DNA from: Takakia lepidozioides
Lineage: Eukaryota; Plantae; Bryophyta
Reading direction: 5' to 3'
DNA: 64,000 bases
NCBI GenBank assembly: GCA_030704615.1
Contig: CM060732.1
Location: 32,240,001 to 32,304,000, forward strand
Notes under the pieces: generated by a model
The model's input: only the letters and a program-made list of their open reading frames with translations
Databases searched by the model: none
What the model was told of the DNA's origin: nothing
Shown here: positions 1 through 64,000 of the stretch, piece after piece
How the letters are laid out: the number at the start of each line of letters is the position of its first letter
Position numbering within the stretch: the first letter of the stretch is position 1
Program-made: the position numbers and the translations under genes

Positions 1-410
1 TGATTCACCTCCTCCTTCACCTGTATGATCTGCCTCTCGCTGTTTACCTCTCCTGTGCAAGACATTCTGTAGGAGCGTCGAATTTGAGCTACCTGCAGTT
101 GAGCAGTGAGTTTCGCAATATTCAAGTGGTCAATTTTCAACGCAAACTACAGAGATGGAGCAGTGACACTTAGGACCCCGGACATTTACATTCATGTCCG
201 CAAAAACAACCCAACGGTCCATGAGCAACGACGATACCTGATTCACCTCCTCCTTCACCTGTATGATCTGTTTACCAGTGCTTGGCAAGACATGCTGTAG
301 GAGCGTCGAATCTGAGCTACCTGCAGTTGAGCATTGAGTGTCAAACACACTTTCAAAGGGTCAATTTTCAACGCAATCTACAGAGATGGAGCAGTGACAC
401 TTAGGGTACC
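1..410. repeat. Tandem duplication of a ~230-240 bp unit (about 1.7 copies visible, continues off the window start)
   Basis: TGATTCACCTCCTCCTTCACCTGTATGATCTG occurs at 1 and 239; TCAATTTTCAACGCAA.CTACAGAGATGGAGCAGTGACACTTAGG occurs at 130 and 361. Copy 1 carries a 10-nt insertion relative to copy 2. Confidence 0.85.
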
Positions 411-2322
411 TAAATTCAGACTGGCTCATTTGCATTTCGCCATTACACGTACCAAAACAGACTCTCCCTACTGTATCTTCGAGTTCCAATGTCCCCACAC
501 CTAGACGAAGGAATTCCAGAGCGACGGTAATGAGTGTTCCATCTATTGACAAATTTTCCAGTTCACAACAGACCTTTGAGACGCTGCTTCTGCTGCATTT
601 GTGCGTGCAGTGGCCATTTCTTCATAAGTCCCTAAATGTACCATACCCAACTGGCATCCTCAGCTCCAAACCCGATTACATTTTATGAAGCTTCACAGTT
701 GCACTCCTGCATAATTCAATTCCACACCTGACTGCCTAGCGAGAAACGAATACCATGGAAGCACCCAAAGCAGGCAGCCGCAGCAATGCCGTTCACACTG
801 AACCCCCCAAAAAACCCAATTGAGGAAAATGCTGAGTGACCAGTCCGAGAAGGCGGCGGCAGCTCACTACTGAGGCCAGATTCTTTCACCGAGTCTGCGC
901 ACAATTGAAGAGCGATTGAAGAGAAGCAGTCTCGCAGGCTCGCAGGCCTGCACGCAAGCTTGCCCTTGTATGGCCCTTGGTTTCACAGTGACCCGGGGCC
1001 CCCAATGTCGACCCGAATCGGCCCGCGCTCTATAGCGCGGGAAACTGGACCCGGTGGAAGGCCGGGTCGTGGCTTGAGGGCTGATAGCGGGAGGAGGCGT
1101 TAGAGAAAGGGGCTATGGCTTTACAGTGCTCGCTCGTGTCTCTCGCGTGTCTCGTGCCTTCCCTCTGCGTCTGATTGCCAAGCAACTCCACCGGATCCAG
1201 TTCTGGCGACAGTGAGCTTTCTGCTATCCCCTTTACGCTTTGCGAAGTGGGTTGACTGTGCTTTTCTGTTTTTCCTTGATGTTGCTGGCACGAAGGTTTG
1301 CCTTTTCGGTGAAATTTCTTTGTTCTTTTCTCCTTGATCGGTTTCCACATGCCTTCGTTTTCTTTGGATCTTGTTTCCAAATGTATCTCTTTCATGGCCC
1401 CCCCTTGCTCCTAAGAGAGTTGGGTTCTTTGTGCCCGGCCCTAGTGAAATTAATATTGTCTCAACTCAGCCAGTCGTTCTCGCGTTCGCCTGATTATGAA
1501 CTTCGTAACAGGTGTTTGCTCTCTGTCGCTTTCTTGTGGCTGTCGTCAGGTTGTTTTTCTCACAGCACGTCTCTGTAGGTCATACTGCTCTTGCTGCAAA
1601 GAAGCTTGAATAGCGTCGTTTCTTTGCCTCTGAAGCTACCTTCCTTTCTCTTGGGTGTTCTCCTTTGCTGATGGCTCTGTTCCGCTCAGTCATGAGTCAA
1701 CTTTTTAGACTCTCCATATATCTTTTACGTGTTTATCTTCTTTCTTCAATAGTGGATGTCCCTTGGTTTAAGCTTTGCTGATGTCCTCATATATCGCACT
1801 ACCTTTGGATATTGGTTCGCCATCCATCATGCCATTGGGGTTGTGCCTCTGCTTCTCGTCAGCTGTTAGAATCTAAGGCGCATTGTGTAGGTGTTGATTC
1901 TTGTTGTTACTGGAGTTACGCATCTGTTGACCTCTGTTTAGGGGTTTATGCACAGCGGGAGGAGCAAACGTGCCTGCTAGAACAGTAATGTAGTAGCAGA
2001 CCATAATCAATCAAACGGCGGGACCATGGTACTGATGATGCATCCGTTAGTCAGTCCCTGGGTTCAAACATCAGACTGATGGATGAGGCTCATCATCTGA
2101 AATCAATCTCAAGCATAGGGTAAAATTTGTCTGGTGGCGACTTTCTTCTCCTATTCTTTTGCCTTATCTTAACATGCATGACCTTTGAAGTTGCGCCTGA
2201 CTAGTTTGTAAGAAGGATGCTTTGACTGACCATTTGAAGACCAATTTTGATCAATTCAACTCCTCTTCCGCTCTACTTGAAAGTAGAGCAGAAGCTCAAA
2301 GATTGAATATGCAATTTGCGTA

Positions 2323-5300
2323 ATGTTGCAGTCACAGCAGCAACAGGTCCAGCAGCATATGCTACATCAGCTAGTGTTGAAACAGGAGCAGATCCTGATG
2401 CAGCAGCAGGCCATGCTTCAGCAGCAGCAGCAGCAGCAGGCCATGTATCATCCAGGCCTGCTCACTGCAATGTCCCAGGTAACTTACTTTCTGTCCCATT
2501 CTCTCATGAACTCAGTCTTATCAACAAACTTCTTAAGATTCTCTCTTAGGTTATGCTCTTATGGTTTTGAAGTGTAGCATTTGCCAGCTTTTTTGAAAGG
2601 ATGGATGGGTTTCGTGGGGAAGCGCCATGGATGTTTCTCAAGTACCGATTGAGATCAGGCTAGACACACAACATCGTTTGACAAATGTCAAACCTTGCAT
2701 TACGACTTCCGAATGCATATCATGTAAGGGCACAATGCAGAGGGTTTGGCCCAAAGGTTTGTGTCGTCAGGGATTGAGTGGATAACAGGTTTCATTTTCA
2801 GATGTTCCCAAGTATTCTGTCATTGTTGTGGATGGTTATTGAATTCAAAACCTTCATCATTAATCATACCTCAAAACTGCTCGTTCCATCAGTCATGTTA
2901 TTCATCTCAGTGACGTTCTCAATATTCCTATGTTCACTGCTGAGTGTTTGCATATTGTAGCAATTATTTCAATGCTGTTTAGCTAGTGTCCGGTTCAGCA
3001 TTTTGCATCCCCTCTTGGAGCTTTAGGTTGACATTTTGACAGAGATGTGAGGGTTGGGAATATGCAGTGGCTAAGATGCTGCATGAGAGGTTCTCTGGTG
3101 TTGCGATGGACTATGAATCCCTTCTGTGCGTTGGAAACTTAGTGTAGCATTAGGGTCTAGGTTGGAATCAGCTGGCGTTGAGCTCCTGTGGTGGTGTGAG
3201 CTTGAGAGTGGAAGGACGGGGCAATGTCTATGTTCTCTTTCACACATCTTCTTCATTGTTTATTTTTTTCGTTCCTCTTTCTTTATTTTTTACTTTTTGC
3301 AGATTGAACCAATTCCGAGTGGAAATCTGCCTCCCGGATTTGATGCAACTTCATGTCGCAGTGTGTGAGTGCGCTGCTGCTTTTGTCTCTCTTCTTTTTT
3401 TAATCCCCCATTGTTGTACCTCATCCCCACACCAGGTATTCTGTCAATCTTTTTCTTTTTGGTGGAATGCTTACTGTAGCCCTCATTCAATTTTAATTGG
3501 TATGGGGATTTTTTAAATTTTTTGATTCAAATAAGTCGGGTCAAAACAGATTTCTTTTATGTTTGGTAAACAACTCAAAAATATTTCTCTGTTTGTGTTT
3601 GTGCTTGAAAAAATAATTCAAGAATTTCTTGGTGAGGTTAAAAAGTTGTGCAACACCTTCCTGTTCTTTTGTAGTGTTGATTTTGTGCTTAAGCACATTT
3701 CAATCTGGATAACTGGTGATCTGTCCTGTTTCTGTAACGGTAGATGCAAGTTCATCACATTTAATGACAAAAACTAGCTGTTGAGGTGAAACCTATTAGA
3801 AATGTGTGGTAATGCAGGTATGTCGGCAACATCCACACCAAAGTTACTGAAGGCCTGCTAGCCGAAGTTTTTGCCAGTGCGGGTCCATTGGAGGGTTGCA
3901 AACTTATAAGGAAAGAAAAGGTAATTGTGCTGGGTTTTTATGACGGTATGCCTTTCTCTTTCTCTCTGTTCATATGCTCCAGCTATATGACTAGCTATAC
4001 AGACCTTCATGTAAACAAAATATTTCATGGGGATGGAATACAGATATTACGGGGATATTTGTATAAAATTTGCAGTAAACAGTATGACTTATGGGGTCCC
4101 TCCTTTGTGATATCGAAAACTTGTCTCCCTTTCCATGCTTGGATTCGGACAGCTACCTTCACTCTATACTCTATGGTGTCCGTATATTCAGTTGGTGTTT
4201 TAACAGTCGGTGTTTTCCTCGGCTATGATGGCAGTCATCCTATGGATTTGTTGACTTCTTTGACCACCGATCTGCTGCCACAGCTCTCCTTACCCTCAAT
4301 GGCAGGCAAATGTGAGTCTTTTTATTTATTTATAACCGGACTGCTTGATTATCCGAGTTTAGGACCTCAGAAGTTATTCTCTGCCAGTTTCTTTGCTGTC
4401 TGTTCCTTGATGAAGGTGGTGCTGGAGATAACATCTCAACTACTGATTCAGGATCTGATAGTCTTGATAACTTGATCTCTCTGCGAGGGATGGGCAGCTT
4501 TGCAAGAGGCACTAGTATCTCCTTTCCCTACACCATGATCGACAGGGCGTGAGAGAAAGTAACGTCGTTCTGTCCCGTCATGGAGAGAATTAAGGAGTTC
4601 CGGTGCATTCATTTTTCTGGTCAATACTCTATTAAATGGCAAGTGTGAATGGATCCTGACTATGATGAGGTCCTGGTATTGCAGGTTCGGTCAGCCTATC
4701 AAGGTTAACTGGGCTTATGCTAGTGGACAAAGGGAGGACACAACAGGTTTGTTTTAATTTTCTTCCAGAGCTTTTTTTTGTCATTTTTCAAAAGTAGAGC
4801 AAGCGGCCACCTGTGTTTGCTACCCCACGCCCCAGGTGGCGAAATAAACACTGGCACCTCTAGAAAGGTCGCATGGTAGGTGGCACGTCTTAACAGGTCC
4901 ACAATGACAGTCGTACAGATTTTCTGGCTACAACCTCTCGTTCATCCTCCTGTCTTGGCGAAAAACTGAAAAAGGAACAGCCCTTCATTTTCCTTTAGCA
5001 TGGTAGGAGCCCAAGAAAAAGGGAGCCTTTTGCCAAAAATTTGTCAAAAAACAAACGCTGCCAACACTTATTTGTTCTGTTTTCCGAGACTATAAGATGT
5101 TTCTTTGGTACTTCTATCAATTTGGCCAGGATTGAGACATGTCACCCTTAGTTCACCCATCTTGTGCTCAAAATATGTTGGTCTGTCAATGTGTTCAAGT
5201 CTGAACCATATTTTACATACATTCGTTTATAGTGTGGTCCAGGTTTGTTGTTGATAAGCTCATATCACTGCAAGCAGGCTAGGAACTTTTCTGCAATGTG

Positions 5301-8300
5301 TTATAACACACTCGTTTGCTGGCTGTGACAGGGCACTACAATATATTTGTGGGTGATCTTAGTCCGGAGGTTACTGATGCCACTTTATTTGCTGCTTTCT
5401 GCGTCTACCCCAGTTGCTCGTAAGTATTTACTGCCATTTTATGTCTAGGTGGACTTAAAAGAGTCTAAAGTGAAATTGGATACTGAGGTGTTTTGTTTGG
5501 TGAAGATGCAAATTGTTGTTACTTGCTATTTGCAGCTTGTACTTATGAGCACATACCTCTTTGCATTTGCTCTTGTTATCAGCTGCTTACTTATATTGAG
5601 GTTCCGGATAAGTGGGCCCGTCAAAACTCAGCATACACATTATCCACCTGCTTGTTTAGTATTTATAGCGCTAGCAAATATCTCAAGTTTTATTTGTACT
5701 TGCAAGTACATTTGAAGATGGCCCTGGCTATACTGCATTTGCAAGACCTGCTAATCGGCAGACTGCTTTGCCAGTAGGATTCCTGTGAATTGAACTACTC
5801 ACAATTACAGTTGCAACATGGGTAGACAGTGATGGTTATGCAGCATGCTTCCTTTGCAGCCACTTACAGATTGTGAAGCACTCTTGCCCTTAAATGGTAG
5901 GGACTTTTGACATCACACAGCTAGACTGGATAGGTGCTTAATTACGGCTGGTACAGATGTCAATCATAGTCCATTGTTTGGTGAAACATAGATTCTATAG
6001 CTGTGTAGATGGATCTAGTGCCTCAGCTGTTCTGAACTGCTGTTGGTGAACAGAGATGCTCGAGTGATGTGGGACCAACGCTCAGGTCGCTCTAGGGGGT
6101 TTGGTTTCGTTTCCTTCAGAAATCAGCAGGTAAGTTCAGTTTTATTTCTTCTCTCCCTGCTTAGGGAATCCAGAATATTTGAGTGATATTTGAGTGGTTG
6201 CTGTGTACGCTCTGGGCCTCCTGTGGACATAATAACTCACTATTTCTTCGTAAGGATTGTCAGTCCAGACATGGACTTGGACACCAGATTGGGAACTCTG
6301 TGGATGTTGTGTGGTAAGTCTCCAGAAGTTGCAACCATCTAGCAACTGCAATCTTTGAAGCATGTCACCATCGCTTGAACATATAGTAAGAACAAACAGG
6401 GAAGAGGCTTCATCTTGGTACCAGTCCCCTTCTCTTTGTGGTCACAACACTGGACTGTGACCAAATTCATAGATTACTGTGTAGCAAAGAGGCCTGGAGT
6501 TACATTCCAGCGTCATGTTTCTAGCGTGATATCAATGCAAGCCTGTAAATCTACTTAATTACATGTGTCAGAGGCTTTGTGTGACTGCTATGACCACGTC
6601 AGGCCAAGTTTCCATACCCTGGTCGTAGGACCCCATCTCTAGGAGGTTAATATCCTGTGGGAATCTGCCTCTTTCCATGTTCATTCTTACTTGCTGTGCC
6701 CTCTACTCTGTTGTATTTCATCTCACACTGTGGTGCATGCAGGAAGCAGAGAGTGCCATAAGTGAGATGACTGGTAAGTATTGTGAATATGAGATCTGTC
6801 CAGAATTTGAAAATGCTGGTAACTGTACATAACATGTTGGTATGGTTGGGTATGAACTTGAACTCTGGTAGCACCGGACTTGTACAGAGGTTTCAAGAGC
6901 TCACTCTCTCCACTTCTTCTACTCTGTTCTTTGGTATCTTCGATATGCCATTGACATGAGGAATTTAGCAGTTGATTCTATGTAGACTCAAATCAAGGCA
7001 TGTTCCTGCGCATCTTGATGTTGCTAGTCTCCCAAATGCCTCTTGCATAGCTCAAGCAGTCCAGACTGTGCCCTATGGTGTTCAAATTTGGACGCTGTTT
7101 TTCCTGAGAGTAGCTCATTTTGTGTGGGCAGGAAAGTGGCTGGGGACCCGGCCGATCCGCTGCAACTGGGCCACAAAGTCAAGTATGGGTCCTCAGTTGG
7201 ATGAGGCACATAGTGCTGGTAATGGAACTGTTATGACTAGCGGCATTGAGCAGATGATCACAATGCAGGCTCCACTTATTCAAGGTGCCTTCATGTTCTT
7301 CCATCTGTTTTCTGCACAGAATCACATGGATGCCTAATGGCCTTCGCCAATCTAGTGACAAACTCATGGTTTTGTTAATTATTCCGGTCTTATTCTGTAT
7401 GGCAAAATCCATTAAGACATCCCTGGGACCTCATCTCTTCTTCCTTGATACCTGTGGGACATGCCTTTGTGCTGTCTGTCTGGCTTGTTGGTCTGAGAAG
7501 ATCATGCATGCATGGAGGTCAAAAGCATGTATAGTGACTTCCTAGTTTTGCGATACTAAGCATTTTAGTCGATTTGTTCCCCTGCAGAAGTACGCCAACA
7601 AGAACACCAAGAGGGGGTCGCAGGAGGACCTGAGAGCAACCCACAGTACACCACTGTGTATGTGGGCAACTTGGCTCATGAGGTGCGGAGGGGGGTGTCC
7701 AATTCATTGGTTTAAACAATGTTGGTCAGACTTTTTGAATCATCTGAGAGGGTGACCCTATGGCAATGGTTCTTATCTCTTTCAAGGAGGTTGAAATGGA
7801 CCTGCAACAGATGTATGGCCTCAGGATTAGAAATGTCACATAAACCCCCATTCCCATAATAGCACAATGTCTGACTCTGACCAGTCGAGGAGCATGCAAA
7901 ACTGTCTTGAAAGTCACTCTATTCCCTGCTCTGTGGGCTTGGGCATCCTAAAGCTCATTCTCAAGGTATTGTCACGGTGCATGAGGGCAGCATAGGCCTT
8001 GATGATTGCCGCCACGTCATGACATCTTCTGTCACTAGGGTAAGCTGTACCTCTTAGTCTAAGGAACAAAATCCTCCCCATAGCTTTCTATTTGAGGCAA
8101 GAGTGAGTAACATAGAGAGAATTCATTTTAGGGTTCTGATACCTTCTGCCTGCAGGTGACGCAAGCAGAACTGCACCAGCAGTTTCACTCTTTGGGAGCT
8201 GGCATAATTGAGGATGTACGAGTCCAGAGAGATAAAGGGTTTGGCTTTGTGAGGTATCGTTCTCATGAAGAAGCTGCCTATGCAATCCAAGCTGCCAATG

Positions 8301-8893
8301 GAAGGGTCATCTGTGGCAAGTCCGTCAAAGTAAGCTGGCCATGTGGACTGATTTCTTGTTGTCTTTTTTTTTGTCTGTGTGCGCACTCATTTTGCAGGGC
8401 GGGGAGCAACAGTGGTTATACTAGTATTTCCTGTGACCTTCCTGTTAGTATGTGCTAAGGGATTGTGTCCAAAGGGGAGACAGATCTAGTCATATTTCAA
8501 TTACTGAGCAAGCAGATGTTTGACCTTGGGGTATTGATTCTGATATTTCGGTTGTTACTGTGGCAGTGCTCGTGGGGCAGCAAACCGACTCCTCCTGGCT
8601 CTTCATCTTTGCCCCTTCCCCTTCCGTCCCCGATGGGGCCATTTCAGGGGATAATGACATCAGGCATAAACCACCAGGGGTATACTGCTGCCGACCTACT
8701 AGCATATCAGCGCCAACTGATGGCCCAGCCAGGGAATGGGCGCGCGCTGTTACCTCTGCCACCTCAGCAGGGTATGGGAGTTGGTCTTATTCCACCACCA
8801 ATGGGTGCAGGTGGGAACCGCGGAGTGTATGATGGCTATCTGCCAGGTGGAGGGTTGCCGGCAGGGGCAATGGGCCAGCGAATGTATTACTGA
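2323..8893 (+). CDS. UBP1: Oligouridylate-binding protein 1 (TIA-1-like, three RRMs). Exons: 2323-2478, 3303-3364, 3818-3920, 4235-4311, 4685-4746, 5332-5419, 6054-6129, 6743-6773, 7132-7284, 7588-7682, 8156-8329, 8567-8893
   Basis: Gln-rich N-terminus, then [116 protein letters not shown]. All introns are GT-AG with consistent phases. Confidence 0.95.
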
Positions 8894-9544
8894 TTAGCAT
8901 AGTATACTGCAGAACTGCTCATTAGAGTAGGGTTGAGCAATGCAAGCATCTTATTGTTGTGTAAGGCATACTGTTCAGTCTGGTTCACACAGTGTTGTTG
9001 CCCAGGTTTGGCATCAAAGTCACGTGCATTTGAAGAGATGATATGTACAGAGGTCATGTAAGTGTGGAGGTCACACTTAGCTAATCCATGGATGCTGTGC
9101 AATCACTCTACATAGGAGCAGGGCAACAGTCAAGTACATTTGAATGACAGTTAAAACAGAGGGATCGTACATGGGGTGAATCTCTCATGATTCTGGCGTG
9201 AAATGTCTGGAACTGCACACTACCGCACTGATGAGTAATTAGGGTTCATTTATCTTGGAGTATAGAGATGCCCAAGTGGCTGGCCACGTTACAAGTGATC
9301 TTGCACCCAAAGATGTTATTCATTACAGCCAACGCCCAACTATCTAATTTGTGCCTACTTTGGCCCTTGGAGATGTTGAGTAAGGATTTCAGAAGGTGGG
9401 TTGAAAATGAAACACCTAGGAGCGACTGCTCAACGAGCCCAATCAGGCCCCTTAATTAAAGTGAGAGGAGACAATTACCTCTTTCAAAGTAACCTTGCCA
9501 TGAGGGGCCGAGCACAAGGCTCAAGGGACACCGTCCAAGGGAAT

Positions 9545-9635
9545 ATGGAGAAGATTATACCACACCCCACAAGGTAGCTGGATTCGAACTGCGAATCACC
9601 TGGGTGGCATTCAGTGCACTATCCATATAGCCAAA
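9545..9635 (-). mobile_element. tRNA-derived SINE-like head (family A, tRNA-Gly-like)
   Basis: Minus strand reads TGGCTATATGG (A box, 9623-9633) ... GCCACCCAGGTGATTCGCA GTTCGAATCC (B box, 9580-9589) ... CCTTGTGGGGTGTGGTAT. Aligns by eye with 42156-42245 on the + strand. Confidence 0.6.
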
Positions 9636-11357
9636 GTTAATTTAGTAGCTGACATGGCAGCTACATCACCTATTTAAACACAAGAGTAACGATCCTACAT
9701 GGCAGTAACTTTCCATGTCAACTTGTTAAGCTGGAGGTTATATGTTATATATAAACTTTGCTAAGTACTCTTTTGTATCTCTCAACTGAATGCCAACTGA
9801 ACTGAACAGCCCTGTTCAGTTAAGTTAACATTTAGGGTTGTGTGTAGTTACTTTACTCATCTAGTTATCCATCTGTCCCTCGTATCATGTCATGGTTTAT
9901 TATTTACTACCTATGCGGTACACCTTGTGGCTAGATATAACTTATCATTCCTCGTATCCGCACTAAGTTAAGTGTGAGAATCCTTGAAACAAACAATAAG
10001 GGCAAGTATGGGTGCATTATCGCGCTTGGATTACAAGTTACCAACTCTGCAACATCCCGTACCGCAAATTTGTGTGCCTATCTTTCTGAAAAGGGGACTC
10101 GGGGAGACTTGAGGATCACATCAGGCAAGGAAACGAAAACTAAACAATGAAGCGTAGCTCCGGTAGGGAGGCAATAGGTGTGAGCTGCCCATGGCGACGC
10201 TTGCGATGATTGAACAAAAGACAGGACCCATATCGACCATATCACCACTCTCTCTGTCTCTCTCTCTCTTGTTCTTATCCTCAAGCGATGGGCACCATTT
10301 TTTGGGAGCAACTGAGTGGAGAATACGGACACAATATCTCCGCACACGCTGACACATACATCTCCCTATTATTCTTTACTCGTGTACAAGTCGATCTCCC
10401 GGACACACGCAATGGGCCCACACTGAGCGAGCGGGCGATGGGGTCAGAGAGGCCCAACAGTGCCCAACATGCTCGTGCCGGCCCCCAAGAAATGCAGTTC
10501 CATGGCCAGGTAAGTACATACGGGCTTTAGTTAGACCAACACAGTGCGATTGATACGCTGTTGACCGCACTTTGAAAACCTGAGTTGGGGGTTTGGTTTC
10601 TCTTCTCTTCTCTTTTGTTTTGATTTGTTCTCTTGTGGTGTGATTGACTGGTTTGCGATGGAAGGCAGGGCATGGAGTGGTCCAATTTTGGGCCACACAA
10701 AGATACCCTGCAAGACGGCATCCCATGTCTGCTCTCGCATCACATTCTTCTCACGATTCTTCTGCTGCTGTTGGTTGGAAAAGCCGCGGAGTGCAGCGCT
10801 GGCCAGCAGACGAGAAGACAGAAGACAGAATCCCCGCTTTAAAGCACAGTACTGAGGCGGCCCATAAGTGCGACAGTTATATCCAAGACTTACTAACTTA
10901 TTTTATCGCGATTCGCTTGTTTTCAATCGCCCCACACTTATTATATGCGCGCTGCCGACGGCTACCATTAAATCTCACCAAGGTTTAGCCCCCCTAACTG
11001 CCTACTCCTGGGCAGCTGGGTTTTGCTTAAACCCTTTTTTACGGGCAATCAGGTCAGGAAAATAAAATTAACGAAACCAAACCAGGATAGGGAACTTTTT
11101 CTTTTGCCGTGATATTGAGAATAACTTAAGGGGAGAAAAAAAAGAGGACCTGGTTCCGTCTTCTCCCTCGTACTCCACTCCTCCGATGGCGGAAATCCTG
11201 AAGGGAATTTTGACGTTACTCGCGCTTGACGAACATCCTGAAGAAGCACCGGCCGGACACGTGTTGACTCCAAACAACAATCGGATCATAATGCTCAAAT
11301 TGCGACAATTTGCGCGATCATGGTGGTTGTTAAGGTCGGGGTTACGGGCACACTTGG

Positions 11358-11567
11358 GCGCACAAAGTATGTAACGTTATACAAAGACGTAAACATGCAA
11401 GTGTTGCGGTTTTAGAGAAAATCAGACGTGCTTTGTGCGCACAAAGTACGTAACATTATACAAAGACATGTAAACATGCAAGTGTTACGGTTTTAGAGAA
11501 AATCAGGTGCGCTTTGTGTGCGCAAAGTATGTAACAACGGGAGTTGTTGCGGTTCGGGAGAAAATCG
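11358..11567. repeat. ~80-bp tandem repeat (about 2.5 copies) upstream of the F-box gene
   Basis: Unit GCACAAAGTAYGTAACRTTATACAAAGAC..GTAAACATGCAAGTGTTRCGGTTTTAGAGAAAATCAG is repeated. Confidence 0.85.
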
Positions 11568-11809
11568 TTTGCTTTACGGCAACAAGAGAGAATTGTTGGT
11601 TTGGTTGATTGATTTGATTCATTCATTTGTTGTGTGTTTATGAGTCCCCACATTCTGCCCACCTGCAGCCCGGGGTTTTAGGGCAGTAAACCTCGGGCAG
11701 CGCGATTTCCCGCGCTGCCTAATTTGGAGAGAGAGGCTCTTCATGTATATGCTCGCGCTGCCATCGTCGTCTCCGTCTCTGTGAGGAGGAGCAAGAGGAA
11801 GAGGGAGGG

Positions 11810-12895
11810 ATGGAGGTAGCAGGGGTTATGGATCCCTCGTTGTGGGGCAATCTGCCGGATGAGATTGTGGAGAAGGTGCTTGCTCGATTGCCGTTCCGGG
11901 AGATTCCTCGGTTGCGTTCGGTTTGCAAAAGATGGAATTCTATGGTGATGTCGAAGTGCTTCACGGATCAGATAGTGGCAGCACCGGGGTTGCATGAGAA
12001 GCCCTTCTTGTTGCGGATTGTGACGGGATTCAGAGCGCTGATGGTGTACAATCCGAAATTGAGGCAGTGGCGGCGTCTGCCTCTCACTTTTCTCTCTCGC
12101 GGGTTCAAAATCCGGTCCTTGGTTGCGTCTGCAGGGGGGCTGCTATGCGTGTATGGGAAGCACATGCGGAGCAACGATGGGTTGATTGTGTGCAATCCAA
12201 TTACGCAGAAGTGGAGGATGCTGCCTCCCATGCCGAGGAATGCTTTTGCGGCTGGGTGCCGGTTTATGGACATGGTGATGGTGTTTGACGAGGGATCCAA
12301 GAGCTACAAGCTTTTCTTGGTGGGGATGAAGAGGGGGGATGCAGGGGGGTTGGGACCGTCTCTAATCGCGCAGCTTTATGACTCGGCAACCAACTGCTGG
12401 GCTTTCTGTGGGGGTGAGCCGAACGACCTTTGTGGGCTCCACGATGGTGTGCACGTAAACGGGATCATCTACTTTAAGGCAATGAAAGAACGAACGATGC
12501 AATCTGTATGCGTGTGCTTTGATCTGGAGCGCAGGACCTTTGCTGAGCTCGAGGCGCCCTTGAAAGGGTCGACACACTTGGTGGATCGCCATGGCCGTCT
12601 CTCAGTCGTAATCCTAATTGATTCCCTGTCGGATAGCTCTCTTGTGTTGGAGCTGGATCAGGCAGGGACGTCGTGGGTGGAAGTAGACAGGATGCGGGTA
12701 GAAAAAGGTATGAGGAGAGCGCACGGGTGCTTTGGGCAGGGAGACATTCTCTACTGCACCGACGCCGATGGAACGCCGCTTGCTTCGTATGACAATGTGC
12801 AGTCATCATGGGTGCGGATTGATAATGTGGATTCTTCCAAGTGTGTGCCTCAAGCAGGACTGCTTTACCAGCCCTCCCTGCACAATACGGTGTAG
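11810..12895 (+). CDS. F-box protein with a C-terminal kelch/FBA-like beta-propeller region; single exon, 361 aa
   Basis: F-box motif LWGNLPDEIVEKVLARLP...RLRSVCKRWNS, followed by LVASAGGLLC, IVCNPITQKWRMLPPMP, LYDSATNCW. Uninterrupted ORF. Confidence 0.92.
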   Translation: MEVAGVMDPSLWGNLPDEIVEKVLARLPFREIPRLRSVCKRWNSMVMSKCFTDQIVAAPGLHEKPFLLRIVTGFRALMVYNPKLRQWRRLPLTFLSRGFKIRSLVASAGGLLCVYGKHMRSNDGLIVCNPITQKWRMLPPMPRNAFAAGCRFMDMVMVFDEGSKSYKLFLVGMKRGDAGGLGPSLIAQLYDSATNCWAFCGGEPNDLCGLHDGVHVNGIIYFKAMKERTMQSVCVCFDLERRTFAELEAPLKGSTHLVDRHGRLSVVILIDSLSDSSLVLELDQAGTSWVEVDRMRVEKGMRRAHGCFGQGDILYCTDADGTPLASYDNVQSSWVRIDNVDSSKCVPQAGLLYQPSLHNTV

Positions 12896-13998
12896 TCAAG
12901 TGCAATTTGTAAGGAAAAAAACCTGCAATCCATCGCAATTTTTTGAGGGCCAATTTTGCCTTTAGCTGATACCCTTACTCGTTTAGTGCAGTTGAGAGAG
13001 AAGGGTCTCCACATTACCTGAATCTTGGAACTGTAGTGCTAGAGACAGTGCCCTTTTCAGTCTACTAGAGGGGAAAAAACTTTTGTAAAAACCCAATTCA
13101 GAATTGGCACGTCTTTGCAAACTATGAACAATGTGCCCCATGGTCAATACGGACCTGTTATGTCTTGCTCGAAGATATAATTCGATGTCGGAGTGTGTCA
13201 CACACTGTTGGTTCGAAGGATTGTATTGGGTTGTGCTCTCTGGCGATCTTCCAGCCATCTTTGAATGGACCTCATCATAGCATTGCATGTCGATGACGTT
13301 ATCTTACTATGTCCTGTTCCTGCGGTTCTGGATTTTCCATCAGATGATAGGGTTAGGGGATGTGGCATCCAAGCGGCCGTCGGAACCTTCGCTGAACGTA
13401 TTGGGTTTTCCTTCTTCTGTCTGCGTTCTTGTTTTCTCTTTCGAGACTTTTGAATTTCATTCGGTCTTAGATTTGATCTCATTTCACATTACACCACGCT
13501 ACTATCTCCACACTGCTATCTCGTGAGTCCTGTACTTGTCTTGAATTTTGACAGTGCTTCCCCCATTTGTCTGCTGTCGACTGGGATTGGCTAGAATCCA
13601 TTGTCCGATCTGAGAATTGCTGGAGTGCAAGACGGGACTGCTGGAAAAGTGGGGTCCTTCGAGAATAGTTCTTGAATAAGGCCTGGAGTGTACATAGAGT
13701 TTTCTATACCAGATAGAGTTTTAGTGTTGCCCTACAAGGCTTGCCGGCAGCCTACCACGGCAGTGGCAAGAAATGAAATTGATTCAGTGACAACACGTCA
13801 GTAGCGTGTAACTTAGATCCCATTCTGTCTGGTCTTGCAATCGACGAGTTGATGGACCTGCTTGCGATGTTCCAGTGCTACATGCCATTTTAGGTCGTGT
13901 TATGCGAGCTGCCTAATATGCTGAATCTAGACATAATTGAAGCTGTGCGCACCATGTTTAATCCATTTTCTCGACTAGATCGATCATAGAACTCGTCA

Positions 13999-15930
13999 AT
14001 GATGAAAGAGCATTGCGGGTACCTGAGTTATCAGAGTGTGGACACACTCACCCAAAGAGATCGAGACGACAGGGGGAAGAAGCTTGCAAGGAAAAAGCTT
14101 TCGTGTAGAGAGTTCAACATGTTTCTTAGTTGCCTTGTACACATGATGATGCGGAATTTGAGACCTAAGAGTTGGTCAACAACTCCCAGGAACACCCTTG
14201 AAATGCCTAAAGTCCAAGTCTTATCTGGGTCCAAGCAAGTCCCAACCGTCCACCCCTTTGTTGCTTTGACTTTCCATGCGGCTTTAAGTGGATAGATGCA
14301 AACTTGCATTGGGTTACTGCCTTTAGAAGCAGGAAGCGTGGATCGTCCAAGTAGACTAAATTGGAGAAAGTGCTTGCTAAATTGCCTTGCTACCATGTCG
14401 CCAGTATGTGAAGGATGATGCTGTTTGTCCTCCGGAAGAAGATTGTTTCACAGATCAGACTTGGCGTCTCCTTGCATCACACCATAATGCGGTCTTCGAG
14501 TTTGTGCATCTGCCTTGGATTTGCACGCTAGTGAACTCGGTTTGTGATTAAGTTAGGTCTTCGATCATCAGAAATCTATGGCAAAGGGCAGATTGCGTCC
14601 CCGAGGCTTTGGCCGTGCAATGGTCACATCAGGAGTCTAATGCATTTCCGGTTGGTGCCTGTCCTTCTCTGATCTATATGGGTTGTATGTCATGATCCTG
14701 ATGAAACGTACTGTGAGGGCATTCATATCTGGCCCACATATACACACACGCCTTGCCATTGGCATCATCGTATTCATGGGTCTGGGTTGGTTTTCATACT
14801 GGTCACTCCACCCTGCTCAAGCTCCTCTCGATCGGGAGGGATCAGGCACCTGCGTGCACAACTATCTGCTGACAAGATTTCTCACACCCATCACTTAGGC
14901 CTAGACCTTCTCTGTTGACTATCATCTTTTGCTGCTTAATTGAGATCCCAATTTGCAGTTCGAATGACAGGAAACTATTGTAGACACCAATAAATTAGGA
15001 CTCCGGCTTTTTTACTAGTCCCAGTTGTTCGATGGCGTAGTGCCTCAATGGAGAGAATCAGAACCTCCAGCAAGCAAGAAATGGTCAGAGTTTAAATCGT
15101 GCGCCAGAGAGAGAGACCTTAGGCTACACACAAGCCTGAGGTGATCTTCGCTCACCACCGCGTGTGAGGTTGTCAACGAAATGGATAGGAACGAAGACGC
15201 GTTAAAACCTCATCAACCAACTTAAGCTCCCTCCCTTGAGAGCATGAAGAGTGCGAATGAAAGAAGGAGAAAGGACCTGCTAGCCTACGTCTAGCCGCCA
15301 ACGAGCCACCAGTTACGCAATCAGCAACAAGTAAGTTGTTAACATCGTGCATAACCGTCGCCCGCCACCATAAGCACCCACCTACAGTATTATCTTCCTA
15401 ACAGATCATGCATGAGAAATTAGTGACTTCCTCCATCTGATGGGGCTTGGTAGGGACAGGGACACTTTGGCCCAGATATCCTAAGCTTATTAGCTTTCCC
15501 ACAGTATCTTTCCCAGGTCTCGCAACATTGATTTGGATCAACTGATCTAGGTTACATGTGCTCATTTGGCGGCTTTCCTGGATTCCGAATATTCGGCGCG
15601 GCAGCTGCAGACTTACCGGTAATGGAAGATCAGTTGAAGCCATTCCCTTAACTGCTTCCGTGATCAGCTCGCTCTAAGTCAGCTGACCGGTCTATGGCTT
15701 GGAATTGTACACCTGGTGGTGACAGCAGTTTGGCAGAGACTTGGACATGATGGAATCACTTATAATATGGTCCTGTGTCGTACCTGCCAACTTCGAGGCT
15801 CGCGGCAGATCTTTTCATTGTATGTGGGTCCCACTGATACTCGGTATCTTGTATCTGCCCTTTGTTGTTGTCAGTGATGTGGTTAGCAGGCTGCAACGTT
15901 TCGCTGCAAACATGTGCAGCGTAACCAGAT
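13999..15930 (+). mobile_element. Heavily degraded piggyBac-like (DDE_Tnp_1_7-type) transposase remnant
   Basis: Collinear motif fragments across frames: EFNMFLSCLVHMMMRNLRPKSWST (~14110), FDHQKSMAKGR (14560), CISGWCLSF/LIYMG (14641), IIVFMGLGWFSY...GTC (14764-14853), VVRW (~15025), ISDFLHLMGLGRDRDTL (15419), FRDQLAL (15656), Cys-rich CCQ*CG*QAATFRCK/CSV (~15865-15925). No TIR or TTAA ends identified. Confidence 0.5.
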
Positions 15931-16761
15931 TTATCAACAAACCAGGGTACAGAGTTACAACTAATTGGCAGACCTTATCATTTATGTAAGTGCACAGGAT
16001 CCGATGCATCGCCTCACTTAATAAACTCAGTTTGTTCCTATCATTAGGCTGATCTCTGGGCAAACCGTGACGAACCCAGTTTGCCCAACTCCCTTCGAAC
16101 TTCGAAGTGCATGGCAGCAAGTCAAGTAATTACATGTCACATCTGAAGCTTTCCTGGAAAGCTTGAAGCCGTCAAAGTGTAATGGCGTGTTTACTTATCC
16201 GTTGTAAACCAACGAGGAAGAAGAAAAAGTTTAAAGTTGGACGTTATACTTAAAGCTCAAGCAGCTTATGAGAACAGGACAAAGGAAAGCAGGAAACGAG
16301 GAAAGTGGGACCTCGACGAGCAACCCAAAAACAAGTGTTGATCGAGAGATTCTCTAAGATGAGCGCCTCATGCAGACATGCTGCCAACTTGCCAAGCATT
16401 ATCATTATGATTATAGTACCTGGAAAGGCCTACTAACCATCAAAGATTTAGTAGACCCTAAGAGAATAGCAGGAAAATAATCCCAAAAGCTAGATCCCGA
16501 GCGACCCCACCATCTTTCTTTCCCCTAAGTTGATTCGCATAAGTTAGGGTCGGCCACAGCTGCTAACTTACCAAGGCCGCCCAATAAACCTGCCCAAACA
16601 TGAGGACATCCACCCAGGATGTGCGCACCAATTCCCCACTTCAAGCGATCGTTCAGAGTGTGGTGGGTATGTCCTGTAGTCATGTAGTGTAATCTTTTTA
16701 TCAGATGTCAGGTTCTGTGTTTATACTCAGCTCTCTCCTCTCTCTATCCAACACTTGAGCA

Positions 16762-16861
16762 GGTAGCCCAGTGGTTTGGGGTTTGAGCCTTGCCTGTGCA
16801 ACAACATAAGTGTCCTGGGTTCAATCCTCTCTCTCTCTCTGTCTCTCTCTCTCTCTCTCTC
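16762..16861 (+). mobile_element. tRNA-like Pol III promoter (A and B boxes) followed by a (CT)n tail; SINE-like
   Basis: TAGCCCAGTGG at 16764-16774, GGTTCAATCC at 16818-16827, then a (CT)n microsatellite to 16861. Confidence 0.45.
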
Positions 16862-17474
16862 AGAGACTGATTCAAATTGCTCATACCTGAAGTAGACCAC
16901 TTTCGATCCTAAAGCCTAGCAAGGAGGAGGGATGGGACTGCTCCGTGTGGATACTTTTTGGGACGCCACGCAGAGCTAGGAGAGATATCAAGGGAGTCTC
17001 CGGCTCAAATCTGGTCGTAGGCTATGTGGAAAAAGAATGGCTTGCTTCACATATTGACTTAGATGACATTGGACACTTGGGCCAAGGGCACAGACTACAG
17101 TTTGTTTGTTTGTAGCTCCTCCCTACAAGGGAGAGACCACGCATTGGTGCCAAAAATGAGAAAGATCCTGATATACCTCCACTAGATAGTACCTACATGA
17201 AGCACATAATCCTCCCCCACTCAAATGCTAACTTGAATGTACATTGATTGGATAAGACCCCTAAGTGAATCTAACACATGTAAACTATTCATAAATGAAG
17301 ACCCATGTTGCTCCCAGGTTTCCTTTAAAATGCAATAGGCATGTATAGTAGAATGTATAAATATATGGCTTAACATTAAAATAAAAGAGTAGCCTTTTTA
17401 TTATAATTTACTATATATATTTTTGGATTTTATCTGTAATATTAATTTGATGCAGTCACATTTTTTAATCCTCG

Positions 17475-20398
17475 TTTTTTTTTTTTTTGGTGAAAATATG
17501 TTTACTTTATAGCAGGGGTGGGGATACATCCTAAGAAAAAATAACCTCTCCAACGGGTGCCATAGAGGCTGACCCAGGAAGACACTGCTTCGTCACCAAG
17601 AACAAAGAAAAAAGCGGGCCAACCGAAATTGGCCAAGGAGAGACCAAGCTAAACAACTTGGAATTAATTACCCTAGTAGCTATCACGCTTCCTTTTGTAT
17701 GTCTGAAAGGAGAGTTGTGTCCTAGATCGAGTTTTTCTAAGAGAGCGGCGGCGGCGTCTCCAGTTCACTTCAGATTCCTCGCCATCTGCCGGAGAAGGAG
17801 GAGCACTAAACGAGCTCCCAGTTGCAAGGGATGGAGCCGTTCCAGGAAATTCCCGAGGGTGAGTCTCTAGAGCAGATGATCTGTCTCTTGCCCCACAAGT
17901 TGTCAAACTGCGAGAAAAGTTGGTCCCTTCGCCTGTTGCTGCACCTGCAAACAACTTCACTCCACACCCGCCAAGCCTTACAGGCTTCAAACATTAAGTC
18001 TGAATGAATCAAGTACAGAATGACTCTGACACTACTTGGTCTCCCACCGAAGACTCTCTTACATCTTGCTCTCCAAACATGCCATAAGGTAAGGGCTCTG
18101 ATCGTAGACCAGACAGGGCATTGGGACCACAAGCCACCTTGAGAGAAATTAAGAAGCTGAATCGAAACACAAGGAAAAGTAAGAGTTTGCCACTGTCTGT
18201 AGAAAGCACCAACATGGTTCCAAACAATTGAAGCCAAGGGGCAGTTGACCAGACAATGTTCAATGGTCTCGGGAGCCTGCAGATTACAGTGGTCACATTC
18301 CACAGAACCATCCTGAAAAATGAACACGGACAGGAAGAATCTTGTTGACTAATTTCCACAAGAAGCCCGTAATCTTAGATGCTCTGTCTTTGCGCCATAC
18401 ATCTTTCCAGACCAAGGACCACTATGAAGGGCAATCAGGAATGTGGCCCCATTTGCCAGACCATTTGGAATCCATGGACACATTTGAGAAGGGAGAGATG
18501 GGTGATTGAAGGAACCAATGGAGAAAAGGGTTGGTATGCGAACCATTTTCCAGCTTTGGGTTAGTCTCCCCCGAGGCCATACACCAAACACGAATGGCAT
18601 AGCATTGATGTTCAGGCAGAACACAAAGGATGGGTGAGAAAAAAGGAGCCAGAGGGCTTAACCTGGAACTTCCATCCATTCAGCAAGGCGTCAGATCTAG
18701 CCATGGAAAAGAAGGTTGCCTTCAGCTGTGTCAAAGCCAACCCAGGTAGACAGCATTCTAAGATTTGCAGGATAGGAGGCAAGGGAAAAGTGACCAGGTC
18801 CCAGCCTGCATACGCTCTTCTGCTAGATAAGTTGGTTGTAGCTTCAATCATGGGTAACAATGCACCATTTTCCCAAACGTGGGAGAAATGGCTGATGTTG
18901 GCAGCCTCCCAAGGAGCCCAACGATTAGAGCATCTTACTAGAGCAGCAGCCTCTCTATTTGTGTTGCCACCCAAATAGATCTCCACGCCAACGATCCCAC
19001 CCCTGGCTTAGCGTTTAAAGAACCGCCATGAATCACCCACTTTAGAGTTTGAGGCCACAAGTTCGAGGAGGAGGGGGTGGCACGCAGAATATGTTGCCTG
19101 ACCAGGATGCTCCACGGAGCAGCAAGATTCCCAAAAATTCGTGGAACCCACTTAGCGAGTATAGCGCATATTTGTGTGTCCGGATCGAGGATCCCCAGGC
19201 CACCGTTTTTCTTTTTCTGCGAGATCTGGTCCCAGCTAACTAGAGCCCTACAGTTTGGCCTTGAAGGTGTGGCTCCCCAAATGAAATTGCGGATTAGAGC
19301 TTTCACCTTCTTGATAAAGACAGCTCCAGGGGACCATACGGAGGATATGAACCAACAAGAACCCAGAAAAATCTGATTGGCAATTAAGGCTCGACCAATG
19401 ATGGTGAGATGTAAGGAGCTCCAGTAGGCCAGATGCTTCTTAAGGCGCGCCAAGATGGAGTCACCTCTGTGGGAGTCATCTAGGCCATGTCCAATGAGGT
19501 GACCCAAAAGAACGTGGCACTCCCCATCATCCAGCCAACGGAGGTTGAAATCTTGACCCCACTGCTGACAGTGAGAAGAAGAGCTGCCAGTCCGAAGCTT
19601 CGAGAGCAGACCAACCGATTTCCTCCAATTCACACCAAGACCTGATGCTTCGTAGAAAATGGATAAGCAATCCAAGGCACATGAAACATTAGCCCTGGAG
19701 CCATTGTTGACCAGGAGAACAGTATCATCGGCATACATGGAGGATTTTATGCTGTAGGAGGGAGATGGGGGGCAGGGCACCTTGAGGCCTATGACGTCCT
19801 CACGACTATGCAGTAGATGTCCAAGCCCGTCTGCTGCTATGAGGAAAAGAAAAGGCAATAAAGAACATCCCTGCCTGACGGAGCGGAAGAGCCGAAAAGG
19901 GTTAGATAAGACTCCATTGAGCATCACCTTACTACTGGCAGATAACAGGAGGATCTTGTTCCAGTTAAGAAAATCCCTGAAATTTCGCATTTTTCAATAG
20001 CAGAGACGAGGAAGTCCCAGACTATATTGTCAAATGCCTTCTCAAAGTCGAGCATCAACAAGGCCAAGGGTTGATTCGAGTCATGCGCATGATGGAGGGC
20101 TTCGTTAACCAAGAGAACATTGTCAAGGATCATCCTCTTTTTCATAAATCCAGTTTGTTCCGGCCTAATCATCTTTTGAAGCAGGGGCTGAAGGCGAATC
20201 GCTAAGGCCTTGGCGATTATCTTGTAAACAGAATTCAATAGAGTTATAGGCCTATAGTTCCTAATATCGTCTCTGCTACCCTTCTTAAAGATGAGGGTGA
20301 TGACACCCAGTGAAAACTAGGATGGCATAATGCCCTTCGAGAGGACGTCTTGAGCCATGGCCAGAAAATCCCCGCCCATCTCAGGCCACATAGCCTGG
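17475..20398 (-). mobile_element. 5'-truncated, degenerate non-LTR retrotransposon (L1/Tx1-type ORF2: reverse transcriptase plus C-terminal zinc finger) with poly(A) tail
   Basis: NYRPITLLNSVYKIIAK, QTGFMKKRMILDN, LDFEKAFD, SVRQGCSL, MYADDT, CDHC...ETIEHCLVNCP. Frameshift near 19990, stops near 18938 and 20318. T14 run at 17475-17488 marks the 3' poly(A). No TSD recognised. Confidence 0.93.
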
Positions 20399-20704
20399 TT
20401 AAAGACTTGAAGCAGCCCAAAAATATACAAAAATTTGGTCTTGCAGCGCGGGGAAGGGATGTCGCGTGCTCGAGCGCGGAGGGGTTTCATACACTGCAGG
20501 TGGTATTTTTGGTGCAGCTAAGCAGACATAGATTGAAACACGGCCTGCTAAGACCAAGCTGAATCTCCCAAGAACCTTGTAAACATCATGATGGTGGTTC
20601 TCACAGACCAATCCGACATTACCTGACTACGGACAGGGCACCTTCTTCTTCGACCTATTTCAGTCTGTTTTGCCCTCTCATCAGACTCGGGCCTGAGATG
20701 CATA

Positions 20705-21454
20705 TCGAATTATGTAAGTTAGCTCGTTGGGTGGATCTGTGGGGGTAATTTGGAGTGACGTTGACAAGTTACTACAGTCGATATAGCAGCAGGAAAGTAT
20801 TGAAAAGCAGATAACAGAGGCGAGGAGGAGCTCTAGAATGAATATGTTTCTGACCGCAGTCAAGGGTGGAACATTCGAGGCAAAAAGATGAAAGCGTAAG
20901 TCATCATAGGAACTAGTGTGATAATTAGGGTTGCGGTCTTTGCTAGAACAAATCTAGGCCGTCATTGTCAGCTCCACGTTACCTATGATTCCCTGTAGAA
21001 TGATAGCTACAAGAAATCTGCATGGGTAGATGATCAACTGGAAGCCGCAGCAACAGCGGCACAATTGATAAAATGTGGCACTGCTAATCAATGCACCTGC
21101 TCCAACACATTTCACCCTGTTTTCCCATCTTATCAAAATCGGCCCTAAATTTCCATGTTGAATGCTGCAAGTTACATGGTTGATGAATCTAGCTTGGAGT
21201 GACTTTGACATAATACTGCCAATGTGACAATAGGAAAGTATCCAAAAACACGTATCAGAGATGAGAAGGAGCTGTGGAATGAATACTTTTCATGTGGCAT
21301 GTGAAGATGCTTTATGAGGCAGGTAAACTGACAGAGACACTACAAACTTTAAACCAAGAGGGCATTTCAGCAGATTCAGATACGTATGTCTCTCTCTTGC
21401 TTAAGTGCATCAAGATGAAAGGTCTGCAAGCTGGAAAGCAGGTGCACACTCATA
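20705..21454 (+). pseudogene. Truncated inverted copy of the upstream region and N-terminal coding segment of the PPR gene at 28258-32090
   Basis: HVKMLYEAGKLTETLQTLNQEGISADSDTYVSLLLKCIKMKGLQAGKQVHT matches HVKLLCEAGRLKEALQTLNQGGISADSDMYVCLLHKCIKMKGLEAGKQVHT (31500-31660, -). Non-coding 20880-20974 matches the reverse complement of ~31950-32055, and 20705-20730 matches ~32058-32082. Confidence 0.85.
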
Positions 21455-22799
21455 GATACATAGGGATCGAGGAGTCTCTGTCTTGTAAGCTAAGGTGCTT
21501 TCTGATGTACTCCCTAACATGCCAGAAATGCACAATGACTGTAGCGGTACATATTCTTGCGACTCTGGTGCATAAAGGTAACTATCAATTTGTATGGACT
21601 TCTAAAACTCTATGTTGGTGTTGCTAAGTGCATTATCTTATTGTTATCTTGGCAGGATCAAGTCTAGCCAAAAAAATGTAGTATGTAGAACAAAATAGTA
21701 TTGCAGATTTCTGTTTGTCAACAGGTTGATAGGTAGCTGCTTATGTAGTTTCCTATAGTTTGTTGGTGCCCACATGCATCGCTAGAACATGTGATTTTTA
21801 CATTGCTGTTATAGCGCTTTGCTCGTGGTGGTATTGGTTTCTCGTTGCACTGAAGCTTGCAAGTGTGCTAGTATCTGGCCCACAAGGGAATAGATGTGCA
21901 TGTTGCATTTTGTCCACTATTTGAGCACTGCAGGAAGCAGTTTGAGGAAACTTGGGAAAGATACTAATGTGGCCTTGGATGTTTGTCTATGCAATGGCAT
22001 CGACAGGGCATATGCGTGGCAAACAGGTGATTTCTCCAATTCCTTTCATGTGCTCTGGAGGAAATTATCTTACCCAAAGAGTGAATTATGCCTCATTGAT
22101 GACTGGTACACCTAGATGTTGGAGGGAAGGAATAATCTCGAGATTAGATGTCTGTTTATGGTACTTTTTGTAGTTGCTATGCAAATTGAAATGGAAGAGT
22201 CTGGATCCCTAGAATAATTTGAGGTTTGATGACACTAGGGTCCATTTCTGTATATGAAGCTGCTTCTTGCCTGAACTTGTTGGGGGATGTCAAAGAAAGA
22301 CACCAGGTTGTATGACACAGGAGCAGGAAATGAACGAACTAATGCATTAGAAGTATCTGGAACTTATATCAACTAAGAGAGGAGACCAATATAGATTGTA
22401 CTCATAAGACGTTGTTTGTCATAGCATTGTGGCCATTGACCCCGCGGGCAGTTGCAGGATTGGGTGGATCAAAAGCGGCACATGTTGAGTCCATTTGGAA
22501 GTCCATGGAAAAAAAAAAAATTGAATCTATTGCTTTCAGTTTATTTAAAAAAATAGATAGTAGTATATATAACATTTTTAGTAAAGAGTCCCTCCTCAAA
22601 GATTGAAAATATTTTTTACTAGATATTTTAATCTATAATTTTTTGAAAAAACATTTAGACATCAAAATCTATAATTTACAACCACTTGTCCATATACCAC
22701 CTAGCACCTCTAGATTATAGGTTTGTATGCCTTTTTAGTAAAAGAAGACATCTCAAAAACCCAAAACATAAGATGCTATGGATTAGAGCAAATCAACTT

Positions 22800-24036
22800 G
22801 TTTTTAGGTGTAGAGCAAGGTCTGTGGTGCAGGACTCCTGATTATGAAGAGGACCATCGTCTCCATGGTCGGGCTCCTCCCCATGAGTCCCAATGTGTTG
22901 CACAGCAACCTTCCCTTCCAGGTGTAGGCTCACCGTCTTGCAACAGCTCTGTGGGTGACCCGAACATAGGTGAAGTAGGCGCGACTGGAAGGGGCTATTT
23001 ATGAGCTCGTTGCAGGACATCCCAATGTACTTGATGAGAAGGCAAAGCAGGAGGGGGTGTTGTCACATGATCTTCATGAATATCATCACCTGACAGTCGG
23101 TGATTATCCAGGTTGCGTCTACTATCCCCCAATAGTTGCACCTGTAGAAATGCTTCCATGTAGGCGTCCTACAATGTTGCATGGTCGATATCACCTACAA
23201 TGTGAAAGAACCATAGCATGAGTTTAAGGGCACCACAAACAATGCAGACATATAGAAGGCAAGTGCATTCAGCGAAAAGCATGGAAACATTATCACCTTC
23301 TGTGAGCGAAATCCAGTCCATGTCAATGTCTTCACGATGCTTGAGGATATCCTAGAAGACTTGAATTACTTCATGTCTCTCAGAATGGCTGCTTGTATTA
23401 ATACACCACAATGTGTCAAAAACCTTTGGCTTCCACATGGCTAGATCCCCCAAAGCACGAAAACGAGTCATTTCAATGAAATCAGTCATCTCCTTCTTCA
23501 TATCATCTCTATAACTCGAATCGGCATGTAATAAATCCTTCACGCTTCTGCTTGTCTCATGCACGAGATTCTGTGGCAGGTATGCAAAGAGAAAGCGGTC
23601 AACAATGTGGAAATTGGCTGCAGCATGTCTGAGCATGACATTGCCCTCTTTGGTTCCAACAAGTTGAACCAGCACGTCATGCAACAATGGGTTTGTAGGA
23701 GATGAGACCGCCTCGGTACTACTGGGATATGACATCCAGATTGTCCGCAACACCTGCAAAATTACCGGGCAGTTCACAGATGGGCCTACCTTGCGGTACC
23801 TTGCAAGCACACCCTGTAGGAGGCTGGATTCGTCCTGCGAGTGTTTCATGAAAGTAGGAAGGGAAGCAGGCATAGTACCAGCATGAACAATGTTGTAAAC
23901 AAGGGACCAACCCCACTTACGCTCCTTCTATTCACGATGGAAATTGACATCCCACACAGCTAGCTGGTCTTCAACGTACTTGTTTATGATGATCTGCAAC
24001 TCTGTCTGTCTTGCTATTTCTTTCGTTTCGCAAGCT
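22800..24036 (-). pseudogene. Degraded multi-exon gene of unknown family
   Basis: 173-aa ORF at 23352-23873 continues in frame past a TAG into further coding-like sequence with more stops. Upstream exon-like block ACETKEIARQTELQIIINKYVEDQLAVWDVNFHRE*KE ends at a GTAAGT donor near 23920. No family recognised. Confidence 0.35.
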
Positions 24037-25018
24037 GAAACGGAAGTCACGTAACGACTTTGTCCTAAGGTTATACGATTATAGTACTTGAACGGAAGCA
24101 CGTAGTTTCCGCATTAATCCGCACTACAAGACAACCCCCTCGGTAGTGCAGTTATAGTACGCGCACGCGTCAGGTGCGCACTAGCACGTGAAATCCCAAA
24201 GAAGGCGTAAGTTTCCTTGCCCCTTGGATGGGAGTCACCCGATTTCGGCACTGCACATACAAACACACGATTAATCCAATTTACCTCTTTCACTTTTGTA
24301 AGCTAGTATGCATTCTCCACACTAGCCAACCATACCATGCATCACCATTCCAAACAAAATAGGACGCACAACATTTGGAAACCATTCCATTTATAATAAA
24401 ATTTGTACAACACAAGGTTTTACAATCAGATTCTTGAGCTAGCTAAGCCGGGCTAAGCATGCATTTCCTCCCCCACGATCCAAGGTTGATGTCCCCATCA
24501 ACGCTTCTTCTGCACCCTTGAGTGCCTTGGACACTCAAGGAGGCGGAGGCGCTCACTAGGTGGAGCCCCGCACACCGGATTGCGGTGGGGGTGGTTTCAC
24601 GAGGGGTGGTGGTAGCTTAGTGGGTCTTAGTGGGGGTGGCATATAACTCATCATGGGGCGGAGACCTTGTGGTGGGAGTCGTGGGGAGTCTTGGGACTCA
24701 TCACGGTCCAATGGGGCCGTGGTGGGTGGGTCAAGACTCACCGCGACTCATCACCGGAAATCGAGGGTCTTCGTGGTGGTTCCCCATAAAATGACTGGGT
24801 TGTTTGTGAAACCCCCGCGAACAGTCACAGAAGTATATATAGGGAGTAGTAACCCCGAGAACGGTGCAAGCCCGTTGGTGACAAAAAACTAGTGAGTAAG
24901 CATGTGAGCCGGAAAACGACCAAGGTGTGGGGAGCTATTCCGGACTGCCATCAACCAAAGGGAATTTCCACTAGGCCCAAATTGAGCGAGGGTCTCGTGG
25001 AGGAGTAAAGGGGGACTG

Positions 25019-25939
25019 TTATGTCCCGGTGAGCAGCCGAAGCTCCGAGTTGGTCCGGCGGCCAGTTTGGGAGTCAGGCGCGCGCATCAAAACGCTATGA
25101 CGTGAAGGGGAGCTTACCGAAGTGAGGTGCGCGACACGGCCGCTGCTTTCGAGAAGCTTTGGGCCGCTTCCTAGAAGCCTTGGGCGAGGGCGATAATCAC
25201 CAGCATCATAGCGAGACACATGTATATCAAATTTAGTCCACACCCCGGTGCCAATGTCACAATCCATCAGATTGTAGTCAATCAGAGTAGGGCCACATAT
25301 CACACTATCTGTCCATCCATAAACAGTATGACCTACTCGGGGCATCTTTCGAGTCTTGGTCCAACACTCGCAAATTGAGTCGTAGATTTGTGTTCTCCAA
25401 AGTCTCCGGCGGCCATGCCCGCATGATATGATAATGACCTTGTAGGTGTTGGTGCATCTATCCACAATCATATTTACTCTTTCAATGTCGTAACGTGGTG
25501 GATTGTGAGGCGGGGCAGGCAATTATCTGTAACTGTTCAACGGAGGATTGTACACAATCCATGATAATAAGGGCTTAAAGCCCTCGTCTGTTAAGCAAAA
25601 TAAGCCTCCATCTGCAGCATGAACTCTAGTGAACAGTAAATGGACCTTGGGCAGTCTGACGCCGAACTTGTGCCAACGTCGAGTTGTGGGGGCATACACC
25701 ATGCAAACATTGGGCTGGATGTCTATATATAAGACATTGGAGTCTTCCCCAAGAGGGAGCCGCTGACGGACTTGTTGGAAATAAGCAGTAGATGGGAGGG
25801 AGTTCCACAACTTGCAAACCGACTTACATCTCACAAGACTTCGATATGGCAAAAAAACCAACACTAGCATCACTAACTCGAAAGGGAGCTTCTCCTCCTC
25901 CATGCTGCCTAGGTGGTTTCGGTTACAAAACCTCTCCAA
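25019..25939 (-). pseudogene. F-box (kelch/FBA-like) pseudogene with one in-frame stop
   Basis: LPFELVMLVLVFLPYRSLVRCKSVCKLWNSL, AADGGLFC, VYNPPLNSYR*LPAPP, YKVII, TQIYDS. The two listed ORFs abut in the same frame across TAA at 25523-25525. Confidence 0.85.
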
Positions 25940-26184
25940 TTGTGTTAGATTGTGATCCTAACACGGAGCTTGGAGGAAAGAAAAGAAGGGAAAGAAAGAC
26001 TCAGCCTTGAGCCTCTCAGAGTTCATACCCATGAGCGCCACTATTGTTGGTATCATTTTTTTGCTATCAAAAGCCTTGTTCTTGCTTTTGCTATTCTGGT
26101 ACTTCAACCTTCTTTGCTAACCATCCACTTCCCTTATTATACTGTTTTGCAGCCATGCTTTCTATTTTGGTCTTTGTCCAAGCT

Positions 26185-26206
26185 GAAGAAGAAGAAGAAG
26201 AAGAAG
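26185..26206. repeat. (GAA)n microsatellite
   Basis: About seven GAA units, read directly. Confidence 0.9.
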
Positions 26207-26985
26207 ACTCCGGCCGAAGCCGGCGTAACTAAGAGCCACTTTTGCCTTGCGGCTACTGCCCCTTTTCAGGGATTTTTGTCCATAGGAACTCTAAAAATTC
26301 ATGTCGCGTGTGCGGACATATAGCTAGCTCGACTGCGTACCCGTTTTCAAGAATATCGACCTGTTGTATATCTCAATGAGAGTGAGTTGAGTGAGTTGCA
26401 ATCATTTAACTCCTTCCCTTCCTTGGCACTAAATCTGCAAATGCTTAAGTCTAGGTCCATGCATCATAGTTTGGCAGAGAAGTTGTTACATACCGCAAAT
26501 AAATTGTTTCAATAATTATATAGTTGGCCATTTTGCTATCATTTCAAATAAGGGCTAACGATCTTAACCAGGCTTAAGTTAAAGGACGAGCTAACTTTTT
26601 TCACTTTTGCGAAAAAACAGTATATACCTTGACTAAACTAGCTACATCTTCCTATCGCCATCGATCCAATTGGATGAATCTTACAAGCTCATCCCTACTG
26701 ACGGCATGAACACCATAACAAAATGTGGGCAGGTTTGACTGTTGCAAAAGGAGATCATTACCGAAAACAAATGACAAAAATTGGAACCCAATGAAATGAC
26801 ATGACAAAAAAATGGTTTGACCATGGAAATTTTTCAATATCCATATTTCTCTTGGGTGAATGGCCTCGTCTAGGGCGTCGCTTGTCCATCCCATTTTATT
26901 AGAAAAATACAAAATAAAAAAGCGACCTAGAGGGAGTTCTGGGTGTTGTTGGGCTATGTTGGTGGTTTTGTTTTTTATTTCAAAG

Positions 26986-27086
26986 CTATCAAGACCGGCT
27001 ATAGGGATAAAGGGAGGCCGGTGAAACTGGAGTGCAACTACTTCAAAACCAAATTGACCAACCAAGAGGACGTCTACCACTACGAT
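26986..27086 (+). pseudogene. Isolated Argonaute N-domain exon fragment
   Basis: GYRDKGRPVKLECNYFKTKLTNQEDVYHYD|GT resembles the eukaryotic AGO N-terminal motif RPGxGxxGxxxxLxxNxF...xYHYDV. AG acceptor at 26984-26985 and GT after YHYD; no further AGO exons found nearby on this strand. Confidence 0.7.
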
Positions 27087-27177
27087 GTACAACAATCTGA
27101 AACATTATTCGTTGACATCCCAAGGAAGCGTGCCTATATATTTATATACGCCTCCCAAAGGGAGTGTAATTATGATG

Positions 27178-27425
27178 TCTCTTCACCACAAGGGCTACAA
27201 GTTGAAAGGTAGACACCTTCATGACACACCATACCGTGGTTTGAACCCACAACCACATCCAACGTGGTATGTGCCCATTACCAGTGGGCTACATGCTGGT
27301 ATCTCTTGACCCAAGGGGCTACAGCCTTTCTGGTGGACACCTTTGTGACACCAATTAGTGGATTGAACCCACAACCACTTTCAAGGTGGTAAATCCCATT
27401 ACAATTGGGCTACAACTTGGTGGTC
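27178..27425 (-). mobile_element. Two tandem ~122-bp units of a tRNA-like (A/B box) repeat, family B
   Basis: Minus strand TAGCCCACTGG ... GGTTGTGGGTTCAAACC and TAGCCCAATTG ... GGTTGTGGGTTCAATCC. A third copy lies at 39413-39545. Confidence 0.65.
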
Positions 27426-28257
27426 AAGATAAGGTATATACTAGGGCTTCGCGTTGCTCCGCACTACTAGCGACGAATTCTGAGAACTATGTTCAATTGG
27501 CACAAAAAGGGGTGGGTCATTCCATGGTCTTACGTTTCTATACGTCACATCTCTGTATTTCATTGTTTGATGCAGCTACCTCTATCTATGCCCAAGAAGT
27601 GAGGGGGAGTGGAACCCCTTTCCTGTGTTTTCATATTTTTCTGTATTTTTCCTCTGTATTTCATTTCAAGATTCATTTGACCGGTGTGGTGTAATGATTG
27701 TGGCTCATTTTGATACAACAAGCAGAATTATGATCTGATTTGGATTATGAATGTTGTTTATAAATATGATATCATTTTCACCTTTATTTGCAATTGGTGT
27801 AGATTCAAATCGTTTATTTTGTCTGCCTCTCCGCATTAACATATATTTTTCCATATTATTTGAAGATTCTTAACAAAAATAGTTGTCTACATAAACTCAG
27901 TGACCAATATTATTGTTTTGAACAAAATGTGTCTTGGTAAAAAGTACTGATGCAGATATGCGTATTTCTCTTCGAAATTGAAGGTGGTTTGTTCTGTGAG
28001 CTTTCATGAATATGTTCAAAAGAGACCCACCTTCTTTCTTTCTTCATTCGTTAGTAGCCACAATGCGATCCGTGTCTTCAGGTTGCCACTGAGTTTAAAT
28101 TACAGTCTAGTGCCGAGGGTGGGTAAACCCTTGAGGTCATCAATGATGGCCTCTCCCATGTCACAGACTGGAAACAAGTTCAGGGAGGTCAGGCTCAGCC
28201 TGATGAGAATACCCCCGGACATTGTACCAGAAAATGGATATTGTCTTCAGGCCACCC

Positions 28258-31200
28258 TCACATTGGGCATTGACAATCTCCCTTTCCTCTCTGCATCTTT
28301 TTGAGAGAGAGAGTTAGCACATAACAAGTAGCTATATAAACTATTATTGTTGTACAAGGAAGAACAAGCTCATGTGAAATGTGATGGGACATACAGCTTG
28401 TTGTTAGGCGCTGGTAAAATGCAGAGAGAACATTCTGCTGCTCAGATGGATCCCACCTGCCAGCTGCAGCAATATAGATGTTTGATAACAATTGTAAATT
28501 CAGTGGAGGAGGAGGTGTCAATACAAAGCGTGTGTCAGGCACATACCCCACCTCCATCTGCCCAGACAATCTTCTCAGGTCAGCATGGATTTCCTTAATT
28601 CTGGGATGCAACTTGTCATCTACAACAAAGGTGTGCACCCTGTTGCCAACCTCAATGCAGAAGCGACCTGGCTCCTTTCTAACCCATGTGACCTTCATCA
28701 TTTTTCTCACCTTTGCAGTATCATCCCACCTGCCAGCTGCAGCATAGATGTTTGATAGCAACACTTAAGTCGCGGCATCCTGTTCATCCCATTTGAGGAT
28801 AGATGTTGCCACACGTTCAACCATCTCCACATTGCCATGGATTCTGCAGGCACCAAGCAAGGCCTTCCACACCACAACATCTGGATTGATTGGCATTTTA
28901 TTAATCAGGTCCACTGCCTCATCCAGTTGTCCCACGTCCAAGAAGGTCCACCATGCAGCCAAAGTGCTTTACTGTCGGAGTAACACCATGATCTTGACTC
29001 AGGGAATCAAAGTAGCATCTTCCTTCATTCAGTAGGCCAGTGTGGCTGCATGCAGAGAGAACACATATAAAGGTGATACTGTCCGGCTTCAAGCCGTTCT
29101 TTTACATTCCTTCAAATAGTTGCAGGACCTCCCTATAACAACCATGCTGTGGGCATATCCTGCGATCATCGCATTCCACGACACCACATTTCGTTCAGTC
29201 ACATTGTCAAATACTCCTTTTGCATCCTCAATGCACCCCTTCCCCCATCATTTGCTCATAGGTCTCCAAGTCCTCCATCCCACGCCCCTGCTGTGCCTAT
29301 CTTGCAAGCATGGCGTTCCATGACACCACATCTCGCTCAGCCATATTGTTGAACACTCCCTCCGCATCCTCAATGCTCCCACATTTGGCATACATGTCCA
29401 CGAGGGTATTGTCCAGAATCACATCCAGCTTTGGCGATGCAACCATGCACGTCTTTGCCTTTTTCCAGGGCTGTCAGGCTTGCACATGCATTGCAAATGC
29501 AAACAAACGTTATGTGGCACATCAATTGCTCATAGGTCTCCAAAGCCTCCATCCCACGCCCCTGCTGTGCATATCCTGCAATCATCGCACTCCACGACAC
29601 AACATTTTGTTCAGGCCATACTGTCGAACACTCCCTTTGCATCCTCGATGCACTCACATTTGACATACATGTCCAGCAGGGCAGTGTTCAGGACATCTGG
29701 TACAAATCCTGCTTTGACGATGTCACCATGGACCTCTCTGCCAGGCTTGCACACGCATTGCAAATGCAAACAAACGTTATGCGGCACATCAATTGCTCAT
29801 AGGTCTCCAAAGCCTCCATCCCGCCCCTTGCTGTGCATATCCTGCAATCATCGCACTCCACGACACCACATCTCGTCCAGCCATACTGTCTAACACTCCC
29901 TCCACATCCTCGATGCACCCAGGTTTGGCATACATGTCCATGATCAGGGTATTGTTCAGAATCACATCTGGTACACTTCCAGCTTTGGAAATGCAACCAT
30001 GCACCTCTTTGCCCTTTTCCAGGGCTGCCAGGCTTGCACACGCACTGCAAACGCACACAAACGTGATGTGATCGGGCTTCACCCCTTCCCCCATCATTTG
30101 CTCATAGGTCTCCAAAGCCTCCATCCCACACCCCTGCTGGGCATACCCTGCAAGCATCGCACTCCACGACACCACATTTCGTTCAGCCATATTGTTGAAC
30201 ACTCCCTTTGCATCCTCAATGCTCCCACATTTGGCATACATGTCCACCAGGGCAGTGTTCCGGAAGACATTTGGTACAATTGCAGCGTTGAAGATGCCAC
30301 CATGGACCTCTTTGCCCTTTTCCAGGGCTGCCAGGCTCGCACAAGCATTGCAAACGCACACAAACGTGATGTGGTTGGGCTTCCCCCCTTCCCCCATCAT
30401 TTGCTCATAGGTCTCCAAAGTCTCCATCCTGCGCCCCTGCTGTGCATATCCTGCAAGCATGGTGTTCCATGACACCAGATCTCGTTCAAACATACTGTTG
30501 AACACTCCCTTCGCATCGTCGATGCTCCCCACATTTGGCATACATGTCCACCAGGGCATTGTTCAGAATGACATCGGGTACAATTCCAGATTTGACAATG
30601 TCACCATGGACCTCTTTGCCCTTTTCCAGAGCTGCCAGGCTTGCACACGCATTGCAAATGCACACAAACGTGATGTGGTTGGGCTTCACCCCTTCGCATA
30701 TCATTCGCTCATAGGTCTCCAAAGCCTCCATCCCGCGCCCTTGCTGTGCATATCCTGCAATCATCGCACTCCATGACACCACATCTCGTTCAGCCATAGT
30801 GTCGAACACTACCTTTGCATCCTCGATGCACCCACATTTTGCATACATGTCCACCGGGTATTGTTCAAAATGGCATTTGGTACAATTCCAGCTCTGACGA
30901 TGTCGCCATGGACCTCTTTGCCCTTTTCCAGAGCTGCCAGGGTTGTGTTCAGAATCACATCTGGTACACTTCCAGCTTTGGAAATGCAACCATGCACCTC
31001 TTTGCCCTTTTCAGGGCTGCCAGGCTTGCACACGCACTGCAAACGCACACAAACGTGATGTGGTCGGGCTTCACCCCTTCCCCCATCATTTGCTCATAGG
31101 TCTCCAAAGCCTCCATACCACGTCCCTGCTGTGCATACCCTGCAAGCATCGCGTTCCATGACACCACATCTCGTTCAGCCATAGTGTTGAAAAGTCCCTT

Positions 31201-31819
31201 TGCATCCTCAATGCACCCACATTTGGCATACGTGTCCACCAGGGCAGTGTTCAGAATGACATCTGGTACAATTCCAGCTTTGACGATATCACCATGGACC
31301 TCTTTCCCCTTTTCCAGGGCTCCCAGGCTTGCACACGCATTCCAAACACAAACAAACGTGATGTGGTTGGGCTTCACAGGATCAAAGATCGTTGAGGCAT
31401 TCTGTTGAACACTTGGTGAGCATCCATGATGCTCCCACACTTAACATACATGTTGACAAGGGTGTTGAGGAGAAAACATTTGGCGTGAATCCACTTTGGA
31501 TAATGCGAGTGTGCACCTGCTTTCCAGCTTCCAGGCCTTTCATCTTGATGCACTTATGCAAGAGACAGACATACATATCTGAATCTGCTGAAATGCCTCC
31601 TTGGTTTAAAGTCTGTAGAGCCTCTTTCAGTCTGCCTGCCTCGCAAAGCAGCTTCACATGCCCAGAAGTGCCAGAAGAGGCATTGTGGATTCCCTCTCTT
31701 GATCCTCTTCCAGAAGCTGTGGTCATGGTTGAGGTGCCTGATTTTATCAACTGTGCTGCTGCAGCTGCTCCTTTAGTTGACCATCTACCCATGCAAGTTT
31801 CTTGTACCAATTGATCCAT
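28258..31819 (-). pseudogene. PLS-class pentatricopeptide repeat gene with E-domain region; frameshifted, DYW domain absent
   Basis: Repeated P/L/S motifs (VVSWSAMIAGYAQQGRGMEALETYEQM, HITFVCVCNACASLAALEKGKEVH, NTALVDMYAKCGSIEDAKGVF). E region: VWKALLGACRIHGNVE, AT*VLLSNIYAAAGRW, KEPGRFCIEVGNRVHTF, GYVPDTRFVL. Many frameshifts; TAA at 28765-28767. Confidence 0.92.
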
Positions 31820-32146
31820 AGGGAATCATAAGTAATCTTGTGCTTGAAATCTGGCCCTCTTGGATGAATCTGGACCTACTCTCTATCCCTGCTCCTTCAG
31901 CTATCTCTGCCTCTGCACAAATCATGCACACATCTTTGCCTTGCTGCTAGCAGCTGACAATGGCAGCCTAGATTTGTCCCAGCAAACACCCTAACCCTAC
32001 TTATCACACTAGTTCCTATGCTGACTTGCGCTTCCAACATGCATTCATCTTTTTGCACCAACGAGCTAACTTGCAGAATTCAACCTGAAAATTTAGGGAT
32101 GACTCTGATACCAGGGAAAACAGGCTGAAATGTGTTGAAGAAGGTG

Positions 32147-32240
32147 CTCATAGGTCTCCAAAGCCTCCATCCCGCGCCCTTGCTGTGCATATCCTGCAAT
32201 CATCACACTCCACGACACCACATCTCGTTCAGCCATACCG
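32147..32240 (-). pseudogene. Stray single PPR-motif fragment upstream of the PPR pseudogene
   Basis: MAERDVVSWSVMIAGYAQQGRGMEALETYE, near-identical to motifs inside 29300-31200. Confidence 0.8.
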
Positions 32241-35200
32241 TGGCTTGCTCCCAGGAAGCAGTGACACAGCTGCAACTAGATCAAGCTTGAGTCAGCTGCA
32301 ATTATGTACTGTTATACGAATTTGAGATAGAAGATGGAGACTGGAGCCAAATGGAAGGGAGCCTCTTTCAATCTGTACACAGTCAGTCCAAAGCTTGAGG
32401 CAAAGCTTACCTCAGTTGAAAGTGCCATTTCTGATAGTAAGTGCGGTAATTCTCCATGAGAGCTACTTGCTCTCTTTCATGACTGTAAGAGTGTGTCCAT
32501 TGAAACCAGACAGTCGAAATGCAAGGTTGGGGCATCATCGTCACTTTCATCAGGGTAAGGTGACCCAAACCTGTGCCACAAGGCTGGTTTGGACATTGCC
32601 TGCAACACCACCACAAACAGATGCCATGGTTATTTGCAAGAGAGAGCATCCACACTATGGAGTCAGATCAAACTCTGAGATAGCCTCACAACCGTAGTCA
32701 CCACAGGATACTAACCTCAAAGGGCTGGTCAAGGTATGTCAGAAGAAAAAAATTGAGTGTCAATTTAAGAGCTGTCAAAATAGTATAAAAGGAAGCAGAC
32801 TTCTTCCACCGTTCTCTAGCCCTAGCTTGCAAAAGTTGTGACATGCCATTGTGATACGCTGAGTACACCGAGTACGCTGCAAAAACAGGTACTGTGCAAT
32901 GGAAAATGTTCAGAGTGCTGCCTCTGGGTTGATCTGAGACTAAAAAATGACCGTCTTCAGCAGTGACCATTATGGGCTACTCAAGAGAGAAGTTGCCAAA
33001 GAACCTTTGAACTTGGATTCTGCTAGGGTGTAAGAACAGACCCTTTCTATATATGGAATGAGAGGAACGATATGGAGCCCCGATTGCTGCGACGAACCCA
33101 GTTCAGAGACCCACAACTGCACGCAAAAAGTTTGATGTGCATACCTTCCTTCGCTGTCCATGGAGGCTGGGGAGGCGTCAAAGCCATCACTCGCAATCGC
33201 CAAGCTTGCTATCCAATGCAGCTCCACAGCCTTGACCGGTTGTATGCTACTTGATGCGAAGCTGCCCGCCCGTTCACCGGAAGAAGACAGGGCCTTGGGT
33301 ATATAATCTCTCTGCACGCTGCTATCCATGTGGAAAGCAGAGAAGCCGGGAGCACGGGTGCACACAAACCCTTCAACATTCCTGTATATGTACCTACATC
33401 CATTCGAACTTCCTCTAACCAGGTGATCCTCTAAACCCCACAAAAGGACCTAATTTGAATGGCATCTTGAAGGCGCCATAGCCACCATATGAAACTCTGC
33501 GCAACTCATGTTCATCGTCTGTCTCACTGCATCATACCCTAAACCCTAAAACACAGATGGTGGCACAGACAGGAGACAAACAAAACGCTATTCAATGTAC
33601 ATCCAACGTGCCCACGCAACCCTATAAGCAACTTTTTGTAATCTTTTAACTCTTTGTCTTAAGTTCAATTGGTCCCTTCACACGCACTGCCACGTGTCGT
33701 TATATTGTGGTCAACGTGCACACTCATATGAGGTATCCTGGGTATAGGAAAAACCAATTCCTCTACTAGTGAAATTTGTAGTTGTTTTGCTTACTGATAT
33801 TTACCAACCTACAACCATTTCACAGGTTTCATGCCATTCTAGTCAAAATACAGTCAACAGTTGCACTGGTATTTTTTGAGAATAATATATGATTTTAATT
33901 ATATTATTGTCAATTACACATGTCATTTTCTAGATGAATGTGTCAGTACTAGATACCACACAGTCCAACACTTCACCACAGTAGTGAAATGTGTAACTAT
34001 TACATATTGATGTTACTGTCTTAGCAGCAATTCTTCACTATGTATTGGAAATAATAGTGAATTTGTCAATAGTGAAAATGACAGTGAAACGTCGATGGTT
34101 GAAAATCCCATGGGGTGTTGTAGTGGATGGGTATAGAGACAAACTGCGAAATCTGAGGAGAGAAGTCGATAACCCAGAACAGTAAAAGCAATAACGAATC
34201 CTACTGTGGCTTGATTTCTCTTTCCCAAATGGCGCACCGCCTTGTGGAGGGGTTCTGTGCGCTAAAAGTAACATTGAAGCCGACTTCCAGGCAGGGCTGT
34301 CGCCGCGGCTAACTATGAGGTCCACCCACACTAAGGGTTGGTGCACCTCTAGCTGTATTGGGCCTTGCCATAACTTTGCATAGCACTCTCACCCATAAAC
34401 CGACCCACAACTTGCTCAAGAACCCCACTAGTCAAATTTCAATAGTCAAGCAAAAGGCAAGGGCTCAGCTCCAATTGGGTTGTAAGAATCTTATCAGCGT
34501 GAGATTTTGTCATTCATGTTTTGTCAGGGCCTACAAATGTAGCCTGAAAATGGTCCGAAACTCTCACCGAATCAGCGCCGGCTTAGGAACGCCACTGAGT
34601 CAGGGAAGGCTTCCACTATGCACATCACATTCCTTTTCCATCATCATCATTTGCTGGGCTCTATAAAGGACTTTGAGAAACTCTTCAAAGACATAAGAAG
34701 CTGAAAAAACTTATGCAAGTTTGGATAGAAGATGATAAATTGCATCCTCTACTCATGAGTAGACAAACAAGCATGATTGGGAAGGAAAGGGTGACCATTG
34801 ATGGGGATGGAAATGGGTCAAAAACCTGGGGACAAACAAATGCAGTGTGCAATCTTCCATAAGTTGAGCTGCTGAGGTATACTAATTTTTTTTAGCATAG
34901 TGAAGGCCCAAGTTTAGTGGGAAGCATCCCAGATGTGAGTGGAGGTGTGGAGTGTGGACCTGCCATGATAGAAAGAGAATCAAGAGCAGACTGACATGAT
35001 GAATCCAGCAAGGAGGTGCCACATTTTTGGTTCGTGAAACTCGAATTGAAAGCTTGAAATAGACATCCAATAAGTTGCCTTTGCGCTTTATTGATAATGT
35101 TTCTAGAAATGTCATGTGACGATCAATGACAGTCACCATAACGGAGATTGACGCCATTTGCACTGAATATGGCAAACGTACTGCCATCAATCTTCATCAT

Positions 35201-35270
35201 AGCTCTTGAAAATTATCAGCTAAACTGTAAGGTGCACAACAGTTGCCTAGGACCATGTACAATGGAGTCC

Positions 35271-37424
35271 TTAGATCAACCTCAACAACAAGCCTTCCAT
35301 TGTTAATCCAGGCCCAAAACCCAGAGCGACCGTCCATGGGTGTACCTTGCCCGAGCTCTTGTCCTGCCGGAACTTATCCAGCACAAACATGATAGTGGGC
35401 GAGCTCATGTTTGCATACTGGTCAAGTATGTACCTGCAGCATTTTTACAACACACCATCCCAACAAGTTCTAACTCAGTGAAGCTGCTTTGAAATGAGAC
35501 CGTGTGGACTGCTGTGATCTATCGCAGTTTAAAGTACAACAAAGCCCTGTGCATTATAGGTCATCTTATAGGTGCGCCAATGTCGTGCAATAAGATGAAG
35601 GTGTGCACTCTACAGACTCGATTAATCTCCAAAGAATCTTTACCTCAGGCGAACTTGCAATCTTGTGTTCACTCTTAGTTTATGACGCACTTGAGCAGGT
35701 AGCATTGGTTGTTTGTGGGCACCTTGCCTATGCATAACCTAGGTGATCATGGTTCAAAGTGTCCACCAGCTTCTACCGAAGGTAGTAATTATTCTTTAGG
35801 ATGAAGAGACACTATAATTTAGGCTCCCTTGGGGGAGGAGTTCTCTTTCTTTCTTAGTTTATGCCCTTCATATGTTAGCTATCACCCTTGTGCCATAGCA
35901 TGACGTAGTACTACATTTAATGTTGCTAACGATAGGGAGGCCATGGATTTGAAGTTCAGAAGAGACCTGGATACTTGGAGCTGATGAGGTGCAAGACGAC
36001 AACCTTTCTCAACTGCATCCACAATCGCTTTACCTCCCGGATGTACTGCCCAGTTGATGGACTGGAAGTCGAGGTCGGTCCCCTTTAGAAGATCTGTCAC
36101 AAAATCCCCGGCTCGACTACCCACCAGCTGGGGAACATTTTTATTGAGGGTGGCATTTAGACCTGACTGAGTGACGCGGGCAGTGATACACTCATCTGTT
36201 TCCGGTATATATGAAGTACTAGATCGATGGATCTCATATATAGGAGTCTCAGACGTTGTGGGCTGTGCTCCAACCACAATCCCAGCAGCCCCGTCAGAAA
36301 ACAGTATTGCGACGACTATGTTGTTCATGTGGCTGATTGCGACGGGGTCCAGTGGTTGAGCCTGACACGAGTTTATCTCCACACAAACAACAAGGACGCG
36401 ATTGTTGGGGTCGCCAAGGGCAATCTCAGCTGCTGTGCGAATACCAATAAGGCCCGCATGGCAACCCATAAAGGAGACCCAGAAGTGCTTGACACTCTGT
36501 TGAAGGCCAAGGTATTTTATGAGGCGCATGTCGATAGCTGGGGATAGCATGCCAGTTGTCGAATACGTGATTAAATGAGTGATCTTTGACTTGTCCCCTC
36601 CCCAGTCATTGATTGCTCTTATTGCTGCCAGCTTCGCAATTTTCATGGCTTCAATCTCAAACCGAGCAAACCGATCGTCCAATGAGGGCGCCCCATAAGT
36701 GTGGAGGTTGGGGCTTGAAGTATACTTCTCACTTGAGACTGCCATATGCTTCTTTGTAATTCCAGAGCTTTTGCCTACAAACATACGAAAGCTCTGTTTA
36801 GCAATAACAAGTCTACTTGCCTGCATCACTCTATCTGTGCATAACATTGTAAGTACTAGTCTAACTGAGTTTCACAGGAAGTATGAAGCTTGTTCAATAA
36901 CCTGTTTGTTATATGATAAAAGTGCAAGAACACATGGACATGAAATTGCTTGCAAGTGAGCTAGCTACTGATCAAGGAATTTCATCTAGGGTAAAAAAAT
37001 TTGATCAATATATCTTGTTTGGCGAATCAGTAGCCTGAGCCGATGAACTAATTTTATTCATGCCCAATTTTGATAAAATAGTGCATCAATAATGAGCTTG
37101 CAATGTTTACTCACAGAGACGCTCAGTAAATTGTCGGACCTCAGGGAGGTTTTCATATTTGAAGCCCTTGATGATGTCAGTTGCAAACTCATTCATTTGA
37201 TTGATGGACTCTGGATTGGCTGTCCCAATGCCCAAGATGCTAGCCTGGGGGAAGGTCTGCTCTGTTGTTGCCACATTTGGGGTTCTACGTTCTGAAGCAG
37301 ACATACTCTCTGTGGTTCTACTGTCAGAGGGCTTCCAGTCGTTGTTTATGGGCACATCAGCAGCTAGTGGCGCATGTGATCCGTTTGTGGTTTCGAAACT
37401 TGAGCACCCATTGGAGATTGCCAT
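35271..37424 (-). CDS. ORS: Type III polyketide synthase, ORS-like (2'-oxoalkylresorcinol synthase type). Exons: 37424-37115, 36774-35967, 35433-35271
   Basis: [11 protein letters not shown]; catalytic triad in FMGCHAG, WAVHPGG and YANMSS; LFSDGAAG; GFGPGLTME. First intron splits the Cys codon as in plant CHS-family genes. Gln at the CHS Thr197-equivalent (EINSCQ) and Ala at the Phe265-equivalent (GLNAT). The type III PKS call is firm; the ORS orthology is inferred. Confidence 0.85.
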
Positions 37425-39000
37425 GGATGAAGCCGAATCACACTGTAACTTGCAGAGGGAGATTTTTTACCTGAATTCCCACAATTAGTAAGTGTTTAAT
37501 GAGTATTTTTTATATTATTACTTCACGGACAGATGACTACAAGTTTTCTTGGATCTACGTTGCTTGAATGACCTTGTTCTGCATCAAGCATTCTGCAATC
37601 TGCACCTCAGGTATCAATGTTAGATTGTTATATGGAGGGTGCAGGCTTAGGAAGAGAAATGTAATTGAAAAGATTTGAATCTTCTTTAGATCCAAGGGGA
37701 CCATCAATCCCGCCCCAAAGTATCAAGAGTGGAATTGCCAAGCATTGGTAAAACAAGACCTTCCCCAACCCTCTACCGCTCAAGTTGCAAGGCGCCTAGA
37801 ATCCTCCCATAATCCCCGTGCCATTTTGTGTATTCTGAACGTCATCAAAGCAGAAGGACCTTGTAACAGGTGATATGATATTGAGCAATGTGCTCTATAT
37901 GACCGTCCGGACCTTGTGATCACCTACTATCTGAGTACCTGTGGACGACATATTGTAAGCATGTCTATGTCTGGCTATGCCTGTCATTGAGACTTTATGA
38001 CATTAAAACAAAATTGTGACCCTTATGATGAAATGATACTAATCCTTCAAGATAACGCTTGGAAGAGACGAGGCGCCTCTAAGACAGACAAAATTGTACC
38101 TGCTTAGTAACGAGCACCGCCTGTTTCGTTCTGGAGAGATGATCACCGCCAACCAAAGCCGATGCTCGAAACTTCCGAATGTACTAAAGATCACGAGCTA
38201 GAGTGCCCGCATCCATAGATGGGGAAATGGAGCGAAATGGAACTTGAAATGGAACTTTATAACGCCCGCAGAAAGCTCAAAGAGCTTATGGGACAAAGGA
38301 AACAAGAAACAAGAAAGAGAACAAAAGACAAAGAGTGAAGCTGGAAGCAGCCCAAAAGCAACTACTGCTCAAGGGATAGCCTAAGGGAGAGTGAGTGAGA
38401 GCAGCGTTCAGCTGATTCTGAAGTGTCTTGAGTTCGACTTTTGAAAGAGAGATGAGTACACTGTCACCGTCCGATTAGGATCGATCCAACCAACACATCA
38501 TCGTGAGGCTCAGTTGTGAGTGTACCTCTTGTGGAAATCTCAGATCTGGATGTAGTAGGTGGAGTGTTACCATGCCAACTTTACTTTTTGAATTCATGCA
38601 CTGAATTGACCCCAATTGAGGTAGCTACACTCATGTCAATCCCATGTCAATCTGTATAGGTAGGGCCTTTATACATGCACCCAAAAGTATATACGTTTGA
38701 TTCTGCTCTTGCATAGGGGTCATCTTGAAATTCATGGATTATATTGTCAAGTGCTCGTAAAAATCAAAAGGAATGACAAAAGGTCGTCTTGGAATGATCT
38801 AGGAAAGCTCACAAACAATATGTTGGTAGATCTACGAGTGGTAGAGAGTGGGCTTTGGGTGCCCAGGACCTACTCCTCTACCCCAACTCTACCCTATACC
38901 TAACCCACTGAGGGTAGTTTTTGTACCTCTACACCATCTTCATTACTTAACCGCTTGTAGACCTAACAACAAGTCAACAACACATCACATACTCCGCGCG

Positions 39001-39287
39001 CCGGTGTTTTTATTTCTGGCGAAATTTCGCACTTTTTCGACCTCAAAAATCAAAATCGAATATTTTGTCGTAAATTCCCTATTTTCTCATGGATGAAATC
39101 GCCAAAATTCTCCGAAAACAATATAAATCTTGGATGAATTTGCCTAATATGGATGATATACATGGATGAAAATATACATGAGGATGATTCTGTCGAAATT
39201 TCAGTGGATGAACAAAAAATATGGCTATTTCTTGCAAAACTCAGTAGCCACTCCTGTTGTTTTCCAAATTTGAAAAAAAAACACTGC
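39001..39287. mobile_element. ~290-bp hAT-like MITE
   Basis: Ends CGGTGTTTTT / AAAAACACTG (imperfect TIR). Flanks TCCGCGCG (38993-39000) and TCCGCATG (39288-39295) differ only by CpG-type transitions. Internal TGGATGA repeats. Confidence 0.55.
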
Positions 39288-39412
39288 TCCGCATGCTCCT
39301 ATATTCGATCTTGAAGGATCTTTTTTCACTTTACACCAAGATTGACATCTTCGTCATTGAAAAATAAAATAAAAAATGACGCGTTGGCGAAGCAAGCGTA
39401 ACTTATGGTGTC

Positions 39413-39545
39413 GCTTGACCCCATAGGGCCATTGCCTTCCGGTGGGAAGGTGGACACCGTAATGACTTCCAACAAGGTGGATTGAACCCACAACCACTCG
39501 TGAGAGGGTATGCGCCCTTACCACTGGGCTACATGCTGGTTGTCT
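39413..39545 (-). mobile_element. Third copy of the tRNA-like repeat family B
   Basis: GTGGATTGAACCCACAACCAC...CCCTTACCACTGGGCTACATGCTGGT matches 27236-27300. Confidence 0.65.
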
Positions 39546-42155
39546 CGTCATTGAACTGTAGAGCACACGGACTGGCCACTTTAGAAGCTGAAATAGGCCT
39601 GACTTGAGAGTAAATTTCACTTCAGGAGTTGTTCCACAAAGATATTTGAAGAACTATTTGATGGCTTCTCAGGTGGCAGCACTGGGCTCAGTTTTGTTAG
39701 TCCAAAGGGAAGTAGGGCAACAAACATGCAGGAAACACAGCTATTGCAAGTTGGATTCAGACCGAGTCTATGGTACTGGTAATTATGTGCAATCCTGGTT
39801 AACCATCCGACATTGGAGTCTCATTGAACACTTGGCAACTAATATCCATTAGGTGACCAACCAACCCAATGATCCCCAAATGGTTGTAATGGATAACATT
39901 CAACATAATATACCTGTGTATGACGTGCTTCGAATCCAATAAGACGTCCTTGTGCACTAGTTGTTGAGATCTTAAACACCTTCCAGATTTAGATTTGAGG
40001 CTAAAATCTAGAACTTACAAGCTGTCAATAAGAATGTATGTTACATTTAATACCATGACAAGTTGTTGCTTATCAATCAACATAAGTTCTTTGGAATGCA
40101 TTAACGAAAAGTTGATGTACCTATGAAAAGTAAAAACCAATATATTTTTTGTATGAATTATAAGACATGTCTTCTAAATATTGTATTACACACACAAAGA
40201 TATAACTTATTGACACTATGTCAATTGAACTTGGTTATAATATGTGTAAACGAGCCCTAAGGTTTTGTTTTTTCTTACGATAATATTATATAACATCCAT
40301 AAAATCTAACACTCATGTAAGCTTAGTTGTATAAAAATTGTTAGCAGTCAAAAGACATACAGAATATAAACAACAGTATAAAAGGTACTAAAGATGCAAA
40401 ATACACTATCAAAATCTAATAGGGAATACTCATGAACCACCACATACTTACTGGCAGCTGTTCTCTCCCATTCAATTTTTGTCAGCTATAATATTTATCA
40501 TGGTGACCTCACATAACTACAATATTATCAAATCTCAGACTAACCCTATACTTTCACCAAGACACCATGTCACTCAAGCACGATTACCGATATCAGAACG
40601 TGGTGCCATCTCTACTCAAAGTAGTGTTCACATTGTGAATAGAGGAGCGCCCTTGGCACTGCTGTTGATTTTCTTGTTGAGTGTAATCAAACGAGCAGTT
40701 CCTTTGACTCCTGGAATGAGATCTATTTGAATTGCGTTTTGTCATCGTTGAGAACTGGGCTGAACTGGTAGAAGTGCTACAGTTGAAATTGATAGAGAAC
40801 AGTTATATTATGTGAGTATTGGGTGGTAAAGAGGGTTTCAAGACCTACAAGCAAAATGGAGGGGTAGACTACCAACATCCAGTTGCGCTCTTAATGCATT
40901 TAGTAGTCCTGGAAAAGTGCCTGCTATCAGCCAAGGAGGAGGTGTGCCAGCAGCAGGATGAATTAAATCATTGAGATGAGCGAATTAATCATGGAGGCAA
41001 AGTGACACCATATTAAGTTACGCTTTGCCCAATCAACATATTATCTAAGCTCCTTGCGTACATGAAATGTTTTACAAGTTTGAGAGTATTGTTATGGTTT
41101 TGTGTATGATGCGCGTGGTGGCTTATGTGAGCAGCGTTCATTGGCATGTGGCTATTCACAAGACATTGAAATTGAAAAAGCACAACATGTCTAATGAGTT
41201 TGAGGGGCAATATCACATCTACAGATCAAAACAATTCTTTTGTTTGAGATGCTTGAAAATGTCTGCACAAGGGCCAAAGTCATAAATGATTTTCAATTCA
41301 AATTTTTGGCATAAAATTATAGATGAACATTTCTACCCAGACTAAACTACCAAAATACAATATATCTCTCAGTCATGTAAACTAACTTAGAACATAACAT
41401 CAAACTGACTTTTACGAATGCCACTTTCTTATGAAAATGACTTGTTTGACTTACATGTTTTTCATGTATCACATGTGATGCAAACTGCGATTCTTGCACA
41501 TTTTGATTGATCTATTTCCATGTATTGGTGTTAGTAATTCGACACAAAATTAGTTGTACATAACTTACAAAATAAAGCATACCTTAAAAAGTAGATATAA
41601 TTACCCTAAAGACATAAAAAAAAACTACATGTAATTCAGTATATTAATATTTAAATGTTTTTAAAATGTTTTATGTATTAGTACTACAACAAAAATAAAA
41701 ATAAAAATTAGTACTACCATTTTTTGTGACTGCCCCCACTAGGACGCATAGGGAAACTTGATTCAGTGCAGTTAAAAATCTCCAGAAACAAGCTTCCGAC
41801 GGATACTTGACCATTCACACAACAATATATCCTTAATTGCAGTTTATATACCTAATATATCTGAGCAAAATATACATAACGCAGTAACAGAGCCTCCATG
41901 TGCCACAATTTGGCAGTGAAACGTGACATCAAAGATCAATTACATCCAATGGGAGGCCGGCCAGGCCATGCAAAATTGGATGATTGTGGGTGTACATTAG
42001 ATCATGGGACTGCCAAGATCTGGGGCAGCACACCAATATTCATCCTTCCCCGCCCACGGGTCACATTTCTGCAATCCCTTAACTTACCCAATTCTTCCAT
42101 CCTAAATCAATCCATAATTAAAATGCCCCATTTTCTTTTTCTATAATCAGGTACT

Positions 42156-42245
42156 CGCATAGCTCAGACGGTTTGTTCACCAGTTGCCACGCAGGTGATT
42201 CAGGGCTCGAATCTTGCTACATACCTTATCGGGTGTAGTTATTTG
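42156..42245 (+). mobile_element. tRNA-derived SINE-like head (family A)
   Basis: TAGCTCAGACGG (A box), TTGCCAC (Gly-GCC anticodon-like), GGCTCGAATCT (B box), CCTTATCGGGTGTAGTTAT. Homologous to 9545-9635. Confidence 0.6.
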
Positions 42246-42287
42246 TGGTTGGCCTTCCGGTCTGGAGTTCAGGCTCCTGCTGCATAC

Positions 42288-43094
42288 CAGTGTAGGGCGG
42301 TTACCCGCTGGGACCCAGGTTAATCGCCGGTTCAGGTTAACCGGAACCGGGCCTATTCCTACAGAACTTGACCCGGAACCGGAGCCTGCCAATGGGGATC
42401 GGCGCAGAACCGAACCGGCGGTTCCTGCTGGGTGTGAGAACCTGGGCACAGGGGGGGTAAAAACAGGTTCCGGTTCTTGACCCCTTGGTGGGGCTGGTGG
42501 GCCCAGGGAAAAACTTATTTAATGCTCTCAAGCTCCTGAGATCCTGGGTTCAATGCTTGAAGGCCATGGGATTCTATGTTCAATGCTTCAGCGCCATGAG
42601 ATCTTGGGTTCAATCTCCAGCTCCATGATATCCTGGCTAAGTTCATTAATAAAATGTTTGAAGATGCCAATACTTGCCAGGTAGCTGAATAGTACTTTCA
42701 ACCCATAAAATTTTACCCATTTTCGTCTACCAGTTTATTTAGAGTATTTTTGTTTGTTTTTTTGTGTTAGTGAAAACTAACAAAATCGTTGGATTTTAGT
42801 TCAAATATGTGAATACACTGCTATTTAATCTACCGGGCTGATAAAATATTTTAAATCTAATTAAATTAAACAAATATATTTTTAAAATAGAACCGGAACC
42901 TAACCGGGAACTGATGGTTTTTATCAGCAACTAACCGGTAACGGAACCGCCCCCATGTTTAAAAGTTGGATCCGGAACTGGACCCGAACCGGCTCAATAA
43001 AAAAAAACCGGAACCGGATCCGGAACCGTCTCTTGAAATAATTGTGGAACGGAACCGAAGGTTCCTTCGCAAATGCAAGAACCACCCAACACTG
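42288..43094. mobile_element. Non-autonomous hAT-superfamily DNA transposon, 807 bp
   Basis: TIRs CAGTGTAGGGCGGTT and (reverse complement) CAGTGTTGGGTGGTT. Perfect 8-bp TSD CTGCATAC at 42280-42287 and 43095-43102. Subterminal AACCGG(A) repeats at both ends; internal ~30-bp triple repeat at 42537-42636. Confidence 0.92.
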
Positions 43095-45833
43095 CTGCAT
43101 ACCATAATGAGAGCGGGTTGATTATTCTTTGAATTATGAGCTGCTTTCATTGTCTTAAGAAAATAAAAAATAGAAAATAATCTGTTAGTGACGGTCACTA
43201 GCCCACTAGTCTATGTGTATATGGGCGAGTTTTAAGTAATGGAGAGTGAAAGTGAGCTGGAGAGGCGAAATAATAAAAACAATAGTTAAAGGTCTGACAG
43301 AAAGTACAGAGTCGCATTAGTTAGTGTACAGTGTGGGAATTGAACCCCCAACGCCTGTACCGTTTCACCTAATTTAGGTTGCAGCTTTTTCGGACAACAT
43401 TTCTGTCAATACCCGCCTTTTCGCGCCTGGCCAGGTGACGAATGATGATGATGCCTTTCTCATCCACTCTGTGGCCGGTTGATGAGTTTCTGCCACCCCT
43501 TTTTCCCCCCGACTTGGTGAAATTGAGAAAATAATTAAACAAATCTTAAAATAAAGGAAAAAGGAGGAGAAAAGCGCCATGAATGGATGAATGAATAATT
43601 GGCTGGATTGTTGGATGGATGCCGCAGAAATGGAGTGAATAAAATAAGAGTAAATGGTACCGGGCCGGGATGGTACTAAACCTGCCGCACATTAACACCC
43701 GTGATTACAGACCCGCGATTGGGCAATTGAGTGCCCCGTCTTTAAGGTGGCCACGCTTGCTGTGTGTGCATCGCACGATCTGAGTGTCGGACGTCATTGG
43801 CCGCAAGATGGGAAAGATGGGAGGTGGGTGCAAAGGAGGGGCCCCTCGTGAACGTCGATGACTCGATAGGCCCGTGCCCGTGGAGCATTAGGACAAGTAA
43901 CCATGATTGCCGCTGGTTGACCAGGGTTTGTTTTGGCATGCGCTTTTCGCAGTCACTAACCACCCTGACGTTGACACTTTTGATGCCCCATTTTCGGAAA
44001 TAAAATAGAATATAAGACAGGGACTGAGAATAAATGAAGTACATGCCAGTTTTGGCGTTTTAGAGGTCTTGTGATGGAATAATTTGGAATAATTAAATTA
44101 CTGTTGGAAGAGATAAAGTTAAATGGACCCCGTTCTATTAAAAAAAGGAAAAGAAAAGAAAAGAAGAAGACAAAGAAGGACAAAAAAGAACAACCCTGTA
44201 TAGCTTTATAAAAGAAAAAAAAAAAGACCCAAGTGGGGTGAACACTTCTTACCCCAGGGGGATAAAGATAAAGATAAAGTTTCTTTAACGTCCAGTGAAT
44301 TTACTGAGCCTACTGCTCAACACACAGGGGGAGAAAGAAAGAGAGAGTTCTGTAAGAAAAAAAAAAAAAAAAGGAGGCGTGGAAAAAATAACATCAAATA
44401 GAGGAAGAGAATTATGAGGCTTTATAACAGGGGCAAAAAAAAAAAAAAAAAAAAAAAAAACCAAAAACAGGGGCTACCGGAGTCTGAAAGAACCCTTGTT
44501 TTGAAAGTTAACATGGCAAAAAAGTAAAAGGAAAAAGAGAAAAAACATGGCTAAGATCAACTGAAGATGAAATAATGTTTCGACCGTAATGTGCCTTTCC
44601 TCCGGAAAAACTAGTTATTGATAGGTCGTGGGGCTACGTTCACGAGTTGAACACGGAATGTACATGTATCCCCGTGTTCATTAGTGGGGATGTTTTGGCG
44701 GCCCAGCTCCTGGAAGCGAGGGGGTAGGCACCACATGCAATGAACACTCACCATCATCACCCCTGTACTACCCCACACTGCTATAGCGGCTATGATTGTC
44801 TTATTCCACTCCACATTTGCAACCATATAACTTACTTCTGGGTTGAGTGTTTAGTTCTACTAGTTGCAGATATGTAACTAGGTGGTGGGTTGAGTCATTC
44901 CTTCGTGATTATGGAAGGTGAGTTTTGTAGATGGCATGATAACCTTCAAAATCCAGCTTTCAGATTTGACCTTCAAAGGGTGCCTTGCTGTTTACGCATC
45001 TTTCGGCGCAAATGTATAGGAAGGGAATGGCTCGGTGAGGGGTAGTAATTATTCACACGCACAAAATGATTGCAATGGCTCTTTTTCCTCAACGTAAGAA
45101 CGGAAATGGTAGCTCACACGGCACCGCAGTCGTACATACTCCCACTACTAGCATCACATTTGCTTTTTTCCGAAGAAAGGCGACGGACGCAGCCCTGCTC
45201 ATCACATACTACCAAAACAAAAAGACCGTGCCAGAATTGTGCAACTGCTGCCTCATCGACTAGGAGTCGGAAAAACCTACATATATATATATATATACTT
45301 ATGTTTTTTTTTTCTTTTCAGAACAGGGGGACATATATACTTATGTTAAAAAATTAGAACATCTAACAGACTTTAAAATAATAAAATAATAAAATAATAA
45401 TAACCACCAAAATTACTAGTACACATTTGGCATTTTTTTGGGGCCATGGAGGCACGGGATTTTTAAGTTTGAAGCCAAATGAAAGGCCAACATAGTACCA
45501 GACATATTAAAAAATAAATAAAATTTGACTTGGGATTCTCACCTAGGACTTACAGGGGGGACGAGTAAGTACCGTAGCACGGAAGATTATGACGTGGTAA
45601 GTTATGAGGGTAAATGTGTGCACAGTGAGGCGGCCTTGTATTTTGACTGCGGTGAAAATCAGTGCAGGGTGTCGTCGTCGGCGTTGGGCGCTCTTTACTT
45701 GCATCGATACGAGTGCAGCAGCGCAGCGATGGTGGCAGAGCTCTGACACGCAACGGATGGCCGCGCTGCCCTTCTCGTACTGCCCTGCGCCTTCTGGGCC
45801 CTGGGAACCGGCTTCCACTCGCACTCTACCTGC

Positions 45834-45865
45834 AGAGAGAGAGAGAGAGAGATTGAGAGAGAGAG
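45834..45865. repeat. (GA)n microsatellite in the putative 5' leader of the histidine kinase gene
   Basis: GA dinucleotide run, read directly. Confidence 0.85.
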
Positions 45866-46639
45866 ATATTATTTTACGTTGTTATAGTGTTCTGCTGCAG
45901 CATGCTGCAAGCACTTCATTTTTGAAGTTTTGTGTTTGAGAGGGAGAGGTCGGAGAGAAGTGTTGAGAGTGCCGTCGTTGTTGGGAGTTTCGTCAGGAAG
46001 CGGAGGTTTCTATTTGAAGAGCATTGTCTTGTTAGATTGGCTTGTTAGAGGTGGGAAGGGTCGGGGCCCTTTGCAGTGGTTGAGCTGTGTCCGAAGGGGA
46101 AAGAGAAATTGGAGGGACGGTCTTTGAGAGGGTAGAGACGGGATCGCAGAAGCTTGCGACAGGAGGAGGAAGTAGGGAGAGGCAGTGGGGAAAGAAAGGA
46201 GATGCATAGATTAGTGTCAGAAGTTAGATTGCGAATGATCGGGAGTAAGACTGAAGTGCAATGCAGTGAGTAGAACTTTCCGGCTAGGTGGGTAGCATTG
46301 AGGTGAAGGGAGGGAGAGGGAGAGAATGATGCGAAAGAGCTCGCATTGTGTTCTAGTCAAATTCAGGCGCCTACATTGTCGTCTGGGGACTCCACCGATA
46401 CCTCTTCACTCACAACTGCCAGCGGTAGCTGCATTGCTGTTGGCCTCCGTGTTTGTATCGTTGGGTTGGGGTGTATAAGTTGCCGTGGTCGCACAGCTTC
46501 TGCCACAACGGAAAGCTGTCTGTTGTGGAAGTGACGATTGATTACGAAGAATTGGAGTTTGGCTAAGTCTGTAAGGTGTTTCAGCTTGTACGATGATGAT
46601 GGAAGCTCGTCTGCCTGAAATTAAAGACCATGGTTCCTC

Positions 46640-49600
46640 ATGAGACGAAGGGTAAGAGAAGACTCCAGTGGAATCAAGCAGATGTCGTACATGAGTGTAG
46701 GCAAGAAAGGTCGGGGTGGGTCGGACTCCAGCCCCTGCGTTTCAAATGGGTTCTCTTCTCAATCGAGGGTGCCACCGCGGGCTGGAGGAGGAGTGTATAT
46801 GGATAAAACGATGCATCGGACCACAGGTGCGGGAAGGCTTGGGGTGAAATGGTGGGGAGATTCAGGAAGCTCTTATGGTAGACCTCCTGCAGCCATGGGA
46901 CCCGTAATCAAACTGTTGGGTCCCAATTGGCCCAATAAGGTTTTGATGGGATGGTTTGTCATTATGGCGTTTGTGTCTTTCACGGTCTATCTGTCTATGA
47001 ACAGGGACATTGCTCACCGTCGGAGGGAGACTCTGGCAAACCTGTGTGAGGGGCGCGCTCGCATGCTCGAGGTACTATTCCATAGGGCTCAGGATTTTGG
47101 CAACTATAGAGTTGTCGAGTAGTACTCAAGCTGATGTGTTCAGATTCCACAGCCCTGCTGTCGAAAGTGTGTCGATGTAATCAGGTTTCTGAGAATCGTT
47201 GAAGGCCAGCAGCTCGTCATTGTGAGACTGGTGTGAGCCCCCACTCGTTTTCTAGTTTCTATGTATGCTGAAGAACGAGCAATCTCAGCAGCAACTCGAC
47301 AACTAGGAAGGACCATTTACCACTTTCTTGGACTTCCCTTTCTGAGTATATTAGACCTAACCACAGTGCAGGACCAATGTTTGGTTGTGATGGGCGCAGA
47401 ATCAATTTGTAGCAAGCATGAATCACGTGCGTGCGCTGACTGCACTCCTCACAACATTTCATGTTGACCACCAACCCTCTCCTGTACACCAGGTTCATCA
47501 CACACAACCTTCAATCTATGCTATGACTACTGGGTTACTACATTAGTCTACAGGAGTGAGTTGTAGGTTCACTTCTGGATTTTTTCAAAGGACCCTACTG
47601 CTGTCTCTTCAAACCTTCAATGAGGGATTCTCTTTTGCTGTACCAAAAATATATTTATGTCTGTTCCATAGGGGGTAAGTCAATTTAGAGTGCAGGGGGA
47701 GTAACAGTGGAAGACCCAAGTGCTGGTGTAAATTGGCATTACTTACTTTTATGGCTATTTCTTCATTGAATTATATCACACAATAGTGAGTCTGTATAGA
47801 GCTTCCAAGTCACATTCAGCCATGTATTGGTTGGCCTACATAACACTTTTGTTTCTCAGGAGTCATTTGCTACATATACAGAGAGAACTGCGTTTGAGAG
47901 ACCCCTGATGAGCGGAGTGGCTTACGCTGAAAGAGTACTTCATGAAGAGCGCGAGACGTTTGAGACAACCCATGGCTGGACCATAAAGGAAATGCACTCT
48001 AGGGGAAGGCGGCAAGACTTTGATGAATATGCACCCACCGTAATGTCACAAAAGACAGTCTCCTATTTATCCTCTCTGGACATGATGTCTGGCCAGGTCA
48101 GTTCGTATGTCCACCTGTAGGTCTGTGTGGGGTACTCTGGCATTGTCCCTTTCATGCTCAGTGGGAGTAGTGTGTCAATCTGCATAGTTTGTGAAGTTGG
48201 AAATAACTGTCGTCCTGTGGCTGACTGTCTGTTTACTGGTTTTGTTCTCTTTGGTTCTCTATGTTGTACCTGTGGATCCCGCCTGGAATGGTCCTGACTA
48301 TTAATTGGGTATCTGCGGGCGATCTATACTTTTCAGGAGGACCGGGAAAACATCTTGCGAGCTAGAGCATCAGGAAAAGGAGCACTGACTAATCCTTTCA
48401 GGCTGCTGGAGTCAATGCACCTTGGTGTTGTTTTCACTTTTGCTGTCTACTATCCTGACCTTCCTGAGGACGCCGCACCTGAAGATCGGATCAAAGCAAC
48501 TGCCGGGTCTCTCTCATCTCTCTCTCTGCTCTACTGTCTGTTTCCTATCATTGTGCGTTATTCTACTTGTGTGCTTGGGCCATAGGTCCTCTTTTGGAAG
48601 TAAATGTCCTCTTCTCTTCTTTTCTCTCGTCAATTGTTGGTGTGTTTCGAATGTCCTTGCTATAGAAAAGCAGCAGTAATAGTATGCCCTGAATAAAGGG
48701 ATTAAAGGACTTAATCAAAGTTGACATTGTGGTGGGTCATTGGAGCAGGTATTTAGGAGGAGCCTTTGATGTTGAGACACTAGTGGAAAACTTGCTGCGT
48801 CAGATGGCAGGGAGCCAGATTATTGCGGTAAACGTTTATGACATTACAAATGAGTCGATGCCCCTTGTCATGTATGGCCACACAAATGTTACCAAATCAA
48901 AGAATACTCATGTAAGCACATTGGGTTTTGGGGACCCTCTGCGCAAGCATGAGATGCGCTGCAGGTGCTGTTCTCACCTGGCCTCTCCCTCTCTCTGTCT
49001 CTCCACCTTTGAACGTCCTGAGGATGAAAAATACTTTCAATCTATTCTTTTCTCTTTTGTTTTCTGAGGGGAGGGTGACTGAATGTAAATTATAATCAAT
49101 TTTTGCAAATTCCTTGTCACCCATCCCCCTGGTCCATGGTTGGCTCAATGCCCTGTAGGCCTTGCTAGATAAAGGAAACTCTCATTGATAAGTAATCTAA
49201 TGGGGGAAGACATACTGATCTTGCAGGTTCAATGAGGAGGCCCTTCCACCACCTTGGACAGCCATAACAACAGCGGTTGGCATTTTTGTGATTGCATTTC
49301 TGGTTGGTCATATGTTGGCTGCTTCTTACAGCCGGATTGGCAAGGTGGAGGAGAACTGTCGAATATTTAAAGAGCTGAAACTACGTGCAGATGATGCTGT
49401 CATCGCCAAATCTCAGGTACATCTTTGATTTTGTAAGAAACAAACAACAACCAAGTAGGATTGATGTGGATTTTGGCTTCAATGTATATGCTTGAGAGCA
49501 TGGTTTCTATGGAATACTGTTTTGTGGGATAGCCTCTGGAATCTGGCACAGCCATTAGCAGTCTGTTTAGATAGAGTTAAGTACTACTTGACATTGATCA

Positions 49601-52600
49601 ATCCATGTATGAATTCCCGATTGGGCCTCCTGAACTCACAATATATGTGCAAACTAGTTCGTTTGTAGGGATTTCTGTCCGAGAGTTAATGGACGGGACT
49701 ACTGACTCTTGACCATGTAACTGTTGGTGGTTGTTTTTTCGTGTAGTTTTTGGCAACTGTCTCACACGAGATTCGAACACCAATGGTTGGTGTCTTGGGT
49801 AAGTTCTGCTACAATTATTTTTGTCAGTAACACATCAGTACGTAAATTGCGCTAAATGTTAGTTACATTTTCCAGTGAAGGAACTGTACTGCGAGAGGTC
49901 TGCTTTTGAGAATGATCTCTAAGCTATTTGAAAGCAAAGTTGCCGTGGCTGATCATAGGCTATATTAGTTGCAGGCAAATTGCTGCATCCTCCTGTAACA
50001 GGATTGAACACCCTTTCGATGTGGTCACGATCATACAGGTCTTCTACAACACAGTATTACTCCTAAATCTACATAGACCTAAATGAAGAACCTAAATCTG
50101 GAAAGGCCAAGCTTCTTTTGTTACAGGAATGCTTCAAATGCTGATGGATACTTCTCTGGATGCAACACAACAAGACTATGCCCGAACAGCCCAGGCCAGT
50201 GGCAAAGCTCTCATCACCCTTATCAATGAGCTCCTTGATCAGGCAAAGATTGAGTCAGGGCGGCTCGAACTTGAAGCTGTGCCGTTTGACCTGTGTGCCA
50301 TTCTTGATGATGTGCTCTCCCTTTTCAGTGGGAAATCTCGCGATGAGGGGATTGAGGTCTGCTCTCCACACCAATACAGTAAGAGAAGTAGATAAGGTCT
50401 TCTTCCAGTGTCAGTCTTGGGGCCCCTGCAACCTGAACAAAGTTACAAGTACAGTTTCCAAAACAAAGTGAAGACTAAAGCGATGGATTAGGAGAAAAGA
50501 GGGTGGGGGGATGCCAGATCACAATTTGATTGTACCTTCTCCTTCATTTTATTGGATTGTTGTCGAATGGACCTTGGGCTTAGCAGTCAAACAATTTCTA
50601 GTTAGGTCACTTCAGCTTTCAATCAATATTTGGTGGCTGGTGGGATATCTGAAGAGCATGGCTAAGATCTAAATTTACTGTCAGAGAAGGAAGTCCCTAA
50701 TGAGGGGTTTTGTGTGCTTGTCTTTTGCACACATGTAACTTGGACAAGAGAAGCTGGCTGTATTTGTCTCGGAAAGGGTTCCCAGCATTCTCATTGGAGA
50801 CCCAGGGAGATTTCGGCAAATCATTATCAACCTTGTCGGGAACTCCATTAAAGTATATTCTCTTCACCTTTCTGTATTACAGTGGGCTTTCTTTCCTGCC
50901 CGCGCTGTTTCTGATGACTAATCAACCTCGGTTGAATGTTCCATTATGCAGTTTACAGAGAAGGGGCACATATTTGTTTGTGTACATTTGGCGGAGGACA
51001 TGAATATGGTGCTGGATGGTGATAGCGTCGAAGATTACTACGAGGAGGAGGTTGAGAGTCCTGGGGGACCTGACATGAGAAATCAGTTCAATACCTTGAG
51101 TGGCTTCGAAACTGCTGATGGAAGGAATAGTTGGGAGACCTTTGGGCGCCTGTTGGCACATGAAAGCTCTTTCCACCCAGAGTCTGGGCATGATACCTGG
51201 GATTGTTTGGAGGAGAATGATCTTGTTAACCTGGTGGTTTGTGTGGAGGACACAGGAGTTGGAATTCCGTACCACGTCCAGGAGCGCATATTTACACCCT
51301 TTGTGCAGGTAAGGCTGCATCAAAAGAACCTTTATGGGTGTGTGGACTTGCTGGGCTCAACAGTGAGCTGGGGAGTGCTAGATAAAATTGAGCGGACACT
51401 ACCATGCGTCACCAAGCAGTTTACATAATTTTGATCAGATTATGCAAAGCTGGGTTAATTTAGCAGTTTTTGTAATGATGCTGGCTACTGTCTACTCATG
51501 GCTGCAGAGGAAGAGAGGAGTGGGGTGGGTGTTCAGCAATGCTGCAGTCTTCACTCAAAATCAAGTACATTAAATGCAAGGTCTTGATGAGAGAACTTTT
51601 ACTATTTTGAGTGCAGGCTGACAGCTCAACATCAAGAACTCATGGAGGTACAGGAATCGGACTCAGCATTAGCCGTTGCTTGGTGGCGTTAATGGAGGGT
51701 GAGATGGGGTTTGTGAGCCACCCAGGCAAGGGGTCAACGTTCACCTTCACTGCGATTCTTCAAAGTGTGCCAGAAAGTGTGCCGGTTCAGGTCCTCAGGG
51801 AATCTAACTGTGTGTTGCAAACGCCCCCATTACCAGCATGTTTCCAAGGAATGCGAACGCTGGTTGTGGATGGGAGACCAGTCCGGTGCGAGGTGACCCG
51901 ACATCACTTGCGAAGGCTTGGTGTGCTGGTAACCTCTTTTACTTTCAAAGTCAGATTCTTCTTTCTCCTCCCCCTTTCTTTAAACTACACTCTCGAGTCT
52001 CCAAGCACAAGGCTACAGCAAACGTAATCAATTGAGTTCATCTGTCAAAATTGGATTTCAAACCAGGAACAAGAAGTGGTGCTGTGTGGGCATTTACTCA
52101 CTTGTGCTGGGGATGAGTACCAGTCAAGCTGGATGTATCATACCGGATGGTGAGAGTTATTGATGTCCCACAAGTTTCTTTTCCGCTCTGTGGTAAGCTG
52201 TATGCAGATGCTTGGATTGCTTAGTCATCACGATGCTTTTTTATCTGAATTAATCTTGCATAGTTGTTACTGTTAGGTGTGGTGGGGTCATTGATTTGTC
52301 GGCTTACTTCCCTAGACCCATGGAGGTTGATGCACTGAGGTTGATGCACTGTAAAGTCAATGTAATTAGCTTGGGTTGCATGACTCAATGCTCGATGGGG
52401 GGTTTTGGATCAAAACCTTGATTTCCAAGTTTTATCCAAAGCTATCTGGCTTAGAAACAAACTCCGTGTTTGTACTGTGACTGATGGTCAGGTTGAAGTC
52501 GCCCATAAGGTGGGTTCCGCTCTTGCACTGCTGGCAGCCACGACTGATGGTGGTGCTAATGGCTTTCACAGGTATCACTAAAGGTTCTGTGTCTTGTGGG

Positions 52601-53749
52601 TTCTTTTCTAGGTGTGGAAGGGGTTAGGTGCATAGTCGATCGAGAAGAAGGTATTTCCTGTTTTCTTTCTGTATCTTTGAAGTTCTACCTACTCTTCCTA
52701 CTGACTCTGACTCAAAAGTGTTCGTTCACCCTTGTCAGCTCGACGGCAGGGGGTATAGATTTGATTCTTGTGGACAAGGATGCGTGGGGACCCGGAACAG
52801 GCATAAACTTCCCGCGTCTTCTGGCCCAAAGTATAGGCCTGAGCTCAGACTACAGCAGCTCCAGAGCAAGATACAGCAGACCCAGATTAACCCCCTGCAG
52901 GCTGCCGAGTGGGTTCCCATTCCGTAATCTACCGAAGATGATGTTGGTGGCAACATCAGTTACTCCGGGGGACCAGGAAATGGCTATAGCGAATGGATTT
53001 CTGGATACCATAATTATAAAACCCCTTAGGGCAAGTATGGTGGCAGCCTGCCTCCAGCAGGCACTTGGGTATGGAGACAGAAGAGAGCAAGGGCGGGAGC
53101 TTCCCATGGAGGGCGGGTCTCTACAGAACCTTCTCTCTGGGAAAAGAATCTTAGTGGTTGATGACAACAGGGTTAATCGAAGGGTGGCTGCTGCGGCCCT
53201 TAACAAATATGGTGCCAAAGTGGAGTGTGTAGACAGTGGGAGAGAGGCAATTACAAGGCTTCGCCCCCCTCACAATTTTGATGCGTGTTTCATGGATGTT
53301 CAGATGCCTGAAATGGATGGGTAAGCTATGGGTCAACCCAAGTCTTTGGGACACTCATTGCCTCAGACACAAGTAGAGATGTACAGTCTAAGGTGAGGCC
53401 CTAGACAACTTGAACTTGCCAAGTAACTGTTTGAAGGAGAAGAAATCTTCCAACTGTGAAATTAAATGTGATGGAGAGATATCTTCACCCTAACCAAAGT
53501 TTTGTGCTAGGCAGGTTTGAAGCAACAAGACTAATACGCCAAGCTGAACTTCAGAGCGTGGAATGGATGTCTTCTGGTGTACTAAGCCATGGGCTCCCTG
53601 TGCGCATACCAATCCTGGCAATGACAGCTGATGTAATACAAGCAACAGCGGCTGAGTGTTTGCGGTGTGGGATGAATGGCTATGTTGCCAAGCCTTTTGA
53701 TGAGCAACAACTGTACAATGCAGTCTGCCACTTTTTTGAGACAGATTAG
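46640..53749 (+). CDS. CHK: CHASE-domain hybrid histidine kinase (cytokinin receptor, AHK2/3/4-CHK family). Exons: 46640-47071, 47400-47492, 47860-48096, 48337-48506, 48749-48964, 49227-49416, 49747-49798, 50127-50356, 50754-50852, 50952-51308, 51617-51928, 52492-52571, 52750-53320, 53515-53749
   Basis: CHASE: [67 protein letters not shown]-box [13 protein letters not shown]; N-box [10 protein letters not shown]; G1 EDTGVGIP; G2 [10 protein letters not shown]; receiver [11 protein letters not shown]. The exact start codon is uncertain. Confidence 0.95.
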
Positions 53750-55789
53750 GCTTCCACTGGAGTGACAGACCCGGGGGCATTATCTCGTGATACCCTGCCA
53801 AAAATCTGCGCACCCATGAAGGTAAGCTGATATCTGTCACATAGCCATTTCGAAGATTTTGAGATAGCACACGAGCTTTGCTGAATGGGCTGTAATTTTT
53901 GTCCCATAAGTTAATATGCCTATGAAGAATGTTTGTTTGCTATAGAAAGGTCATGCTCAATTTTGGATTCATCACAGAAGTAGGGGACAATCCAGGGCAA
54001 AGATGGACGGGTGTGCAGTAGAGCAAGGACCAGAAGAATGAAAGAAACATAGAGACACAGAAAGACTGTGCCTCATAGAAAGGCTGTAGAGTTTCATAGA
54101 TAAGGACTCCAAGGTTGTAGAGTTGAGGAGATGAGGCTTTAGCAGTCAATTGCAAGAGTCAGAGTGTAACATAGAGAGAGAAGGACAAGTTTGGAAACAG
54201 CACTGAGTTACATGTTCTGCAACTTTGCAGGCCCTGAAGAGAAGAGCTTGTTGGGAGCTGTCAGACGCATGTACTGCTGAATCTGGGGGGTTACGCTGGC
54301 TGCTTTAGAAATCCTGTAGAAGCTTATGTGAAAGCATCTGCATGGTCTAAGTAGCCATTGCTGCCTCAGGTAGCACCTTTTCACACCCTGGTGACTCTCG
54401 GGTGCCTGGGGGCCTAGGCCTCGGGTAAAGTCGAGGAGGTCCAGTCCTTTCCAATGCTTTGTGATTATAACCTTGAACTGGAGTATTTGCCCTGCCTGCT
54501 CTGTCACTTACGGCTGGAGTGTCAATAAATCCTACTCTGAGAAGTGCACTCAGCTTCATTCCACGATGGTGTAAGGATATTCTTTTGTCGTTGTGTGTTT
54601 CTTGCAGGCTGTAAATGTCATTGACATTTAAAAGCCAGAAAGAAAGAGGAAGGGCCCGGAGGTCGTGAGAGTGGCTTTGCAGTGGGGAGGCAGTTGCCTA
54701 CTATCTCCCTCTCTTCATTCTCAAGCACAGCCTCTTATTCATTCCATTACCTTTCAACTCAAAAAAGTTGCATAGTAGCAGCCGAGTGCTCTTGTAACTT
54801 TGTACAGAGGAACTCTTGCATTCTTCAACTTCAGGAAAGTCTTATGTAGGATCACAGCTGTCAATGCCTTGCATGACCTCCTGGAAACTGGGTCTTAAGC
54901 ATTTCACCCATTGAACTCCATGCAAGATAAGCTTTCCCCTGCTTTTTGTTGCTCAGTAAAGTGGCCCCAGGATCACCTGCATTTCCCATCTCCTGGGAAT
55001 GATGTCTATCTCGTCTTTTGTTAAATACTAGGTGAACATCTCCAAAGGTTTGCAATTTGTTTTATAGCGACTTTGACGCTTGTGCCAAATAGCATAGAGG
55101 CACTCGGTTCGGTCATCAAAGCTGTGCAGCATTGTAGCGTCTGATTTGCTCATATTGGGCTGTCAACTCAAATTTGGCTCACAATGCAGGCCTTGGGCCA
55201 CTTGCAGTTACTTACTGCTAAATAAAAAGGGGGGATGCCCCACTTGCCTTGAATCGAATGTCTCTCAGTTTCCGTTTCAGTTTATGCATGTATTTGATTG
55301 AATGCTTGTATTTCAACACATGCCTTACCCCAAGTGAAACGTATCCCTTTAGAATTAACTTAAGGGGTGAACAGGCAGTTGGACTGACTAAGGGAGGTAG
55401 GTACTATTAAGAGGTGGAGGAACCGAAGCATGTGTACGCTTGTAGGGCCCTGCAATGATCCTGTAAGAGGGTTCACAGTTCACAGCTCACAACCAGGGGA
55501 GGTGATGCTCAGAGGAGGAAGACGACTTGCGAAGCGTCAGTGCCTTCCATTTGAAAGGTGGACCTCTTGTGGGTCCTTGAGAAATGGATGAGTGTTGCTC
55601 CAGAACACAGATGTGAAAAAAGGTCCAAGACACAAGAGGAGGAAGGGGACAGAGAATGTCAACGAGCCAATCACATGCCAAGCAGGTGTCAATGTGGCGC
55701 CACGAGAGGCATGGCCTGTTCCATGGCGGGCAGAGGTTGCAGGGAGGGTAGTTCTCGGCCGATAGTACCCAGGGGCGGGCTCGTGCGCT

Positions 55790-58700
55790 ATGGACTTTTC
55801 GGTGGCTTTAGATGGAGCAGAAGGTGGGTTGAAGGGGACAGAGAACGAACCAAGAAGAGAGAGAGAGACGGAGTTGTATGAAGAAGACGCGGATGGGTGG
55901 CAGTACAGGGGCGAGGGGGCTGCCAACATTGTGTTGGCTTACTGTGGAAGAAGACCCGCATTTGTATATCTCTTTCCTTCCGGTCTATGTATCTGAGAGA
56001 TGTCAGTTGGGTTGTTTTTATGAACGTATAACGGCAAGCTTATCGACCTCGGGCGTCATTGGTAGCTTTTCTAACCTGAAGTAGTTGTGTTCTGTCAACA
56101 GATTGGGAGAGTTCTGCGGATCCGCAAAGTGTCAGCCAAAAAAGCAAACGGTAAAGGTGTCGAGAACAATGATAGACAGGCAAAGCCCCCAATTTTGTCA
56201 CAGGACGAGCAGAGGCTCTGGATTGAATCGCCAGCCATGGCAGAGGTGACCACACCTGCAGGATTGGCACATGTATATGCACGTGAGGTCATACAGCCTT
56301 TGTTGGGGAGGGAACATGTAGACGCTGGGGTGCGATTTCTTCACCATCGTCACTCCCAACCTCCACCCCCGCCCTTCTCTCTCTCTCTCTCTCTCTCTCT
56401 CTACTGTGTTGCTCTACATTGCCCCGGCTTCCTGTGGGATGTGATTAGACTTTTTTGGTTCTTCCTCTGTTTTTTATCTCTCATCCAGTGCTCCATCTTT
56501 GAGCAGTAGTAGAGGCCTGGTTTTCTTGTAGTGCTTGGTTTGTTTTGTGATCTTGTCCCATAGCTCGTGGGACTTACTCTGGATGTAAACGAGTTCCTCT
56601 GCGTCTTCCTCTCTTTGCATGGCGTATCAGTAGAACTTGCATTCACTGAAATTCGAAGGCTCGACGTCCGGACTGCACCTCACACCATCTCCTTACAGTA
56701 CAGCAGCTCCAATACTGGTTCTCTGAAACTCAAGAACACTTGACGTTCTAAAGGAGAAAGTTCATTTACAAAGCACCGGAGCAACTGAGCTACTAAAGAA
56801 TTGGCTGTGTCTATTCGTGGGGCTGTATGTTCAGTTGCTAGTCTATCTATCGAGGGAATTTGTGGAGGCCGTGAATCATGATGTCGCAAGCAAGCAACCT
56901 GCATGGAGGGAGAAGGCGGGACGTCTGGACTTGGCTGGAGGCGTGGCCCTCTTGATTTCAGACCACTCGTCCTTTGCCTCACTTCGAGGTGTTTGGTTGG
57001 GTCTTCTCTGGACCAAGACCTGATACCTGTCATTGTTTCCCACAAAATGATTTTTGCATTGCTTCTGTCATACTTGTCTTGTGCCCTTTATGTCCTATCA
57101 ACCTTCAATCTTGTTCAGGTTCCATTTATTGTAAAACTTGCAAGTGATGAGGGAGGAAGTCATGGAAATGTCTAATCATGTATGATGAACATATGGTTCT
57201 CATTATTTCATCAGCCAGCCACATCCACCTTTTCTGAACAATGGCAGTGTTAGGAGGTTCTCATGATATCGTGGAGTGCTGCAATCTGCAGCTCATTTAA
57301 AGTGTCTTTCTAGCATATGTGCCTAATTAAGTCCTTCGACATGACTGAATCATTGTGAGGTTGCTTCGCAGTGAACGTTCATGACTTACCACCCACCATC
57401 ACCATAGAAATCAAGGTATGCTTCTCTTATGGTTTAGCCAGAATCTAGACACATTCTATGCTAGATTGTTAAGAATGTCAAACTAGGAGATTGTGACTTT
57501 CCGTATGATGTCTAAGCTGCTGTATAGACTACCCAGAGTTCAGAAGTCTTATTAAGAGACCCACACAAATATTTGTATCACCTCCCGATGGTCCTCAGTT
57601 GTAGCTGACGACCCTATGGGTTAGACATCTTCTGCTTAGAAGACTGGCAACTCAGTTATCAGAGGCACCTGGAAGGCATTGTTCTTCCTACCCCTTGTCC
57701 TCAGCATCAAAGTCAAGTGCTGGGATAGGTTTTCAAGGCTGGCTTGAAGTTTTTGATGGGACCATTCTGTATGTAATAGAGAGGACCCTCCACATTAGTT
57801 AAGAAATCAACACCTATTTACTGCATGCTCCATGTCTGTGTTGCCGAAAGCAGCCAAAGGAATTGGAAATATGACAGAGCCAAATTTGTCATCAGTGACT
57901 TCCTAAAACCAACCTGCCAGTCTTTGCCAAACATCATCCGTCAGGTGTAACATGGCACAGTATGCCAGCAGTCAACTTCTGAATGTGGTGGAAGTCCTAT
58001 TGCTGAGATTCTGGTGGTTTCCTAAGGAGAAGTGTGTTTGATTATTGGTTAAGGGAATTTTGTGTGATAATCGCAGCCAAAATGGGGTTCTTTACCACTG
58101 GCAACGACCATCACGAAGGAGAATGCAGTGAAACGACAGGTGTCACGGTTTGCAATGCATCAGCAGCTCAAGCTTAAGGAGGGCAAGGTCTAAGACACCC
58201 TGCTTTGGTCCTTCCTGTTTTGTCTTGTGATTCCACAAAGACCTGCTTTTTGCACTTCCCTAATATAAGGTCTTAACATTGTTCTCTCGTCTCTTGCTTT
58301 TTCTCCGTTTTTTCTTGTTGTTCTAGTTTGTCCGATGGGCCTGACAAACCCCCCCCCCCCCCACTGTCTATCGTATGCATGGTTATGTTTCAAACAATTT
58401 AGAGCTATTGATCTATAACTGTCTTGCGGCACCACTGGAGTAGTCTGCTGCTGGTTTTGTTCTCTACACACTTTCAACTCAAACAAGCCCCAGAAACAAG
58501 GATTGCAACGAAGTCTCAATAGACGGGGAAAGATACAGGGTAGTTATCGTTACCTTTAAAGATGGAATTCTGCCATATCCTGTAGACTAAGAGGGGTCAG
58601 TTCTTGTCTTGTGTGGTCGCTTGGCAAATGTGTCCTGGATACAAGCCTATGGGAAGTGAGGAGAACTAAGTTATACTTATTGGGCATCCACAGATTAAAA

Positions 58701-60119
58701 GCTTGAGCAGTTACTCACCACTGGACCTTTTCTCTGGCACTATGGAGGGCATCCACAAGGCCCTTCTCGCTCTACTTGAAACTCCCCAAAACAACCTTCG
58801 TATCTTTGCCAACGGAATCGAAGTCTTTCCAGGTGCGGAAGGCAATGCTGGGTCCCCTGAGAGCTGCAAAGGCACCTTAGAGGATAGTTTGGAGGGATTT
58901 TCATTTGTTCCAAAGGGAGAGCGACTCCTAGCCTTCCGAAGACTTGTAGCTCACATATTGCACCAGAGCAAGATACTTGGTAGACTGCTTGCTGTACAAA
59001 AGTTGGATGCGTACGACATTGAGGGTGCCATCCTGGCCTACAAGAATTTGTTGGAACAGGATCCAGGTCAGTATCCCTGTCAGCATTCGTGTCCAACCCT
59101 GCAGATCTGGACAGCTACTTCTTAGTTGGTGATGAGTATTAGGTGGAAGTACTTCCGTGTTGTGCCAGAGGAAGACTCTGTGAATCCCACAACTAAGGAA
59201 CAAAGCCTGGAGGCTGAAAGGCGGCTGAAAGAGCAGTTGATCGTCTGTAGTATTTACTCTGGGCATTTCCAGCATGTCCCCTTCATCTCAAGCCTCAGAT
59301 AAACTAGTATTCATAGCTGAGCACTCATTATCTGTTGGAAGTTGGGTTTCAGGTGCAGCCGAAGCTCAACATGACAACACCACTCGGAAAGAAAACATGA
59401 GTGTTGAAAGCCTAGCTCTTGAGAATGAGGAAGAGCAATACCAGAGGGACCAAGATTGGATTCGGTCTCTGTCCTGGAATGATAGTCGCCGAATAGTGCG
59501 AAACTACCTCATTGCAGCAACTGCCAAAGACTGTGGTTTGATGCTCACATTGCGACCTTTCCAAAATGGCTCTGTCTCCGCTTTCCCTGTCCCATCAACT
59601 TCTGTGGCATGCTGTCCGACAACCAAGCAGCAATATTCGTACAAGGTATGGAGAGGGATGGGTTGAAATTAATTATCCAGCAGGTTACGGAAGTTTGATC
59701 TATTCAATAAAACAAGATGACGAAGAGTAACAGGGGAGCGTAGCAGTGGTTGACGAAGAGTAACAGGGGAGAGTAGCAGTGTTTGGAAGTGCAATCTGAC
59801 ATGCCAATTAAGAAAAATGATGATGAAATGCAGGGGTGGATGAGGGGAGAGTTAGGGGAGGTGAGCATCATGGGGCGTATTCCAATAATACAACTCCATT
59901 AGTGGGACTACTTCAAAGCCTTACTACTGGCAAATATGATGCTAGACACTCACCAGAGAGTATCCGAAGACTGGGTTGGTTCTCTGCTGACTTACGCTGT
60001 TCTTTCTGCAGATCTCACTCTTGGATCTGGATGTGAAGCGGCTGCACAAGATGCCCTTTTACTACAGGCTGGACCAGGAAATTGTGCAGCATTATAAAGC
60101 CTCATTGGTCCAAGAGTGA
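55790..60119 (+). CDS. IPK1: Inositol-pentakisphosphate 2-kinase. Exons: 55790-55963, 56102-56329, 56835-56988, 57372-57415, 58077-58187, 58694-59066, 59353-59645, 60012-60119
   Basis: WQYRGEGAANIVLAY, IGRVLRIRK, IEIKPKWG, SRFAMHQ, YSPLDLFSG, PQNNLRIF, YLIAATAKDCGLM, LDLDVKRLHKMPFYYRLDQEIV. GT-AG introns with consistent phases. Confidence 0.95.
59718..59783. repeat. 33-bp direct tandem duplication in IPK1 intron 7
   Basis: TGACGAAGAGTAACAGGGGAG(C/A)GTAGCAGTG occurs at 59718 and 59751. Confidence 0.85.
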
Positions 60120-60632
60120 ACTTTCTATGATAGCTGAAAAAATAAAGGTTGTCCTTAGCAATCAATTGAGGTTTGATTGCAAGGCATGGGTTGTAAATAT
60201 GTTCATCTAGAATGGCTGCATTTGCCGTGACAATTAAATGCTTCCTTGTGGAAGATTGTCAGTTAGTTTATCGGTTTATTGGATTTGTTTCCAACAAATG
60301 TGGTATGGTCACATTACATTGAACTGTTTCATTTTCATTTTGTCTGCATGAGTTCTTTGGTTCTCGGCGGTGGCTTTGATTCTGCATGATGACTTCAGAC
60401 AGGAATAGTTTCTTGAATACGTTGGTATTATGAACGGTGTGTTCTATCCCCTATCTCTCAAAATAGGCTGGCTTGTGTCTGTGGGCATTGATTCTGACCA
60501 AGGAACTGCTTTTAAGATGCTATTGAAATCACCTCAAGTCAGATGAAAAGTAACTACAGATCAACAAGCACAGTAGCACATTCCATGCAGAGCCGCACTT
60601 TGTAACCCAAAGTCGAGAGGAGCTCATCCTGC

Positions 60633-63600
60633 CTAGCAAAAGAACATGCTATGCTCACGACTCATTCTTGTTGGGCGAATTGCTTGCAGGTCGCCTCTTT
60701 GTAAATTTGGGTGTTCGTCGTCCGAGAGTTCCTTGCTGCGTTGGTCTTCTTCATACTCCAACAGTTTCTGGAAACGTTTGGCCGCACGGTTGGCATACGC
60801 TATCGGCGCAGCTGTGGCACACGACAAAACACTCTATCAATCACATTGCAAGCTTGCTGTTGATTTGAGAGAATCCAAGACCCTCACGGAGGTCTGAAGT
60901 GTGAACTCATGAGGTACACTTGCACATATTCTCTTCGTCAAATGGTATTCGCGAGTGCATGTGGGGTAGATGGAAAGGGATTTCCACATGTTTCTGAATC
61001 TGGTCTATGAGAAGAGTTAGCGGGAAGATCTACTCACCTACACGTATGGCAGTAGTGGAGGGGGAATATCTGCATTCACACATATAAATTCCTTAGAAAG
61101 ATACGTGCATATGAGAGCGGATACAAATTGTGTCCAAGAGCCAACTACATGATAGAAAACAACAGGCCTGCAATCAAATACTGTGGGTGTGAGCTCAACG
61201 ATTTCTGATTTCTGATATGCTGTAGGAATGCTCTTCACAATTGATTATACATACGTGTAACAAAGATTATATGTCAATTGCTGCAGATCATCGGGCGTAA
61301 ACTCGTTCTCGTTGCAGAGTATATGGTAGTGAGTTGGCCGCGTTGTCCCCTGCATTCAAGTCACTCGGGAAGTTTGTTAATTGATAGTCAGTTTACGATT
61401 ATAACTTGTCACTTTCTTTCTTTGGGATTCGTGGGAGGCACACTGTCTACTCCCGAAATAGTCAATCACGAGAATCAGAAATTCTTAGCAGCATATCTGC
61501 ATGAGGCGTTGACACTGAGTCCCTTCAACAATAATTGTTTCTCTAAGTTCTGTTGTCCAGTAAGCTCTTTTCAGAGCTTTCCCCGGACGTTATGAAGTAT
61601 CGAATATCTGATTTCTTTCAAAGATTTCAAAGTCTAGAAACTCTTGAGCTGACACAAAGTTTCAGGGAAATGATTTTTCTGAGGAACCACCCACCCTTTA
61701 GACGATTAATGACATGGCAGATAAACACGTTTGGCAGGCATGACTACAACGAGAAACAAGAAAGATGGTGAAGAAGTCACACACAATGAGGTTGCTTTGA
61801 CTGCAGAGGAAGAAGTCGTAGGTGTGGGGGTCACATACATCCGTATCCACGATTGTACCTTCACATAGGTCAGTTGAGCGCATGGTCTCAAATCAAACGT
61901 TTAAGAGACATGGTCGACGTTGCCTACATCCTCATTGCAAAAATGAAAAATCCTGCTCAAGCACGACTGATTGCTGTACAAAAACTATGACATGGTAGTG
62001 TTCAGTTTAAATAAATCTCCAGCAGCTCTACATTTGAGGGGACCGTGGTTTCTCTCTTTAAAACGGAAGGCTGCAGCATAGAGGCCATAGAGGTTATGTG
62101 AACTTCAGAAGGGAGCATTACCTGGACTGATATTCTGATTACTGCTGTCTGTAAAGAAGCGAGTGTTATGTGGCTTTTGTGCCACTATTAATGTTATAGC
62201 AGGGCGGTAACCAGACTGCAGACTCTCGCATGCCTGCATTTGTGCATGCCAGTTTTGATCCATAAGAGTTAAAAAAGTCCTGATGAATTTGGAAACATCC
62301 TCTGTCAAGCACTAAGTGATAGAGATGCTTGCCTTGACAAATGCAGTCACCTCCAAGTCGAGAATTTGCTGAAATTGTGAGTTGCTCACCCCACCCCTGC
62401 ACAGCAAACCAAGGTGTTAGGTCGAGAACCTGAAAACGATTGGCTTCAGGGAACTCAAGACTTGCAGGATATGTACATGTTCAGTGTGAGCACATTGGAG
62501 AAGGCATTGAGCAGTATATTTTCAGCAAATGCAATATTGGGAAAGCCTTCAGGAGCTAAAGGGCATTGCCAGCTTTCAAGATCAGGAGATGTCATCGTTG
62601 CATTTGTTAACCCAGCTACTCCATGGAACAAGAGAAGGTGTCCATGGCCACATTATCAAATAGGGGTTGTGCAGTAAAATGTGTGTGTGCAGAACACCAG
62701 GCTCCACATTATGCTTTCTAAGCTTACTGCAATGTTGGTGTAGTTGATATATGCATGCATGCACAAGTAAATTCTGAAGTACGGATTGAGATGATAGCAG
62801 GATGCTCAAATGATTCGAGCAAGTAAGCCAGAAGTCTGAGCTCTACATACCTGTATATTATGATCTGTTGTGGTAACGCGCTCTTGTGCGGATATTGGCA
62901 CGTGTTTTTGAATTCAGTGAGCAAATGCCTAGATCTCACATATACCCACATACTGACAACTGTAAGAAAACACACTCGTCTAAAAGATGCCCGGCCCTGA
63001 TCAATAACAACAACCACACATGACTACAAGTTGATTACAAGTACATTAGCATCGAGAAACCATCACGACGGGCCATGTTCAAATTGAAGCTCTTTTAGTG
63101 AAAAACTCCTTGAAGCCTCGAACACAACGTTACATTTTTAGCTTGCTCAAATTGCTAACTGGTGTTGGTCAAACACGAATAACTCAAGAATGATGAATCG
63201 AACTTGTTTGAGCGCAGTTTACAATCTTAGAACTTTTAATGATTTGTGAAGTTTCAGTTTCTGACCGGACCGTGCCAGCTGCTGCTTGTCCTTCAACGTC
63301 TTCGCACAGGCCTCGGACCAGCGGTTGTCGAGCTGTCTGTGTCCTCACTTGAACTGCAGACAGGCCAGCAAAGTGGGGCCAATTCTTTGTCGCCACCACC
63401 TGTACATACCCAACAATGCTGGCACAAATTTCTCAACTGCTCATAGTTTGCACCGACATAAGGTTGTAGATCTAAGATCATGCATAAAGTTTACCAATTT
63501 GAAGATGGCACTTGATTCAGCCTAAAGTGAGCGCGGTTTATCCACAGTGTGATGGAGACCACATCATGCATGGCTGCAGTCAATGAAGAGGCACTGCTTG

Positions 63601-64000
63601 TACAACTATAGGACTGTTCAGTTGATCAGTCATGAAGTTGTGTGCATTTCAAACACTCGCCATTACGGTGCGGGCCCATATTTTGAGTTTAGAGCACAGC
63701 ATATAACTTGCAAGCACTACTATGAGTGTGCATGCAAGCGTTAATTTGCAAGGATACGCTACTGCCATCACTGTTCACATTAAACCAGATACAAATTAGT
63801 CTGCAAGACACAATTTTGTGTTTACCGATCGATACATTGATCAAAGTCATCCATAGCTTACGGTTTAGAATGTTCCTTACAGCTGCAGCGGAAGGTGAGT
63901 CTGCATACGGACTGGGCTCCGAGACTTTCATTCCAAAGATGATGGTGGGGCCCCGGTCTCCCAAGAAGCGTGTCAGCTGGTGAGAGCTCAGTAAGGAGTT
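60633..64000 (-). CDS. AGO: Argonaute, AGO4/6-like, PIWI-domain part only (5' end outside the window), slicer residues substituted. Exons: >64000-63881, 63399-63266, 62928-62851, 62396-62333 (GC donor), 62233-62122, 61858-61785, 61349-61255, 61069-61038, 60811-60633
   Basis: Spliced product: NSLL...[14 protein letters not shown]...[13 protein letters not shown]...[11 protein letters not shown].../HLLTEF...[24 protein letters not shown].../[15 protein letters not shown]...[32 protein letters not shown]...[25 protein letters not shown]...MFFC*. All exon phases close without a stop. Confidence 0.92.

What the first reader, a model, noticed from the sequence alone, without database searches (positions are those of the whole stretch)
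60633..64000. Frame-intact AGO4/6-type Argonaute with all four slicer residues replaced (DEDH to K-P-G-N)
Seen: nine exons splice in frame to the canonical MFFC* end, so this part is not a decayed pseudogene. Yet GMDVSH reads GMKVSE, the glutamate-finger position (xxEMI) reads RQPLV, YRDGV reads YRGGV, and YAHLAA reads YANRAA. Established: DEDH/D is the RNase H-like tetrad of slicing Argonautes, and [23 protein letters not shown] and a short STTAI exon are AGO4/6/9-clade traits. Inference: a lineage-specific non-slicing Argonaute kept under selection, possibly a small-RNA-binding scaffold, chromatin guide or competitor of active AGO4 in RdDM. Loss of all four positions with radical changes, including Asp to Lys, is unusual for plant AGOs. 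This is the best candidate for an undescribed system in the window.
Basis: partly seen in the sequence, partly recalled or inferred. Interest (0 to 1): 0.82.

Follow-up and report, generated by a model that had tools for sequence, protein, structure and literature searches.

The report
Slicer-dead AGO4-type Argonaute in a moss
The window ends in the last nine exons of a moss AGO4-family Argonaute gene whose reading frame and splice layout are intact but whose four RNA-cutting residues are all replaced, which fits a small-RNA-binding protein kept without cutting activity, though expression and the front half of the gene could not be checked.

Summary
On the minus strand, nine exons (60633-64000) read in frame for 295 codons to MFFC-stop. 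All eight intron positions and phases match the annotated AGO4-like genes of Sphagnum and Ceratodon.

Alignment to 35 land-plant Argonautes, numbered on human AGO2, gives D597K, E637P, D669G and H807N. No acidic residue lies at any tetrad position. Trees put the sequence inside the moss AGO4-like clade (support 0.998 and 99.6) on a branch about 1 substitution per site long. The best identity is 54%.

Random decay is unlikely. Of 58 columns invariant in the other Argonautes, the window keeps 50. The eight lost include all four tetrad residues (P = 1.6e-4). The excess non-synonymous change, if neutral, would leave an open frame in about 0.6% of simulations.

Some guide-contact residues and three splice signals are weakened. 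A lone Argonaute N-domain exon lies at 27 kb on the other strand.

Verdict: probably a maintained non-slicing AGO4-clade gene, a new variant of a known kind. A decaying or split copy remains a real alternative.

The parts
63881..64000 (-). Exon A, cut by the window end about 3-4 codons after its expected acceptor. It encodes ..[29 protein letters not shown]. The K codon 63928-63926 stands at the first catalytic Asp (hAGO2 D597) and the E codon 63919-63917 at the invariant His of DVSH.
   Evidence: matches Sphagnum exon aa 608-650
63266..63399 (-). Exon [30 protein letters not shown]. The P codon 63324-63322 stands at the glutamate finger (hAGO2 E637). The donor is a weak GTCAGA.
62851..62928 (-). 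Exon [26 protein letters not shown] plus the first two bases of the split Arg codon.
62333..62396 (-). Exon D, (R)[21 protein letters not shown]. The G codon 62395-62393 stands at the second catalytic Asp (hAGO2 D669), and N replaces the invariant Glu of GVSE.
62331..62332 (-). GC donor of intron 4 (AAG|GCAAGC). The homologous introns of Sphagnum and Ceratodon start with GT.
62122..62233 (-). Exon [38 protein letters not shown](G). It is 5-6 codons shorter than in other mosses, an in-frame difference.
   Evidence: (Piwi 35.8 bits)
61785..61858 (-). Exon F, (G)[24 protein letters not shown]. The invariant His of CHP is Asp here, and HAG/QAG reads QSN. The acceptor is AAG.
61255..61349 (-). Exon [32 protein letters not shown](T), the best conserved exon.
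   Evidence: (Piwi 49.7 bits)
61038..61069 (-). Exon H, a 10-codon micro-exon, [10 protein letters not shown](A). P stands where 97% of the references have Arg (hAGO2 R792), and R where 97% have Ser (S798).
   Evidence: (10-codon exon also in Sphagnum and Ceratodon)
60633..60811 (-). Exon I with the stop codon, [14 protein letters not shown]...EHSMFFC*. The N codon 60791-60789 stands at the catalytic His (hAGO2 H807). The Arg aligned to hAGO2 R812 and the C-terminal MFFC are kept.
26987..27092 (+). Lone Argonaute N-domain exon, AIKTGYRDKGRPVKLECNYFKTKLTNQEDVYHYD. It is 46-51% identical to exon 2 of moss AGO4-like genes and has a GT donor at the same position as Sphagnum. No further Argonaute exons follow on this strand. 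It is either a relic of a duplicate or the detached 5' part of the same gene.

Best explanation
This is the PIWI-domain end (the last nine exons) of a bona fide moss Argonaute gene of the AGO4/6/9 side of the family. The lineage lost slicer chemistry completely (D-E-D-H became K-P-G-N, with second-shell changes). The fold, the exon-intron layout and the reading frame stayed under purifying selection. Shown here: the exon model, the tetrad replacements, the clade, the non-random pattern of losses and the open frame. Inferred: the protein still loads a small RNA, because the Arg aligned to the PIWI 5'-phosphate contact R812, the GTTRP motif and the C-terminal MFFC are kept. It would then act without cutting, by binding nascent or target transcripts and recruiting partners, or by competing with slicing AGO4-type paralogues for siRNAs or GW-hook partners. 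Passenger strands would have to leave without cleavage, as in non-slicing animal Argonautes.
For: Exon model and frame: 295 codons, one terminal stop, canonical splice dinucleotides. Vertical descent: 8 of 8 intron positions and phases are shared with annotated Sphagnum jensenii and Ceratodon purpureus AGO4-like genes, including the 10-codon micro-exon. Clade: it groups with moss AGO4-like proteins with support 0.998 (FastTree) and 99.6 SH-aLRT (IQ-TREE); the best hit is Sphagnum at 54%. Tetrad: aligned opposite invariant D, E, D and H. Non-random loss: 50 of 58 columns invariant in 35 plant AGOs are kept, the 8 lost include all 4 tetrad residues (hypergeometric P = 1.6e-4), and 50 of 54 non-tetrad invariants are kept. 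Constraint: the dN branch is 0.30 against 0.12 and 0.14 for Sphagnum and Ceratodon. If that excess were neutral, about 170 substitutions would be needed, and only 0.6% of simulations keep the frame free of stops. All length differences from relatives are in frame. Context: a genic neighbourhood, convergent with an IPK1 gene, with no repeats or TE insertions in 60-64 kb. From the codon table (not computed here), the K and P replacements each need at least two nucleotide changes.
Against: The first two-thirds or so of the gene (N, PAZ, MID) lie outside the window and may be broken or absent. No orthologue carrying K-P-G-N was found. Four non-catalytic invariants are also lost (H28E, G32Y, E116N, H179D), as are near-invariant positions aligned to hAGO2 guide-backbone contacts (R792 to P, S798 to R). 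Retention of invariants is 86% against 97-100% in leave-one-out controls. Three of sixteen splice signals are weak: a GC donor, a GTCAGA donor and an AAG acceptor. With only the 8 invariant losses to explain (about 60 neutral substitutions), an open frame still occurs in 13% of simulations. Earlier scan notes report other scattered AGO4-like fragments in this genome, and one orphan N-domain exon lies in this window.
Confidence: 0.55

Rival explanations
1. It is a pseudogene or decaying duplicate. An AGO4-like copy lost function, possibly after a period as a non-slicer, and the visible 3' part merely has not yet collected a stop or frameshift. The unseen 5' part may be truncated.
For: The branch is long, about 0.9-1.0 substitutions per site. 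Conserved non-catalytic residues are lost. Splice signals are weakened. Earlier notes list several AGO4-like fragments elsewhere in this genome, and one fragment lies at 27 kb in this window. An open frame occurs in 13% of neutral simulations that lose 8 of 58 invariants. No expression data and no orthologue were obtained.
Against: Random decay does not explain why all four tetrad residues are among only eight lost invariants (P = 1.6e-4). It does not explain why invariant columns changed about 6 times more slowly than the branch average. It also does not fit the purely in-frame length changes or the 0.6% chance of an open frame if the excess dN were neutral. This still allows a very recent death of a long-standing non-slicer.
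Confidence: 0.28
2. It is one gene split by an inversion. The lone N-domain exon at 26987-27092 (+) and the PIWI exons at 60.6-64 kb (-) are the two ends of a single former plus-strand gene. An inversion of roughly 27.2 kb to about 70 kb would have broken it in the intron after the N-domain exon, so the PIWI part is now promoterless.
For: The geometry fits. The orphan exon is on the opposite strand and keeps its donor GT at the Sphagnum position, and no further AGO exons follow it. Its divergence from moss AGO4-like proteins (46-51%) is like that of the PIWI part (50-54%). A small repeat sits right after it at 27163-27425, with a copy at 39.4 kb.
Against: The case is purely geometric. The second breakpoint would lie outside the window. 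A 34-50 residue match cannot show that both pieces come from one gene. A relic of a separate duplicate explains it equally well.
Confidence: 0.1
3. It is a mis-modelled gene. The true splice pattern would restore acidic residues, or the apparent exons are chance open frames.
For: One GC donor and two weak splice signals.
Against: Every exon boundary and phase coincides with annotated Sphagnum and Ceratodon genes. The tetrad codons lie inside exons, away from junctions. No Asp or Glu occupies any tetrad position, and the nearest are a Glu three residues after the first Asp position and Glu-Asp (CED) seven to eight residues after the glutamate-finger position.
Confidence: 0.03

Closest known systems
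Moss AGO4-like Argonautes (Sphagnum jensenii P0270; Ceratodon purpureus M758_8G124800 = P0276 and M758_7G167600 = P0333)
   Same: Same clade in both trees. Identical positions and phases for the last eight introns, including the 10-codon micro-exon. Shared moss motifs: [22 protein letters not shown] and EHSMFFC.
   Different: Those proteins keep D-E-D-H and 98-100% of the family invariants. The window sequence is only 50-54% identical to them, has K-P-G-N, a branch 2-5 times longer, longer introns (99-481 nt against 87-415 nt) and a GC donor in intron 4.
Arabidopsis AGO4/AGO6/AGO9 (RNA-directed DNA methylation effectors)
   Same: Same side of the plant Argonaute tree. Shared traits are GM.VS.G-type and GT(T/S)RPTHY motifs, STTAI and the MFFC end.
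   Different: From established knowledge, AGO4 is a slicer with the DDH triad, and slicing contributes to passenger-strand removal and some RdDM. A survey of 196 green plants reports DDH, rarely DDD, for this clade. Here none of the four residues remains.
Naturally non-slicing Argonautes: human AGO1 and AGO4, C. elegans WAGOs, and a monocot AGO18 subclade without a conserved triad
   Same: They have a full Argonaute fold with an incomplete or absent catalytic set and act by binding and recruiting rather than cutting. This is established knowledge; the AGO18 statement comes from bioRxiv 10.1101/2022.01.18.476847.
   Different: They belong to different clades and lineages. Human AGO1 and AGO4 keep two or three of the four residues, whereas here all four are gone and the first Asp is replaced by Lys. 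No biochemical data exist for this gene.
Arabidopsis AGO8 (an AGO4-clade member suggested to be a pseudogene)
   Same: It is a divergent duplicate within the AGO4 clade whose functionality is doubtful (mentioned).
   Different: The part of this gene that can be seen has no frame disruption, and its substitutions are concentrated on the catalytic site rather than spread at random.

Membership tests
Eukaryotic Argonaute, PIWI domain (Pfam PF02171) | Significant match to the Piwi profile | tested here: met
   Searched exon by exon. Exon E scores 35.8 bits and exon G 49.7 bits, both above the 28.9-bit cutoff. Exons D and F match below the cutoff at consecutive profile positions 155-274.
Eukaryotic Argonaute, PIWI domain (Pfam PF02171) | Full N-PAZ-MID-PIWI architecture | not testable with these tools
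   The gene runs off the window at 64000. No tool reached beyond it: the look-up of encoding contigs found no record for window ORFs.
Plant AGO4/6/9 clade | Phylogenetic placement with AGO4-type proteins rather than AGO1/5/10 or AGO2/7 | tested here: met
   It groups with moss AGO4-like proteins with support 0.998 and 99.6. The AGO1/5/7 outgroup sits across a branch of about 0.8. The position inside the moss clade is unresolved (63.6-0.86).
Plant AGO4/6/9 clade | Gene structure shared with clade members | tested here: met
   8 of 8 intron positions and phases match Sphagnum P0270, and the corresponding ones match Ceratodon P0276.
Slicer-competent Argonaute | RNase H-like tetrad Asp-Glu-Asp-His/Asp | tested here: not met
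   K, P, G and N stand at the four positions. These columns are invariant in all 35 reference sequences.
Functional (expressed, selected) gene | Transcription and correct splicing | not testable with these tools
Functional (expressed, selected) gene | Purifying selection on the coding sequence | tested here: inconclusive
   Indirect tests favour constraint. Pairwise dS to the nearest relatives is saturated, at 2.3 or undefined, and no close orthologue was available.

The most novel reading that the evidence does not exclude
Mosses, or one moss lineage, keep a dedicated catalytically dead AGO4-clade Argonaute. It would bind siRNAs or GW-hook partners without cutting. It could act as a slicing-independent RdDM effector or as a built-in competitor that tunes the active AGO4 paralogues. 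That would make it the first natural complete-tetrad-loss member described in the plant AGO4/6/9 clade.
Probability: 0.45. Interest if true: 0.6.

Novelty: new variant of a known kind. Interest (0 to 1): 0.47.

Why it matters
In Arabidopsis it is still debated how far AGO4 slicing is needed for siRNA loading, nuclear entry and RNA-directed DNA methylation. A naturally slicer-dead AGO4-clade protein that evolution has kept would be a ready-made separation-of-function allele in a bryophyte. It would show what this clade can do by binding alone. It would also extend the known pattern of non-slicing Argonaute paralogues (animals, nematode WAGOs, a grass AGO18 subclade) to the plant transcriptional-silencing branch. 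If it turns out to be a dying copy, it is an ordinary pseudogene with an unusual substitution pattern.

Tried and rejected
1. Orthologue hunts all failed.
- An exhaustive representative search with exon G returned only AGOs 52-77% identical over that exon, with no self or near-self hit.
- A word-index search with exon I found no candidate.
- Metagenome scans with exon I and exon E gave nothing, or one unrelated 47% hit, L001.
- Searches seeded with a fern protein and with an unplaced bryophyte-like AGO4-like protein listed only the best 120 proteins. They gave the moss references but not this gene.

2. I tried to align single exons to a scaffold protein to build a mixed profile. MAFFT misplaced the fragments, so I abandoned that route.

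3. Exact-sequence look-ups of window ORFs, meant to reach DNA beyond 64000, found nothing on record.

5. The treekit careful and quick builds gave no answer. I replaced them with direct FastTree and IQ-TREE runs.

6. Pairwise dN/dS against Sphagnum and Ceratodon has saturated dS, so it says nothing about recent selection.

7. Transposon capture of the PIWI part: I found no repeats, TIRs or TE ORFs in 60-64 kb, so this is not supported for the visible part.

8. The findings index by sequence was blank.

9. The joined (spliced) protein was never sent to any search or folding tool, because it has no reference. It existed only inside scripts for alignment, trees and simulations. As a result no Pfam, PDB, homologue or structure-prediction run on the joined model was made.
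Full report
**What is there**

The finding lies on the minus strand. The three minus-strand frames of 60600-64000 contain a chain of short open stretches carrying Argonaute PIWI motifs. Reading them codon by codon gives nine exons with consistent phases:
- A 64000(cut)-63881
- B 63399-63266
- C 62928-62851
- D 62396-62333
- E 62233-62122
- F 61858-61785
- G 61349-61255
- H 61069-61038
- I 60811-60633

Spliced in a script, they total 888 nt, or 295 codons, with a single TAG after MFFC. Seven donors are GT and one is GC (AAG|GCAAGC at 62332). All acceptors are AG. Searched exon by exon, Pfam Piwi matches exons D to G at consecutive profile positions. Exons E and G pass the family cutoff on their own.

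The joined model has no reference, so I never sent it to a search or folding tool.

**Is the exon model right?**

I fetched the genomic loci of two annotated moss AGO4-like genes: Ceratodon purpureus M758_8G124800 (P0276, L003) and a Sphagnum jensenii gene (P0270, L004). I then mapped their exons. The last nine Sphagnum exons encode 43, 44, 26, 22, 43, 25, 33, 10 and 58 residues. The window's exons encode 40+ (cut), 44, 25-26, 21-22, 37-38, 24-25, 31-32, 10 and 58.

The junction sequences fall at the same codon positions and phases, including the 10-codon micro-exon. Ceratodon lacks only the first of these introns, so its exons A and B form one 81-residue exon. The only dinucleotide difference is intron 4, which has GT in both relatives and GC here. 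Two other signals are weak: donor GTCAGA in intron 2 and acceptor AAG in intron 5. The model is therefore homology-backed, and mis-modelling is very unlikely.

**The tetrad**

tblastn with fern, lycophyte, liverwort and moss AGO4-like proteins and a 36-sequence MAFFT alignment agree on these placements:
- GMKVSE opposite GMDVSH
- ARQPLVRGL opposite (S/R)K.EMI.GL
- [10 protein letters not shown] opposite YRDGVSESQF
- YANRAA opposite YAH(L/I/V)(A/V)A

The Sphagnum protein aligned to human AGO2 and Arabidopsis AGO10 structures, which gives the numbering D597K, E637P, D669G and H807N. No Asp or Glu occupies any of the four positions. A one-residue shift at the glutamate finger would give Gln, not an acid.

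**Which Argonaute?**

The best matches of the model are moss proteins: Sphagnum at 54% and the two Ceratodon paralogues at 50%. FastTree and IQ-TREE both place it with the moss AGO4-like clade, with support 0.998 and 99.6. This is on the AGO4 side of the tree, away from the AGO1/5/7 outgroup.

Inside that clade its position is unresolved: it is sister to Sphagnum plus Bryopsida with support of only 63.6-0.86. Its terminal branch is 0.9-1.0 substitutions per site, against about 0.2-0.6 for the others. It could be a deep paralogue, a fast-evolving recent duplicate pulled to the base, or the orthologue in an early-branching moss. An earlier scan note calls the genome a moss, and the tree agrees.

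**Decayed copy or maintained protein?**

Three indirect tests were possible.

1. Pattern of losses. 58 alignment columns are invariant in all 35 reference AGOs. The window keeps 50 and loses D25K, H28E, G32Y, E66P, D112G, E116N, H179D and H244N (window-model numbering). In leave-one-out controls, every functional AGO keeps 97-100%. All four tetrad residues are among the eight losses. If losses fell at random on invariant columns, the chance of that is 1.6e-4. Two more losses, the His of DVSH and the Glu of GVSE, sit three and four residues from a catalytic Asp.

2. Rate heterogeneity. Invariant columns changed at about 0.15 per site (0.08 without the tetrad). The branch average is about 0.9-1.0, so constraint was acting over most of the branch.

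3. Open frame. NG86 dN to Sphagnum and Ceratodon is 0.42 and 0.44, against 0.26 between those two. That gives a window branch of 0.30 against 0.12 and 0.14. dS is saturated. Taking a conservative dS of about 1.2 per branch, explaining the excess by neutral decay needs about 170 substitutions in 885 nt. Only 0.6% of simulations then stay free of stops. That figure leaves out indels, and every length difference from relatives is in frame.

The weaker form of the null is not excluded by the frame alone. A neutral period just long enough to lose 8 of 58 invariants (about 60 substitutions) leaves an open frame 13% of the time. That form is contradicted by test 1.

**What argues the other way**

- Near-invariant residues outside the tetrad are also changed. 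The Arg aligned to hAGO2 R792 is Pro and the Ser aligned to S798 is Arg. From my own knowledge of hAGO2 structures, these residues contact the guide backbone. The His of CHP is Asp, and HAG/QAG reads QSN.
- Three splice signals are weakened.
- The N, PAZ and MID exons lie beyond 64000 and could not be reached.
- No orthologue with K-P-G-N turned up.
- Earlier first-stage notes report several scattered AGO4-like fragments in this genome. I did not check them.

**A second Argonaute piece in the window**

At 26987-27092 on the plus strand lies a single exon-like piece, AIKTGYRDKGRPVKLECNYFKTKLTNQEDVYHYD. It is 46-51% identical to exon 2 of the moss AGO4-like genes (E = 7e-9 to Sphagnum). A pyrimidine-rich AG acceptor precedes it, and a GT donor follows exactly where Sphagnum has one. 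No other Argonaute exon follows on that strand. A small repeat sits just downstream at 27163-27425, with a copy at 39.4 kb.

This piece may be a relic of another duplicate. The geometry also fits one former plus-strand gene broken by an inversion of about 43 kb. In that case the PIWI part would be a detached remnant. Sequence beyond the window would settle this.

**Context**

The neighbourhood is genic rather than a TE island:
- an F-box/kelch gene at 11.8-12.9 kb
- LINE reverse-transcriptase remnants at 17.8-20 kb
- a PPR-E/E+ gene at 28.2-31.4 kb
- a type III polyketide synthase at 35.9-36.8 kb
- a CRE1-like histidine kinase at about 51-53 kb
- an IPK1 gene ending about 500 bp from the Argonaute stop, in convergent orientation

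No repeat touches 60-64 kb.

**Comparison with what is known**

A survey of 196 green plants, including five mosses, found DDH (rarely DDD) throughout the AGO4/6 clade. Among land-plant AGOs it noted an unconserved triad only in a monocot AGO18 subclade (bioRxiv 10.1101/2022.01.18.476847). I found no report of a moss AGO lacking the tetrad. Non-slicing Argonautes as such are well known (human AGO1 and AGO4, nematode WAGOs). This is therefore a new variant of a known kind, not a new kind.

**Verdict**

- Maintained non-slicing AGO4-clade gene: about 0.55. It most likely works by small-RNA-guided binding without cleavage, or by competition with slicing paralogues.
- Decaying or truncated copy: about 0.28.
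- Inversion-split gene: about 0.10.
- Mis-modelled gene: about 0.03.

Interest is moderate. It would rise if upstream exons, transcripts and orthologues confirm maintenance.

Noticed in passing
window 26987-27092 (+), open frame 26931-27209: A lone Argonaute N-domain exon, 46-51% identical to exon 2 of moss AGO4-like genes, with splice-like boundaries kept. No further AGO exons follow on that strand. A short repeat follows it at 27163-27425 (two tandem copies), with another copy at 39395-39544.
   Followed up: partly
window 28258-31440 (-): A PPR gene of the E/E+ class, split over four overlapping ORFs in different frames. It has internal repeats at offsets of about 274-302 nt (roughly one PLS triplet), 75-92% identical at the DNA level. 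This is either a recent internal expansion or a frameshifted pseudogene.
   Followed up: no
window 17806-19990 (-): LINE-type reverse-transcriptase remnants (weak RVT_1 and zf-RVT matches).
   Followed up: no
window 35882-36847 (-): A 321-codon ORF with chalcone/stilbene synthase N- and C-terminal domains, probably the large second exon of a type III polyketide synthase gene.
   Followed up: no
window 50946-53324 (+): Exons of a CRE1/AHK4-like histidine kinase (HATPase_c, the CRE1 first receiver domain and a response-regulator receiver).
   Followed up: no
window 58703-60120 (+): An inositol-pentakisphosphate 2-kinase (IPK1) gene. Its 3' end faces the Argonaute stop codon across about 500 bp (convergent pair).
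   Followed up: no
P0165 (locus L002, a Logan transcript contig): A full-length 905-residue AGO4-like transcript with an intact DEDH tetrad. It is about equally distant (49-56% identity) from liverwort, lycophyte and fern AGO4-like proteins, and the searches run found no close relative. It may come from a poorly sampled bryophyte lineage.
   Followed up: partly
window 1-405 (+): A direct repeat about 175 nt long at the window start, 84% identical between copies (1-174 and 239-405).
   Followed up: no
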